DNA of 49,584 nucleotides from Bacteroidota bacterium (GTDB lineage Bacteria; Bacteroidota; Bacteroidia; Bacteroidales; CAIXTV01), in assembly GCA_037144095.1 (NCBI GenBank), contig JBAWXL010000003.1:1-49584 (forward strand), in the 5' to 3' direction. The translations under genes were made by a program, and so were the position numbers. The notes beneath the pieces were generated by a model, which saw only the letters and a list, made by a program, of their open reading frames with translations, did no database searches and was not told where the DNA came from. Each line of letters opens with the position of its first letter. Positions within the stretch are counted from its first letter, which is position 1. This document shows positions 1 to 49,584 of the stretch, in pieces.

Positions 1-1952
1 TTTTCAACATAAATACCATCCCACATATAGTCAGTGCAATTTGATGCCATACTACATCTTTCAATGGTTAAGGTTCGCCCTGGTTGAACAATAATTTTAG
101 CCATTGATCCCAAACGTATGCTTTGATGAATAAATGTAACATCAGTATTAATAACTATAATACCATTAATTAAAACAATATCGTCTAAAGGATGAATGGT
201 GCCCGTTAAATTACTAGAGGAATAGATAATAGGGCTTCCACTAATTGTTTCATCTGCCAAATTTAAATGAATATTATCAGAGCAGCATTGCCAAACGTCA
301 AAGGTCGAAGTTTCAGAGCAGTCTCCATTAATATCAGTAGTTAGCGTAATCACAGCAGGAGCATTTGTTGGAAAAGCATTATCATTCCATGCTGGATTAA
401 AGCTTGTTCCGGTTCCAGTATTAGGTGTGGCAGCAGCCGATGGGCTTACGCTCCAGTTATAATTATATCCAGCAGTTATAACACTTGGGACATAAGAGGA
501 TAATGGTAAACAAGAGGATAAATTCCCTGAAATTGGCGATGAAGCAGCCGGTAAAATAATATAATTGGCTGTTGCATTTGCAACACAATTTTGAGCGTCA
601 GTAACCATAACCGTATATGAAGTTGATGTATTTGGATTAGGTATAGGATTAGGGCTACTTGTTGAAGATAATCCTGCTGATGGTGTCCAGGCAAAATTAA
701 AATTGGTAGTAGGTTGCGCTCCATTAACAGTAAATGGTGTTGTATTTAACCCTGTTGCTTGTTCACAATGATAAATAGGATCAACTGAAATATTAAAACT
801 AGGATTGTAATTGTCAAAATTAATAATTATTGATGCAGTACCAATACTACAACCACTTGCATCAGTCACCGTAACAGAATAAGTTGTTGTTGCATTTGGT
901 GCTACTGTGACATTTGCACTATTAGAAGTAATAGGAGCCCAATTATAACTGTAAGGAGCAGTTCCGTAGGTAGTGGTTGTAATTAATTGAATGGGGTCAA
1001 TATCATAACAATGACGGATATAAGATGAAGGGGTAATACTTACACTTAGTTGTTTATGTAAGATTTTAATGTTATCAATAATCAATTGACTTTGCCCTTG
1101 GTAACAATCAGTCTGACCTGGAGCACATTGATAAGGCGTAATCGTTAAATAATAATCTGCAGTATTAGAAACATTAAATGCCCAATGAGTTACATGATTA
1201 AAAACACTTCCATTTGCTATATAATTAGCAGTATAAATTGGCACTGGAGTTCCTCCAAGCACAGGAGTAAGAGTAAATTCAAAATATCTAAGATTAACAT
1301 TACCTACCATATAATCAAAAAAAAGTTCATAATCTCCACTCGTGATATTAATATTTTGTCTAATTAATTCACTTGGCCAACCTAATAAAGCCCACATTTC
1401 AGCTTGATGATCGCTAGGAATAGGCGAAGATTGTATAATTTGTGGTGTAAGATCTCCAATAGTTTCCCATGCACATACTTGTGAAATATGATTTATGCTA
1501 TAATTAAATGGAGAATAAACACTATAACCAGTTTCTAAAACTTCAAAATCTCCATTTCTTATCAAATCGCAAATAGGATAATCACAATTCAGTAAGGTCT
1601 TCGCAGTAATTGTATATACCGAAATTAAAAAATTTCCATCTACAAGTAATTTCCGATGTAATTTTAAATAATAAGTGGAATCTTTAGTAAAAGAAGTATC
1701 AGAAGTATATAAACTATCGTTTAAAGTGATAGTTTTTAGTAATTGTAATTGATTTCCATTTAATGAATAAATATCATAAAAGAGTACTTTATTAGAATCA
1801 ATCGGTGTATTTACAGAAGGAATAGAAAGAATATAGCCTTTTTGTTGTGCAACAAATCTGCACCAATAAATGCTATCGGTAAAATTAAGCTGAAAAGTCG
1901 TATCGGCTGTCAGCAAAGTTGAATTTGAAGGAGGTGGAATTTGGGCGAGCAT
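1..1952 (-). CDS. Large secreted/surface protein (3' part outside the window), SprB/PKD-like repeat; apparently frameshifted from its signal peptide
   Basis: Absent from the ORF track because it has no stop in the window. Manual translation at both ends and in the middle gives the same frame: MLAQIPPPSNSTLL..., ...GTAPYSYNWAP...TYSVTVTDASGCSIG..., ...CTDYMWDGIYVE. Not every codon was checked. Confidence 0.75.
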   Translation of the reverse strand, partial: MLAQIPPPSNSTLLTADTTFQLNFTDSIYWCRFVAQQKGYILSIPSVNTPIDSNKVLFYDIYSLNGNQLQLLKTITLNDSLYTSDTSFTKDSTYYLKLHRKLLVDGNFLISVYTITAKTLLNCDYPICDLIRNGDFEVLETGYSVYSPFNYSINHISQVCAWETIGDLTPQIIQSSPIPSDHQAEMWALLGWPSELIRQNINITSGDYELFFDYMVGNVNLRYFEFTLTPVLGGTPVPIYTANYIANGSVFNHVTHWAFNVSNTADYYLTITPYQCAPGQTDCYQGQSQLIIDNIKILHKQLSVSITPSSYIRHCYDIDPIQLITTTTYGTAPYSYNWAPITSNSANVTVAPNATTTYSVTVTDASGCSIGTASIIINFDNYNPSFNISVDPIYHCEQATGLNTTPFTVNGAQPTTNFNFAWTPSAGLSSTSSPNPIPNPNTSTSYTVMVTDAQNCVANATANYIILPAASSPISGNLSSCLPLSSYVPSVITAGYNYNWSVSPSAAATPNTGTGTSFNPAWNDNAFPTNAPAVITLTTDINGDCSETSTFDVWQCCSDNIHLNLADETISGSPIIYSSSNLTGTIHPLDDIVLINGIIVINTDVTFIHQSIRLGSMAKIIVQPGRTLTIERCSMASNCTDYMWDGIYVE

Positions 1953-1960
1953 AGGTTTGC

Positions 1961-2011
1961 TCAACCTATCATAAATAAGAGAACTATAAAAAAGAAGCGA
2001 AATTTTTTCAT
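1961..2011 (-). pseudogene. Signal-peptide fragment MKKFRFFFIVLLFMIG* out of frame with the downstream long ORF
   Basis: ATG at 2011 reads ...ATG ATA GGT TGA. Adding one base restores G-LSKPMLAQ, a complete Sec signal. Confidence 0.6.
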
Positions 2012-2138
2012 TTTATTTTTGTTTTTAATTAATACTGATTTCTTTTAAGTCTTCAATTATTTTCATGGGCTTTAAACCAATTTGATTTATATCAATATTC
2101 TAAATGCCGATAAAATCATATAAAATTACTACATTTGC

Positions 2139-2212
2139 AAACCTCCTTTCTTTTTAGGCTCATTAAATACTCGCGAGGTATTTTTCCCCCTATTAAGAAG
2201 GAGGTTTTTTTT
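2139..2212 (+). ncRNA. Candidate ~70-nt hairpin sRNA, or a terminator/attenuator
   Basis: TACATTTG -7 box at 2130-2137, then an extended stem (aaacctcctt..tagg..aaatac / gtattt..ccta..aaggaggttt) and a T8 run. Confidence 0.35.
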
Positions 2213-2354
2213 ATTATATGTAGTCGGTTTTATAAAAAACACAAACAAATTATTGTTTTTAAAGCAAATAGGATAAGGAAAACTATTGTAAGTTTTCATG
2301 AGGTTGGATGTATATTTTGAATTTGCAAGTATACAACCTTATAAGAAAATAATT

Positions 2355-2416
2355 TGTAAGATATGGCTGATTTTTGTGTAGGGATTGTCTGATATTTATG
2401 TAGGACATATCCTACA
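2355..2416. promoter_or_regulatory. Three 22-bp-spaced pseudo-palindromic operator sites (LuxR/NarL-like)
   Basis: TGTAAGATATGGCTGATT (2355), TGTAGGGATTGTCTGATA (2377) and the inverted repeat TGTAGGA-cata-TCCTACA (2399). Confidence 0.45.
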
Positions 2417-2735
2417 GGCAATTTTAAAGCTATAATTTCTACCATTTCATAATTATTGATATTCAGTATAATAATAAGGTTTCTCCATGTTTTTAAGCTT
2501 ATAAAATAGTTTTCAATATGAAATGTGTTTTAGCTAATTCAATTATACTATTCGAAAGAGTGAAAATAAAATTAGGAATTTCCGTTATTAATAGTAATTT
2601 TGCCGTCTATAATTTTAATTATAAATCTGAAATCATATTATTAATTACATATAATAAAATATCAATCATAGTTCAAATTCACACAAAATAATATAAACAA
2701 CAGTATATAAGCATATTACAACAATTTAAAACAAG

Positions 2736-3155
2736 GCAAATCAAAATTTACACGCTACGAATTAACTCTTGCATGCCACGAATCAATTTTTACATGCTAC
2801 GAATTAACTCTTACTCAACACTAAACAAACTTCACCCGCTATGAATCAACTCTTGCTTAAAACTAATTGGCTCTTGCATATCACTAATTAATTCTTACAA
2901 ACCACAAATTGGATCTAACCGGAAACTAATTACGCCCAACACCACACGATTTACCTCTAACACTTTACGAATTAAATACAGCAGCCAACTAACTAAGAAC
3001 CACACAAAACGAATTACCACCAACATCCTGCTAATTCAATGCTAAATAAAAAGAAATACTATTGAGTAATAAAATATCAATCCTATCACTAATCGAAGCC
3101 TTATCATCCAATAACTAATCCCTATTAGCAATTAACTATTAACCAATCACCAACA
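2736..3155 (+). repeat. Degenerate 21-bp-period tandem array (13-15 clear units, phase traceable to ~20 units)
   Basis: AC(G/T)AAT(T/C)-like heads at 2757, 2778, 2799, 2820, 2841, 2862, 2883, 2904, 2925, 2946, 2967, 2988, 3009, 3030, and in phase again at 3114 and 3135. Confidence 0.85.
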
Positions 3156-4102
3156 TGGAAACAAGATCAGCAAATCAGGTAAACGAAATCCGCGCAACTT
3201 TTCAATTTTGTACATCCAATGCAACTTCAACATCAAGTATTTTAGCATTTGCAGGTGTGTTGGCAACAGTGGGCAACAAACTCATTTTAATTGATAGTTA
3301 CGATATTATTGCTGAAGCCACCACCAAAGGAATTACTCTTGATACAAAAGAAGTACGCAGTGTAATGGAATTCTTCGCTTATAAATGTTTAAATGCAGTC
3401 ATTGCTTTTGCATCACCGGCACCTGCCAATAAAACTTTAATCGCCTTAGTTAAATACAGCAAAACCCAGCTTCGTGAAGCCAAAAAAGAAGATATTGCTG
3501 CAATTTGCGAAACCATACGTAAGGCAGCACACGATAATTCGGGATGTTTAAGTAATGGTATTACTGTTTCAGATATTACAGACCTGGCATCTGCAATTTC
3601 ATTGTATAACACAGCAAGTTCAAATCCTCGTCAGGCTATTATTGAAAAAAGTTATGCTAAAGAGCAAATCAAAGTCTTAACTAAAGAAATTCAGCAAGAT
3701 TTGTTCAAAAATCAAATGGACACTATGGTTAACACCCTCATTGGTTCAAATGATGCATTTGTTGAAAAATATTATAAAGTTCGCAAAATTGTTAACCTCG
3801 GTATATCACATACCAAGTTCAAAGGCACTGTTACAAAAACGGATAAAACGCCTATCCCTGTTGCCATACTAAAAATAATGGCAACAGGCAAACAAGAAAT
3901 TGATTATACCATAGAGGCAGATGTCAATGGAGTATTTCCCAATACCTACATCAAACCCACCGATTACGATATGCAGATTGAGTGTCCGGGCTACATAACA
4001 CAAAATGAAATAAAAATACATTTCACCGCCGGCAAAGCCCTTAAACGCAGCTATATTCTTATCCCCACCCCGCCACCAATCCCCACTCCCCCCACCGAAT
4101 AA
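3155..4102 (+). CDS. Hypothetical protein: helical N-domain, carboxypeptidase-regulatory-like beta domain, Pro-rich tail
   Basis: 315-aa ORF with no signal peptide. C-terminal KGTVT..PIPVA..DVNGVF..Y.MQIECPGY pattern. Confidence 0.75.
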   Translation: METRSANQVNEIRATFQFCTSNATSTSSILAFAGVLATVGNKLILIDSYDIIAEATTKGITLDTKEVRSVMEFFAYKCLNAVIAFASPAPANKTLIALVKYSKTQLREAKKEDIAAICETIRKAAHDNSGCLSNGITVSDITDLASAISLYNTASSNPRQAIIEKSYAKEQIKVLTKEIQQDLFKNQMDTMVNTLIGSNDAFVEKYYKVRKIVNLGISHTKFKGTVTKTDKTPIPVAILKIMATGKQEIDYTIEADVNGVFPNTYIKPTDYDMQIECPGYITQNEIKIHFTAGKALKRSYILIPTPPPIPTPPTE

Positions 4103-4226
4103 GCTTCTAAAATTAACAATCGTTATTCCTTGTTCTTATATTCTTCTTCTTTTGTGCCCTACTGTGCCTACTGTGGTTCTTATTAATCTAAAAAGATAGA
4201 AACTGTTAAACTAAAATCGTATTAAT

Positions 4227-4259
4227 AAAAAAGCCGGCAATTCAATCATTGCCGGCTTT
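4227..4259. terminator. Intrinsic terminator between convergent genes
   Basis: aaagccggcaat/attgccggcttt stem with an A-tract. Confidence 0.8.
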
Positions 4260-4279
4260 AAATTATCTTCCCGAAAAAA

Positions 4280-5074
4280 TTATTCGCTTACAATAATTCT
4301 TTGGGTCTGTTGTGTTTTCCCTGTGTTTATTTTAACCAAATACACTCCCGCTTTCACATTTCCTTTTGACGAAAGAGGCAAGCTATAATTACCTGCAGTT
4401 TGGTTGTCGTCTAACAACACATCAACCAATCTTCCTGAAATATCATACAAACTAACCGTAACATCCGAAAACTCAGTAATCGAATATTTAATCATGCTTT
4501 GGTTTGTAACAGGATTTGGAGCAACTGTAAAAGCAGGTTTTGCCTGCTGATCTTCGATTCCGGCACCTGATGCAGGAGCCCAATCAAGGGTGATACCTGT
4601 TAGGTTGGTCAAATCTGCAGGAGCTTGATGATCTGCAGTAGCACCTTTTGTAAAGCTGAATGATTGAACAGTTTTACCCGTGGTTAAACTCGAAGCCCAG
4701 GCAAATTCAATCCAAACTTTGTAAGTGCCATCGGCTACAAGAGCTGACGAAACATCGGTTCCGTTCCAAACTAAGGTCATTAAACCATTAGCCGTACGTG
4801 TGCTTCCTGAAGTAGCATCCACAACGTTTTGTCCTGATTTCCCTGTCCAGGTGGCAAGGTGATCATAATTGCCGCTTGAGCAATATTTGAATTTTGTTTT
4901 AATAAAAGTTCCACTGCTGGTTTCTATCCAAGCAGCTAAACAGTTTTTTGGAGTATATCCACCTGATGAAACAGTGGTATAAACACAAGTTAATGTACCG
5001 GCGGTTTGAGCACTCAAACCAACACTAAAAAATAAAGCCAAAATGGCCAATGAAAAGGTAATTTTTTTTCTCAT
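4280..5074 (-). CDS. DUF2271-domain protein with T9SS type A C-terminal sorting domain
   Basis: Signal peptide; AAWIE..FIKT..VDATSGSTR..WNG.D..DG.YKVWIE; C-terminal PNPV..LYDISGRLV..GVYLVKI. Confidence 0.75.
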   Translation of the reverse strand: MRKKITFSLAILALFFSVGLSAQTAGTLTCVYTTVSSGGYTPKNCLAAWIETSSGTFIKTKFKYCSSGNYDHLATWTGKSGQNVVDATSGSTRTANGLMTLVWNGTDVSSALVADGTYKVWIEFAWASSLTTGKTVQSFSFTKGATADHQAPADLTNLTGITLDWAPASGAGIEDQQAKPAFTVAPNPVTNQSMIKYSITEFSDVTVSLYDISGRLVDVLLDDNQTAGNYSLPLSSKGNVKAGVYLVKINTGKTQQTQRIIVSE

Positions 5075-5164
5075 ATGATATGTATTAAATTAATGGGTCA
5101 AAAATAATAATATTTCTAATAAAACAAATTAAATTGCAGTCATAAAATAAAATAATTACAATGA

Positions 5165-5212
5165 AAAAGCCTGTAAGCAACATTATTTTTGTTGATTGCA
5201 GGCTTTCTTTTT
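5165..5212. terminator. Hairpin/terminator downstream of the cytochrome operon
   Basis: aaagcctgtaa.caaca...tgttg.ttgcaggcttt with flanking A/T runs. Confidence 0.55.
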
Positions 5213-5310
5213 GAAATAATCTTTTACAGAATGTATGATTTTATAAGCTGAATTCGAAAAGAAAAGAATAAAACTAAGCTAAATTTTGAGCTATCTTTAT
5301 GATATTAATG

Positions 5311-5380
5311 TGCCACAGATTAACAGATTACTTCATTAACAAGATTAGATGTTTACTTACTCATCTGCGAATCTGTGGCG
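5311..5380. repeat. GCCACAGATT...AATCTGTGGC REP-like palindrome
   Basis: Inverted arms. 5359-5379 is the exact reverse complement of 41029-41049. Confidence 0.7.
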
Positions 5381-5411
5381 ATTTATTTTCTCAACAAGTT
5401 TACAAAGAATC

Positions 5412-6911
5412 CTATTGATATAAATTGCTATGACAATCAGAACAATTCGATACTTTCCAGGCACTCTTAATATCAACCGGATGCTTGAAGTTTAAAGCAC
5501 CATTGATGCCAATATAATTAATGCTATCAGCTTTCCCTTGCGCCACAATGGTATGACAAAGATTACAATCCTTAGAAATCACTTTTCCTTCAGGCGATTT
5601 GAACCTATCATTATGACATCTGAAACATCCTTCCGATTCTAAGTGTCCAATATGACGAGGATAAACACTATACGTAACCTTCATTTCAGGGAAAGCATTT
5701 TTGCCAAAAGCTTCTATAATTGCATCAATAGCACTTGCTATTTTATTACCATAAAGCTTGTAGATGGTAGGATAATGCTCCTGATAAGTCTTTATTATTT
5801 TACTTTTAATTCCTGAAACAGCAGCTTCATCAGTAGTATATGGATCTTTTAAAGCCTCCATCGCAGCATTTTTAATCCATGGAATTTTAGCAAAATCATT
5901 CTGAGCCGCCAACACATCATTCACATATTTCGAAGGCGAACGAAACTCATGCGAAGGACGGTTATGACAATCCATACAATCCATAATTCGCGATTCAGAC
6001 TTACTTAAATCTTCTCCCTTGCCTTTGAGTTCAGGATCTTTATATATGGTTTCTTTTCCTGATTTTTTATCAAGGATTTTTACCCAAAAAATAGTATCGC
6101 GTTTTGCATTAGATTTATAATCAATCTGAAAATTCTTATTAATATGCCAGTGAATTCCTTCGGCTAAACCCAACGCTTGATGACTGGCTCCGATTTTCAT
6201 ATTTAAAATTACGTCCCATTGTGTGTTTGCCGAATCGGCAAGAAAATATTTTTCGTGACGCAAAGCATTGGTGTAGAACTTTTGAGGCCAGTGGCATTTC
6301 TCGCAAGTTTCTCTTGCAGGACGTAAGTTTTCAATTGGGGTTACAATGGGTCTGACATAAGTGTTTAAAGAATATTTAAAAACCTGACGTAAACCTGACA
6401 TCTTTGATTTTACATAAAAATCTGCACCCTCTCCCACATGACATTCAGCACATTTTACTTTCGCATGAGGCGAATTCTGATAGGCAACATATTCGGGATT
6501 CATCACTTTATGACAAAGTTGTCCACAAAATTCTATCGACTCGGTATATTGAAAAGCCTTAAAGCTTCCTATTGCTGTAGAAATAACAAAGAAAACAGTG
6601 ATAATTCCAAAAATGATGAGTGATTTTCTGGTCTTTTTATCTCTAAGATTCAGCACAAAAACTTTATCATCAGCACCCGGAATTCCTCTCTTAATTCTGC
6701 TTCTTCTGCGAAGCATCCCAATGGGAATAAGAACTAACCCAAGCACTAAAAATCCTGGGATAACGATATATGTGAATAAATCAAAATACACATTATCAAT
6801 ATTGAAGATAAAAATCTGAATCATAAATAATAATAAGGTTACGGTTGCAATAAAAGCAATAATACTTCCCAGATAGGAAATACTATTATAATAATTACGT
6901 GATAATTTCAT
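5412..6911 (-). CDS. ImcH-like NapC/NirT-family inner-membrane 7-heme cytochrome c (putative quinol dehydrogenase)
   Basis: Three N-terminal hydrophobic helices, 6 CxxCH plus 1 CxxxCH (FCGQLCH), and RPIVTPIENLRPARETCEKCHWP. Confidence 0.8.
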   Translation of the reverse strand: MKLSRNYYNSISYLGSIIAFIATVTLLLFMIQIFIFNIDNVYFDLFTYIVIPGFLVLGLVLIPIGMLRRRSRIKRGIPGADDKVFVLNLRDKKTRKSLIIFGIITVFFVISTAIGSFKAFQYTESIEFCGQLCHKVMNPEYVAYQNSPHAKVKCAECHVGEGADFYVKSKMSGLRQVFKYSLNTYVRPIVTPIENLRPARETCEKCHWPQKFYTNALRHEKYFLADSANTQWDVILNMKIGASHQALGLAEGIHWHINKNFQIDYKSNAKRDTIFWVKILDKKSGKETIYKDPELKGKGEDLSKSESRIMDCMDCHNRPSHEFRSPSKYVNDVLAAQNDFAKIPWIKNAAMEALKDPYTTDEAAVSGIKSKIIKTYQEHYPTIYKLYGNKIASAIDAIIEAFGKNAFPEMKVTYSVYPRHIGHLESEGCFRCHNDRFKSPEGKVISKDCNLCHTIVAQGKADSINYIGINGALNFKHPVDIKSAWKVSNCSDCHSNLYQ

Positions 6912-6942
6912 TTGAAATTGTTATTGGGTTTAATTTAATATC

Positions 6943-7683
6943 TTATTTGAACTCTAACGGATTATGAGCGATATGACATTCAATACACTTCATATCCGGA
7001 TTATGTTCTTTATTGTCTATTTGTTTAATGCCTTTTGATGCAGCATTTGAATGGCATTTTAAGCAAGCATCTCTTATGCTTGGCTTAGTAATATTTTTCT
7101 TTGAGGGACCTTGCATGTGTTCAACTCCCTGTCCATGACATGATTTACAATCAACCGGATGGTGTTTTCCTTTTTGTTTTACTTTATCTATTTTCTCGTG
7201 ACACATCAGACACGAAAAGCCCCCTTCTTGATTTCCTTTTCCGGCTCCTTTAAATTGCATAGGATTATGTGGATTATGACAAGTTACGCATTTGGCGTTC
7301 ACATTGTGTTTTGTCAAATCAACTTGTTTGATTGAATCCTTAGCGTGAGCAGTATTTTTATCATGACATTTTCCACAAAATTCTCTTGTGTTTGTCCTGT
7401 CTAATGGATGTTTCTTTTGGTTAGTTATGTGTTTCGAACCAGCTCCATGGCAAGTCTGGCAATTGATTTTGCTATGAACCCCGGTCGAAGTTAATGTATC
7501 AATATTGCTATGACAACTTTTACAAAGAGCTGTGTTAATGAATTTCTCTTTTACATTAGTTGAATCTGAAAGTTTCGTCTCAGGTTTCTCCGAATTGGAA
7601 GACATCATAAAATAACCAATCAGGACAATTAAGCCAATCAGGATAATAAAAATTAGAATAAGACTTTTAACACGTTTAGCCAT
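6943..7683 (-). CDS. Membrane-anchored octaheme cytochrome c (two tandem tetraheme repeats)
   Basis: N-terminal TM helix, 8 CxxCH, and internal duplication ending in HNP motifs. Confidence 0.85.
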   Translation of the reverse strand: MAKRVKSLILIFIILIGLIVLIGYFMMSSNSEKPETKLSDSTNVKEKFINTALCKSCHSNIDTLTSTGVHSKINCQTCHGAGSKHITNQKKHPLDRTNTREFCGKCHDKNTAHAKDSIKQVDLTKHNVNAKCVTCHNPHNPMQFKGAGKGNQEGGFSCLMCHEKIDKVKQKGKHHPVDCKSCHGQGVEHMQGPSKKNITKPSIRDACLKCHSNAASKGIKQIDNKEHNPDMKCIECHIAHNPLEFK

Positions 7684-7767
7684 AACAATGAATTATTTGC
7701 AATTAAATTTATTTGATTTTTTAAAGTGACTCTTCAAAATAATATTATTCAGTGAGTCTGTGAAATT

Positions 7768-7808
7768 AAAAAAATGTCAGCATACAAATGGTGTATGCTG
7801 ACATTTTT
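7768..7808 (-). terminator. Intrinsic terminator after the c554-like gene
   Basis: 17-bp stem aaaaatgtcagcataca/tgtatgctgacattttt. Confidence 0.8.
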
Positions 7809-7819
7809 AAAAAGGTTTG

Positions 7820-8332
7820 TTATTTAGGATTTTTGTGAGAAATTTTTGCACTATAAGTTGCAAAATCAAATCCTTTGAAAGTTGGGCTTTCTGAATTATG
7901 ACATTTTAAACATGTTTTTTCATCAGGAATAATTAAGCCGTTTTTCATTGCTTCTTCTCTGCTTCTCATGATAGCAGGTGATTTGTAGGTACTACCGGGT
8001 CCGTGGCAGGTTTCGCATGAAACACCTTCTTCTTTTGTGATTCCACCGTTTAATTTAGCATCAATAGCAACAGCTGTTGAGTGACATTTAACGCATTTTG
8101 CATCAGTTTGAGGATCAGCAATCCCTTTTTCCTTAGCAATTTTCATAGCAGCTTCTCCTTTTAAATTAGCAAAAGCTTTCGAGTGGCTCGATTCGTTCCA
8201 AACTGGCCATGCTTTGCCTTTCGACATGTGGCACATTTTGCATTTTGAAGCACCAACGTAGGTATTCTGTGCTACCAAAACATTACTGAATAAGAATAGC
8301 ATACAAGCTATTACAATCGACATTTTTTTCAT
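7820..8332 (-). CDS. Periplasmic tetraheme cytochrome c554-family protein
   Basis: Signal peptide, YVGASKCKMCH, 4 CxxCH, GVSCETCHGPGS. Confidence 0.85.
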   Translation of the reverse strand: MKKMSIVIACMLFLFSNVLVAQNTYVGASKCKMCHMSKGKAWPVWNESSHSKAFANLKGEAAMKIAKEKGIADPQTDAKCVKCHSTAVAIDAKLNGGITKEEGVSCETCHGPGSTYKSPAIMRSREEAMKNGLIIPDEKTCLKCHNSESPTFKGFDFATYSAKISHKNPK

Positions 8333-8366
8333 TTGATTTTTGTTTTTGTGTTAATAATTGATTTGT

Positions 8367-11300
8367 TTATAATTGATTTAATTGTCTGCTTTTCTCTTTT
8401 ATACCTGCTGAAATTATTAATATGATTATTGCAAATATTGTGCCCCAAGCCCAAAGAGGGAAAATGGGTGTGTCTCCCGCTCCATAGCTATGCATCCCTT
8501 TCGAGAGGTAATAGTTAACTCCAACGAAGGTCATAATCACACTCGAAAACCCTAAAACTGAAGCCACATTAAACGCATATTTACTTTTTAATTTCGGGAT
8601 AAACCTCATGTGAAGCACCACCGAATAGGTGATTACAATGATAAGTGCCCAGGTTTCTTTTGCATCCCATCCCCAATATTTCCCCCACGACTCATTCGCC
8701 CAAACTGCTCCCAAAAAGGTTCCTACAGTTGCCAAAATAAGTCCTATAATAAGATTCATTTCAATGATATAAGTGTTTTCCGAAATAAGTAAATCAAGTC
8801 GAAGCTGGTTTTTTTCTGATTTAAATAAATAGATAAACATATTCATTAAACCCAATATAAAACCTAAGCCCAAAAACCCATAGCTAATCGTCAGCGTTGC
8901 TACATGTATGATAAGCCAGAAAGATTTTAAAACCGGCTGTAAGTTGGTGAGTTGAGGATCGTAGCTGCTATGGCTTGCAGTCATCAATACGAAGAAAGCA
9001 AGCAAAGTGGTGGCAGCTAAAGTCAATTTCGAATACTTTGCAAAACTAAATCCTGCTAATAAAGCGCCCCATGCAACCAATAATAAAGCCTCGTACCCAT
9101 TACTCCAAGGCGCATGTCCTGTTATGTACCATCTAAGCCCCATGCCTAAAGTATGATAAAGAAAAGCCAACCCCAATACTGCCGTCAATACATTTAAAGA
9201 AATAGTGATGAACTTGCTTTTCTTTGATTTTATGTTTTCAACAAATGCAAGTATGAGCAGCAGTACACTCAATCCTGCAAAAACATTTTTCAGAAGAATA
9301 AATATATCTGCATTATTATAAAATATCTCAGCTTTTATTTTGGCTTCAGAAGGTAGCAAAGAAGGATCTGAATTTTGTTTTTGAATATCAGAAATGTAAC
9401 CAACGATTTTATCTGCTCTTGAGAAATCTCCGCTTTTCAAACCTTTCAAAACTTCAAATACGTATGATTGCATAATGCTTGCATAAGTAAATACTTCCAA
9501 ATGCAAATCCTGATTGATAGCTGTAATTGCACCAGTTAAAGGAACGTTAGCTGCTTTATCATCCCAACTAATCCATTTGTGGTTTTGAGAATTCTGCTCA
9601 GGGAAGATTTTCAATATGCTGCCATTTAAAATCATATTAAAAATATTCAGACGTTCATCAACTTTCAATATTTCTTTATCGAATTTATTTTTCTCCGATG
9701 GTTTTTTCCTAAATGCATCATTAATCTGTTTTTCGATTTTATAACCCGATTTTACATCAAAGAAATCAAGAAAAGACGCATATTCACCTGTAGCCCCAAC
9801 CAAATCCCTAATGCCTTGCTGTGGGATATAAATAATTTTTTGTTTTTGCCAGAATTCAGCCTCAACCATCATATCAATAAGAGCCTGCACAGCATTCAAC
9901 TTGCCTTTTCCTTCTATATCAAAATTTTCTTTTTTAGAAATTTTATGCATTAAATCAATAGCCAAAGTATGCACTGGCGCAAATCGCCCGTCAAAAGTCT
10001 GAACTAGAAGTTGCCCCAACTTATCGGCATGTTCAACAGAAATCGATTTATTAGGAGAAGTTTGAGAAAATAAGAATCCGCTAAATCCCAATAAAAAAAC
10101 CAGAGTCAGACCAATTGATTTTCTTTTATTCCTAACGTCCTGAATAAGTTTCTGTAAAATACCAAAACGGGAATTCTTATTAAATAAGGTGATAATAAAG
10201 CCCAAAGTCAGCAACGAATATCCAATATAAGAAATTAAAGTTCCCCAAAAATCATGATTTACTGACAAAACCGTGCCTTGTTGATCATTATCATACGAAG
10301 ATTGAAAAAAACGATATTGATTATAGTCCAAAACATTATTCATATAAATACTATGGTCCTCTGTCAGGTTTTTTCTTTTATCAATCAGAGTAACTTCACT
10401 TTTATAAGATGATGGACTTTCTGAGCCCGGGTATTTTTCTAAAATAAAATCTTTCAAATAAAGCGAAAATGGAAGTTCAACCGGTTTATTTCCAAACCCA
10501 AATTTGATGTTGGTGCCTTCAAAATTAAAATCTTCGTATGCATACGCATTCCCCGAATTATCCAGCACATCAGCTTCATATTTATTTCCGTTTATCGTAA
10601 CATCCAAAATAACCGCATCCACCCCTCTGCCTCCTTCTTCCATACTTGAAGTCGTCAATTTTTTCTGAGCACTCTTATAAAACTTCGAATAAAGAAAAAC
10701 CACGCTATTCAAATTATAAACATACTTTTCTTTAAATTCATAAATACTATCCCTCCTAAGTGTATCTATTTCTGTTTCACTCATTGTCGAACACAAAAAA
10801 TCAAAAGGAGCACTGATATTTACCTTCCCGTCTTTATCACTAATATTGACCGCCTCATTTTTTCCCGGAACGTTATAAGCCATTAAAATATTTCCTACGC
10901 GCTTTGTTTCTCCGCTTTTAATCAAAGAAGTTTGCAATCCCATGGCAGTTCCAACCGAAAGCTCAACCATATTTTTGCCGCCTGTCACGTTTTCTTCCAT
11001 TTTCACAACAGCATTGCTCACAACTTCCCTATATCTTACATCAATTTTACCCTTATCTTCAAGCGGAATACTTGCATGAAAATCATTATGATTCTTTGCC
11101 CCAATATGAATAGGAGCTTCATAATTATAATTGTTTTTACTATCCGAATAAGAAATTGCCACATAAGGATCTGCGCTAAAAATAACGTTCGACGTTTCCC
11201 CTTTTCGAATATGCATACTACCCTCAAACCCAAAATACCTGGTAACTCCTGCACCTAAAATCATCAAAACAAAAGAAAGATGAAATATCAGACCTCCAAT

Positions 11301-11525
11301 TTTTTTCAATGAAAATAAATTATAAGTCCTGATATGTCCCACGAAATTAACGATAAGAAGTAAAAATAAAACTTCAAACCACAAAGTATTATACACCAAA
11401 GTTCGTGCAGTCACAGTGTCGTATTTATCTTCAATAAAAGTAGCCGAAGCCATTGCCAATGCAAGTATAATTAGCAATATAAGGGTTGCCTTTGAAGAAA
11501 GAAAGTAGTTTAAAAATGATTTCAT
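8367..11525 (-). CDS. ccsA: System II cytochrome c synthase CcsBA (ResB-CcsA fusion, NrfI-like)
   Basis: WANESWGKYWGWDAKETW WWD motif, GMHSY, and an N-terminal ResB region. Start placed at MKSFLNY. Confidence 0.92.
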   Translation of the reverse strand: MKSFLNYFLSSKATLILLIILALAMASATFIEDKYDTVTARTLVYNTLWFEVLFLLLIVNFVGHIRTYNLFSLKKIGGLIFHLSFVLMILGAGVTRYFGFEGSMHIRKGETSNVIFSADPYVAISYSDSKNNYNYEAPIHIGAKNHNDFHASIPLEDKGKIDVRYREVVSNAVVKMEENVTGGKNMVELSVGTAMGLQTSLIKSGETKRVGNILMAYNVPGKNEAVNISDKDGKVNISAPFDFLCSTMSETEIDTLRRDSIYEFKEKYVYNLNSVVFLYSKFYKSAQKKLTTSSMEEGGRGVDAVILDVTINGNKYEADVLDNSGNAYAYEDFNFEGTNIKFGFGNKPVELPFSLYLKDFILEKYPGSESPSSYKSEVTLIDKRKNLTEDHSIYMNNVLDYNQYRFFQSSYDNDQQGTVLSVNHDFWGTLISYIGYSLLTLGFIITLFNKNSRFGILQKLIQDVRNKRKSIGLTLVFLLGFSGFLFSQTSPNKSISVEHADKLGQLLVQTFDGRFAPVHTLAIDLMHKISKKENFDIEGKGKLNAVQALIDMMVEAEFWQKQKIIYIPQQGIRDLVGATGEYASFLDFFDVKSGYKIEKQINDAFRKKPSEKNKFDKEILKVDERLNIFNMILNGSILKIFPEQNSQNHKWISWDDKAANVPLTGAITAINQDLHLEVFTYASIMQSYVFEVLKGLKSGDFSRADKIVGYISDIQKQNSDPSLLPSEAKIKAEIFYNNADIFILLKNVFAGLSVLLLILAFVENIKSKKSKFITISLNVLTAVLGLAFLYHTLGMGLRWYITGHAPWSNGYEALLLVAWGALLAGFSFAKYSKLTLAATTLLAFFVLMTASHSSYDPQLTNLQPVLKSFWLIIHVATLTISYGFLGLGFILGLMNMFIYLFKSEKNQLRLDLLISENTYIIEMNLIIGLILATVGTFLGAVWANESWGKYWGWDAKETWALIIVITYSVVLHMRFIPKLKSKYAFNVASVLGFSSVIMTFVGVNYYLSKGMHSYGAGDTPIFPLWAWGTIFAIIILIISAGIKEKSRQLNQL

Positions 11526-11750
11526 TTTTGAAGTTAAATTAGTCGCTTTGGTTTGATTAAAACTCATTGCAATATTACAAAAAAACAAAGTATTACATAC
11601 AAGCAATTTTTTGCTGCTTTAAGGTTGAAAACATTAAGATTGTCAATAAGCAGGCTTTTTAACAACTCTGAATATGCTCTAACCCCAACAACTAAGCATG
11701 TTTCAGCCTATTTTAACCTTCCTGTTTTAAGGAAAAATAAAATCAGCATT

Positions 11751-11784
11751 TTGATTAATATCATTTTATTTTCGATAATTATCA
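11751..11784. promoter_or_regulatory. Tandem FNR-type boxes in the ccsBA/nrfJ divergent promoter
   Basis: TTGAT-taat-ATCAT and TCGAT-aatt-ATCAT, 21 bp apart. TAATTTTG -7 box at 11857. Confidence 0.6.
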
Positions 11785-11897
11785 TTAAACAATGGTGTTC
11801 ATAAGCTGTTTATGCAAATATATGTCTTTCTATACTCAACTATTTTAAATTATGAGTAATTTTGCCGCAAATAATCAAATTAAATAAAGATAAAAAA

Positions 11898-12662
11898 ATG
11901 AAAAACTACGCTAATTATTTTAAACTATTGTGCCTTGCTTTTATAACCTTGGTATCATGTAATTCAAACAAGTATGCTAAAGAAGCAGAACTACTAAAAA
12001 AAGGGGTACATACAGTTGTTGTACAAGAAATCATTCAAACCAGTAACTATACCTATTTCCGTTTAAGCGAATTAGGCAATCCTCAAATTAAAGAAACCGA
12101 TACACTTTGGGCTGCCGTAACGAGAACCGAATCTAAAATTGGCGAAACACTTTATTATAAAGGTGGTTTCCCCATGAAAGATTTTCCAAGCAAAGAACTC
12201 AACAGAACTTTTAAAGAAGTTTTATTTCTCGATAGTTTAAGCCACACTTCTGATTTTGCAAAAAAGGAAATGGCAGCCATCCCTTCGCATCAATACATGT
12301 CAACTGCTGATTCCACAATGGCAATGAAACCTAAAATCACTAAAGTTGAAGTCAAGGTCGATCCTATTGCAGGCGGAGTATCCATTGCAGATTTATACAG
12401 CAAAAAAGCTTCTTTCTCCGGAAAAACCATAAAAGTTAAAGGCAAAGTCACCAAATTCAGTCCCGAAATTATGGGCAAAAATTGGATACACATTCAGGAT
12501 GGAACAGAATCAAATGGTAAATTCGATCTGACAATCACCACTTCATCAACAGTAAACGTAGGTGATGTGCTTGGCTTCGAAGGCAAAATTTCATTAAACA
12601 AAGATTTAGGTCACGATTACTTTTATGAAGTAATTATGGAAGATGCTAAAATCCTTAAATAA
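11898..12662 (+). CDS. NrfJ-like OB-fold lipoprotein
   Basis: Lipobox LVSC; YTY..WAAV..M.DF.SKELNRTF; VKGKVTK..IMGKNWIHIQDGT. Confidence 0.6.
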   Translation: MKNYANYFKLLCLAFITLVSCNSNKYAKEAELLKKGVHTVVVQEIIQTSNYTYFRLSELGNPQIKETDTLWAAVTRTESKIGETLYYKGGFPMKDFPSKELNRTFKEVLFLDSLSHTSDFAKKEMAAIPSHQYMSTADSTMAMKPKITKVEVKVDPIAGGVSIADLYSKKASFSGKTIKVKGKVTKFSPEIMGKNWIHIQDGTESNGKFDLTITTSSTVNVGDVLGFEGKISLNKDLGHDYFYEVIMEDAKILK

Positions 12663-12666
12663 CCAT

Positions 12667-13248
12667 ATGATCAATAAAATTCTATCTGCCTTAGCTCTAA
12701 TCATATTTTTGGCAGTTTCATTCACTTCGTGTAATTCAGTTGAGAAAAAACCTATCCCGAAAACTTCCGAAGACAGCACTGTAGTTTTCACAAAAGATAG
12801 CTTTGCCTTTTACGAAAATAAACTCATCGAAGATTCACTCAACACCCAACTTCGCTATGCATTAGCCACCAACTATTATGCCGACAAGCAGTTTGATAAA
12901 GCCATTGAACATCTCTTACTTGTTTGCAAAACTGAAGATAAAAATTTAGCAGCTATAGTTACACTGGGGAATGTCTATTACGATGCTTCTCAATATGAAA
13001 ATGCCATAACATCCTACGAAAAGGCACTACAACTCGACCCTACCGACCTCAACGTACGTTGCGATCTAGCTACCTGTTATTTGAATATTAAAAAAGCAGA
13101 TGTAGCTTACAACCTGTTAAAGAAAAACATTCAGATGGATAATAAACATGCACAGTCCCATCACAATCTATCGGTCGTATATTCTCAAATGGGCAAAGCC
13201 AAAGAAGCCGAAGAAGAAATGAAAATCTTTAAATCCTTGAATAAATAA
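12667..13248 (+). CDS. TPR-repeat lipoprotein
   Basis: Lipobox FTSC and TPR helices (LGNVYY..YENAI..YEKALQLDP). Confidence 0.8.
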   Translation: MINKILSALALIIFLAVSFTSCNSVEKKPIPKTSEDSTVVFTKDSFAFYENKLIEDSLNTQLRYALATNYYADKQFDKAIEHLLLVCKTEDKNLAAIVTLGNVYYDASQYENAITSYEKALQLDPTDLNVRCDLATCYLNIKKADVAYNLLKKNIQMDNKHAQSHHNLSVVYSQMGKAKEAEEEMKIFKSLNK

Positions 13249-13271
13249 GATTTACAACAACCGATTTTTTT

Positions 13272-13321
13272 AAGTTGGGATAAAACATTAAAGCAATAAT
13301 GTTCTATCCCAATTTTTTTTT
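13272..13321 (+). terminator. Intrinsic terminator
   Basis: ttgggata.aacatta/taatgtt.tatcccaa followed by a T-run. Confidence 0.7.
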
Positions 13322-13346
13322 ATCAAAATATCAAAAACTAAAAACC

Positions 13347-13500
13347 CTTCGAAGGAAGTTTTAATATCTTCGAAGCTTTTTCTCCTTCTTCGAAGGAAGT
13401 TTTAACATCTTCGAAGCCTTTTCTCCTACTTCGAAGGAAGTTTTAATATCTTCGAAGCCTTTTCTCCTACTTCGAAGGAAGTTTTAATATCCTCGAAGCT
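13347..13500. repeat. 41-bp tandem repeat (~3.7 copies) with palindromic CTTCGAAG every 21/20 bp
   Basis: CTTCGAAG at 13347, 13368, 13388, 13409, 13429, 13450, 13470; CCTCGAAG at 13491. Confidence 0.9.
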
Positions 13501-13794
13501 AAGCATAACACTCTTGGAAAACAATTCTACTAAACTGAATATAAACTTAATGCAAATTCAAATTCATTTAGATTCAGCAACAACAATTTATAAAACATTT
13601 AAATTAACTCTCAAAACTTAATTGGAGAAGTCGAACCTACAAAAAATGAAGTTTAATCAAATCAACATTCATAAGCTCGTTCCAATTTTAACTTCAAATA
13701 CTTCAACCAAACATTCATTGTCACTCCACCAAGTTCAAATCTGAATTATTTTGCTACATTTGCATTCAAATTCAAATTAAACAAATACTTTATC

Positions 13795-14391
13795 ATGAAA
13801 AAATTATTTTTCTTCCTTGTAGCATCTGCATTAATCCTCAGTCTTAACATCGGTTGCAATAGTTGTAGCAACCAAACCGCTGACTCAACCAAAGTAAGCA
13901 ATGTCCTCTCCGTCGATAGTTTCTTAGTAGCTCCCGAAAAATGGGCCAACAAAGAAGTCGTTATCTCCGGAACCGTATCTCACGTTTGCCGCCATAGTGG
14001 CAAAAAACTTTTCCTGTTCGGCGCTAATGCTGAAAAGACCGTCAAGATTAATGCGGGTGGCAGTTTCTCTACTTTCGATTTAAAATATGAAGGCGTCGAC
14101 TTAGAAGTTACCGGCACCGTAGTCGAAGACGAAAAAATTGATGCCAATTATTTAAATGAATGGGAAGCCGACATCAAGAAAAGTGTTGCCGACAAAGATC
14201 AAAAGGTATGTAACGAAGAAAACAAAGCCATTACCGGTCAAACTAATGTAAAAGGGAAACAAGACTCAGTTGTTGAAGATCCTTATGCCGATGTGAAAGA
14301 ATTCCGCAAAAAACTTGCTGCAAGTGGAAAAACTTATATTTCGGTTTATGCCATCAATTGCAAAACAATTAAGGAGCTAAAAAAGAAGTAA
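13795..14391 (+). CDS. Hypothetical OB-fold-like lipoprotein/secreted protein
   Basis: Signal with Cys, GTVSHVCRHSGKK motif, TACATTTG -7 box upstream. Confidence 0.7.
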   Translation: MKKLFFFLVASALILSLNIGCNSCSNQTADSTKVSNVLSVDSFLVAPEKWANKEVVISGTVSHVCRHSGKKLFLFGANAEKTVKINAGGSFSTFDLKYEGVDLEVTGTVVEDEKIDANYLNEWEADIKKSVADKDQKVCNEENKAITGQTNVKGKQDSVVEDPYADVKEFRKKLAASGKTYISVYAINCKTIKELKKK

Positions 14392-14412
14392 TCTCCAAAA
14401 GTTTACTTTCTT

Positions 14413-14982
14413 ATGGCATCTAATGCTTTACGAATCTTCCGTAAGTGGAATCGGATTCTACATCGCGATATTGGATATTTCTTTTTCGGAATGACCATTA
14501 TTTATTGCATTTCAGGCATTGCACTCAATCACAAAAGCGACTGGAATCCGAATTACGATATCACCTATAAAGATATCACAATTAAAGATAACATCAACAA
14601 ATCCACCATCACTCAGGACTGGGTAATGGGTCTTTTAAAACAATATCACGAAGAAGACCACTATAAAAAGTATTTCTTTCCCGATGCATCAACCCTGAAA
14701 ATTTTCATTGATAATGGCTCTGTCACTATCAACATGGACTCCAAAGAAGGCTTCATTGAAAAAATCACCAAACGTCCCTTTTTCTTTGAAATAAATTTCC
14801 TTCACTACAATCCCGGAAAATGGTGGAAATGGTTCTCTGATATTTTTTGTCTTGGAATGATTATAATTGCTGTAAGCGGTTTGTTTGTTATTGCCAAAAG
14901 CAAAAACAGTTTAACCAAACGCGGAATTTGGTTTGTTGTAGCAGGACTGATATTACCAATCCTCGCTCTAATATTCTTATAA
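14413..14982 (+). CDS. PepSY-associated TM helix protein
   Basis: LHRDIGYFF..SGIALNH; NFLHYN..WKWFSDIF..SGL. Confidence 0.85.
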   Translation: MASNALRIFRKWNRILHRDIGYFFFGMTIIYCISGIALNHKSDWNPNYDITYKDITIKDNINKSTITQDWVMGLLKQYHEEDHYKKYFFPDASTLKIFIDNGSVTINMDSKEGFIEKITKRPFFFEINFLHYNPGKWWKWFSDIFCLGMIIIAVSGLFVIAKSKNSLTKRGIWFVVAGLILPILALIFL

Positions 14983-15033
14983 AAAACATTGTATTCAAAA
15001 AAACCTTTTCCCCTATTCAATATTCTTCAAATC

Positions 15034-15066
15034 AAAAAAGGCTGCCCTTCGTCAAAGGCAGCCTTT
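15034..15066. terminator. Terminator between convergent PepSY and dnaK genes
   Basis: aaaggctgcc/ggcagccttt stem. Confidence 0.8.
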
Positions 15067-15085
15067 CGGTTAATTGAAAACTAAC

Positions 15086-16999
15086 TTATTTCACTTCTTC
15101 AAAATCAACATCTGTAACCTCAGCATCATTTTTTCCTGCATTTGCATCAGCATGTGGCTGATTTTGATCATTGGGGTTCGCTTGCCCTTGTTGTTCCTGG
15201 GTAGCTTTATACATTTCTTCGCTTGCAGCATTCCATGCAGTAGTCAGGTTGGCTGTGGCGGTATCAATAGCTGCAAAGTCGCGGTTTTTATGAGCTTCTT
15301 TTAGCTCGTTGTAAGCTGCATCAATAGCGGCTCTTTTATCGGCAGGAATTTTATCGCCATACTCTTTCAACTGTTTTTCAGTTTGGAAAAGTTGAGCATC
15401 AGCATTATTAATTTTGTCGGTTTCTTCTTTTATTTTCATATCCGATTCGGCATTCATTGCAGCTTCATCTCTCATTCGTTTGATGTCAGCTTCCGATAAA
15501 CCTGAAGAGGCTTCAATGCGGATGTTCTGCGATTTGCCTGTGGCTTTATCTTTAGCCGAAACATTCAGAATACCATTGGCATCGATATCAAAGGTAACTT
15601 CTATTTGAGGAATGCCTCTTGGAGCCGATGGAATGCCATCTAAATGGAAACGTCCGATGCTTTTGTTCTGATTAGCCATTGGGCGTTCGCCTTGCAATAC
15701 ATGAATTTCAACCGTAGTTTGGTTATCTGCAGCAGTTGAGAAAGTCTCTGATTTCTTGGTAGGAATGGTGGTGTTCGACTCTATTAATTTGGTCATCACA
15801 CTGCCTAAGGTTTCAATACCTAAGGAGAGAGGAGTTACATCGAGCAACAACACATCTTTCACTTCACCCGTTAGCACACCGCCCTGAATGGCAGCACCCA
15901 CAGCAACAACTTCGTCAGGATTCACCCCTTTCGAAGGCGTTTTCCCGAAAAAGTCTTCTACCACTTTCTGAATGATAGGAATACGGGTTGAACCTCCAAC
16001 CAAAATCACTTCATCGATATCTGCAGCTTTCAAGTTTGCATCCTGCAAAGCTTTGCGGCAGGGTTCCATAGTTGCACGTACCAAAGTATCGGTAAGTTGT
16101 TCGAATTTACCACGTGTAAGAGTTTTCACTAAATGCTTTGGAATACCATCCACCGGCATAATATAAGGAAGGTTAATTTCGGTTTGAGTTGAACTCGAAA
16201 GTTCAATCTTAGCTTTTTCAGCAGCTTCTTTCAAGCGCTGTAGGGCCATAGGATCTTTTTTCAAATCGATGCCTTCATCTTTTTTAAATTCTTCGGCTAA
16301 CCAATCGATAATCATTTGATCGAAATCGTCGCCACCCAGATGGGTATCGCCATTGGTTGATTTCACTTCAAACACACCATCTCCCAATTCAAGGATAGAT
16401 ATATCGAATGTACCACCACCCAAGTCGAAAACGGCGATTTTTATATCTTTATGTTTCTTATCCAAACCATAAGCCAAAGCAGCTGCGGTTGGTTCGTTGA
16501 TAATACGTTTCACATTCAGTCCGGCAATTTCACCGGCTTCTTTTGTAGCCTGACGTTGTGAATCGCTAAAGTAGGCAGGCACTGTGATAACAGCATCCGT
16601 AACTTCTTGTCCTAAATAATCTTCGGCAGTTTTCTTCATTTTCTGTAATATCATGGCTGATATTTCTTGTGGTGAATACATTCTGTCGTCAATTTTTACT
16701 CTTGGAGTATTGTTTTCGCCTTTCACGACAGTGTAAGCCATACGGCTGATTTCTTTTGTAACCCTGTCGAAAGGTTCTCCCATAAAACGTTTGATAGATG
16801 AAACGGTTTTATGAGGATTGGTAATAGCCTGACGTTTTGCAGGATCACCTACTTTGCGTTCTCCATTGTCGACAAAAGCAACGATTGATGGAGTTGTCCT
16901 ACGACCTTCGCTATTGGGTATTACAATGGGCTCGCTTCCTTCCATAACGGCAACACACGAATTGGTGGTACCTAAGTCTATTCCGATAATTTTTCCCAT
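15086..16999 (-). CDS. dnaK: Chaperone DnaK
   Basis: [28 protein letters not shown]. Confidence 0.99.
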
Positions 17000-17042
17000 A
17001 ATGAATTGTTTTTAAATTTTTCTAATTGTTTTCCGACTTATG

Positions 17043-17057
17043 TCAATCTTTGTGCCA
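17043..17057 (-). promoter_or_regulatory. Sigma54-like -24/-12 motif upstream of dnaK
   Basis: Minus strand TGGCACAAAGATTGA versus consensus TGGCAC-N5-TTGC. Confidence 0.4.
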
Positions 17058-17276
17058 ACACCAAAAATAGGACATAAAGTGAAATTATGTCAGATATTTC
17101 ACAAATAAAACTTAAAAAACATAAAATAAACTGACAAAAAGGCATTTTTCAGCCTAAAATGACAATTGTGCAATAAGCGAAATGAAAATAAAAGAGAAAT
17201 TCCTTTGCCGGAAATCAGTCAATAATATCAATCAAACTACCAAAATCGATTACCCTCCGTGGCTTATTGATGCACC

Positions 17277-17332
17277 ATTACCAATCACCGGTTACCGATT
17301 ACCTATCACTGATTACCGTTTACCAATAACCC
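17277..17332. repeat. Heptamer tandem repeat (ATTACCR-like x8)
   Basis: attacca atcaccg gttaccg attacct atcactg attaccg tttacca ataaccc. Confidence 0.8.
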
Positions 17333-17354
17333 AAGTCAAAATAACGGCCCTTAA

Positions 17355-18368
17355 TTAAAAACTCGGAACAAAACTCAAGTTCTTTGTGTATCTTCCATAC
17401 AAAACCGAATCTTTCGATCTTCCGTCTAAGGTATATGAGCGGGGATATTCAATAGAATTATCGTAACGGCACGAAAAAATACCTATTCCATTATTGACAT
17501 TTGTATAATCCGGACGGTCGAAAATTGGACTACCCGTTGGAGCATTCACATCAATATAGGTAGAAAGATCATCGCCCCCAACCAAAACTATTAAATCCAC
17601 CATACCACACACGCGGGTAACATTAGGATTTACCGGAATCAAAAAAGAAATCATCGAGAAAAAAGATTGCCCGTAAGTTTCTTCCATCACTTTACCCCCT
17701 TGTATATCAGAAGATTTTTGCGAACCAAAATTAACATCAACAGCATGCTGCGTAATAATGCCCCCGGCATCTTTTTCCGAATAATGGAATCTGAAAATCA
17801 GCTCATATCGTCTGCCATTTACCGCAGTTTTCCAACTCGCCACTTTATTAGAAGCAAAACCAATAGTAAAACCCGTAGGAGCAGTCACACTAAACTTTTG
17901 AATCAATTTTGTAGAAGAAGAAATTATTTTCCCTGTGGTTTTGTTTAAAACAAACAGTTTATATTCGAATTCATTATTATAATTTGAATTATTAGGATTC
18001 AGCTTATGAGCTGCTTTCCAAACATATTGATTCGGATAATAAAAAATTCCGGGTTCTTTATTATAAATTGAAGTCGTATCGAACGAAAAAGTAGAAACAT
18101 GTTGTCCGTTTTCCCATTCTTCCATATAAACATCCAAATCCGAAGGATTATAATTGCTCAAAGCAGGATCGGTGGCCATCACATAAGCATTATTGTCGCC
18201 AATAAAAGCTTTGTTTATTTTAATATAATGAATGCTGTCGTTTTGATTGAGCAAACCATACACAACAGTAATATCCTGATAATCCGCATTTACAACAACC
18301 TTTGTAGAACAAGAATTGAACACCAACACAGTCAGCAGCACAAATAAAAACCGGCAAATAGATTTCAT
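17355..18368 (-). CDS. Lipoprotein, DUF4249-like
   Basis: Lipobox FNSC; VVYGLL..D..HYIKINKAF; YTNVNNGIGIFS. Confidence 0.7.
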   Translation of the reverse strand: MKSICRFLFVLLTVLVFNSCSTKVVVNADYQDITVVYGLLNQNDSIHYIKINKAFIGDNNAYVMATDPALSNYNPSDLDVYMEEWENGQHVSTFSFDTTSIYNKEPGIFYYPNQYVWKAAHKLNPNNSNYNNEFEYKLFVLNKTTGKIISSSTKLIQKFSVTAPTGFTIGFASNKVASWKTAVNGRRYELIFRFHYSEKDAGGIITQHAVDVNFGSQKSSDIQGGKVMEETYGQSFFSMISFLIPVNPNVTRVCGMVDLIVLVGGDDLSTYIDVNAPTGSPIFDRPDYTNVNNGIGIFSCRYDNSIEYPRSYTLDGRSKDSVLYGRYTKNLSFVPSF

Positions 18369-18540
18369 AAAAAGGTCAAATTATAGACACGCAAAGATAG
18401 ACTTTTTTATTTTCCTACAAGTTTTGGAATATAAATATGGTTAATTCTTTTATTCGAACTGTATCCTATTTTTTTATGATTTCTTAGAAATATGATTAAA
18501 TAACATATATTCTGCATATTACAAGAAAATAAGGTTTCAA

Positions 18541-18666
18541 AATAGTGCTATAAAAAATCGTTACAGTGCTATTTCAATTTTTTATAGTGCTAAAAGAAAT
18601 CGAAATAGTAGAATTTCAAATTAAAATAGTGCCATCCCAATTTTTAATAGCACTATAAAAATAGGC
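18541..18666. repeat. 21-bp-period array (6 units, WATAGTGCTA core)
   Basis: Units at 18541, 18562, 18583, 18604, 18625, 18646. Confidence 0.8.
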
Positions 18667-18844
18667 TAAGGGCAATACATTGTTTGTCCTCACTCCGAAT
18701 AATTCAGCAAAAGCCTATCCTTTCTTATCCTTTAAACGGCAATGAAAATCACCTATTCACAAAATCACCAAATAAAAAAAGAATCTTCAAAATAGACCCT
18801 ATATATAATATTAAATATACCTTTGCATTACCAAATTCAAGCTT

Positions 18845-19660
18845 ATGTCAAAATTCAGAGAAGAACCCAAAATAACCACCCACACCCTTCAGGAGATGAA
18901 GCATTCGGGCGAGAAAATAGCTATGCTCACCGCTTACGATTATTCAATGGCACGTTTGCTCGACAGTGCGGGAGTGGATGTGATACTGGTAGGCGATTCG
19001 GCATCCAATGTGATGGCGGGCTATCGCACCACCTTGCCCATCACCCTCAACGAGATGATTTATCATGGTTCGTCCGTACAACGTGGAGTAACTCGCGCTC
19101 TGGTGGTGGTCGATTTGCCCTTTGGCACCTATCAGGGAAACTCAAAAGAAGCTCTTAATTCAGCCATCCGCATCATGAAAGAATCGGGCGTAGATTCAGT
19201 CAAACTCGAAGGCGGAAGCGAAATCATCGAATCGGTTGAGCGTATTTTATCTGCCGGCATTCCGGTGATGGGACATTTGGGCTTAACTCCTCAATCTATT
19301 CATAAGTTTGGAACTTATGTTGTGAGAGCCACCGAACCCAAAGAAGCCGCCAAACTTATTGAAGATGCCCATAAGCTTGAAAAAGCAGGTTGTTTTGCCC
19401 TGGTACTCGAAAAAGTGCCTGCCACATTGGCAGCTAAGGTGGCAAGTGAACTGACTATACCCGTGATTGGTATTGGCGCCGGAAACAAAGTAGATGGTCA
19501 GGTATTGGTGTTGCACGATATGTTGGGCATTACGCTGCAATTTTCACCGCGCTTCCTGCGAAGATATGCTAACCTCAGCGAAGAAATCATTGGTTCGGTT
19601 ACTTCCTATATTAATGATGTAAAATCGGTTGATTTCCCGAATGAGAGAGAACAATATTGA
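18845..19660 (+). CDS. panB: 3-methyl-2-oxobutanoate hydroxymethyltransferase
   Basis: [34 protein letters not shown] -7 box at 18818. Confidence 0.98.
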
Positions 19661-20357
19661 TTATATTGCATCTTCAGTTCTGTTTGAGGATAATCACATT
19701 ATTATCATCAATAAGAAGCCTTCCGAAATTGTTCAGGGAGATAAAACCGGCGATACACCTTTAAGCGAAAAGGTCAAACTATATATTAAAGAAAAATATG
19801 AGAAGCCCGGCAATGTATATCTGGGGGTGGTGCATCGTATCGACCGTCCGGTAAGTGGCATTGTATTGTTTGCCCGCACCGATAAAGCCCTCACAAGGCT
19901 GAATAATATGCTTCGTGATAAAGAAATTTCTAAGAAATATTGGGCGGTGGTGAAAAACAAGCCTCCCGCTGAGGCTGGTAATCTGAAAAATTATATTAAA
20001 AAGAATGAAGCCAATAATAAATCATATATCCTTCAAGAAGGCGATAAAGGATTTAAGGAAGCGCAGTATGCTGAATTGAATTACCGTCTCATTGCCCAAA
20101 GCGAACAATATTATTTATTAGAAGTTGAACTTCTCACTGGACGACATCATCAAATCAGGGCGCAACTTTCTGAAATCGGGTGCCCTATCAAAGGAGATGT
20201 GAAATATGGAGCTAACAGAACCAATCCCGATGCTTCCATTCATCTTCATGCCCGCAGCATACGATTTATTCACCCTGTTTCACAACAAGAGGTCTATATT
20301 GTTGCTCCTCCTCCGGCGGAGTCGTTGTGGGATTATTTTAGGGCTGTTTTAGGTTAG
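19641..20357 (+). CDS. RluA-family RNA pseudouridine synthase
   Basis: [29 protein letters not shown]. Confidence 0.93.
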
Positions 20358-21777
20358 GATACAATCCGTTTATCCACTTCGTCATATACTCCAGCACTTC
20401 TGGATGTATAGTTTCTTCAATACGCGAATATTCTTTCATTAAACCGGTGTCACAAAGCTGAAAGAGGTGATTTAATCCATCAAATTTCTTAATAGTATAT
20501 TGCTTGTTCTTCCCTTTCTTTAAGGCATTTTCAATTGCAGGGAGATTAATATTGGCATCCACCTGAAGGTCTTTTGCTCCATTCATGGCAAGGACAGGAC
20601 ATTTAACCTTTGCCAGATATTTTGCCGGATCTGTCTTCAGAAAAGTCTTAAACCAGGGGACTAAGAGTGTCATTATAGCTCTTTCGCGATTGGCAAAGTC
20701 AAGACCTTTATCTTCAATTTCTTTTTCAGATAAACCTTCACTATGCTTTTTGAAAACCTTTTCGATTTCCTCTCTTGCTTTCTTATTGTCATCAGTTGTC
20801 ATTACAATTTGATACAATTCCTTATTTATCAAATTATCTTCAGCAATTTCTGTAGTATCTTTCCCCATAGCCTTTGAAATCTGGGCTGATTGGGTTAGTA
20901 TGATGTCTTTTCCTGACACCCCTGGACCTGCCATTAACACAATAAACGACACCTTTTTATTCCCCGAAGCCACAATAGGCGCAATCAAACCGCCTTCGCT
21001 ATGTCCAATGATGCCAATATGACTTGCTTTGACAAATGGGTTCTTTTGAACAAAAGCTATTGCAGCATTAATATCCTTTACAAAATCAAAAGTAGTGGAA
21101 GTAGAAATATTTCCTCCCGAAGTACCAATTCCCCTGTCATCAATCCGAAGTACTGCTATCCCATTCCGTGTGAGGAAATCAGCAATGACTTTAAAAGGTT
21201 TATGACCCATCAATTCTTCATCTCTGTTCTGTTGCCCTGAGCCGGTAACCATAACTACCGTGATAAATGGTCCGTTTCCTTTGGGATAAGTCAAGGTGCC
21301 ACCCAAGGAAATGTTGTCTTTTTTATTTATAAAAGAAACTTCTTGTTCCAGATAAGGATAAGGCGGTTTAGGCTCCTGAGGTCTCCTCAGTTCATTTATT
21401 TTATTCACTTTCTTAATATTCAAAGTAAAAGACTTTCCACTTTGTTTCCAGCTTCCTTCCATAGTCGAATCGTTAATTAAATGTCCTTTATAAGAAGCAT
21501 TCAATTTCTTAACTTTTATTATCAGTGAATCTTCTCTGATAATAACTTCCGAAACGGCAATGTCTTTAACTCCCTGATCAGGGCTATCTAAAGAGGCGTG
21601 AATGCTGTCGTTTTCGAGATGTTTAATCTTAATTACCAGCTCCAATTCAGTTGAACCAACATTGATGTTTCCACTCCAATAGCCATCGAATTTTTTATTT
21701 TTCGAGGAATTTGTTTGCGAATATCCAATGGATAAAGCAAAAAAGAAGAGCATTAAAAAATATATTCTTTTGTTCAT
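20338..21777 (-). CDS. Secreted alpha/beta hydrolase (S9/S15-like)
   Basis: GHSEGG nucleophile, GAKDLQV, LNHLFQ. Confidence 0.9.
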   Translation of the reverse strand: MNKRIYFLMLFFFALSIGYSQTNSSKNKKFDGYWSGNINVGSTELELVIKIKHLENDSIHASLDSPDQGVKDIAVSEVIIREDSLIIKVKKLNASYKGHLINDSTMEGSWKQSGKSFTLNIKKVNKINELRRPQEPKPPYPYLEQEVSFINKKDNISLGGTLTYPKGNGPFITVVMVTGSGQQNRDEELMGHKPFKVIADFLTRNGIAVLRIDDRGIGTSGGNISTSTTFDFVKDINAAIAFVQKNPFVKASHIGIIGHSEGGLIAPIVASGNKKVSFIVLMAGPGVSGKDIILTQSAQISKAMGKDTTEIAEDNLINKELYQIVMTTDDNKKAREEIEKVFKKHSEGLSEKEIEDKGLDFANRERAIMTLLVPWFKTFLKTDPAKYLAKVKCPVLAMNGAKDLQVDANINLPAIENALKKGKNKQYTIKKFDGLNHLFQLCDTGLMKEYSRIEETIHPEVLEYMTKWINGLYPNLKQP

Positions 21778-21780
21778 AAT

Positions 21781-22869
21781 TTATTGTTGTTGTCTTTTTC
21801 TAAAATGAAGGGAATCGCCCCATTCATTATAACCAATTTTGTCGCCCGCCATCGCAATACGCGCTTCGAGACAGTTTTTACACTCGGAAGCTTCTTCGTC
21901 TATGCAAGGTTTGTCTTCATATAACAAATAATCTTCGCGGTATTTTACCGGAGTAAGATTAGGCATAATAATATTGGCTCCCACCATCAGTGCTTTTTCC
22001 CTGCCTTGCTTATCGAGTGTTTGCATGGCTGTTGTGGCGGCAATGTTAATGTCCTTCATCATGATGCGAAGTATGGCAACCATTTTTAATGACAAAATGA
22101 ACCTGTCTTCTTTGGGCATCAATTGCTCTTTGAACTGAAATAAGGGAGTATCCTCATGTTCGATATAGGGTCCCATGCCAGCCATATCAATATCCATATC
22201 ATAAAAAAACTGAAGATCGTCGGCAAGATGTTCAATTTGCTGAAAAGGGAGACCTATCATGACTCCTGTCCCCACATTGTATCCGATTTTCCTCAGCAGA
22301 CGGAGACAATCCAAACGTTCATCATAGTCATGTTTTGCATTTTGCGGATGCAATTTATAATACAATTCTCTGTTTGAAGTTTCAATACGAAGCAAATAGC
22401 GATGTGCACCTGCTTCGAACCATTTGCGATAGGTTTCTTCACTTTGTTCGCCTAAAGACAGGGTAATTCCAAGTTTATCGCCTGAAATATCTTTTATCCG
22501 ATTTAATAAATTGATTATCGTATCAACAAATTGCTTATCCGTTCTTTCGCCCGACTGCAACACCATAGACCCATAGCCATTTTCGAAAGCATATTTCGCC
22601 GCTTCTACCACTTCATCTTCAGTCACAAAATAGCGGTGGACTTTTTTATTGTCGAGTCGGATGCCGCAATAATAACAATTCTTAGAACAAATGTTCGACA
22701 GTTCAACCAGACCTCTGTAGTAGACTTTCTTCCCTACATGTATTGATTTAATTTCAGCCGAACGGGCAAAGAGTTTCTTCCTATCTTGCTCATTGCATTT
22801 CAGTAAGCAGATTAAATCTTCCCGCGTGAAAGTTTCTTTTTTAAGTATTTCTTCAACCGTAAGCTTCAT
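21781..22869 (-). CDS. hydE: [FeFe]-hydrogenase maturase HydE (radical SAM)
   Basis: CSKNCYYC, RYLLRIET, GANIIMPN; adjacent to hydF. Confidence 0.9.
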   Translation of the reverse strand: MKLTVEEILKKETFTREDLICLLKCNEQDRKKLFARSAEIKSIHVGKKVYYRGLVELSNICSKNCYYCGIRLDNKKVHRYFVTEDEVVEAAKYAFENGYGSMVLQSGERTDKQFVDTIINLLNRIKDISGDKLGITLSLGEQSEETYRKWFEAGAHRYLLRIETSNRELYYKLHPQNAKHDYDERLDCLRLLRKIGYNVGTGVMIGLPFQQIEHLADDLQFFYDMDIDMAGMGPYIEHEDTPLFQFKEQLMPKEDRFILSLKMVAILRIMMKDINIAATTAMQTLDKQGREKALMVGANIIMPNLTPVKYREDYLLYEDKPCIDEEASECKNCLEARIAMAGDKIGYNEWGDSLHFRKRQQQ

Positions 22870-22878
22870 TCTAATTCC

Positions 22879-24108
22879 TTATAAATATTCTAAATTATTC
22901 TTTTCAAATTCAACAAAGGGAGCCACTGCCCTATTGAAAATTCCGTGTACATAAGCAATGGTCATTCCATAATTGGAAACCGGAATTCCGGCATCGATTG
23001 CCGGCTTCAAACGGTTCAATACCTGTTTGCGGGTGAGGACACAACCCCCACATTGTATCACCATGGCATAGTCATGAATGTCGTTTGGTAACTTGTTCAA
23101 ACCTGTTACTACTTCATACGTCAAATTCTTCCCTGTATAATTGCTCAACCAGCGGGGTATTTTCATTCTTCCAATGTCGTCGCATGAAACATGATGTGTA
23201 CATGATTCGAGTATCAATATCTTGTCACCATCTTTTAATTGAGAAATGTGCGGAGTGCCTTTAAGATAGTTTCTAAAGTCACATTTCTGTCGCGCTAAAA
23301 TAATGCTGAAACTGGTCAGCGGAATTTCTTTTGGAATAGAAGCATCTACTTTCAGAAACACCTGACTGTCGGTTACGACCAAAGCCGGTTTTGGATTCAT
23401 TATTCTCAAAAAGGAATCCAACTCTCTTTCTTTCAGCACCACTGCAATGGCATCATTATCCAATGTATCGCGTATGGTTTGAACCTGAGGGAGTATCATC
23501 CTGCCTTCGGGAGCTTCGGCATCAATGGGAGTTACCAGCAAAACCACATCCCCATGGTTTATCAAGTTTCCTATTAGAGATTTTGACTGATAAGCACTTT
23601 CTGGAACCATCTTGTTGATGGTGTCAATGATAATCTGTGTTTGAGGTTGGTTTAGGGAGCAAAAATCAAGAACAATAGATTTATAAGCATTCTCCAGTAT
23701 GGATTTCAGTACGGGTGAAAGGACTTGAATATCCGATTTATTATGTACAACAAAAAAGGGAACTCCATATTCAGTAAAGTTGTCAATGAGTTTCTTTTCG
23801 GGTTCGGCAAAGAGATTTTCGTTGATGATTAGTATCGCCAAATCTATTGTCTTTAAAGCCTCGAGCGTTTTCGAAACCCTTTTGGCACCCAACTCGCCAA
23901 CATCATCAATGCCTGCGGTATCAATCAGAATCACCGGACCAATGCCGGGAATTTCTATTGATTTCTTTACCGGGTCGGTAGTTGTCCCTGCAAAATCGGA
24001 CACTATGGACAATTCCTGCCCAACCAAAGCATTGATAAAAGAACTTTTACCATTGTTTCGCCTGCCAAAAATTCCGATATGTGGTTTATTGTCTTTCCCT
24101 TTTGACAT
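22879..24108 (-). CDS. hydF: [FeFe]-hydrogenase maturation GTPase HydF
   Basis: GRRNNGKS, GTTTDPV, DTAG, ESCTHH, QCGGC. Confidence 0.95.
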   Translation of the reverse strand: MSKGKDNKPHIGIFGRRNNGKSSFINALVGQELSIVSDFAGTTTDPVKKSIEIPGIGPVILIDTAGIDDVGELGAKRVSKTLEALKTIDLAILIINENLFAEPEKKLIDNFTEYGVPFFVVHNKSDIQVLSPVLKSILENAYKSIVLDFCSLNQPQTQIIIDTINKMVPESAYQSKSLIGNLINHGDVVLLVTPIDAEAPEGRMILPQVQTIRDTLDNDAIAVVLKERELDSFLRIMNPKPALVVTDSQVFLKVDASIPKEIPLTSFSIILARQKCDFRNYLKGTPHISQLKDGDKILILESCTHHVSCDDIGRMKIPRWLSNYTGKNLTYEVVTGLNKLPNDIHDYAMVIQCGGCVLTRKQVLNRLKPAIDAGIPVSNYGMTIAYVHGIFNRAVAPFVEFEKNNLEYL

Positions 24109-24117
24109 TTAGTTGAA

Positions 24118-24447
24118 TTATATCTTTTCGAGTTTAACGGCAGTTCCATAGGCTAAAACTTCAGTGACGCCACTCATTACATCATTGGCATCATAACGCA
24201 TTCCAATAATACCATTAGCTCCTAAGGCATCGGCATGTTGCATCATGATTTCAAATGATTCCTGACGGGTTTGTTCGCAAAGATCTCTATAAATAGAAAT
24301 ATTGCCACCAAATAAGGTTTGAAAACCTCCTGCAATATTGCCAATTAAGCTACGTGAACGAACCGTAATGCCTCTTACCACACCTAAATAGGCAGTGATT
24401 CGATAACCTTCAAATTCAAACGAAGTAATTACTTTTGATTTTTCCAT
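24118..24447 (-). CDS. YbjQ/UPF0145 family protein
   Basis: YLGVVRG..GG.I..Y..GANGIIGMRYD..EVLAYGTAV. Confidence 0.9.
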   Translation of the reverse strand: MEKSKVITSFEFEGYRITAYLGVVRGITVRSRSLIGNIAGGFQTLFGGNISIYRDLCEQTRQESFEIMMQHADALGANGIIGMRYDANDVMSGVTEVLAYGTAVKLEKI

Positions 24448-24639
24448 GATTTTTTATGTTTAATTATATTTAAAACAAGTTCTTAGTTAAATAGTTCCAA
24501 CATTCTAATTGACTTTATTTGTAAACGGAATATTGGTCTGCAAATATCATTTATTTTTTCCATTCTCACTGTTTTTCCATTGATTTTAGATATGAAATTC
24601 AGGTTTTATTTTATTCATGGTCATTTTGAATTATCTCTA

Positions 24640-25713
24640 TTATTGGTTGTGAATAAGATCAATATAAACAGGCAAATGGTCGCTGAAGCCTCCGATATAT
24701 TTCATACCCGAATAAGTTCTGAAAGGTTTTTTACCGGTATAAGTTGCATCATCCTCAAGCAAAAAATCAGCTTTGAATATCTGTGCCCCTGCTGAAGTAA
24801 TTTGTAAACCATTTTTCCGAACAAATAAAGGTGCGGATAGGATGATTTGGTCGATAATCGACCAAGTTCCCTGATATTTATTGGTGCCTTCTTTGCCTGT
24901 TTTGCTATACATCATATTTACCAAAGCAGGCATGGAATGAGTTACTGTATCAGGTAGGGCTTTTAATACTTGCGAAATGCTTTCGTCGAAAGGTTCGTCG
25001 TTAAAATCGCCTGCAATGAGGATGTTTGCATTTGGATTAGAAGTAAAAATAGTATCGGTTGCAGCTTTCAACACACTCGCCACATATTTCCTTCGAGGCA
25101 TGGAAGCTTCGTAACCTCCTAAGCGGGAAGGCCAGTGATTGACAAAGATATTGATGGTATCTTTTGAAGATAATATCCCTTTTAAATACAGAATATCGCG
25201 GGTTGTTGATTCGGGCTGATCGGGAAAAGTAATATTGATAGCACGATGATAGAGTTCTTTGAACTTCTCTTTTCGATAAATCATGGCAACATCTATTCCT
25301 CTTGCATCGGGCGATTCTTCATGTACAATTCCAAAGCGAAATGCTTTCAGGGGTGTGGAATAGATAAGTCTGTTTAAAACATAACGGTTTTCTATTTCGG
25401 CGAGCATGATGATATCAGGGACTTCCCATCCTCCTAAGGTTATTATGGTTTTGGCAATATGATTCAGTTTGTTGTAGAACTTCCATTTTGTCCAGTGGTA
25501 GTTTCCTTCAGGAGTGAAATCAATATCATTTTTAACTGAATCTTTGATAGTATCGAAAGTGTTTTCAGTGTTATAAAACATGATACGAAAAGCATTTTTC
25601 CCACGAACATCATCCTTAAAAACATATTCTTTATCCTTTTTGGCAACATGAGTCTGTTGTGCCATGAGGCTGACCCATATTAGAAATAGGATAGGAAGAA
25701 ACAGTTTTTTCAC
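24640..25713 (-). CDS. Secreted endonuclease/exonuclease/phosphatase
   Basis: FYNTEN, EIEN, NHWPSR, GDFND, SDHLPV. Confidence 0.9.
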   Translation of the reverse strand: MKKLFLPILFLIWVSLMAQQTHVAKKDKEYVFKDDVRGKNAFRIMFYNTENTFDTIKDSVKNDIDFTPEGNYHWTKWKFYNKLNHIAKTIITLGGWEVPDIIMLAEIENRYVLNRLIYSTPLKAFRFGIVHEESPDARGIDVAMIYRKEKFKELYHRAINITFPDQPESTTRDILYLKGILSSKDTINIFVNHWPSRLGGYEASMPRRKYVASVLKAATDTIFTSNPNANILIAGDFNDEPFDESISQVLKALPDTVTHSMPALVNMMYSKTGKEGTNKYQGTWSIIDQIILSAPLFVRKNGLQITSAGAQIFKADFLLEDDATYTGKKPFRTYSGMKYIGGFSDHLPVYIDLIHNQ

Positions 25714-25738
25714 TTGGATTAATTTTCTTACAAAGATA
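25697..25738. repeat. 42-bp direct repeat copy 1 (promoter plus start codon)
   Basis: 40/42 identical to 27121-27162. Confidence 0.85.
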
Positions 25739-25808
25739 ATGAATATTAAAATTCAAAGAACAAAAATTCAAGAGTTTAATACTTTAATGTTAATCACATT
25801 CCCAATTT

Positions 25809-27137
25809 TTATTGTTTAAAAAACTTTTGATTAAATTGATTTTTACCCTTAAAATAAATAAAATATAATCCACTTCTTAGATTTGAAATATTGATTTGAG
25901 TAGATTCTGATAGAGTAAGTTCTTTTGACAGTCTCCCCATAGAGTCATAAATTTCAATTTGTTGATTAGCATTTTTATTGTCTTTAAATAAAATGTTTAA
26001 TATTTGATCGGCTGGGTTAGGGTAAATTGAAAAATTGATTTCACTCTTATTAGAGGTTAAAACTGATGTTGGATTACATTGCAAACCTTCTGAAACGAGC
26101 TTATTGTTTGTGTTTTGAATTGTTATGGCTAGAGAAGTATCGGATATATCCGCACCATAAATTTCAAGATATCGCATTCCAAAACTTAATGCTTTGTTTA
26201 CTGCTGAATCAAGAACTACTGTTTTTGCGTTTGGTAAAATACCACATTGATTCATACGGGTTGGTCCATCTTGAACACTCCAAAGCATTTGAGCTCCTGT
26301 CTGGCAATAGTTCTGTTGCATAATGTACCATTGGCTGCCTGAACTGATGTTTGAAGGTGGGTTACATGCTGAAATATCCTCACGAAACAAACCAAATCTA
26401 TCAGGGTAATTTGCTATTCCATAATTACAGTAAATGGAGGCAAGATAGTTTCTGGGCTGTCCTGTTGCACTTGGCTGAAATAACACATAATCTACTGAAC
26501 ACCATAAAGGAGTAGAGGGAAATAATGACATATAATAGTCTGTTATTTGATTCATTAAATGCCCCAAAGTATCCGCATTATAATTGTAAGTGGTCCAAAA
26601 TGCTTGCTGTATTAAAAGAGTAGTGTCGGTAAGCACTGTATCCGGTAAGCCTCTTGAAAAAGCAACACCAATAGCATTTATGTATGATACAGTTGAGTTA
26701 TTTGAATATTTAAGCGATAAATGTTGCAGCAAATTTTTATACCTGATCACATAGATGCTATCCCAGGGAATTACATTGTATACAACTTGTCCGTAGGTTG
26801 AATGTGCTGAATTTTTGTCGATATAATAATACTGTTTTGCCCCGATGCTATCTAGCCAATGCGGCACGCCTAAAGGCTGTAAGGAGACTTTTTTATGATA
26901 CGTAATTGCATTGGCAATTTCATTGTCAATAAAGGTCCAATCGAAATTGTTAGGGGTTTGTTCTAAATTGTCCCACTTAAAACGAACAACCACGCCACTA
27001 ATATCTGGATTGCTATAATTTGCTGCACTTACAGTAATATTTGCAGTCCCTAAATAAAACACTCCACTTTGTCCAATAAATTGTGCCTGACTTTTTATGG
27101 AAATAATAAAACAGATTATCAGAAATAGTTTTTTCAC
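25809..27137 (-). CDS. T9SS-secreted glycoside-hydrolase-like (TIM-barrel) protein
   Basis: GVVVRFKWDNLEQ..FDW; C-terminal IYPNPA..IYDSMGR..SGLYFI..KFFKQ. Confidence 0.7.
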   Translation of the reverse strand: MKKLFLIICFIISIKSQAQFIGQSGVFYLGTANITVSAANYSNPDISGVVVRFKWDNLEQTPNNFDWTFIDNEIANAITYHKKVSLQPLGVPHWLDSIGAKQYYYIDKNSAHSTYGQVVYNVIPWDSIYVIRYKNLLQHLSLKYSNNSTVSYINAIGVAFSRGLPDTVLTDTTLLIQQAFWTTYNYNADTLGHLMNQITDYYMSLFPSTPLWCSVDYVLFQPSATGQPRNYLASIYCNYGIANYPDRFGLFREDISACNPPSNISSGSQWYIMQQNYCQTGAQMLWSVQDGPTRMNQCGILPNAKTVVLDSAVNKALSFGMRYLEIYGADISDTSLAITIQNTNNKLVSEGLQCNPTSVLTSNKSEINFSIYPNPADQILNILFKDNKNANQQIEIYDSMGRLSKELTLSESTQINISNLRSGLYFIYFKGKNQFNQKFFKQ

Positions 27138-27162
27138 TTGAATTAATTTTCTTACAAAGATA
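27121..27162. repeat. 42-bp direct repeat copy 2
   Basis: Matches 25697-25738. Confidence 0.85.
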
Positions 27163-27171
27163 CTAATTTAA

Positions 27172-27337
27172 AAGACCCAAGTCCCAAATTTCAAATTCCA
27201 AGACCCAAGGGGTGCGTCGTTAGTTTTAAAGTTTCTTTCTCTTGGAATTTTGTGTTTGGCACTTTTCCTTCAGTCTTCAGCCTAAAATCCTTTAGCCTTT
27301 TTCCCCCTTGGATCTTGAAGTTTGGGACTTGAATCTT
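27172..27337. repeat. Composite REP-like element with heptamer inverted arms and CCTTCAGCCTAA-type motifs
   Basis: aagaccc aagtccc aaatttc aaattcc aagaccc aaggggtgc, with a complementary arm at 27303-27337. Near-identical to 31553-31596. Confidence 0.75.
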
Positions 27338-27338
27338 A

Positions 27339-27908
27339 TCAAAGCCCTAAATCGTCGGCTATGGTTTTCATAGCCTCTATGGATATTTCGGCAAATTCGG
27401 CTATGGGAATGCCAATGATTTCGCATTCGAGAATATTTTCGCGTTTAACGGAAGCGGCAAATGCTTTTTCTTTCATCCGCTTGGTGACCGATTTGGGTTT
27501 AACGGAAGCTATCTTCTTATCGGGATACACCAAAGTGGTGGCAGTAATCAAACCGGTGATGGTTTCTCCTGCTGCCAGAGCATGTTGAAACACTGTTGAG
27601 CGCGGCTTTGGACTCGAATATTCATTATGCGTACTGATGGCATCAATAACTTCTTCGTCCACCCCTGCCTTGCGCAATATTTCAATGCAAACCTGTCCGT
27701 GTGTGGCAGCATCGGCATTGGTGATTTCTACATCCACATCGTGCAGCAAACCTGCCATTGCCCACTTTTCGGGGTCGTGATTCATTCTGACAGCCAAATG
27801 TCGCATCACCGCCTCCGAGGCAAGGCAATGGGCTATCATGCTTTCTTTTTTAATATATTGATGAAGTAATTTCAATGCTTCATCGCGGGTGATTCCTGAG
27901 GAGGTCAT
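27339..27908 (-). CDS. HD/HDIG-domain phosphohydrolase
   Basis: HCLASEAVM, GLLHDVD, KAFAASV.RE.I. Confidence 0.9.
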   Translation of the reverse strand: MTSSGITRDEALKLLHQYIKKESMIAHCLASEAVMRHLAVRMNHDPEKWAMAGLLHDVDVEITNADAATHGQVCIEILRKAGVDEEVIDAISTHNEYSSPKPRSTVFQHALAAGETITGLITATTLVYPDKKIASVKPKSVTKRMKEKAFAASVKRENILECEIIGIPIAEFAEISIEAMKTIADDLGL

Positions 27909-27909
27909 T

Positions 27910-27963
27910 TTGAGGTTGAGGTTAAGGTTGAGATTGAGGATAAGGTTGAGGTTAAGGTTAAGG
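27910..27963. repeat. Hexamer repeat TTRAGG x9 filling the intergenic gap
   Basis: ttgagg ttgagg ttaagg ttgaga ttgagg ataagg ttgagg ttaagg ttaagg. Confidence 0.85.
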
Positions 27964-28896
27964 TTAATGAATGTCGAGACCGTATTTCATGTAAATGGCG
28001 TGTTGCAGGAGGGGAATAATCACACTCATGTATTCTTTCACAGCATTTACGCTGCCGGGCAAAGCGAAAATGAGGGTGTTTTGCGAAATGCCTGCCACAC
28101 TGCGACTGAGCAATGCATTGGGTTTTTCTGCTCCGAACTTCATTCGCACCATTTCCATTATGCCGGGCAATTGTTTTTCAATTAAAGGCAAAAGGGTTTC
28201 GGGGGTGATGTCGCGGGGACCTATTCCTGTGCCACCACAAGTAAAAACAATATCGGTTTGTTTCTTGATTTCTTTTGTAACAAGGGTGGTCAGCATTTCG
28301 GCATCGTCGGGAATCACCTGACGACTGACCGAAAATTTTCGTTGGTTCTTATCAAAATAATCGCTCAACGTATCGGCAATCAACACCCCCGAACGGTCTT
28401 CATAAACGCCACTGCTGGCACGGTCGCTCATGGTTATCACACAAGCTTTAATCACTTTAGGTTCATACACTCCCACATCGCCTGCCTTGATGCTTCCCGT
28501 TTTAATCACCCTTGCAAACACCCCTTCTTTGGGCATGATGCAATTGCCAACCTCTGTATAGATGGCACATTTATCGCCATGACAATGCTTGCCTATTTGG
28601 GTGATTTCGAGCACACATTTGCCAATGAAAAGTTTATCCAGTGGTTTCACTTTGGGCAAATCAATTCCTTTGGTGGTGAGGTTTTCGGCAAACTCGCCAA
28701 ATTGCATCTTGCGTTTGGCTTGCTTCTCAAACTTTTTGATACTTTCGATGCCCAAAAAACTCAGCTGACGGTTCCAATCGCCGGCATGAGCATCGTTTTT
28801 GATTCCCTTTTTATCAATCTGGATTTCTTCAACTGCTTCTTTTACGGTTCCTTTTTTAGTGGAAATATTTACGGATAGTATTTCAAATTCTGGCAT
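27964..28896 (-). CDS. MOSC + MogA/MoaB molybdopterin adenylyltransferase fusion
   Basis: N-terminal DAHAG.WNRQLS, FAENLT, QIGK.CH; C-terminal TCGGTGIGPRDITPE, LPGS. Confidence 0.9.
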   Translation of the reverse strand: MPEFEILSVNISTKKGTVKEAVEEIQIDKKGIKNDAHAGDWNRQLSFLGIESIKKFEKQAKRKMQFGEFAENLTTKGIDLPKVKPLDKLFIGKCVLEITQIGKHCHGDKCAIYTEVGNCIMPKEGVFARVIKTGSIKAGDVGVYEPKVIKACVITMSDRASSGVYEDRSGVLIADTLSDYFDKNQRKFSVSRQVIPDDAEMLTTLVTKEIKKQTDIVFTCGGTGIGPRDITPETLLPLIEKQLPGIMEMVRMKFGAEKPNALLSRSVAGISQNTLIFALPGSVNAVKEYMSVIIPLLQHAIYMKYGLDIH

Positions 28897-29017
28897 TTTT
28901 CAAGCTTGTTTAGGCTGAAGGCTTTCGGTGGTAAATCAAAAAGTTTGCAAATTTGCAGTATCTGTCTGCCATTTAAAGCAATCGCCTGTTATGTAATCGT
29001 GATAGTTAATATTTATT

Positions 29018-29626
29018 TTAATCTAAAATTGTAAAGCGATAGGGGAAATCATTAATCTCTATTTTCTGGTTGTGAATTTTTTTCCCTTCGTATCTTTCTA
29101 ATGAAATTCGTCTTGCTGCAATATGCCCTTTGTCATTTAACCCAAAAATGTCAATTGTGGTTTGTGCTTTTCTTATCTTACTTGCTGTCAATGCTGGATG
29201 TGGTTTAATTTCATGAGAGTTATAAGAGTAAATAAAATAATCGTCAAAAGAGTAGTCATTTGAATCAGGTCTTAGTAAGTATTGATTGTATTGTTCTAAT
29301 TTATATTGTTGGCAATTTTGACAACAATAATAAAGGTTTTCCCATTGGCAAACTAAATCGTAATACGCCGGCCTTGATTTAGGTTTGAAATGGTCTATAG
29401 AATCTTCTTTACTTCTTATTGGAAAATTGTCGCAGAAAGAACAATGGTTGTCTGTTAATGCGGCTAATAGAGGCTCAAGCAAAGTGTTTATTTTTACTCT
29501 TTTATAAGTAGGCCACTGAAAAGGAAAACCAGTATTCTTTTTTCTGTTGTTTATATAACTATTGCCCCATTTTTTCCACCTACTTTTGAGAAAGTCTGGG
29601 GATTCTCCTCTGATAAACTTTCTCAT
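29018..29626 (-). CDS. HNH endonuclease, PtuB/TIGR02646-like
   Basis: HCSFCD..IDHFKPKS..WENLYYCCQNCQ..K; LLRPD; TTIDIFGLN. Confidence 0.8.
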   Translation of the reverse strand: MRKFIRGESPDFLKSRWKKWGNSYINNRKKNTGFPFQWPTYKRVKINTLLEPLLAALTDNHCSFCDNFPIRSKEDSIDHFKPKSRPAYYDLVCQWENLYYCCQNCQQYKLEQYNQYLLRPDSNDYSFDDYFIYSYNSHEIKPHPALTASKIRKAQTTIDIFGLNDKGHIAARRISLERYEGKKIHNQKIEINDFPYRFTILD

Positions 29627-29627
29627 T

Positions 29628-30938
29628 TTATAGTGTGATTTCTTTTTTGATAATTCTTGATAATTGTTTTAATTCATTGCCCATTATTGCTCTCAATTCT
29701 TCGCTTTGAACTGCTAATTCTCTGGCGATTTTTGTCAAGCCATGAACCGAAGGCCCATTAGTAGAAATTACGGTTGAATTTTTAATTATTTCATCACGGA
29801 TTTTATAAAACTCGTCTAATCTTTTTTCAATTTCAATTCCAAACTGCTTGTTAATGTCAAATACTTGTTCGAGAATATATCGGTAACTTTTTGCATCTTC
29901 GGTTAGAAACGGTTTTCCATCCAAAACGGAATTTCCCTTTTCATCTAATTTGAATTTATAGACCCAAGCACCATCTATAGACCCAATAATAAATGGAGAA
30001 TGAGTAGTTAAGAATATTTGTGCTTTAGGAAAAAGTTTTTGAATAACTGGTAATATTCTTCTTTGTGCTGCCGGATGAAGATGAATATCAATTTCATCTA
30101 AAAACAAAGTAAAGTTTTCTTTCCCTTCTGAAGGCATATAATCTAATCTGAATATTAAATCAGTAAGCCAACTTATTATTGACTTATAACCATCAGCCAA
30201 AGTATTATAATATATTGGAATGTCATTAATCTTTACCATTACATTTAACAAGTGTTCATCAAGAATAAACGAAATATCTTTTCCAATAATTTCACCAATT
30301 GCTTTTTCAATTCTTTGAATTGAAAAAAGATAATTTTCAGAATCTTTTATTTTCCCTTTTTGAAATGCTAATGCAGCCCTTGTTTTATTATTGGCTATCC
30401 ATTGAAACAGATTAACATTAGTATTCGTCTTATCGAATATCAATGCCTCTGTTATTGGATTGAAATCAATTTTTTTCATTACCTCAACATTGGTGTCTCT
30501 AAGTTGCCGATGTCCATTATAGGCAAAAAAATTATATGAGTGATAATCTTTAATATCCTCTTGTTGTAATAAACGATAGTATAAATTCCAGAAATTTAGA
30601 TCATCAATATTTTCATTAAAACCAAAATTAAAAAATTCTAGTTTCCTTTTTTCAAAATATAATCCAATACCAAGTTCGGGGTGTTTTCTATCGCCCCAAA
30701 TCTTTTTTATAAATGAAGAATTATCAATATCTTTTCTATCATCCCTAAGATATTCATTATAAACACTATCGAAAAAAGTAAGAGCTTCTAGTAAAGTCGA
30801 TTTTCCTGTTCCGTTTTCACCTGTAAAAATGTGTATTTCAGCCTTATCTTCTAACTTATTTTTTTCGAACGATAAGTCTAAATGTTCAAAAACACCCAGT
30901 TTATTAATCACTAATCTTTTAATTCTTAAGTCTTCCAT
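29628..30938 (-). CDS. ABC-type/AAA ATPase, PtuA-like
   Basis: GENGTGKS, LADGY, LDEIDIHLHP..QR, TTHSPFI. Confidence 0.85.
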   Translation of the reverse strand: MEDLRIKRLVINKLGVFEHLDLSFEKNKLEDKAEIHIFTGENGTGKSTLLEALTFFDSVYNEYLRDDRKDIDNSSFIKKIWGDRKHPELGIGLYFEKRKLEFFNFGFNENIDDLNFWNLYYRLLQQEDIKDYHSYNFFAYNGHRQLRDTNVEVMKKIDFNPITEALIFDKTNTNVNLFQWIANNKTRAALAFQKGKIKDSENYLFSIQRIEKAIGEIIGKDISFILDEHLLNVMVKINDIPIYYNTLADGYKSIISWLTDLIFRLDYMPSEGKENFTLFLDEIDIHLHPAAQRRILPVIQKLFPKAQIFLTTHSPFIIGSIDGAWVYKFKLDEKGNSVLDGKPFLTEDAKSYRYILEQVFDINKQFGIEIEKRLDEFYKIRDEIIKNSTVISTNGPSVHGLTKIARELAVQSEELRAIMGNELKQLSRIIKKEITL

Positions 30939-31032
30939 ATTCGCTTAAATTATAATTTAAAAAAACAAAATTAATATTTTCTTTTAACAATTGCACTATA
31001 TTCAGCGATGTATCGTTTTTGAAGCACGGCGC

Positions 31033-31485
31033 CTAACAGTCTTTTTTAATTTTCTCAACTAATAAAACCGATTCAATCACCATCTCTTTATCCACCGCCT
31101 TGCACATATCATAAATCGTCAATAAAGCCACCGAAACCGCCGTGAGGGCTTCCATTTCCACGCCGGTTTGCCCAATGCATCTGACTTCCGAGCTAATCTC
31201 CACTCCGTTTTCCATCAAAAGTGTTTTCACTTTTATTTGAGTGAGCAAAAGCGGATGGCAAAGCGGAATCAAAGTGCCGGTTTGTTTGGCTGCCTGTATG
31301 CCGGCTATTTCGGCAAGGGTCAGCACATCGCCTTTTTTAATGCTGTTTTCCTGAATCTTTTGCACAGTGGCTGCCTGCAAACGGATGAAGCCCTTTGCCC
31401 TTGCCATGCGCAATTGCTGAGGTTTGCCGCCGACATCAACCATAGAGGCTTTGCCCTCAGCATCGGTATGTGTGAATGTGTCCAT
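31033..31485 (-). CDS. moaC: Cyclic pyranopterin monophosphate synthase MoaC
   Basis: MVDV..K, LIPLCHP, TGVEMEALT, YDMCKAVDK. The TACCTTTG -7 box overlaps the longer TTG start. Confidence 0.96.
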   Translation of the reverse strand: MDTFTHTDAEGKASMVDVGGKPQQLRMARAKGFIRLQAATVQKIQENSIKKGDVLTLAEIAGIQAAKQTGTLIPLCHPLLLTQIKVKTLLMENGVEISSEVRCIGQTGVEMEALTAVSVALLTIYDMCKAVDKEMVIESVLLVEKIKKDC

Positions 31486-31520
31486 GATGGGTGAATTTTG
31501 CAACAAAGGTAGGAATATTT

Positions 31521-31639
31521 TTTAGGCTGAAGGATTTTAGGCTGAAGGGGGGAAGTCCCAAGTCTCAAATTTCAAATTCCAAGTCCCAAGGGGTGCTCTC
31601 CTTGGAATTTGGGGCTTGGGACTTTGAATTTGGGGCTTT
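31521..31639. repeat. Composite REP-like element (TTAGGCTGAAGG x2 plus heptamer hairpin)
   Basis: Homologous to 27172-27337. Confidence 0.75.
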
Positions 31640-31658
31640 AATAATAAGCGTATTACGG

Positions 31659-31859
31659 GCAAAGTTCACGTGAACTTTTAGCATAATACGCATACTAGGA
31701 GCAAAGTTGGCGTGAACTTTTGGCATAATACGTATACTACGAGCAAAGTTCACGAGAACTTTTAGCATAATACGCATACTAGGAGCAAAGTTCACGAGAA
31801 CTTTTGGCATAATACGTATACTAGGAGCAAAGTTCACGAGAACTATTGGCATAATACGC
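31659..31859. repeat. 42-bp tandem repeat x~5 with an 18-bp palindrome AAAGTTCACGTGAACTTT
   Basis: Units at 31659, 31701, 31743, 31785, 31827. Confidence 0.92.
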
Positions 31860-32176
31860 TGACGATGCCCATTCTGCACAACACACTCTTTTCTAGTATG
31901 CTTAGGATTCGAAAAATTGCCATAACTTGATTGGTTTTACAAAATAATATTCACTTACTTTTATGCGAATTACTACAGATAATCAAACAGATACATATTC
32001 GTGTTTTGACTTGGCTGAAGAAAAATACATTTTTTTGAATTATTTTTCATGAAAAGTGAAAATGCAAACAAATTCTTTTGTAATTTTACAGTCCAAAATC
32101 AAACCTATTCAAACCGAAATAAAACAATTCAATTCTAAATAAAATAATTCAAACAAAAACTTAAAAATTCAAAGCT

Positions 32177-33157
32177 ATGTATACCCTTGATTGGCAAGGA
32201 AGTCATGATATGTTTCATGGTCCTATGAAAGAAAGCGTCGAAAACGCACTGGGCATTGTAACTTACACACACGATGTGTTATATACTTATCAAGCAAGCC
32301 CTCCTCACCCCTTGTTCGTAACAATTTATGGCGAAACACACATCGGGTTTCAAGCCCTGCTCGACACGATGAGGCTTAAATACAGTATGTTTTCAACAAA
32401 AATCGGCAGCACCGATTTGGTAGAAACTAAGTATATGATTTTTAGCGAAAGATTAGATCATTTCGACGATTTAATTCGCGCTGTTTATGGCAAACGCACC
32501 AACGAATATAAAAGCATTTGGGGCAACGACCGCAATCGTTTTTATCGCGGTTCTTATGAAAATAGAGAAGTTGCCTTAAAAGGTCTGGCCACCGCAATGG
32601 GCACTTTTAGTGGTTTAACTGCCGCAGCCGCCGAAGTGATGGCATATCATGACGACCTTAAAGCTGCACGCACAGCACAGCACGGATTTATTGGCGATTA
32701 TAATACCGATAGCTCAGATGTGATTGATGCCGTTAATGCTCTTATTTTACAACAAAACCGCAATCTTGGTTTTTTAAGATTCTTCTATTCACTGGGTCCC
32801 GATCCACAAAAAAAAATCAATTCATTTTTCGATTTGAGCAAAATCATGAATCATGGTCATGATAAAAAATATCTGAAACATATTCCTGCCGCCGGATTCG
32901 TAAAAATATGCATTCATCATACTAAACCTACCGATAAATTCAGAATTTTGGTAGATGGAACCGAAGATGCCTACATCAGTTCAGCCATCGATAATAACAC
33001 TCCCGGTAAGACTACTGATTTCAAAGCCACAGCAGGAGTCCAATACGAAAAACCATCCACACAAGTATTATCCGATCTCACTAAAACCCATATCATTGCC
33101 ACCAACTCAAGCCTGACCACGGCAACACATATTGTTTTTGAGATAATTGAGGAATGA
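32177..33157 (+). CDS. Hypothetical protein: helical N-domain (..FFDLS) plus C-terminal beta-rich domain
   Basis: 326-aa ORF, no signal peptide, A-rich leader, followed by a terminator. Confidence 0.75.
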   Translation: MYTLDWQGSHDMFHGPMKESVENALGIVTYTHDVLYTYQASPPHPLFVTIYGETHIGFQALLDTMRLKYSMFSTKIGSTDLVETKYMIFSERLDHFDDLIRAVYGKRTNEYKSIWGNDRNRFYRGSYENREVALKGLATAMGTFSGLTAAAAEVMAYHDDLKAARTAQHGFIGDYNTDSSDVIDAVNALILQQNRNLGFLRFFYSLGPDPQKKINSFFDLSKIMNHGHDKKYLKHIPAAGFVKICIHHTKPTDKFRILVDGTEDAYISSAIDNNTPGKTTDFKATAGVQYEKPSTQVLSDLTKTHIIATNSSLTTATHIVFEIIEE

Positions 33158-33164
33158 AATTAGC

Positions 33165-33203
33165 AAAAGCTTCCATCTTTCGAAAAGATGGAAGCTTTTT
33201 TTT
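33165..33203 (+). terminator. Intrinsic terminator
   Basis: aaaagcttccatcttt/aaagatggaagctttt followed by a T-run. Confidence 0.85.
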
Positions 33204-33291
33204 AAATAAAGGTGGAGATTAGATACCACTTGAAAAAACGGGGCGGTTGCTGAAAAGCCAAAAGAGTAAGCTAAAAAAATAGAATAACAAA

Positions 33292-34014
33292 ATGAAAAAA
33301 TCGACAGTTCTAGTAGCTTTAATGTTAGCAATCAGTTTTAATTGCTTATCTCAAAATGATTCTACCAAATGGAATATTCCGAAAAAAGGATGGTTCTTTG
33401 AAATAGGAATCCCTATGTTTGGTTGCTCAATGAAATTGTCTAATGAAGGTATAGTAACAGATGATTTTCAAGACTTTAATTTGAATATTAAACTTATTAG
33501 TTTTGCAGCATACTTTAATACTAAAAATAATAATTCTAAAATAGGAATTGGATTAGATATTGGTCATTTTGGAAACAATATTTCAAGAAGCGTGCTTGAT
33601 AAAAGATTACAAGTTATAAATACAGGGTATTATTCTGATTGGAGTGTAGATTGGGGAGTTACAAGTTTAAAATTAAAAGTTAGAAACTATACTAAAATTT
33701 CAAGGAAGTCAAGTTTTTCATTTGGATTTGGATTAGCCGTTTATCAAAGTGGATTAGGACAGATGATAATTCTTGATCATAATAATGCTTCTTATTCAAA
33801 AATCGTTGATGAAATTTATAACACAAATCTTGGATTTGCTTTTGATTATAGTCATAATTGGGATTTATTAAAATGGTTGAGTTTAGGAATAAGAGTAGAC
33901 CTTGAATATTATCGAATAAAAACTAATAATATCGTGAGTAATTATGGTGTTTATGATATTAGATCAAAAGCAAATTTCATTTCAATTACTCCAACAATTA
34001 ATTTTAAATTATAA
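33292..34014 (+). CDS. Outer-membrane beta-barrel protein (hypothetical)
   Basis: Signal peptide, amphipathic beta strands, C-terminal ITPTINFKL. Confidence 0.65.
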   Translation: MKKSTVLVALMLAISFNCLSQNDSTKWNIPKKGWFFEIGIPMFGCSMKLSNEGIVTDDFQDFNLNIKLISFAAYFNTKNNNSKIGIGLDIGHFGNNISRSVLDKRLQVINTGYYSDWSVDWGVTSLKLKVRNYTKISRKSSFSFGFGLAVYQSGLGQMIILDHNNASYSKIVDEIYNTNLGFAFDYSHNWDLLKWLSLGIRVDLEYYRIKTNNIVSNYGVYDIRSKANFISITPTINFKL

Positions 34015-34037
34015 TTGCGTACCTAATTCGGCATAGG

Positions 34038-34094
34038 CTCTGCCTATTCAAGTTTAAGAAATTCTACTCATATTGTTTTTGAAATAATTGAAAA
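34038..34094 (+). pseudogene. Relic of the 3' end of a paralog of 32177..33157
   Basis: SAYSSLRNSTHIVFEIIEK versus ATNSSLTTATHIVFEIIEE; 24/26 nt identity between 34066-34091 and 33125-33150. Confidence 0.7.
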
Positions 34095-34209
34095 GAATAA
34101 TAATTATATTTGCTCTTTAATTTCTTTAATGGAATTTGGAGATCACTTGAAAAAATAGGGAAGCAGAAAACTAATAATAGAGTATGCAAAACATAAACAT
34201 TTTATTAAA

Positions 34210-34539
34210 ATGAAAAAAATAATTTTAGGTAGTTTTATCGGAATCTGTTTTACCACATTAGTCGCATTTACAATTGCTAATTACGAACCCAAAAAATGCA
34301 CAGGTGAGGTTCAACAATTAGAAGGATATTACATTTTTGTTGATTCAAGACCTGTAATGGAATATGAATATTTGGGGACAGTAAAAGGCGCTGTTATTAG
34401 TTTCGGAGGGGGACAATATACTACTATACGAAATAAACTTATTAAAAGAGCAAAAAAGGACTATCCAAGAGCAGATGCATTGATTTTTACTTTTATTGAT
34501 GGAGGAATTGATAAAGTTGATGTTATCAAATTTAAATAA
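34210..34539 (+). CDS. Small secreted hypothetical protein (YbjQ-like fold possible)
   Basis: Signal peptide; EYEYLGTVKG..LIKRAKK..ADALIF. Confidence 0.65.
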   Translation: MKKIILGSFIGICFTTLVAFTIANYEPKKCTGEVQQLEGYYIFVDSRPVMEYEYLGTVKGAVISFGGGQYTTIRNKLIKRAKKDYPRADALIFTFIDGGIDKVDVIKFK

Positions 34540-34883
34540 TGGAAATTTTACTTCAAGAATTTATTAGCAAAACATTGGAAGAAATCAATGAAGGTCTTCC
34601 AGGTGGGTATATTATTGAAGGGACTATTGATTTTGAGGTTTCACTTACAACTAGTACAAATAAATCTGGTAAAGTTGAGATTAAAGTTATAAGTGGTGGT
34701 TTAGAAAAGGGAAATGAACTAGTTCAAAATGTTTATTTTTCAGTTATTAATGAATTAGAGAAAAAACGTTCAGAAAAAAATTCTGCAGATACTATCTTTA
34801 AATATATTGAAAAAGGATTGAAGAAAATAAATACAATTTCAGAGAAGTCAGGTAAAGTAAAAACAACAAAAAACCGCAACTAA
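34539..34883 (+). CDS. Trypco2-like small protein with a HicA-derived tail
   Basis: LQEFISKTLEEI..G..IDFEVSLT..SGKVEIKVI pattern. Confidence 0.5.
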   Translation: MEILLQEFISKTLEEINEGLPGGYIIEGTIDFEVSLTTSTNKSGKVEIKVISGGLEKGNELVQNVYFSVINELEKKRSEKNSADTIFKYIEKGLKKINTISEKSGKVKTTKNRN

Positions 34884-34946
34884 GCTGATTTTGCAAAAGG
34901 AACATTGAACAGTATATTAAAACAAGCACAATTAATACAGGATTAG
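34845..34946 (+). pseudogene. hicA: hicA toxin C-terminal remnant
   Basis: KSGKV..*ADFAKGTLNSILKQAQLIQD* immediately before hicB. Confidence 0.7.
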
Positions 34947-34951
34947 AAATC

Positions 34952-35167
34952 ATGTTAAAATATTTAATCATTTTCGAAAAAACAGAAACAGGTTACAGCG
35001 CCTATATCCCCGATTTACCCGGTTGTATTGCAACAGGTAAAACAAAAGCTATTACTGAAAAACATATACTGGATGCTATTCATTTTCATTTGGAAGGCAT
35101 GAAAGAAGAAAAAATAAAATTTCCGATAAACAAAACAGATGCAGAAACATTTGTTTTTACAGTTTAA
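34952..35167 (+). CDS. hicB: HicB-family antitoxin (short form)
   Basis: YSAYIPDLPGCIATG.T..AI.FHLEG. Confidence 0.9.
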   Translation: MLKYLIIFEKTETGYSAYIPDLPGCIATGKTKAITEKHILDAIHFHLEGMKEEKIKFPINKTDAETFVFTV

Positions 35168-35295
35168 TCTATCCCCTCTCTAAACTATATATATAATTAT
35201 GTGATGCAGCTAAGCCGATGTTGCAAATCGACTTTGAATATTGGATAATTTGCCCTTGAAAAAAAAACTTATATTTGCACTAAATATAAAATGAT

Positions 35296-35532
35296 ATGAG
35301 AGTAGAAACTATTGATATAAAAAGCAAAAAAGGTATGCAGGAAATCGTCATTCCACAACAAATGAAGATTGATGACGACAAGGTTTATATTAAAAAAGTT
35401 GGGAATTCGATATTTATTATCCCCTTTCATAATCCCTGGCAAAATTTGATTGATAGTACCCACTCATTTACTTCTGACTTCATGGAAAACAGAGACCAAC
35501 CAGACATTCAACATAGAGAAATGTTTGACTAA
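35296..35532 (+). CDS. vapB: VapB (AbrB/MazE-type) antitoxin
   Basis: Q..VIP..VYIKKVGN.IFIIP..W..DFM.NRDQP..QHRE; overlaps vapC. Confidence 0.85.
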   Translation: MRVETIDIKSKKGMQEIVIPQQMKIDDDKVYIKKVGNSIFIIPFHNPWQNLIDSTHSFTSDFMENRDQPDIQHREMFD

Positions 35533-35933
35533 TGGAATATTTATTAGACACAAATATTTGCATCTATATCATCAAAAAAAGACCAGTTCAGGTTTTTGAT
35601 AAATTCAGGAGCTTGTCTATTGGTGATATCGGAATATCTTCAATCACACTGGCTGAACTTCAGTTTGGAATAATGAAAAGTTCAAATCCAATAAAAAATC
35701 AAGAAGCATTAGATGAGTTTTTAACACCACTCGAAATATTGAGTTTTGACTATAATGCAACCATTGAATATGGTATTATTAGGGCAGAATTGGAGAAAAA
35801 AGGGACGCCCATTGGTCCTTTAGATACATTAATTGCAGCTCATGCCAAAAGTCTTGATTTGACTTTGATTACAAATAACGAAAAAGAGTTTGAGAGAATA
35901 GTCGGTTTAAGAATAGAAAACTGGACCAAATAA
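35532..35933 (+). CDS. vapC: VapC PIN-domain toxin
   Basis: LLDTNICIY, ISSITLAEL, GPLDTLIAAHA, TNNEKEF. Confidence 0.95.
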   Translation: MEYLLDTNICIYIIKKRPVQVFDKFRSLSIGDIGISSITLAELQFGIMKSSNPIKNQEALDEFLTPLEILSFDYNATIEYGIIRAELEKKGTPIGPLDTLIAAHAKSLDLTLITNNEKEFERIVGLRIENWTK

Positions 35934-36051
35934 AGAGAAATCCATTTCAAACAAAAAAGATAACTATCCCTTCAGCCTAACTTCCTTCAGTCTAACCCCC
36001 TTCTTTTCAGAAAAAATATTACTTTTGCGTAATCATATAGCAAAGTTCAAA

Positions 36052-36357
36052 ATGGCATTGTTAAACAAAATCGAGATATTAGATTATTTTAAATTGAACA
36101 AAGATTTGTTTAAGATGAAATATAATGTCGTAAAGATTGGGATTTTTGGTTCTTATGCCCGAGGCGAAGCAACCGAAATGAGCGACATTGATGTAATAGT
36201 TGAGTTTGATGAAAACACAGACGATTTGTTTGATAAAAAATACGAGCTGCGAGAGTCGTTAAGCACATACTTTCATAAAAACATAGATTTATGTAGAGAA
36301 GGCGCCATCAAACCGGTTTTTAAATCGCTCATATTAAAAGATGCAATTTATGCTTAG
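36052..36357 (+). CDS. MNT nucleotidyltransferase antitoxin
   Basis: GIFGSYARGE...SDIDVIVEF. Confidence 0.9.
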   Translation: MALLNKIEILDYFKLNKDLFKMKYNVVKIGIFGSYARGEATEMSDIDVIVEFDENTDDLFDKKYELRESLSTYFHKNIDLCREGAIKPVFKSLILKDAIYA

Positions 36358-36688
36358 TAAAGATCAGGCTATTTGCACCAACATGCTCGAAGCGGTTAAT
36401 AAAATACAGGAAATATGCAGCCGCTTTTCAAACGTGGAAGAGTTTTCAAAAGATTATATCCATTTCGATGCAGCCATGATGAATTTTGTGGTAATAGGAG
36501 AGATGGCAAATAAACTTAGCGAAAGTTTTAAAGAAGATTATCACGAGATGGAATGGCAAAAGATATGTTTCTTTAGAAACATCATAGCACACGATTACTT
36601 TGGCATTGATGAAAAAGAAGTATGGCAAATAATATTTAACAAGCTTCCGGTATTAAAAGAATTTCTCCTGAAGATTTTAGGTGAATGA
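36350..36688 (+). CDS. HEPN (DUF86/HepT-like) RNase toxin
   Basis: IGE, W..I..FRNIIAHDYFGID..VW (RX4H motif). Confidence 0.9.
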   Translation: MLSKDQAICTNMLEAVNKIQEICSRFSNVEEFSKDYIHFDAAMMNFVVIGEMANKLSESFKEDYHEMEWQKICFFRNIIAHDYFGIDEKEVWQIIFNKLPVLKEFLLKILGE

Positions 36689-36802
36689 AAAAAGAATAAT
36701 TTGCATTTATCTTTATGCTCATTAAAGTTTAGAATAATTGTTTTACTATCCTTCCAGCCTAATTCCCTTCAGTTAAACCCTCTTTATCCAACATTAATTA
36801 TC

Positions 36803-38875
36803 ATGAAAAAGCACAATATTATTTTTGTTTTACTGATGCTGCTGGGCTTAAATAGTCTATATGCGCAATCAGATTCTCCTCAAAAAGACAACAACAAGCG
36901 AATGGAGTGGTGGCGCGAAGCCCGCTTTGGCATGTTCCTGCATTGGGGTTTATATTCAATACCTGCCGGTCAGTGGGGCAATGAAAAAACCCATGCCGAA
37001 TGGATTCGTGAAACTGCCAAAATTCCGGTTGCCGAATATGAGAAACTCATGACGCAATTTAATCCGGTTAAATTTAATGCAGAAGACTGGGTTAAAATGG
37101 CGAAAGATGCAGGGATGAAATATATTGTCTTAACCTCAAAACACCACGATGGTTTTTGTTTATTCGATTCAAAATTCACCGATTTCGATGTGATGAATAC
37201 GCCTTTTAAACGCGATATTTTGAAAGAACTTGCCGATGCCTGCCGAAAATATAACACGAAAATTTGTTGGTATCATTCCATCATGGATTGGCATCATCCC
37301 GATTATCTTCCCCGCCGCGAATGGGAAACCACCATCAGACCCATTGATGGTGCTGATTTCGAAAAATATTTCAGCTATCTTAAAAATGAACTCACCGAAA
37401 TTGTCAGCAACTATGGCGACATCAGCATTCTTTGGTTTGATGGCGAATGGGAATCGACCTGGAATCATAAATATGCCACCGATTTGTTCAATTATTTAAG
37501 GAAACTTAAGCCCAATATGATTATCAATAATCGCATCGATTGCTATCGCGACGGCATGGGAGGGTTGAACAAAAACCCCGAAGCTTTGGGCGATTATGGC
37601 ACTCCCGAACAGGAAATTCCCGAAAATGGTTTGCCCGGCATCGATTGGGAAACCTGCATGACCATGAACGACCATTGGGGTTTTAATAAATTTGATAAAA
37701 ACTGGAAGTCGGCAAAAGAACTGATACAAACCTTGGTAGAAGTTGCTTCGAAAGGGGGAAATCTCTTATTAAATGTGGGTCCCACTTCAGAAGGATTATT
37801 TCCACAAGAAAGCATCGAGCGCTTAAAAGCAATAGGCAATTGGATGAAAACGAATAGCGAGTCAATTTATGGAACTCAGGCAAGTCCTTTTAAAAAGCTC
37901 AGTTTTGGCAGATGTACTCAGAAAAATATTTCCGAAGGAACTCGTTTGTATTTTCATGTGTTCGATTGGCCCAACGATAAAAAAATAGTGATTTCAAATC
38001 TGATTAATACAGCTACAAAAGTGTATTTATTGTCTGATCCGCAACAAAAACCGCTTGCTTGTAAGAGAACCGGTTTAATGCTTGAAATCACCTTGCCTGA
38101 TGAAGCACCGGATGCAAATAATTCAGTGGTGGTGATCGAAATCAAAGGAAAAGCCCAAGTGATAGATTCACCTGAATTCAGCTATAAGTATTACGAAGCA
38201 AAAGATGAACTCTTAATAGAACTGAAAACTAAGGTGGAAAACGAGAGCTTAAAAATACATTACAGTATTGATGGCACTGAACCGACTGAAAAATCGACCT
38301 TGTTCAATGGACCCATTAAAATTAATAAACAAATAGAATTTAAAGCTCAGGCTTTTTATGGAAAAGAAAAAATTGGGGAGACGACAAAGATTAAACTGCC
38401 AATTTCATATAAATGTAAAGTAACATTGAAAAATCAACCCAGCGAAAAATACAAAGCCAATGGGGCAGCAAGTCTTACCGATAGTGATTATGGGACAAAA
38501 GATTTTATGGATAAAACCTGGCTGGGATTCGAAGGTGAGGATTTTTCAGCAACCATCGACCTCGGAAAATTAACAATGATAAATCATGTAAGGCTCAACT
38601 ATCTATCCACTCCGGGTTCATGGATATTTGAACCCATTGAGATTAAGGTAGAATATTCAAGCGACGGGATTGAATTCATGCCACTAACTTCCTTAGAAAA
38701 TGATCCTATGCGATGGAGTGTTGTAAAAGGATTAAACACTTTCAGGAAGGATGTTAAAACAGTAAATGCCCGCTATGTTCGTTTTTCAGCAAAGAACAGG
38801 GGCGTATGTCCAAAAGGACATCCAGGCGAAGGGAATAAATCCTGGATTTTCATTAATGAATTGATGGTAGATTAA
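36803..38875 (+). CDS. Alpha-L-fucosidase GH29 with C-terminal FN3-associated and F5/8-like domains
   Basis: RFGMFLHWGLY, KHHDGF, LWFDGEW, NLLLNVGP, YSIDGTEP. Confidence 0.92.
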   Translation: MKKHNIIFVLLMLLGLNSLYAQSDSPQKDNNKRMEWWREARFGMFLHWGLYSIPAGQWGNEKTHAEWIRETAKIPVAEYEKLMTQFNPVKFNAEDWVKMAKDAGMKYIVLTSKHHDGFCLFDSKFTDFDVMNTPFKRDILKELADACRKYNTKICWYHSIMDWHHPDYLPRREWETTIRPIDGADFEKYFSYLKNELTEIVSNYGDISILWFDGEWESTWNHKYATDLFNYLRKLKPNMIINNRIDCYRDGMGGLNKNPEALGDYGTPEQEIPENGLPGIDWETCMTMNDHWGFNKFDKNWKSAKELIQTLVEVASKGGNLLLNVGPTSEGLFPQESIERLKAIGNWMKTNSESIYGTQASPFKKLSFGRCTQKNISEGTRLYFHVFDWPNDKKIVISNLINTATKVYLLSDPQQKPLACKRTGLMLEITLPDEAPDANNSVVVIEIKGKAQVIDSPEFSYKYYEAKDELLIELKTKVENESLKIHYSIDGTEPTEKSTLFNGPIKINKQIEFKAQAFYGKEKIGETTKIKLPISYKCKVTLKNQPSEKYKANGAASLTDSDYGTKDFMDKTWLGFEGEDFSATIDLGKLTMINHVRLNYLSTPGSWIFEPIEIKVEYSSDGIEFMPLTSLENDPMRWSVVKGLNTFRKDVKTVNARYVRFSAKNRGVCPKGHPGEGNKSWIFINELMVD

Positions 38876-38908
38876 AATCAATAAAATTTGTTTTCCTGAT
38901 CAAACACC

Positions 38909-40189
38909 CTAACTCCCTTCAGTCTTTTTCCCCAATTCAATCTGAAAATGATGGAGGCTATTTTCATAGAAATAACGTATCCCGAAACCATACATTTCGC
39001 ATGTTTTCTTCACTATCGCTAAACCCAGTCCAAGCGATTCGGGCGAAGATGATTGTTTATGAAACCTTTCAAAAAGTGAATGCTTGTCGATGCGCAGTTC
39101 CTCACCTGAATTCGAAATAGTAATGGAATTTGTCGACAATTTAATGTTTAATTCTCCCCCTGTCAGATTGTGTCTGATAGCATTCTTAATAAGATTTGCA
39201 AAAAGGATGTCTGCCAGATAAGGATTCATGTTCAGCACAATTGCTTCATCAAAATGTTTATTCACTCTGATTTGTTTCGAATCGATTAAATCTTCCAGAT
39301 TTTCAAGTTGTCCTTCAATCACACTTTGTGGATCTACAGGTTTTGATTCAGGAAATTGCCTGTTTTCTATTTTAGCCAGTAAAAGTAAAGTTTTGTTGAG
39401 TTTCGAAAGTTGATTTGAGGCTTGATAAGCTTCAGCAATGGTCTTTAATTGTTTTTGGTCGAGATTTTGCGATTGAAGCAACATCTCCATTTTTAAATTA
39501 ATTATAGCTAAAGGTGTTTGCAATTCGTGCGAGGCATTTTCAGTATATTCTTTCATGTTAGCATAATCCTTCTCAATGCGTTGCGTCATGGCAAGCAATA
39601 CACGGTTTAAATCGTCGAACTCTTTCACATCCGAATCCTTCAACGAGAATTCATTATGCGAATTAATATCATAATTATTTATCTTTTTGATGGTATCATA
39701 AAACACATTCCAGGCTCTGAGTGAAGTATGCCTTACTGTAATCAGCAGTGTAATAATGATGAGAAAAACCAGAAAAGTCATAATCATGAATATTCTTACG
39801 ATTAGATTATCTGTTTCTTCAAGCGACTTATATATTTGGACATAAAATTCAGCATGGTTAAAACTGGCAATAAACCCAAGCTGACGGAATGGGACATATT
39901 TATGAGCGATATTATCATAAAACAGGGTATCGCAAAATGATAATTGAGGCGAATTTATTGTTTTAAGGGGAGTAATTATTACCCTTTCGTTTTGATTTGG
40001 CGGAGTATAAACCGACGAATGTGCCGAAAGCAATTGATTGGTAATATTGTTTTTTCTTTTTTCAAGTTCAATATTAATATTCTGATTCACCTGATGACGC
40101 AGTAGAAAATAAAAAGCAATCACAGCAAACAAAAAAACAAACAAGGTAACCGATAAATAATTCAGACTTGTTTTGGTTAATAGCTTCAT
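38909..40189 (-). CDS. Sensor histidine kinase
   Basis: ASHELQTPLA, NLIKNAIRHN, GLGLAIV. Confidence 0.93.
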   Translation of the reverse strand: MKLLTKTSLNYLSVTLFVFLFAVIAFYFLLRHQVNQNINIELEKRKNNITNQLLSAHSSVYTPPNQNERVIITPLKTINSPQLSFCDTLFYDNIAHKYVPFRQLGFIASFNHAEFYVQIYKSLEETDNLIVRIFMIMTFLVFLIIITLLITVRHTSLRAWNVFYDTIKKINNYDINSHNEFSLKDSDVKEFDDLNRVLLAMTQRIEKDYANMKEYTENASHELQTPLAIINLKMEMLLQSQNLDQKQLKTIAEAYQASNQLSKLNKTLLLLAKIENRQFPESKPVDPQSVIEGQLENLEDLIDSKQIRVNKHFDEAIVLNMNPYLADILFANLIKNAIRHNLTGGELNIKLSTNSITISNSGEELRIDKHSLFERFHKQSSSPESLGLGLAIVKKTCEMYGFGIRYFYENSLHHFQIELGKKTEGS

Positions 40190-40236
40190 CAGATTGTTTT
40201 TGGATTAAATATTGTCGAGTTTAATATGGTCAAATA

Positions 40237-40914
40237 TTAGGATAAATCAAACTTATAACCCACTCCATAAATAGTTCTGATATAATCTGCGCAACCTTCT
40301 TTTAAAAGTTTATTTCTTAGGTTTTTAATATGAGTATAAATAAAATCGAAAGAATCTGCCATATCCATATAATCACCCCATAAATGCTCTGCTAAACCTG
40401 ATTTTGTGATTACTTTGTTTTTATTAGAAATAAAAAAAACCAGCAATTCATATTCCTTTTTCGTCAATTTCACTTCTTTTTCATTTATAAATACCTGATG
40501 CTGGTTGGGCAGAAGTTTAATTTCATTACAAACAATCTGTTCATTTCCATTGAAATTAATTCTTCGGTTTATAGATTTCAAATGAGCATTTAGTTCAGCC
40601 AAATGGAAAGGTTTTGTAAGATAATGATCAGCACCGATTTCCAAGCCTTCAATTTTGTTTTCTAACGAATTTCGGGCAGAAATGATAATAATACCTAAGG
40701 ATTTTGAATTTTGCTTCACTCGACGAATGATATCAAGCCCGCTTCCATCTGGCAAATTAATATCCACTACAATACAATCATAATCATATAATTCAATTTT
40801 TTCAATTGCATCATAATATGTGTACACCGTTTCACAAACATGCCCATCTTCTACCAGATATTCCAGCATTGAATCGGTAAGGGTTTTCTCGTCTTCAATA
40901 ATCAATATTTTCAT
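40237..40914 (-). CDS. OmpR-family response regulator
   Basis: ILIIEDE, DINLPDG, GADHYLTKPF, IRTIYGVGY. Confidence 0.95.
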   Translation of the reverse strand: MKILIIEDEKTLTDSMLEYLVEDGHVCETVYTYYDAIEKIELYDYDCIVVDINLPDGSGLDIIRRVKQNSKSLGIIIISARNSLENKIEGLEIGADHYLTKPFHLAELNAHLKSINRRINFNGNEQIVCNEIKLLPNQHQVFINEKEVKLTKKEYELLVFFISNKNKVITKSGLAEHLWGDYMDMADSFDFIYTHIKNLRNKLLKEGCADYIRTIYGVGYKFDLS

Positions 40915-41027
40915 GAAATATCATTCAAATCTTGCTAAATGCAGTAATTAATTGTTCAATGCAAATTTAGTAATTAATTCTTATAACATTAGGATTTTCG
41001 TTTTATGGTGGATATTTAAAACAATAA

Positions 41028-41070
41028 TGCCACAGATTCGCAGATGAGTTTATTCTGTGAATCTGTGGCA
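41028..41070. repeat. GCCACAGATT REP-like hairpin
   Basis: tgccacagattcgcaga / tctgtgaatctgtggca. Confidence 0.75.
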
Positions 41071-41089
41071 AGTATATAATTTTCAGATT

Positions 41090-43876
41090 TTAGTATTTAC
41101 CTGCTATTAATGAGAAAATGATAAGAATAACCAATATAATTCCGGTAAACAAGAATAAGAAACCAAAGAATCTTACGATTTTCATCCATGATTTAGAAAT
41201 TTCTTTTTTAACAACGTAATTTTCGAGATTACCTGATTTTTCGAGCTCTTCCCATTCTTTCGGTCTGTCTTTTTTATATTCTTCTGCTTCCACATGGCCT
41301 GTAAATATTACAGTATCCATTGGGAATGATTCAGGACGTAAATGTGTATTAAAAAAGTGAATTGTAAAAATGAAAACCACAGCCAAAAGCGCTTCATCAC
41401 TATGTATGATTTGCGAAACATTAATAATCCAACCGGGGAATATTTTGGTAAATAACTCAGGGAACCATAAGATTAAACCTGAGAAGCCAATAACGGCAAC
41501 TCCCCAGAATACGGCCATATAATCAAATTTTTCCCAATAAGTCCATCTGCCATATTTAGGACGTTCACCTTTTCCGAGGAACCATTTAACTGTTCCAATA
41601 AAATCTTTTATGTCTTGTTTATTAAACATAAGTGTATTAGGTCCGAAAATGAATGACGCAATCGATTTCTTTTGAGTCTTTTTCATTCTCAATAAGGAGA
41701 ATATGTGGAAAATAAAGTAGCCAAATGTAACCAAAGCAGCAAAACGATGGATATTTCCGGCAACCTGAACCCCCCCAATAAGTTTTGCCAAATTATTAGC
41801 CCAACTTGTGTGTGCAAACTTAAGCATCATACCTGTTGAAGCCAACAATAAGAAACTTAATATTACAAAGATGTGAGTGATTCTTTGGCTTTTTGTAAAT
41901 CGGCGGAAATATTTCACTTCTCCCTGAGGATGTGGATGTCGTTTCTTTTTCCTAGCTTCCATAATTGAGCGAGGAATCCATAGTATTGTATGAAGTCCAA
42001 AAAATCCAAAAACACTTAAAAGTAAGGTTGTCATTCCCCAGAATGTATAATACAATACATTATTATCATTATGAGTAGCATGTGTCAAATATCCCGTGAA
42101 TTCAACATTTGCGTTTTTATGACATTTCTTACAAGTTCTGACAATGTTTTTCTGACCAACACTCGATTCGGGATTAGCCATATTTAAAATGTGGTGTGCC
42201 CCATGACAATCAGAACATCTGGCGGCTTTTAAATATCCAAGGGAATAAGCCTTACCATGATAAGTTTCCATGTATGTTTCTGAAAGTTTTTTATGACAAG
42301 TCCCACATTGAAGCGTAATTTCAGTTAAGAATTTATCTTTATCAATTTCAGTAACAGTATGAGCCGTATGGCAATTTGCACAAGTCGGAAACTTTTTATC
42401 AGCAGTGTTATTTAATATAGAGTGATCACCACTTAAATAATCGTTATAAATACTTTTATGACATTTTCCACATGTAGCAGGAATGTTAAGAGGGCTTACT
42501 GTTGAATTAGGATCTGATTCTTTTAAAATATTATGAGAAGTATGACAATCGGTACAAATAGCACTCGCCAATAAACCTTTCTCCATCAATCCTTTCCCAT
42601 GAACACTTGAGGAATAATCGCTAAATGCGTCAATTTCTTTTAAATGAGTGTTGATGACGGCTTTACCATTTTTATTATGACATTTTCCGCAAAGTTTTGG
42701 AATTACAGCTCTGTTTGTTGAAGAAGAATCATCGTATCTACTTAATACTCTATGTGTGCCGTGACAATCAGTACAATAAGGAGCATTTGATTTTTTATTT
42801 TTAAAATAAGCCTGACCATGACCACTATTGTTATAAATATCTGAAACTTCTTTATGACATATAGAACAATCAACTTTATTTACAGTTATACAAGGTCGAA
42901 CCGACTTTTTATCAAGTGTAACATCGGTATGACACTTATTGCATGCAAAATTTTTATGTGCAGAATTTAAAAAATCGTCGGTATGTACTTTCAACGAAAC
43001 TTTTTTCCCATCAACAATTTTAAATGCGTTATCTGTTTCATGACATTTTAAACAAATCTGATTTGAAATAGAGGTTTCAGCTTTTTGAACTTTAATAATA
43101 TGAGGCGAATGACAATCATTACATGCGGGCACAGCTCCAACTTTTTTCTCCCACAATTCTCTTTTAATAATTTTTTTATGCACATGCTCTATATTAGCAT
43201 GACATTTCATACATGTACTTGCGATTCTTGAACTTGATGTACTTGATTGAGCGTTTGTATGAGGTAAAATCAAATGGTTACTATGGCAATCATTGCATGT
43301 AGCAGATACAATTAAGCCTCTTTCAAATAATCCTTTTCCATGAATACTCTCACTATAATTTGTGAGAATATTTTGCATGGTAATATTATATAATCGTGCA
43401 ACAGGGGCACCTTCTTTATGACACTTACCGCATAAAATAGGAATGTTTGTCTTATAAGTTGTAGATTTTGTCGAAGTATGTGGTAATACATCATGCTTGC
43501 CATGACACTCTTTACAATCAGGGGCATAAGGTGCATTAAATTTTAATGCCTGCCCATGTATACTCATAGCAAATTGATATTGCGCATTTTTATGGCAACT
43601 ACCACAATCAACACTTTTTAAATTCTCTGGATGAGGAAAATCCGTTACATTAGCACCCGGATGACAGGAAACACATTTTAAGGATTTATGAATAGAATTG
43701 CCAATTACATTACTGTTGACAAATAATGAAACAGATTTTCCCTTTGTTGATTTAGTTAAGGATTTGTCACTATGACATCCATAGCAATCTTCATTTGTTT
43801 GAGAGTATAAATTGCCTATAAATAAAAGAAAACTCAATAATACTAATAATGTAGTAGCCTTAATAAAATTCAACAT
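41090..43876 (-). CDS. CbcL-like 19-heme cytochrome c fused to a FdnI/HydC-type cytochrome b domain
   Basis: 19 CxxCH. C-terminal multi-TM domain with QRITH, HRFAA, YGRWTYWEKFDYMAVFWG, HSDEALLA, HFFNTHLRPE. Confidence 0.85.
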   Translation of the reverse strand: MLNFIKATTLLVLLSFLLFIGNLYSQTNEDCYGCHSDKSLTKSTKGKSVSLFVNSNVIGNSIHKSLKCVSCHPGANVTDFPHPENLKSVDCGSCHKNAQYQFAMSIHGQALKFNAPYAPDCKECHGKHDVLPHTSTKSTTYKTNIPILCGKCHKEGAPVARLYNITMQNILTNYSESIHGKGLFERGLIVSATCNDCHSNHLILPHTNAQSSTSSSRIASTCMKCHANIEHVHKKIIKRELWEKKVGAVPACNDCHSPHIIKVQKAETSISNQICLKCHETDNAFKIVDGKKVSLKVHTDDFLNSAHKNFACNKCHTDVTLDKKSVRPCITVNKVDCSICHKEVSDIYNNSGHGQAYFKNKKSNAPYCTDCHGTHRVLSRYDDSSSTNRAVIPKLCGKCHNKNGKAVINTHLKEIDAFSDYSSSVHGKGLMEKGLLASAICTDCHTSHNILKESDPNSTVSPLNIPATCGKCHKSIYNDYLSGDHSILNNTADKKFPTCANCHTAHTVTEIDKDKFLTEITLQCGTCHKKLSETYMETYHGKAYSLGYLKAARCSDCHGAHHILNMANPESSVGQKNIVRTCKKCHKNANVEFTGYLTHATHNDNNVLYYTFWGMTTLLLSVFGFFGLHTILWIPRSIMEARKKKRHPHPQGEVKYFRRFTKSQRITHIFVILSFLLLASTGMMLKFAHTSWANNLAKLIGGVQVAGNIHRFAALVTFGYFIFHIFSLLRMKKTQKKSIASFIFGPNTLMFNKQDIKDFIGTVKWFLGKGERPKYGRWTYWEKFDYMAVFWGVAVIGFSGLILWFPELFTKIFPGWIINVSQIIHSDEALLAVVFIFTIHFFNTHLRPESFPMDTVIFTGHVEAEEYKKDRPKEWEELEKSGNLENYVVKKEISKSWMKIVRFFGFLFLFTGIILVILIIFSLIAGKY

Positions 43877-43938
43877 ATTTTTCTTTTTAATTCGTTTATA
43901 ATTATTTTTGTGTTAAAAAACCTTAATGTTTATATGCT

Positions 43939-43970
43939 AAAAAACTACGACGTAAAGGTCGTAGTTTTTT
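43939..43970 (-). terminator. Hairpin between the barrel gene and the CbcL-like gene
   Basis: aaaaaactacgac/gtcgtagtttttt. Confidence 0.75.
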
Positions 43971-44095
43971 AATTTTCATTCCTGACTTAAAGTCCAGAAG
44001 GCTATCAGTAAAAAAGATATTTATAGTTTGCGAAGGAAATTAACATAAACACATTATCTTTAACTTCTTTAATTTAAGCTTTGAAATCTGCCATC

Positions 44096-45025
44096 TTAGT
44101 AGAATACTCTTGTAATATTAAATCCTATCATTAAACCACTTAAAACACCACCATCATCAAAGAAAGTATTTTTGTTATATACCATGTTCTTTTGATAATT
44201 AATGGATTCGCCTGTTGTTACGAATAATTGGAATGAATGAGTACCAGTGGCTTTTTCAAAACCAACTGATATCACTGGTTTTGCTTCTTTGTAAACATCA
44301 TTAACTTTTTTATAAATCAAAGTAAAGTTATGATCATACTCAAAGAATAGTGATATTGTAGAATTGATATTTAATTTACCTAAAACTGACATGCCAAAGT
44401 TATCGTTTCTTCTTAATCTTACAACACTTGTGTCGCTTGCTGATTCAGTAACATTGTAATGAACATAAGTTGGAGCCACTTGTAAATTAAAAAACTTACA
44501 AAAACGACGAGAAATAAGTATTTCATTAAAATAAGAAAAGCGATGAGCTTCCTTGAAGTTAGTATAATTAAAGCTTTTAGTATCCCTTCCGTCAAACATT
44601 ACACTTCCATAATATGTCATTGAGACTGGAATTTTACCATTAGTCGTTTGTTGTAAAAAGCTCCATTTTAAGTTCAAATCAGTTTGTTTATCACCTTTTG
44701 TAGCTCCAATTCCAACTTGAAGTCTATTATTAATACTATAATTTACGCCCAGGCGGATATTAGAAGGAGAATAAACTCCCCAAGCTTCTTTACTACCATC
44801 ACTTATTTTGCCAAAACGATGGTTAATAACAAATTCAAAGCATTTTGCAGGATTAGTGATTACAGTTTGATTTTCTAAAAATGTTCCACTGTTATAAGTG
44901 TCAGAAACAGGCTTGTTAGGCTCTTTTGTTGCTTGCTGTGCAAATATAAAACTTGTCGCAAAAAATGCCAGCATAATAGATATAGCTATGCGTTTCAATT
45001 CCAAATTTGATAGATATTTTTTCAT
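44096..45025 (-). CDS. DUF5777-like outer-membrane beta-barrel
   Basis: F.INHRFG, NIRLG, TGTHSFQL, GFNITRVF. Confidence 0.8.
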   Translation of the reverse strand: MKKYLSNLELKRIAISIMLAFFATSFIFAQQATKEPNKPVSDTYNSGTFLENQTVITNPAKCFEFVINHRFGKISDGSKEAWGVYSPSNIRLGVNYSINNRLQVGIGATKGDKQTDLNLKWSFLQQTTNGKIPVSMTYYGSVMFDGRDTKSFNYTNFKEAHRFSYFNEILISRRFCKFFNLQVAPTYVHYNVTESASDTSVVRLRRNDNFGMSVLGKLNINSTISLFFEYDHNFTLIYKKVNDVYKEAKPVISVGFEKATGTHSFQLFVTTGESINYQKNMVYNKNTFFDDGGVLSGLMIGFNITRVFY

Positions 45026-45059
45026 ATATTTTCTTTTAGATATTTATTTATAATGAGGT

Positions 45060-45440
45060 TTAGTTATCCAAGGCACCAGAATCAATCCAGCCTTTTATGT
45101 TGGATACTTCTGTTGCAGTTAGAGTTTTGCCATTATGAGTTCCATTATTGGCACCATTAAATTTTATAAATAACAAACTTGCAGCAGAATTACTTGGAAT
45201 AACAGCGTTTACTAATAAATTTGTCCTAACGGTTGATGGGGTTCCACTTAAGGTAAGGCCACCCGATGTTCCATGGCAAGTTGTGCAACTATAAGTTGAA
45301 AAAACAGGATAAACATCTGTTGAGAACTTTGCTGATGCATTGGGCGTTATAACAGTTACTTTAGGTTCCATGATGTCTTTGGTACAACTACCAAAGATAA
45401 ATGCTAAAAAAGCAATATAAAAAAGGATTTTAGTTTTCAT
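45060..45440 (-). CDS. Monoheme c-type cytochrome lipoprotein
   Basis: Lipobox FGSC, FSTDVYPVF..CTTCHG, WIDSGALDN. Confidence 0.8.
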   Translation of the reverse strand: MKTKILFYIAFLAFIFGSCTKDIMEPKVTVITPNASAKFSTDVYPVFSTYSCTTCHGTSGGLTLSGTPSTVRTNLLVNAVIPSNSAASLLFIKFNGANNGTHNGKTLTATEVSNIKGWIDSGALDN

Positions 45441-45489
45441 TTCTTTTATTTAGTTGATAATGTATATATTTTTATGAACAGATTAATTG

Positions 45490-45522
45490 AAAAAGGCTGT
45501 TTCAAAATGAAACAGCCTTTTT
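45490..45522 (-). terminator. Hairpin after the multiheme lipoprotein gene
   Basis: aaaaaggctgtttca/tgaaacagccttttt. Confidence 0.8.
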
Positions 45523-45538
45523 ACTATATCCTTAATTC

Positions 45539-46840
45539 TTAGTATCCTGCTGCAACAAGTGCTGCAATTGAATTTGTTAAAAGTGCTCTTGAATATTGAG
45601 TGTTATGAACACCTAAACTATATTCTCTTAAACATAATTGAAAGTTAATCATAGCTGCTAAATGTACAAATTTTAAAGTTGGAAATTTCTTTAATGTTGC
45701 TGATCCTGTTAATGACCAATATCCTGTTGGGTTTGCACTTGCATCATAAATATCAGTATAACCATCATAATTATTTGTAGTTAAACCATACCATAAATTA
45801 TTATATGATCCATCGGTTGCAACAGAAACATCTTTATGAAGGATGTCATGCCCTGCACCAACCGAATTTATATGTTTTGCAAGAGTATCAAGTAATCCTT
45901 TTATTTCAGTTCTGGTATCAGTAAATAAACTAGCAGTTGAACTCATTGAAGTATGACATCCTGATACGTTACAACCATTAAAATTGCCTTTTGCTTTAAA
46001 TGAGTGCCCACCAGCTGCTCCTGTAATTGGAGCCATATGACAATTTTGGCATGAAGCTAATGTTGTATGTGAAGAACTTTCGTAAGATTCAGTTCCAGGA
46101 ATTTCAATACCTCCTACACCTGCGAAAATTGCTCCAACACCACCATAATGTACATGCATCCTGTAAGAAGGTTTAATATATTTGCTCACAAAACCTGCTG
46201 TGCTATCCCAGAAAATTAGATTTGGATTATCTCTAATTGAATCATAATTAAGTAATCTGCCATCTGATTGAGCGCTACAAGTCATAGGTCGAGGTTGGTG
46301 ACATTTCACACATAAATTACTTTTGCCTCCATCTTGGGTAAGATTAATTGTTTTTGCACCACCCCACATGGTCATAGGAACAGCTGCGATTGTTGTCAAG
46401 GCAGAAAGATCTGAATAACCATAGGTAGTGTGTAAACTACTATGACATGTAAAGCAAGTTAAAGGTCCAAATGCAGAACTTGAAACTGTTGCATAAGGAT
46501 TTATCCATTTTAAATTTACCGGATCCCATGTGAAAACAGTAGAAACGTTATTTTGGCAAACATATTTAAAACCTTGTTGTTCATGACAAGGTCCACAAGA
46601 AGTGTTTCCAGCCTCAGAAGTTGAAGCTTCTCCATATGAGTGCTTTGACATCACAAATTCTGTTGCAACTCTATCAACAACATTTGGATTGTGACACTCT
46701 TTACAAGTTGCAATTGCATCTGTTCCATTAGTGCCGTCTTTTCCATCATTTCCGTCTTTTGCGCATCCAGTTAGGAAAAGGGATGCTGCTGTGAGCATTA
46801 AAGCTCCTGATAATAAGATAGGTAATCTTAGTTTTTTCAT
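45539..46840 (-). CDS. Multiheme cytochrome c lipoprotein (5 CxxCH + 1 CX4CH)
   Basis: Lipobox LTGC, GxDG collagen-like linker, C-terminal GVHN..Y..ALL. Confidence 0.82.
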   Translation of the reverse strand: MKKLRLPILLSGALMLTAASLFLTGCAKDGNDGKDGTNGTDAIATCKECHNPNVVDRVATEFVMSKHSYGEASTSEAGNTSCGPCHEQQGFKYVCQNNVSTVFTWDPVNLKWINPYATVSSSAFGPLTCFTCHSSLHTTYGYSDLSALTTIAAVPMTMWGGAKTINLTQDGGKSNLCVKCHQPRPMTCSAQSDGRLLNYDSIRDNPNLIFWDSTAGFVSKYIKPSYRMHVHYGGVGAIFAGVGGIEIPGTESYESSSHTTLASCQNCHMAPITGAAGGHSFKAKGNFNGCNVSGCHTSMSSTASLFTDTRTEIKGLLDTLAKHINSVGAGHDILHKDVSVATDGSYNNLWYGLTTNNYDGYTDIYDASANPTGYWSLTGSATLKKFPTLKFVHLAAMINFQLCLREYSLGVHNTQYSRALLTNSIAALVAAGY

Positions 46841-46942
46841 CGTTTTTGGTTTTGGTTTATATTAAATTGTTTTTTATAATTTTCACGTTTAAATTTCTTC
46901 GCAAATGTACTTCAAAAAACATCTGTGTGAATAGATTCACAA

Positions 46943-47020
46943 CTGACATAATCGCGACTGAAGATTAATAATTGTCAAAACCCAGGTGACAATTGTCAAT
47001 AAAAAAATGATTTCTGACTC
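46943..47020. promoter_or_regulatory. Phased FNR-like boxes upstream of cluster 2
   Basis: TGAC/TGAT-N4-RTCA-like sites at 46944, 46966, 46987 (perfect TGACAATTGTCA) and 47008. Confidence 0.55.
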
Positions 47021-47311
47021 GTTTGCTGAGTTCGTTGTTCTAACTTATTCTAACTTATTCAGGTATTCATCTTGTAACATCTTCTCTGACAGATATATTT
47101 CCTTTGTATTTCGTTTATTTGAAATTAAAGTCTAACAAAATTAATTACATGGACAAGTAGTATTATCGAAATTTAAAATCAAAAAACACCAAATTTATGC
47201 GAACTATTTTAAGGTGAAAAATGAAAATAATATATATTATCAACGACATTTTAATATTCAATCTATATTTCCAAACAAAATACTAATTTCCAAAAAAAAG
47301 TCACCTAAAAC

Positions 47312-48007
47312 CTAACCTTTAATATTTATTGCATTTAACCTCGGTAGGTCATGTATTATTATTGTATTTCCGACAACGGAAATAAGGTTCTCGTCTTTAA
47401 ATTCTTTTAAAATCCTTATTGCACTTTCTTTAGACATTGCAGTCAAATCTGCAAGATCTTGTCTATGTATTCGAATGTCGCCGTATTTTCCTGAAAAAAC
47501 TTCATTATTTAGGTAAATCAATGCGCCGGCTATTCTTCCGTGCATTCCTTTTTGAGTTAATTCAACCAGCTTTAAATAATTATTTTGAGTATGAATATTG
47601 ACCCACTTTAGCATTGCTATTGCAAAATCCTTATTTTCTTTTATTAGTTCCATCATTTTCTGAACATCAATAAAACATGCAGAAGTTTCTTCAATTGCCA
47701 TTGATGTAATATGATGCTTAAAATCAGTAAAAAAGCCAGGGCCTCCAATAATTGTTAATGGACGTGCCATCCTTAAAATTAAATTACGGCTTCCTGTCCC
47801 TTCCAAATATATTTTCACAAGTCCTTCTGTTATGATAATTACATGTGTCATGGCTGTTCCTTGTTTGAAAATAGTTTCACCTGGTCGAAACTTAACCTTG
47901 CAACGATTGTAATTAATTGATTCAAATTGTTCGTCTGTAAGCATATTAAAAATGGGGAGTCTAGTTATACACTCTCCACAATGCTTCATCATTTTTTCAT
48001 TTTCCAT
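47312..48007 (-). CDS. Crp/Fnr-family transcriptional regulator
   Basis: N-terminal CGEC, cNMP-like domain, HTH RQDLADLTAMSKESAIRILKEF. Confidence 0.92.
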   Translation of the reverse strand: MENEKMMKHCGECITRLPIFNMLTDEQFESINYNRCKVKFRPGETIFKQGTAMTHVIIITEGLVKIYLEGTGSRNLILRMARPLTIIGGPGFFTDFKHHITSMAIEETSACFIDVQKMMELIKENKDFAIAMLKWVNIHTQNNYLKLVELTQKGMHGRIAGALIYLNNEVFSGKYGDIRIHRQDLADLTAMSKESAIRILKEFKDENLISVVGNTIIIHDLPRLNAINIKG

Positions 48008-48177
48008 GCGAAATATATGATTAAACTATTACTAAAATTCTTATAAAATAAATTTTATTCATTTGATATATTGTTGTTTATATATGTATTAATATTGTGA
48101 TTCTCAAGCAAAATCACAGATAGTTCTAAAATTTATATTTTTCAAACAAGCATCAAAGTTACTAAAAATAATTGATT

Positions 48178-48234
48178 TTGACATAACACACTAGTTTTAT
48201 TGATTTTTATCAAGAAAAATCAGTTTTATGTCAT
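48178..48234. promoter_or_regulatory. FNR boxes upstream of the Crp/Fnr gene
   Basis: Perfect TTGAT-tttt-ATCAA at 48200-48213, with weaker sites at 48179 and 48222. Confidence 0.65.
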
Positions 48235-48375
48235 GCAAAGATAGATAATTTTTTTTTTCTACCAAAAATCAACAAAAATAAATTGTATCAATCTAAAAAA
48301 AACAATTCACTCATGTATTTTCGCTGCTAATACAATTAACTTCCTCCCTTTTTCGTTATCATAAAAAATAATAAT

Positions 48376-49338
48376 ATGAACGCTAAACTTTTTCTTGTTT
48401 GTATTTGCTTCTTTCTTCTTGGAATCCGCCTTTCTCATTCTCAAAATGAACCATTTTCTCAATTTTATAATTCAAGATTAGCAGTAAATCCGGCATTGAC
48501 GGGTCATTTCATCAATAACTGGAAAATTCAGGATGTTTTTTCTTATCGTGAATATATTAATGGAAAATTTTATTCAGCAAATAATCTTTCACTTGAACTT
48601 AAAATACCTATTGCGAAAAGAAGTTATTTCTATGGAGTGGTTGAAGAAGATTATACCAATTTAGAAATTGGAATTGGTTTAACAGATGATCGTCATACTA
48701 TTCGTCATGATTCAACTAATTTTTCGAGTGATTATCTCTCGTTAAGTGTCAAAAAAAAGTTATTTAAAAAAGCTCAAATTTCGGCAGGCATTCAAGCCGG
48801 GGTTATGAATTATCTGTCGAAAAGTGTATTCGATTTAAATGGAGGATTGCTTTTTGGCACACAGAGAATTGATTGCGAATATAGTCATCAGATTTTCAAA
48901 TATGAATTAGGCGCTTCGTATTATCATTCATCGCAACCTTTCCGTGCGAGTGCTGACACCTTACTTTTCCCTTCTGCAAATATTCAACTTCATGGAGGAG
49001 CTTTTTATAAAATTTCAAAGAAATTGAATATTGAACCGATGTTTCATTATGTGTATAACTCGCTAAATTATATTAATGCCGGTTTATATTTAATCTCGCG
49101 ATCAAAACACCCCGGCTATGATGGACTTCGATTTGGAATGTTTTACCGCTCAACAAATCATTTGGATTTTGCAGCCGGAATTCGGTTTTTCGGCAAAAAT
49201 CAACAATCACTTTCTGCCGATCTAACTCTCAGCTACGACCTGAATCTTAATGGTTTTTATAAAAATGGAATAGAAGTTTCATTAGCTGTTTATCCTTTAA
49301 GAAAGTGCTGGAAAGATCAACAATGTATACCTAAATAA
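48376..49338 (+). CDS. PorP/SprF-family T9SS membrane protein (divergent)
   Basis: QNEPFSQFYNSRLAVNPALTG and a C-terminal SYD..GIEVS. Confidence 0.75.
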   Translation: MNAKLFLVCICFFLLGIRLSHSQNEPFSQFYNSRLAVNPALTGHFINNWKIQDVFSYREYINGKFYSANNLSLELKIPIAKRSYFYGVVEEDYTNLEIGIGLTDDRHTIRHDSTNFSSDYLSLSVKKKLFKKAQISAGIQAGVMNYLSKSVFDLNGGLLFGTQRIDCEYSHQIFKYELGASYYHSSQPFRASADTLLFPSANIQLHGGAFYKISKKLNIEPMFHYVYNSLNYINAGLYLISRSKHPGYDGLRFGMFYRSTNHLDFAAGIRFFGKNQQSLSADLTLSYDLNLNGFYKNGIEVSLAVYPLRKCWKDQQCIPK

Positions 49339-49359
49339 TAGATTTAGTTTGTTTTAAAT

Positions 49360-49388
49360 AAAAAAAAGAGGCTAATAATAGCCTCTTT
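49360..49388. terminator. Hairpin terminator
   Basis: aaagaggcta/tagcctcttt. Confidence 0.6.
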
Positions 49389-49584
49389 AGTAATCCGTAG
49401 GGGACTTTATAAATTGCAGCAATAGCAAGGCATTCAGAATGTTTGGTAATACAATGGTAAAACATTTATATTTTGAAAATATGGTCTTATTAAATTGATA
49501 TTAAAGCACTAATAAAATAATCCAAAATAGTGTCTAGGCCTGAAATACGTTGACCATTTTTGAGGTATAAAAACAACACAAAAA

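Follow-up and report, generated by a model that had tools for sequence, protein, structure and literature searches.

Iteron-Rep and plasmid centromere arrays consist of direct repeats about two helical turns apart, set beside a gene and with a sequence private to each system; a spacing of 21-22 bp is typical of iterons. In TIGR-Tas systems, an array with an 18-nt sub-period lies beside a Nop-domain Tas protein. The BrickBuilt repeat has a unit of about 41 bp. It is described from Porphyromonas gingivalis as a Bacteroidota non-coding intergenic minisatellite-MITE, and has been discussed as influencing neighbouring genes (PMC4596501).

Subirana and Messeguer describe bacterial tandem repeats of constant size (20-21 nt, also 52 nt) and variable sequence in Bacillus, with Cyanobacteria and Actinobacteria mentioned (PMC8161180). 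They point out that a length of 20-21 nt equals two helical turns, give the function as unknown, and propose a polymerising nucleoid protein as one of two functions. That paper makes no use of the words upstream, intergenic or promoter, and its sections 3.3 and 4 contain neither a coupling to gene families nor a placement relative to genes. The word Bacteroidetes is absent from the two papers searched for it, and a search of the literature on 21-bp repeats in Bacteroidetes or Bacteroidota returned no account of this clade's arrays. A language-model survey of intergenic periodicity, in the parts considered here, gives periods of 60-79, 18, 5, 10, 8 and 7, not 21, and dropped clusters with multiple-of-3 periods and a lag-3 peak (10.64898/2026.10.21.760802). 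Bacterial repeats of fixed length and free sequence are catalogued, yet without a known function or partner. The class of arrays analysed below is an already catalogued one, and its family-specific coupling to genes is the new element.

The 21-bp array and its gene

The window, meaning the whole stretch of 49,584 nt that was analysed (contig JBAWXL010000003.1 of a Bacteroidota bacterium), contains the following features.

2595..2602, + strand: promoter-box match TAATTTTG, which fits TAnnTTTG, the -7 promoter consensus in Bacteroidetes; the first unit follows 146 bp downstream
2748..3041, no strand assigned: core tandem array, 14 x 21 bp, recognised by lag-21 identity against shuffles
3042..3154, no strand assigned: degenerate gene-proximal tail of the array, with in-phase head-like words at 3114 and 3135; the promoter would be expected here
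3155..4102, + strand: 315-aa gene of a Bacteroidota-only family, famA
4230..4259, no strand assigned: terminator-like palindromic hairpin with a 12-bp stem, common to the convergent genes
13347..13499, no strand assigned: third array of the class, 3.7 units of 41 bp (21+20), with the palindrome CTTCGAAG
31641..31859, no strand assigned: second array of the class, 5.2 units of 42 bp

Downstream of the second array, at a distance of 317 bp, is a 326-aa gene of another family, famB (32177-33157); the third array is followed after 295 bp by a gene for 198 aa (13795-14391).

A preliminary description of this DNA reported a short head recurring every 21 bp from 2757 without indels, and this is what the sequence contains: between 2748 and 3041 there are 14 successive in-register units, each exactly 21 bp, whose heads (at 2757 + 21n) read ACGAATT, ACGAATC, ACGAATT, ACTAAAC, ATGAATC, ACTAATT and ACTAATT in units 1-7, and ACAAATT, ACTAATT, ACGATTT, ACGAATT, ACTAACT, ACGAATT and GCTAATT in units 8-14. 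It was also right that a purine followed by C is kept at unit positions 15-16, counted from the head (GC or AC in 13 of 14 units, AA in the last), and that the units are most alike at the end distal to the gene. The extent had been overstated: the supposed 20 or so units amount to 14 clear ones and two phase-keeping echoes, ACTAATC at 3114 and ACTATTA at 3135, exactly where the phase was said to return, and the stretch 2694-2747, given as the start of the array, has no periodicity. The last of these echoes does end on the A of the start codon (3135 + 20 = 3155), probably a 1-in-21 coincidence.

The 21-bp period at 2748-3041 is far above chance. Identity at lag 21 is 0.568, whereas 2000 mononucleotide shuffles of the same stretch, scored as the maximum over all lags from 5 to 63, have a mean of 0.354 and a highest value of 0.424. 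Over 2700-3155 the autocorrelation reaches 0.52 at lag 21, 0.53 at lag 42 and 0.50 at lag 63, with other lags near 0.29, and TRF calls only the best-kept pieces of the array (2748-2814 and 2844-2910). A DNA search of the genome itself with 2740-3050 returned the query as its sole match, and BLAST against phages and plasmids, with the low-complexity filter on, returned none.

The 315-aa gene had been taken for an orphan, which it is not: about 45 paralogs are present in its own genome and homologs occur in other Bacteroidota genomes. An Atlas search returned Bacteroidota hypothetical proteins only, and the 667 cluster representatives that match it at E<=1e-30 include many long multi-sandwich proteins in which the C-domain alone is matched. 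It had been described as a helical/beta-sandwich protein, and the structure model (pLDDT 88.6) comprises an N-terminal bundle of long helices (residues 1-212), a C-terminal transthyretin-like/CarboxypepD_reg sandwich (220-301) and a Pro-rich tail. Foldseek (PDB, BFVD) and VIA-align wide searches with this model matched the C-terminal sandwich alone; the helical rows reach Z <= 8.9, within the range that the tool deems common for helical bundles, and the helical domain is without a clear match. Pfam gives only a weak CarboxypepD_reg match (PF13620, E 1.2e-05, below the family cut-off). No helix-turn-helix or other DNA-binding fold appeared in Pfam, PDB sequence and fold searches or in the model, Rep families being absent from the Pfam result and winged helices from the fold searches. 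The protein has no PADLOC and no NCBIfam match; six other array-side proteins likewise have no PADLOC match, and two of them have far-sub-threshold NCBIfam matches only.

The models of famA and famB have a common architecture, a helical bundle followed by a C-terminal beta domain. Homology of the two families is not established: the profile-profile probability for the helical part is 14% (E 0.0019), and it is 0.1% when a single sequence is used. The 3' flank of the 315-aa gene, considered as a possible module end, has only four short matches in its own genome.

Arrays of the same period across the genome

There is nothing special about the locus, which is one of 321 arrays, most of them adjoining unrelated genes. 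These result from merging the TRF rows that had 4 or more copies and a length of 100 bp or more in the 4.7-Mb draft assembly (471 contigs), and they occupy 65.7 kb of 4.70 Mb. Rows number 200 at period 21, 107 at period 42 and 18 at period 63, against 7, 8, 12 and 3 at the neighbouring periods 20, 22, 41 and 43, and the copy number has its mode at 9-12 units (249 arrays away from contig ends). The units themselves are all different. The best circular match between units of different arrays averages 9.6 of 21 positions, and no 4- to 6-mer extends beyond a minority of the 184 units compared, the commonest enriched words being CG-containing 4-mers found in at most 34 of them. Unit G+C is 38% versus 29% in array-free intergenic DNA, and inverted repeats with arms of 5 bp or longer are present in 34% of the 184 consensus units versus 13% after shuffling and 20% in random intergenic 21-mers. 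Selection for intrinsic curvature, another candidate, is unsupported because 10.5-bp phasing of A/T (and of AA/TT/AT) is not enriched in these units: the second harmonic is 0.084, not above the 0.091 of the controls, which were random intergenic 21-mers.

The variable tails are ordinary unit divergence and not unique segments of a spacer kind; unit variation within an array often follows A-B-A-B higher-order patterns with variable parts of 5-8 nt. Variable positions are not clustered within units (the longest variable run has a mean of 7.4 versus 7.0 when shuffled, in a test blurred by indels). Decay toward the gene outnumbers the reverse by 30 to 14 across 46 arrays, two being tied (p 0.006). 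Conserved array ends were also considered and rejected: similarity links 132 flanks, but by way of several kinds of small palindromic elements. Arrays account for most of the long intergenic DNA, being present in 59% of intergenic gaps of 600-800 bp, 68% of those of 800-1200 bp and 89% of those above 1200 bp, and they account for many contig breaks in assemblies of this clade. Among the 209 arrays with two called neighbours, 47 lie between convergent genes, as judged from gene calls that leave out ORFs below 80 aa.

The proposed tie of the array to the protein family is supported. An array of the 21 type lies upstream of 32 of 39 famA genes and downstream of 0 of 38, compared with 231 of 3186 for all genes (Fisher p 4e-31); it was likewise upstream of five of the initial six paralogs. 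The fundamental period in the 39 famA genes is 21 in 23, 42 in six and 63 in one, with none in nine. In famB an array with a period of 41-43 bp precedes 18 of 19 genes (42, 41 and 43 bp in 12, 4 and 2, respectively), and in a third family, famC, the period is 42 bp in 6 of 6. Clusters made by blastp are equally one-sided, with arrays upstream/downstream in 14/0 of 21, 10/0 of 15, 6/0 of 6 and 4/0 of 5 genes. A lack of arrays beside homologs elsewhere would have spoken against the tie; in other freshwater Bacteroidota genomes, upstream arrays were found at 9 of 15 and at 18 of 22 famA homolog loci (the 18 counting one locus twice, from two assemblies), each with a different unit. Beside 245 of 310 arrays there is no member of a multi-copy unannotated family, and 15 of 29 random single-copy genes with an array at most 800 bp upstream encode proteins with Pfam domains of ordinary enzymes, transporters or membrane proteins, among them acetate kinase, PheT, LytB and DprA.

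Arrays diverge fast by concerted evolution and are co-inherited with gene families. Two paralogs whose proteins are 84% identical have their arrays at the same place and in the same register, yet no more than 13 of the 21 unit positions agree. The flanks of these arrays align clearly and are visibly better preserved, one block of 44 bp having no mismatch at all. In the pairs whose proteins are 75% and 72% identical, unit likeness is at the null level; across these paralogs of 72-84% identity, agreement is 9-13 of 21 positions.

Possible roles of the arrays

The results above show a locked period, a non-coding nature, the absence of strand polarity, a 5' placement, co-inheritance with gene families and fast concerted divergence of the units. 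The reading that I prefer, while giving it slightly less than an even chance, is that the array serves as a docking lattice of helically phased DNA ahead of the promoter, is inherited together with its gene and undergoes concerted evolution. On this reading the array belongs to a class of non-coding tandem arrays found throughout the lineage, which have in common only a unit length of 21 bp (42 or 63 bp in some), 21 bp being two turns of B-DNA, and a size of about 9-12 units. It would work as double-stranded DNA, neither as RNA nor as protein, each unit exposing the helix on the same side. Action at the level of DNA is supported by the lack of strand bias and by the enrichment of dyads in the units, and the published proposal of a polymerising nucleoid protein is a precedent. 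A DNA-binding protein that polymerises and tolerates different sequences, putatively nucleoid-associated or regulatory, would assemble on the array just upstream of the promoter and thereby set the expression of the neighbouring gene. Gene and array would be inherited as a module, with arrays of 21 bp in famA and of 42 bp in famB and famC. Within each array, unequal exchange would homogenise the units, so unit sequence would drift fast, and changes in unit length would be removed, by selection and not through a mutational bias. Alternatively, the period could have been inherited from a common ancestral array and not selected; indels would otherwise have spread the periods, which is an argument of mine and not a measurement.

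Several observations count against the lattice. The units show no enrichment of 10.5-bp A/T phasing, the 47 arrays between convergent genes have no promoter facing them, the locus studied here has an exact promoter box only upstream of its array and an RNA-library contig over 2671-2897, and most arrays (the 245 of 310 above) stand apart from multi-copy unannotated families, ordinary genes lying behind 15 of the 29 sampled.

The lattice also admits a bolder, speculative version, which I think unlikely: the arrays may be nucleation platforms for a lineage-specific, chromatin-like control, in which a protein that reads helical phase and not sequence polymerises over about 10 units (some 210 bp) and silences or insulates roughly a hundred fast-diverging helical-bundle plus beta-sandwich genes, famA with 21-bp and famB/famC with 42-bp arrays. 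If so, only some members of the repertoire would be expressed at once, as in the variant gene families of eukaryotic microbes.

The strongest rival, to which I would give a minor but real share of belief, is a neutral or selfish minisatellite whose period is fixed by descent, or by slippage or unequal exchange biased to 21 bp, and which accumulates in tolerant intergenic DNA and is copied along with its neighbours. It explains why no sequence is common to the arrays, why they occur in every gene orientation (including the 47 convergent cases), why they fill so large a part of the longer gaps (59%, 68% and 89% in the three size classes), and why they diverge in the fast, concerted manner typical of satellites. 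It also agrees with a same-genus genome in which the site syntenic to this locus holds two other arrays and no famA gene. It does not predict a strictly 5' placement in famA (32/39 versus 0/38) and in the blastp clusters, a period held at 21 or 42 despite saturated unit sequences, a narrow mode of 9-12 copies, the enrichment of dyads, or units richer in G+C than array-free intergenic DNA (38% versus 29%). Furthermore, a contig of DNA from a second study spans 2644-3167 with zero differences and an unchanged copy number, in what is one comparison of contigs only. If the arrays are neutral after all, they are still evidence that repeat length obeys an unusually strict rule, be it mutational or selective.

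A transcribed repeat RNA, in which the array belongs to a long 5' leader or to a separate small RNA and acts as sponge, scaffold or message regulator, seems improbable. The sole exact TAnnTTTG at this locus is TAATTTTG, which does start at 2595, where a -7 box had been claimed, and so precedes the array; between array and ATG there is no exact match, the nearest being TACTATTG at about 3057, with one mismatch. A 227-nt metatranscriptome contig covers 2671-2897 at 100% identity, and 52-nt repeats of the class are transcribed in Bacillus coagulans according to the portions considered of PMC8161180 and PMC8625621. The contig is weak evidence, because contigs of an RNA library may be DNA carry-over and hide strand and ends; those over the region cover 2064-2259, 2671-2897, 3436-3607 and 4302-4400 only, and the gaps between them are uninformative. 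Across the genome the box tends to lie on the other side of the array: arrays stand a median of 286 bp from the ATG, and TAnnTTTG occurs between the two at 160 of 258 array-facing genes, while only 41 of 258 have it within 200 bp upstream of the array. It stands 20-120 nt before the ATG in 121 of 258 array-facing genes versus 872 of 3222 of all genes. A scan for sigma-70-type promoters gave 15 sites versus 12.8 expected, with a model that is uninformative for this phylum. In 147 arrays oriented to a single facing gene there is no strand bias in AT skew (-0.003, p 0.85) or GC skew (-0.03, p 0.14), and no k-mer bias survives 79 tests. The plus-strand array RNA folds no better than shuffles (-19.7 versus -18.9 kcal/mol, z -0.24), Rfam has no match to it at E<=1, and a period of two DNA turns would be meaningless for RNA. 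Of the two readings offered in the preliminary description, a two-helical-turn lattice still appears the best, and the repeat RNA is disfavoured.

It is more doubtful still, in my judgement, that the 315-aa protein binds its own array as a cognate operator lattice and autoregulates, with a private unit for each paralog in the manner of iteron-Rep and centromere-binding pairs. The tight, 5'-polar coupling of gene and array, the private units, the enriched dyads and a period close to the spacing of iterons (21-22 bp) would all suit such a system. Yet the modelled bundle of long helices and transthyretin-like sandwich has no DNA-binding fold among its matches, the units of paralogs 72-84% identical match at no more than 9-13 of 21 positions, such a gene is missing beside 245 of 310 arrays, and a total of about 320 arrays, in a draft of 4.7 Mb and 471 contigs, does not suit replicon or partition sites.

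The remaining two readings can be given hardly any weight. A decayed or unannotated heptad-repeat coding sequence (21 bp being 7 codons), an alternative that was raised because one plus-strand frame has a single stop, which is true of 2748-3041 (the other five frames have 6-13), and which has a parallel in the 21-nt coding repeats of other bacteria (PMC8161180, in the parts considered), was rejected: all six frames are closed in 70 of 260 arrays, the mean number of open frames is 1.6 in real arrays, 3.9 in perfect tandems of the consensus units and 3.6 in perfect tandems of random intergenic 21-mers, a period-3 pattern of variability is absent (best-codon-phase share 0.439 versus 0.446 shuffled), and no intact ORF spans the array in any relative's locus inspected. 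A guide-RNA array of a CRISPR-, TIGR- or VIPR-like system would account for the conserved head and more variable tail of each unit, but the variable parts are short (5-8 nt) and recur as A-B-A-B, the period is 21 and not 60-79, 18 or 5 nt (10.64898/2026.10.21.760802, in the parts considered), neither the adjacent protein nor the six other array-side proteins match PADLOC, and no phage or plasmid match was found.

Comparison with known repeat systems

With CRISPR, TIGR and VIPR guide arrays, as far as the sources considered describe them, this locus shares better-kept and less-kept parts of a unit and an adjacent protein gene; it differs in period and in having no unique spacers, effector family or strand polarity. 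The preliminary description was correct that the unit size matches neither CRISPR nor TIGR. CRISPR arrays have repeats of about 23-55 nt in alternation with unique spacers of like length, and cas genes close by, whereas here the whole unit is 21 bp, its variable parts recur and the adjacent protein has no PADLOC match; TIGR-Tas has its 18-nt sub-period and Nop-domain Tas, whereas the period here is 21 and the protein has only the weak CarboxypepD_reg match. Heptad-coding repeats differ in their open frames: here one stop interrupts even the best frame, the other five have 6-13, and the genome-wide test was negative. A contingency locus or VNTR varies in copy number between strains or within populations; in the single comparison available, the contig from another study over 2644-3167, the copy number is the same.

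Iterons and centromeres resemble the array in their direct repeats of about two turns, set next to a gene and with a private unit. They differ in number, since one or a few arrays per replicon would be expected and 321 occur in 4.7 Mb of a chromosome-sized genome, without plasmid matches. The fold searches gave the adjacent 315-aa protein no winged-helix or ribbon-helix-helix match, though its unmatched helical domain may be a novel binder, and here the array sequence changes without a matching change in the protein. BrickBuilt is likewise a Bacteroidota non-coding minisatellite in intergenic DNA, but, as described in the parts considered, it is one sequence family, a transposable element with inverted ends and many copies, whereas here each array has a private unit: 2740-3050 finds only itself, and the similarities of flanks are those of small palindromic elements.

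The repeats of Subirana and Messeguer, from the portions of their paper considered here, come with a short conserved word in most repeats of a species, and none is shared among the 184 units of this genome. In the remaining characters of the constant-size, variable-sequence class the arrays agree with them: unit length is fixed (here 21), units differ in sequence among the arrays of one genome, the DNA is non-coding, and some lineages have many arrays per genome. To such repeats this genome adds a handle, namely a defined gene family that nearly always has a 5' array, two more families with a double-length version, and recent paralogs in which the array changes under a constant period.

The window array and its genome-wide class

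Stacked in rows of 21, the sequence upstream of the 315-aa gene (3155..4102, plus strand) resolves into 14 units in exact 21-bp register from 2748 to 3041, with the head word ACGAATT or a close variant at 2757 + 21n in all 14. The preliminary description had reported this indel-free recurrence, and the core bears it out with a lag-21 identity of 0.568, against at most 0.424 for the best identity over any lag from 5 to 63 in 2000 shuffles. It was also right that the phase reappears at 3114 and 3135, where head-like words recur, and that a promoter-like box lies at 2595, where TAATTTTG starts upstream of the array. The purine-C pair that it placed at positions 15-16 of all 13 of its core units is present, as GC or AC, in 13 of the 14. 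Units 1-3 hardly differ, and drift sets in after them; the gene-distal end is therefore the best kept, as described; TRF detects only the best-kept pieces. The DNA contig of a second study, covering 2644-3167, has zero differences to the window. The array was rejected as a copy of a mobile element and matched no known RNA family, and the proposed check against phage and plasmid DNA found no similarity.

The locus is far from being the sole case. Searched with the 315-aa protein, the genome that the window comes from (4.70 Mb, 471 contigs, 87% complete) yielded six paralogs, and five of these six first-found paralogs are preceded, at 100-500 bp, by an array of period 21 or 42 bp, with a different unit each time.

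TRF rows by period over the whole of this genome (minimum 4 copies and 100 bp)
Period 21: 200 rows
Period 42: 107 rows
Period 63: 18 rows
Any other period: at most 12 rows each

Merged, these rows give 321 arrays (median 205 bp; 1.4% of the genome), of which 61 lie at contig ends and 310 are intergenic once ORFs made up largely of array are taken out. Copy number peaks at 9-12 units, and arrays occupy 59% of intergenic gaps of 600-800 bp, 68% of those of 800-1200 bp and 89% of those above 1200 bp. The window itself holds at least two further arrays, at 31641-31859 and 13347-13499.

Arrays and neighbouring genes in the window
4280-7683, minus strand, downstream of the 315-aa gene: a gene for a T9SS-sorted protein (domains FlgD-Ig and DUF2271) and a pair of multihaem cytochrome c genes of 499 and 246 aa
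13347-13499: 41-bp-period array of alternating 21- and 20-bp half-units, each opened by the palindrome CTTCGAAG
13795-14391: 198-aa gene, 295 bp downstream of that array; no Pfam match, and in NCBIfam no more than a weak match, below threshold, to the N-terminus of a PG1828-type lipoprotein
17277-17331: short array, 21 bp x 2.6, with a 7-bp sub-period
18539-18632: short array, 42 bp x 2.2, just 5' of the ketopantoate hydroxymethyltransferase gene (18845-19660)
31641-31859: 42-bp-period array, 5.2 units; the 326-aa gene that lies 317 bp further downstream (32177-33157) belongs to famB, a second multi-copy family

Coupling to gene families, and where promoters lie

The family of the 315-aa gene, famA, has about 45 members in this genome (jackhmmer on a crude ORF set). 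By a lag test that is sensitive to degenerate arrays as well, arrays lie upstream of 32 of 39 members and downstream of 0 of 38, compared with 231/3186 and 204/3164 for all genes (upstream enrichment, Fisher p = 4e-31). The fundamental period in the 39 is 21 in 23 genes, 42 in six, 63 in one and none in nine. Upstream arrays accompany 18/19 famB genes at a fundamental period of 41-43, and 42-bp arrays all six genes of a third family, famC. Relatives in the same order carry a 5'-side array at 9/15 homolog loci, and named freshwater Bacteroidetes and Chitinophagales assemblies an upstream one at 18 of the 22 loci with upstream DNA, two of the 18 being one locus in two assemblies; outside the window's genome, too, the unit is private to every array. 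Array and gene are thus tied as first claimed, and the refutation then proposed, homologs devoid of arrays, fails.

Most arrays (245/310) neighbour genes outside the multi-copy unannotated families. A random draw of 29 single-copy genes that have an array at most 800 bp upstream includes 15 whose Pfam domains are those of ordinary enzymes, transporters or membrane proteins (e.g. acetate kinase, PheT, LytB, DprA). Of 11 representatives of multi-copy families, ten match nothing in Pfam, and the remaining one, from famA, carries CarboxypepD_reg as its sole domain. A further unannotated family of about 210 aa (e.g. C11 20486-21319), also with no Pfam match, has arrays past the 3' end in 8/10 members and upstream in none; in the C11 case, the one examined, the gene that follows is for a SprB-repeat protein secreted by T9SS.

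FamA is confined to hypothetical proteins of Bacteroidota and is large in metagenomes. The model of the 315-aa protein (mean pLDDT 88.6, 17 aligned relatives) predicts a bundle of long helices (residues 1-212), with no convincing match in fold and structure searches, and a transthyretin-like sandwich (220-301) that matches carboxypeptidase D, the SusC N-terminal extension and pilin domains. Inspection of the N-terminus showed no signal peptide. The model of famB repeats this general architecture, a long-helix bundle with a C-terminal beta domain; sequence comparison demonstrated no relation between the families, and the 326-aa protein has no match in Pfam, PADLOC or NCBIfam.

The Bacteroidetes -7 box has the consensus TAnnTTTG. 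It occurs between array and ATG in 160/258 array-facing genes, 20-120 nt before the ATG in 121/258 (27% for all genes), and within 200 bp upstream of the array in only 41/258, so that arrays as a rule lie 5' of the promoter. On paper the window locus departs from this, its sole exact box being upstream of the array. A metatranscriptome contig spans 2671-2897; contigs from RNA libraries are no proof of transcription or of strand.

Evolution of the arrays

Two loci with 84% identical famA proteins share a divergent neighbour gene and alignable flanks, and their arrays have the same place and register, but the units agree at only 13/21 positions; in famA pairs at 72-75% protein identity agreement is at null level. 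Array sequence turns over faster than its flanks at constant period. The arrays are thus in concerted evolution, each homogenising its own variant. The same-genus site syntenic to the window locus (L030, G001 C42, 1900-2280), which adjoins the ortholog of the T9SS-tail gene, has two adjacent 21-bp arrays with different units, two small minus-strand ORFs (71 and 55 aa) and no famA gene.

The flanks also hold short recurrent sequences.

C261 about 2152-3103 and C7 about 13314-14139 (reverse strand): the loci of the 84% pair, between the famA gene and its divergent neighbour from a further unannotated family, famG; towards famG from the array the two loci share an identical block of 44 bp, which opens with a short hairpin (CACCT...AGGTG), has visibly less well kept surroundings and may be a regulatory element
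4067-4166 of the window, final codons of the 315-aa gene together with its 3' flank: matches of 35-67 bp (77-92% identity) at at least six places in a same-genus genome, and four short ones in the window's genome (C5, C342, C40, C4)
31553-31640 of the window, L002 787-870 and many array flanks in the window's genome: small palindromic elements of several families, one AAGTCCCAAG...CTTGGGACTT-like and another AAACCTAACAGGTTT...AAACCTGTTAGGTTT-like, recurrent in 300-bp flanks, 132 of which are linked by similarity

Interpretation and comparison with a known class

What ties together units that are private to each array? No k-mer is common to them, they are not optimised for A-tract curvature, and their sole shared tendency is a G+C of 38% against 29% in other intergenic DNA. 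Units are enriched in internal dyads: 34% contain one whose arms reach 5 bp or more (shuffled units, 13%; random 21-mers, 20%); that of the window unit is a single 6-bp palindrome, GCATGC. All arrays have one property in common, a unit of two turns of B-DNA or a multiple thereof, which is relevant solely to double-stranded DNA. Strand bias is lacking: 147 arrays, each oriented to its single facing gene, gave zero base skews and no biased word after 79 tests. This, like the position 5' of promoters, speaks in the same direction, for a role at the DNA level. On these three grounds I tentatively favour, at somewhat short of even odds, a phased lattice on which a sequence-tolerant protein would dock and which would be co-inherited with the adjacent gene.

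A neutral minisatellite with a bias in period is the next candidate, rather doubtful; set against neutrality is the argument that unit length is under selection, since units are saturated with substitutions yet periods of 20 and 22 are rare. A repeat RNA, for which the box 5' of the window array might speak, is less likely still: strand bias is lacking, and the window array folds as RNA no better than shuffles. That the 315-aa protein binds its own array is improbable, the family coupling notwithstanding, as neither its model nor its fold matches show a DNA-binding fold. The decayed coding repeat raised earlier is ruled out, 70/260 arrays being closed in all six frames and variable positions having no codon phase, and a guide array deserves equally little credence.

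Subirana and Messeguer (PMC8161180) describe tandem repeats in bacteria whose size is constant (20-21 and 52 nt) while the sequence varies, remark on the two-turn length, and propose a polymerising nucleoid protein or small RNAs. The present arrays fit three of four listed features of that class and differ in being without its shared short word. The PMC8161180 text lacks the words upstream, intergenic and promoter, and Bacteroidetes is absent from the two searched texts of these authors, that one included. What the window adds to the class is a quantified, polar and family-specific coupling, at 21 bp for famA and 42 bp for famB and famC, and a paralog pair with concerted change at a fixed period.
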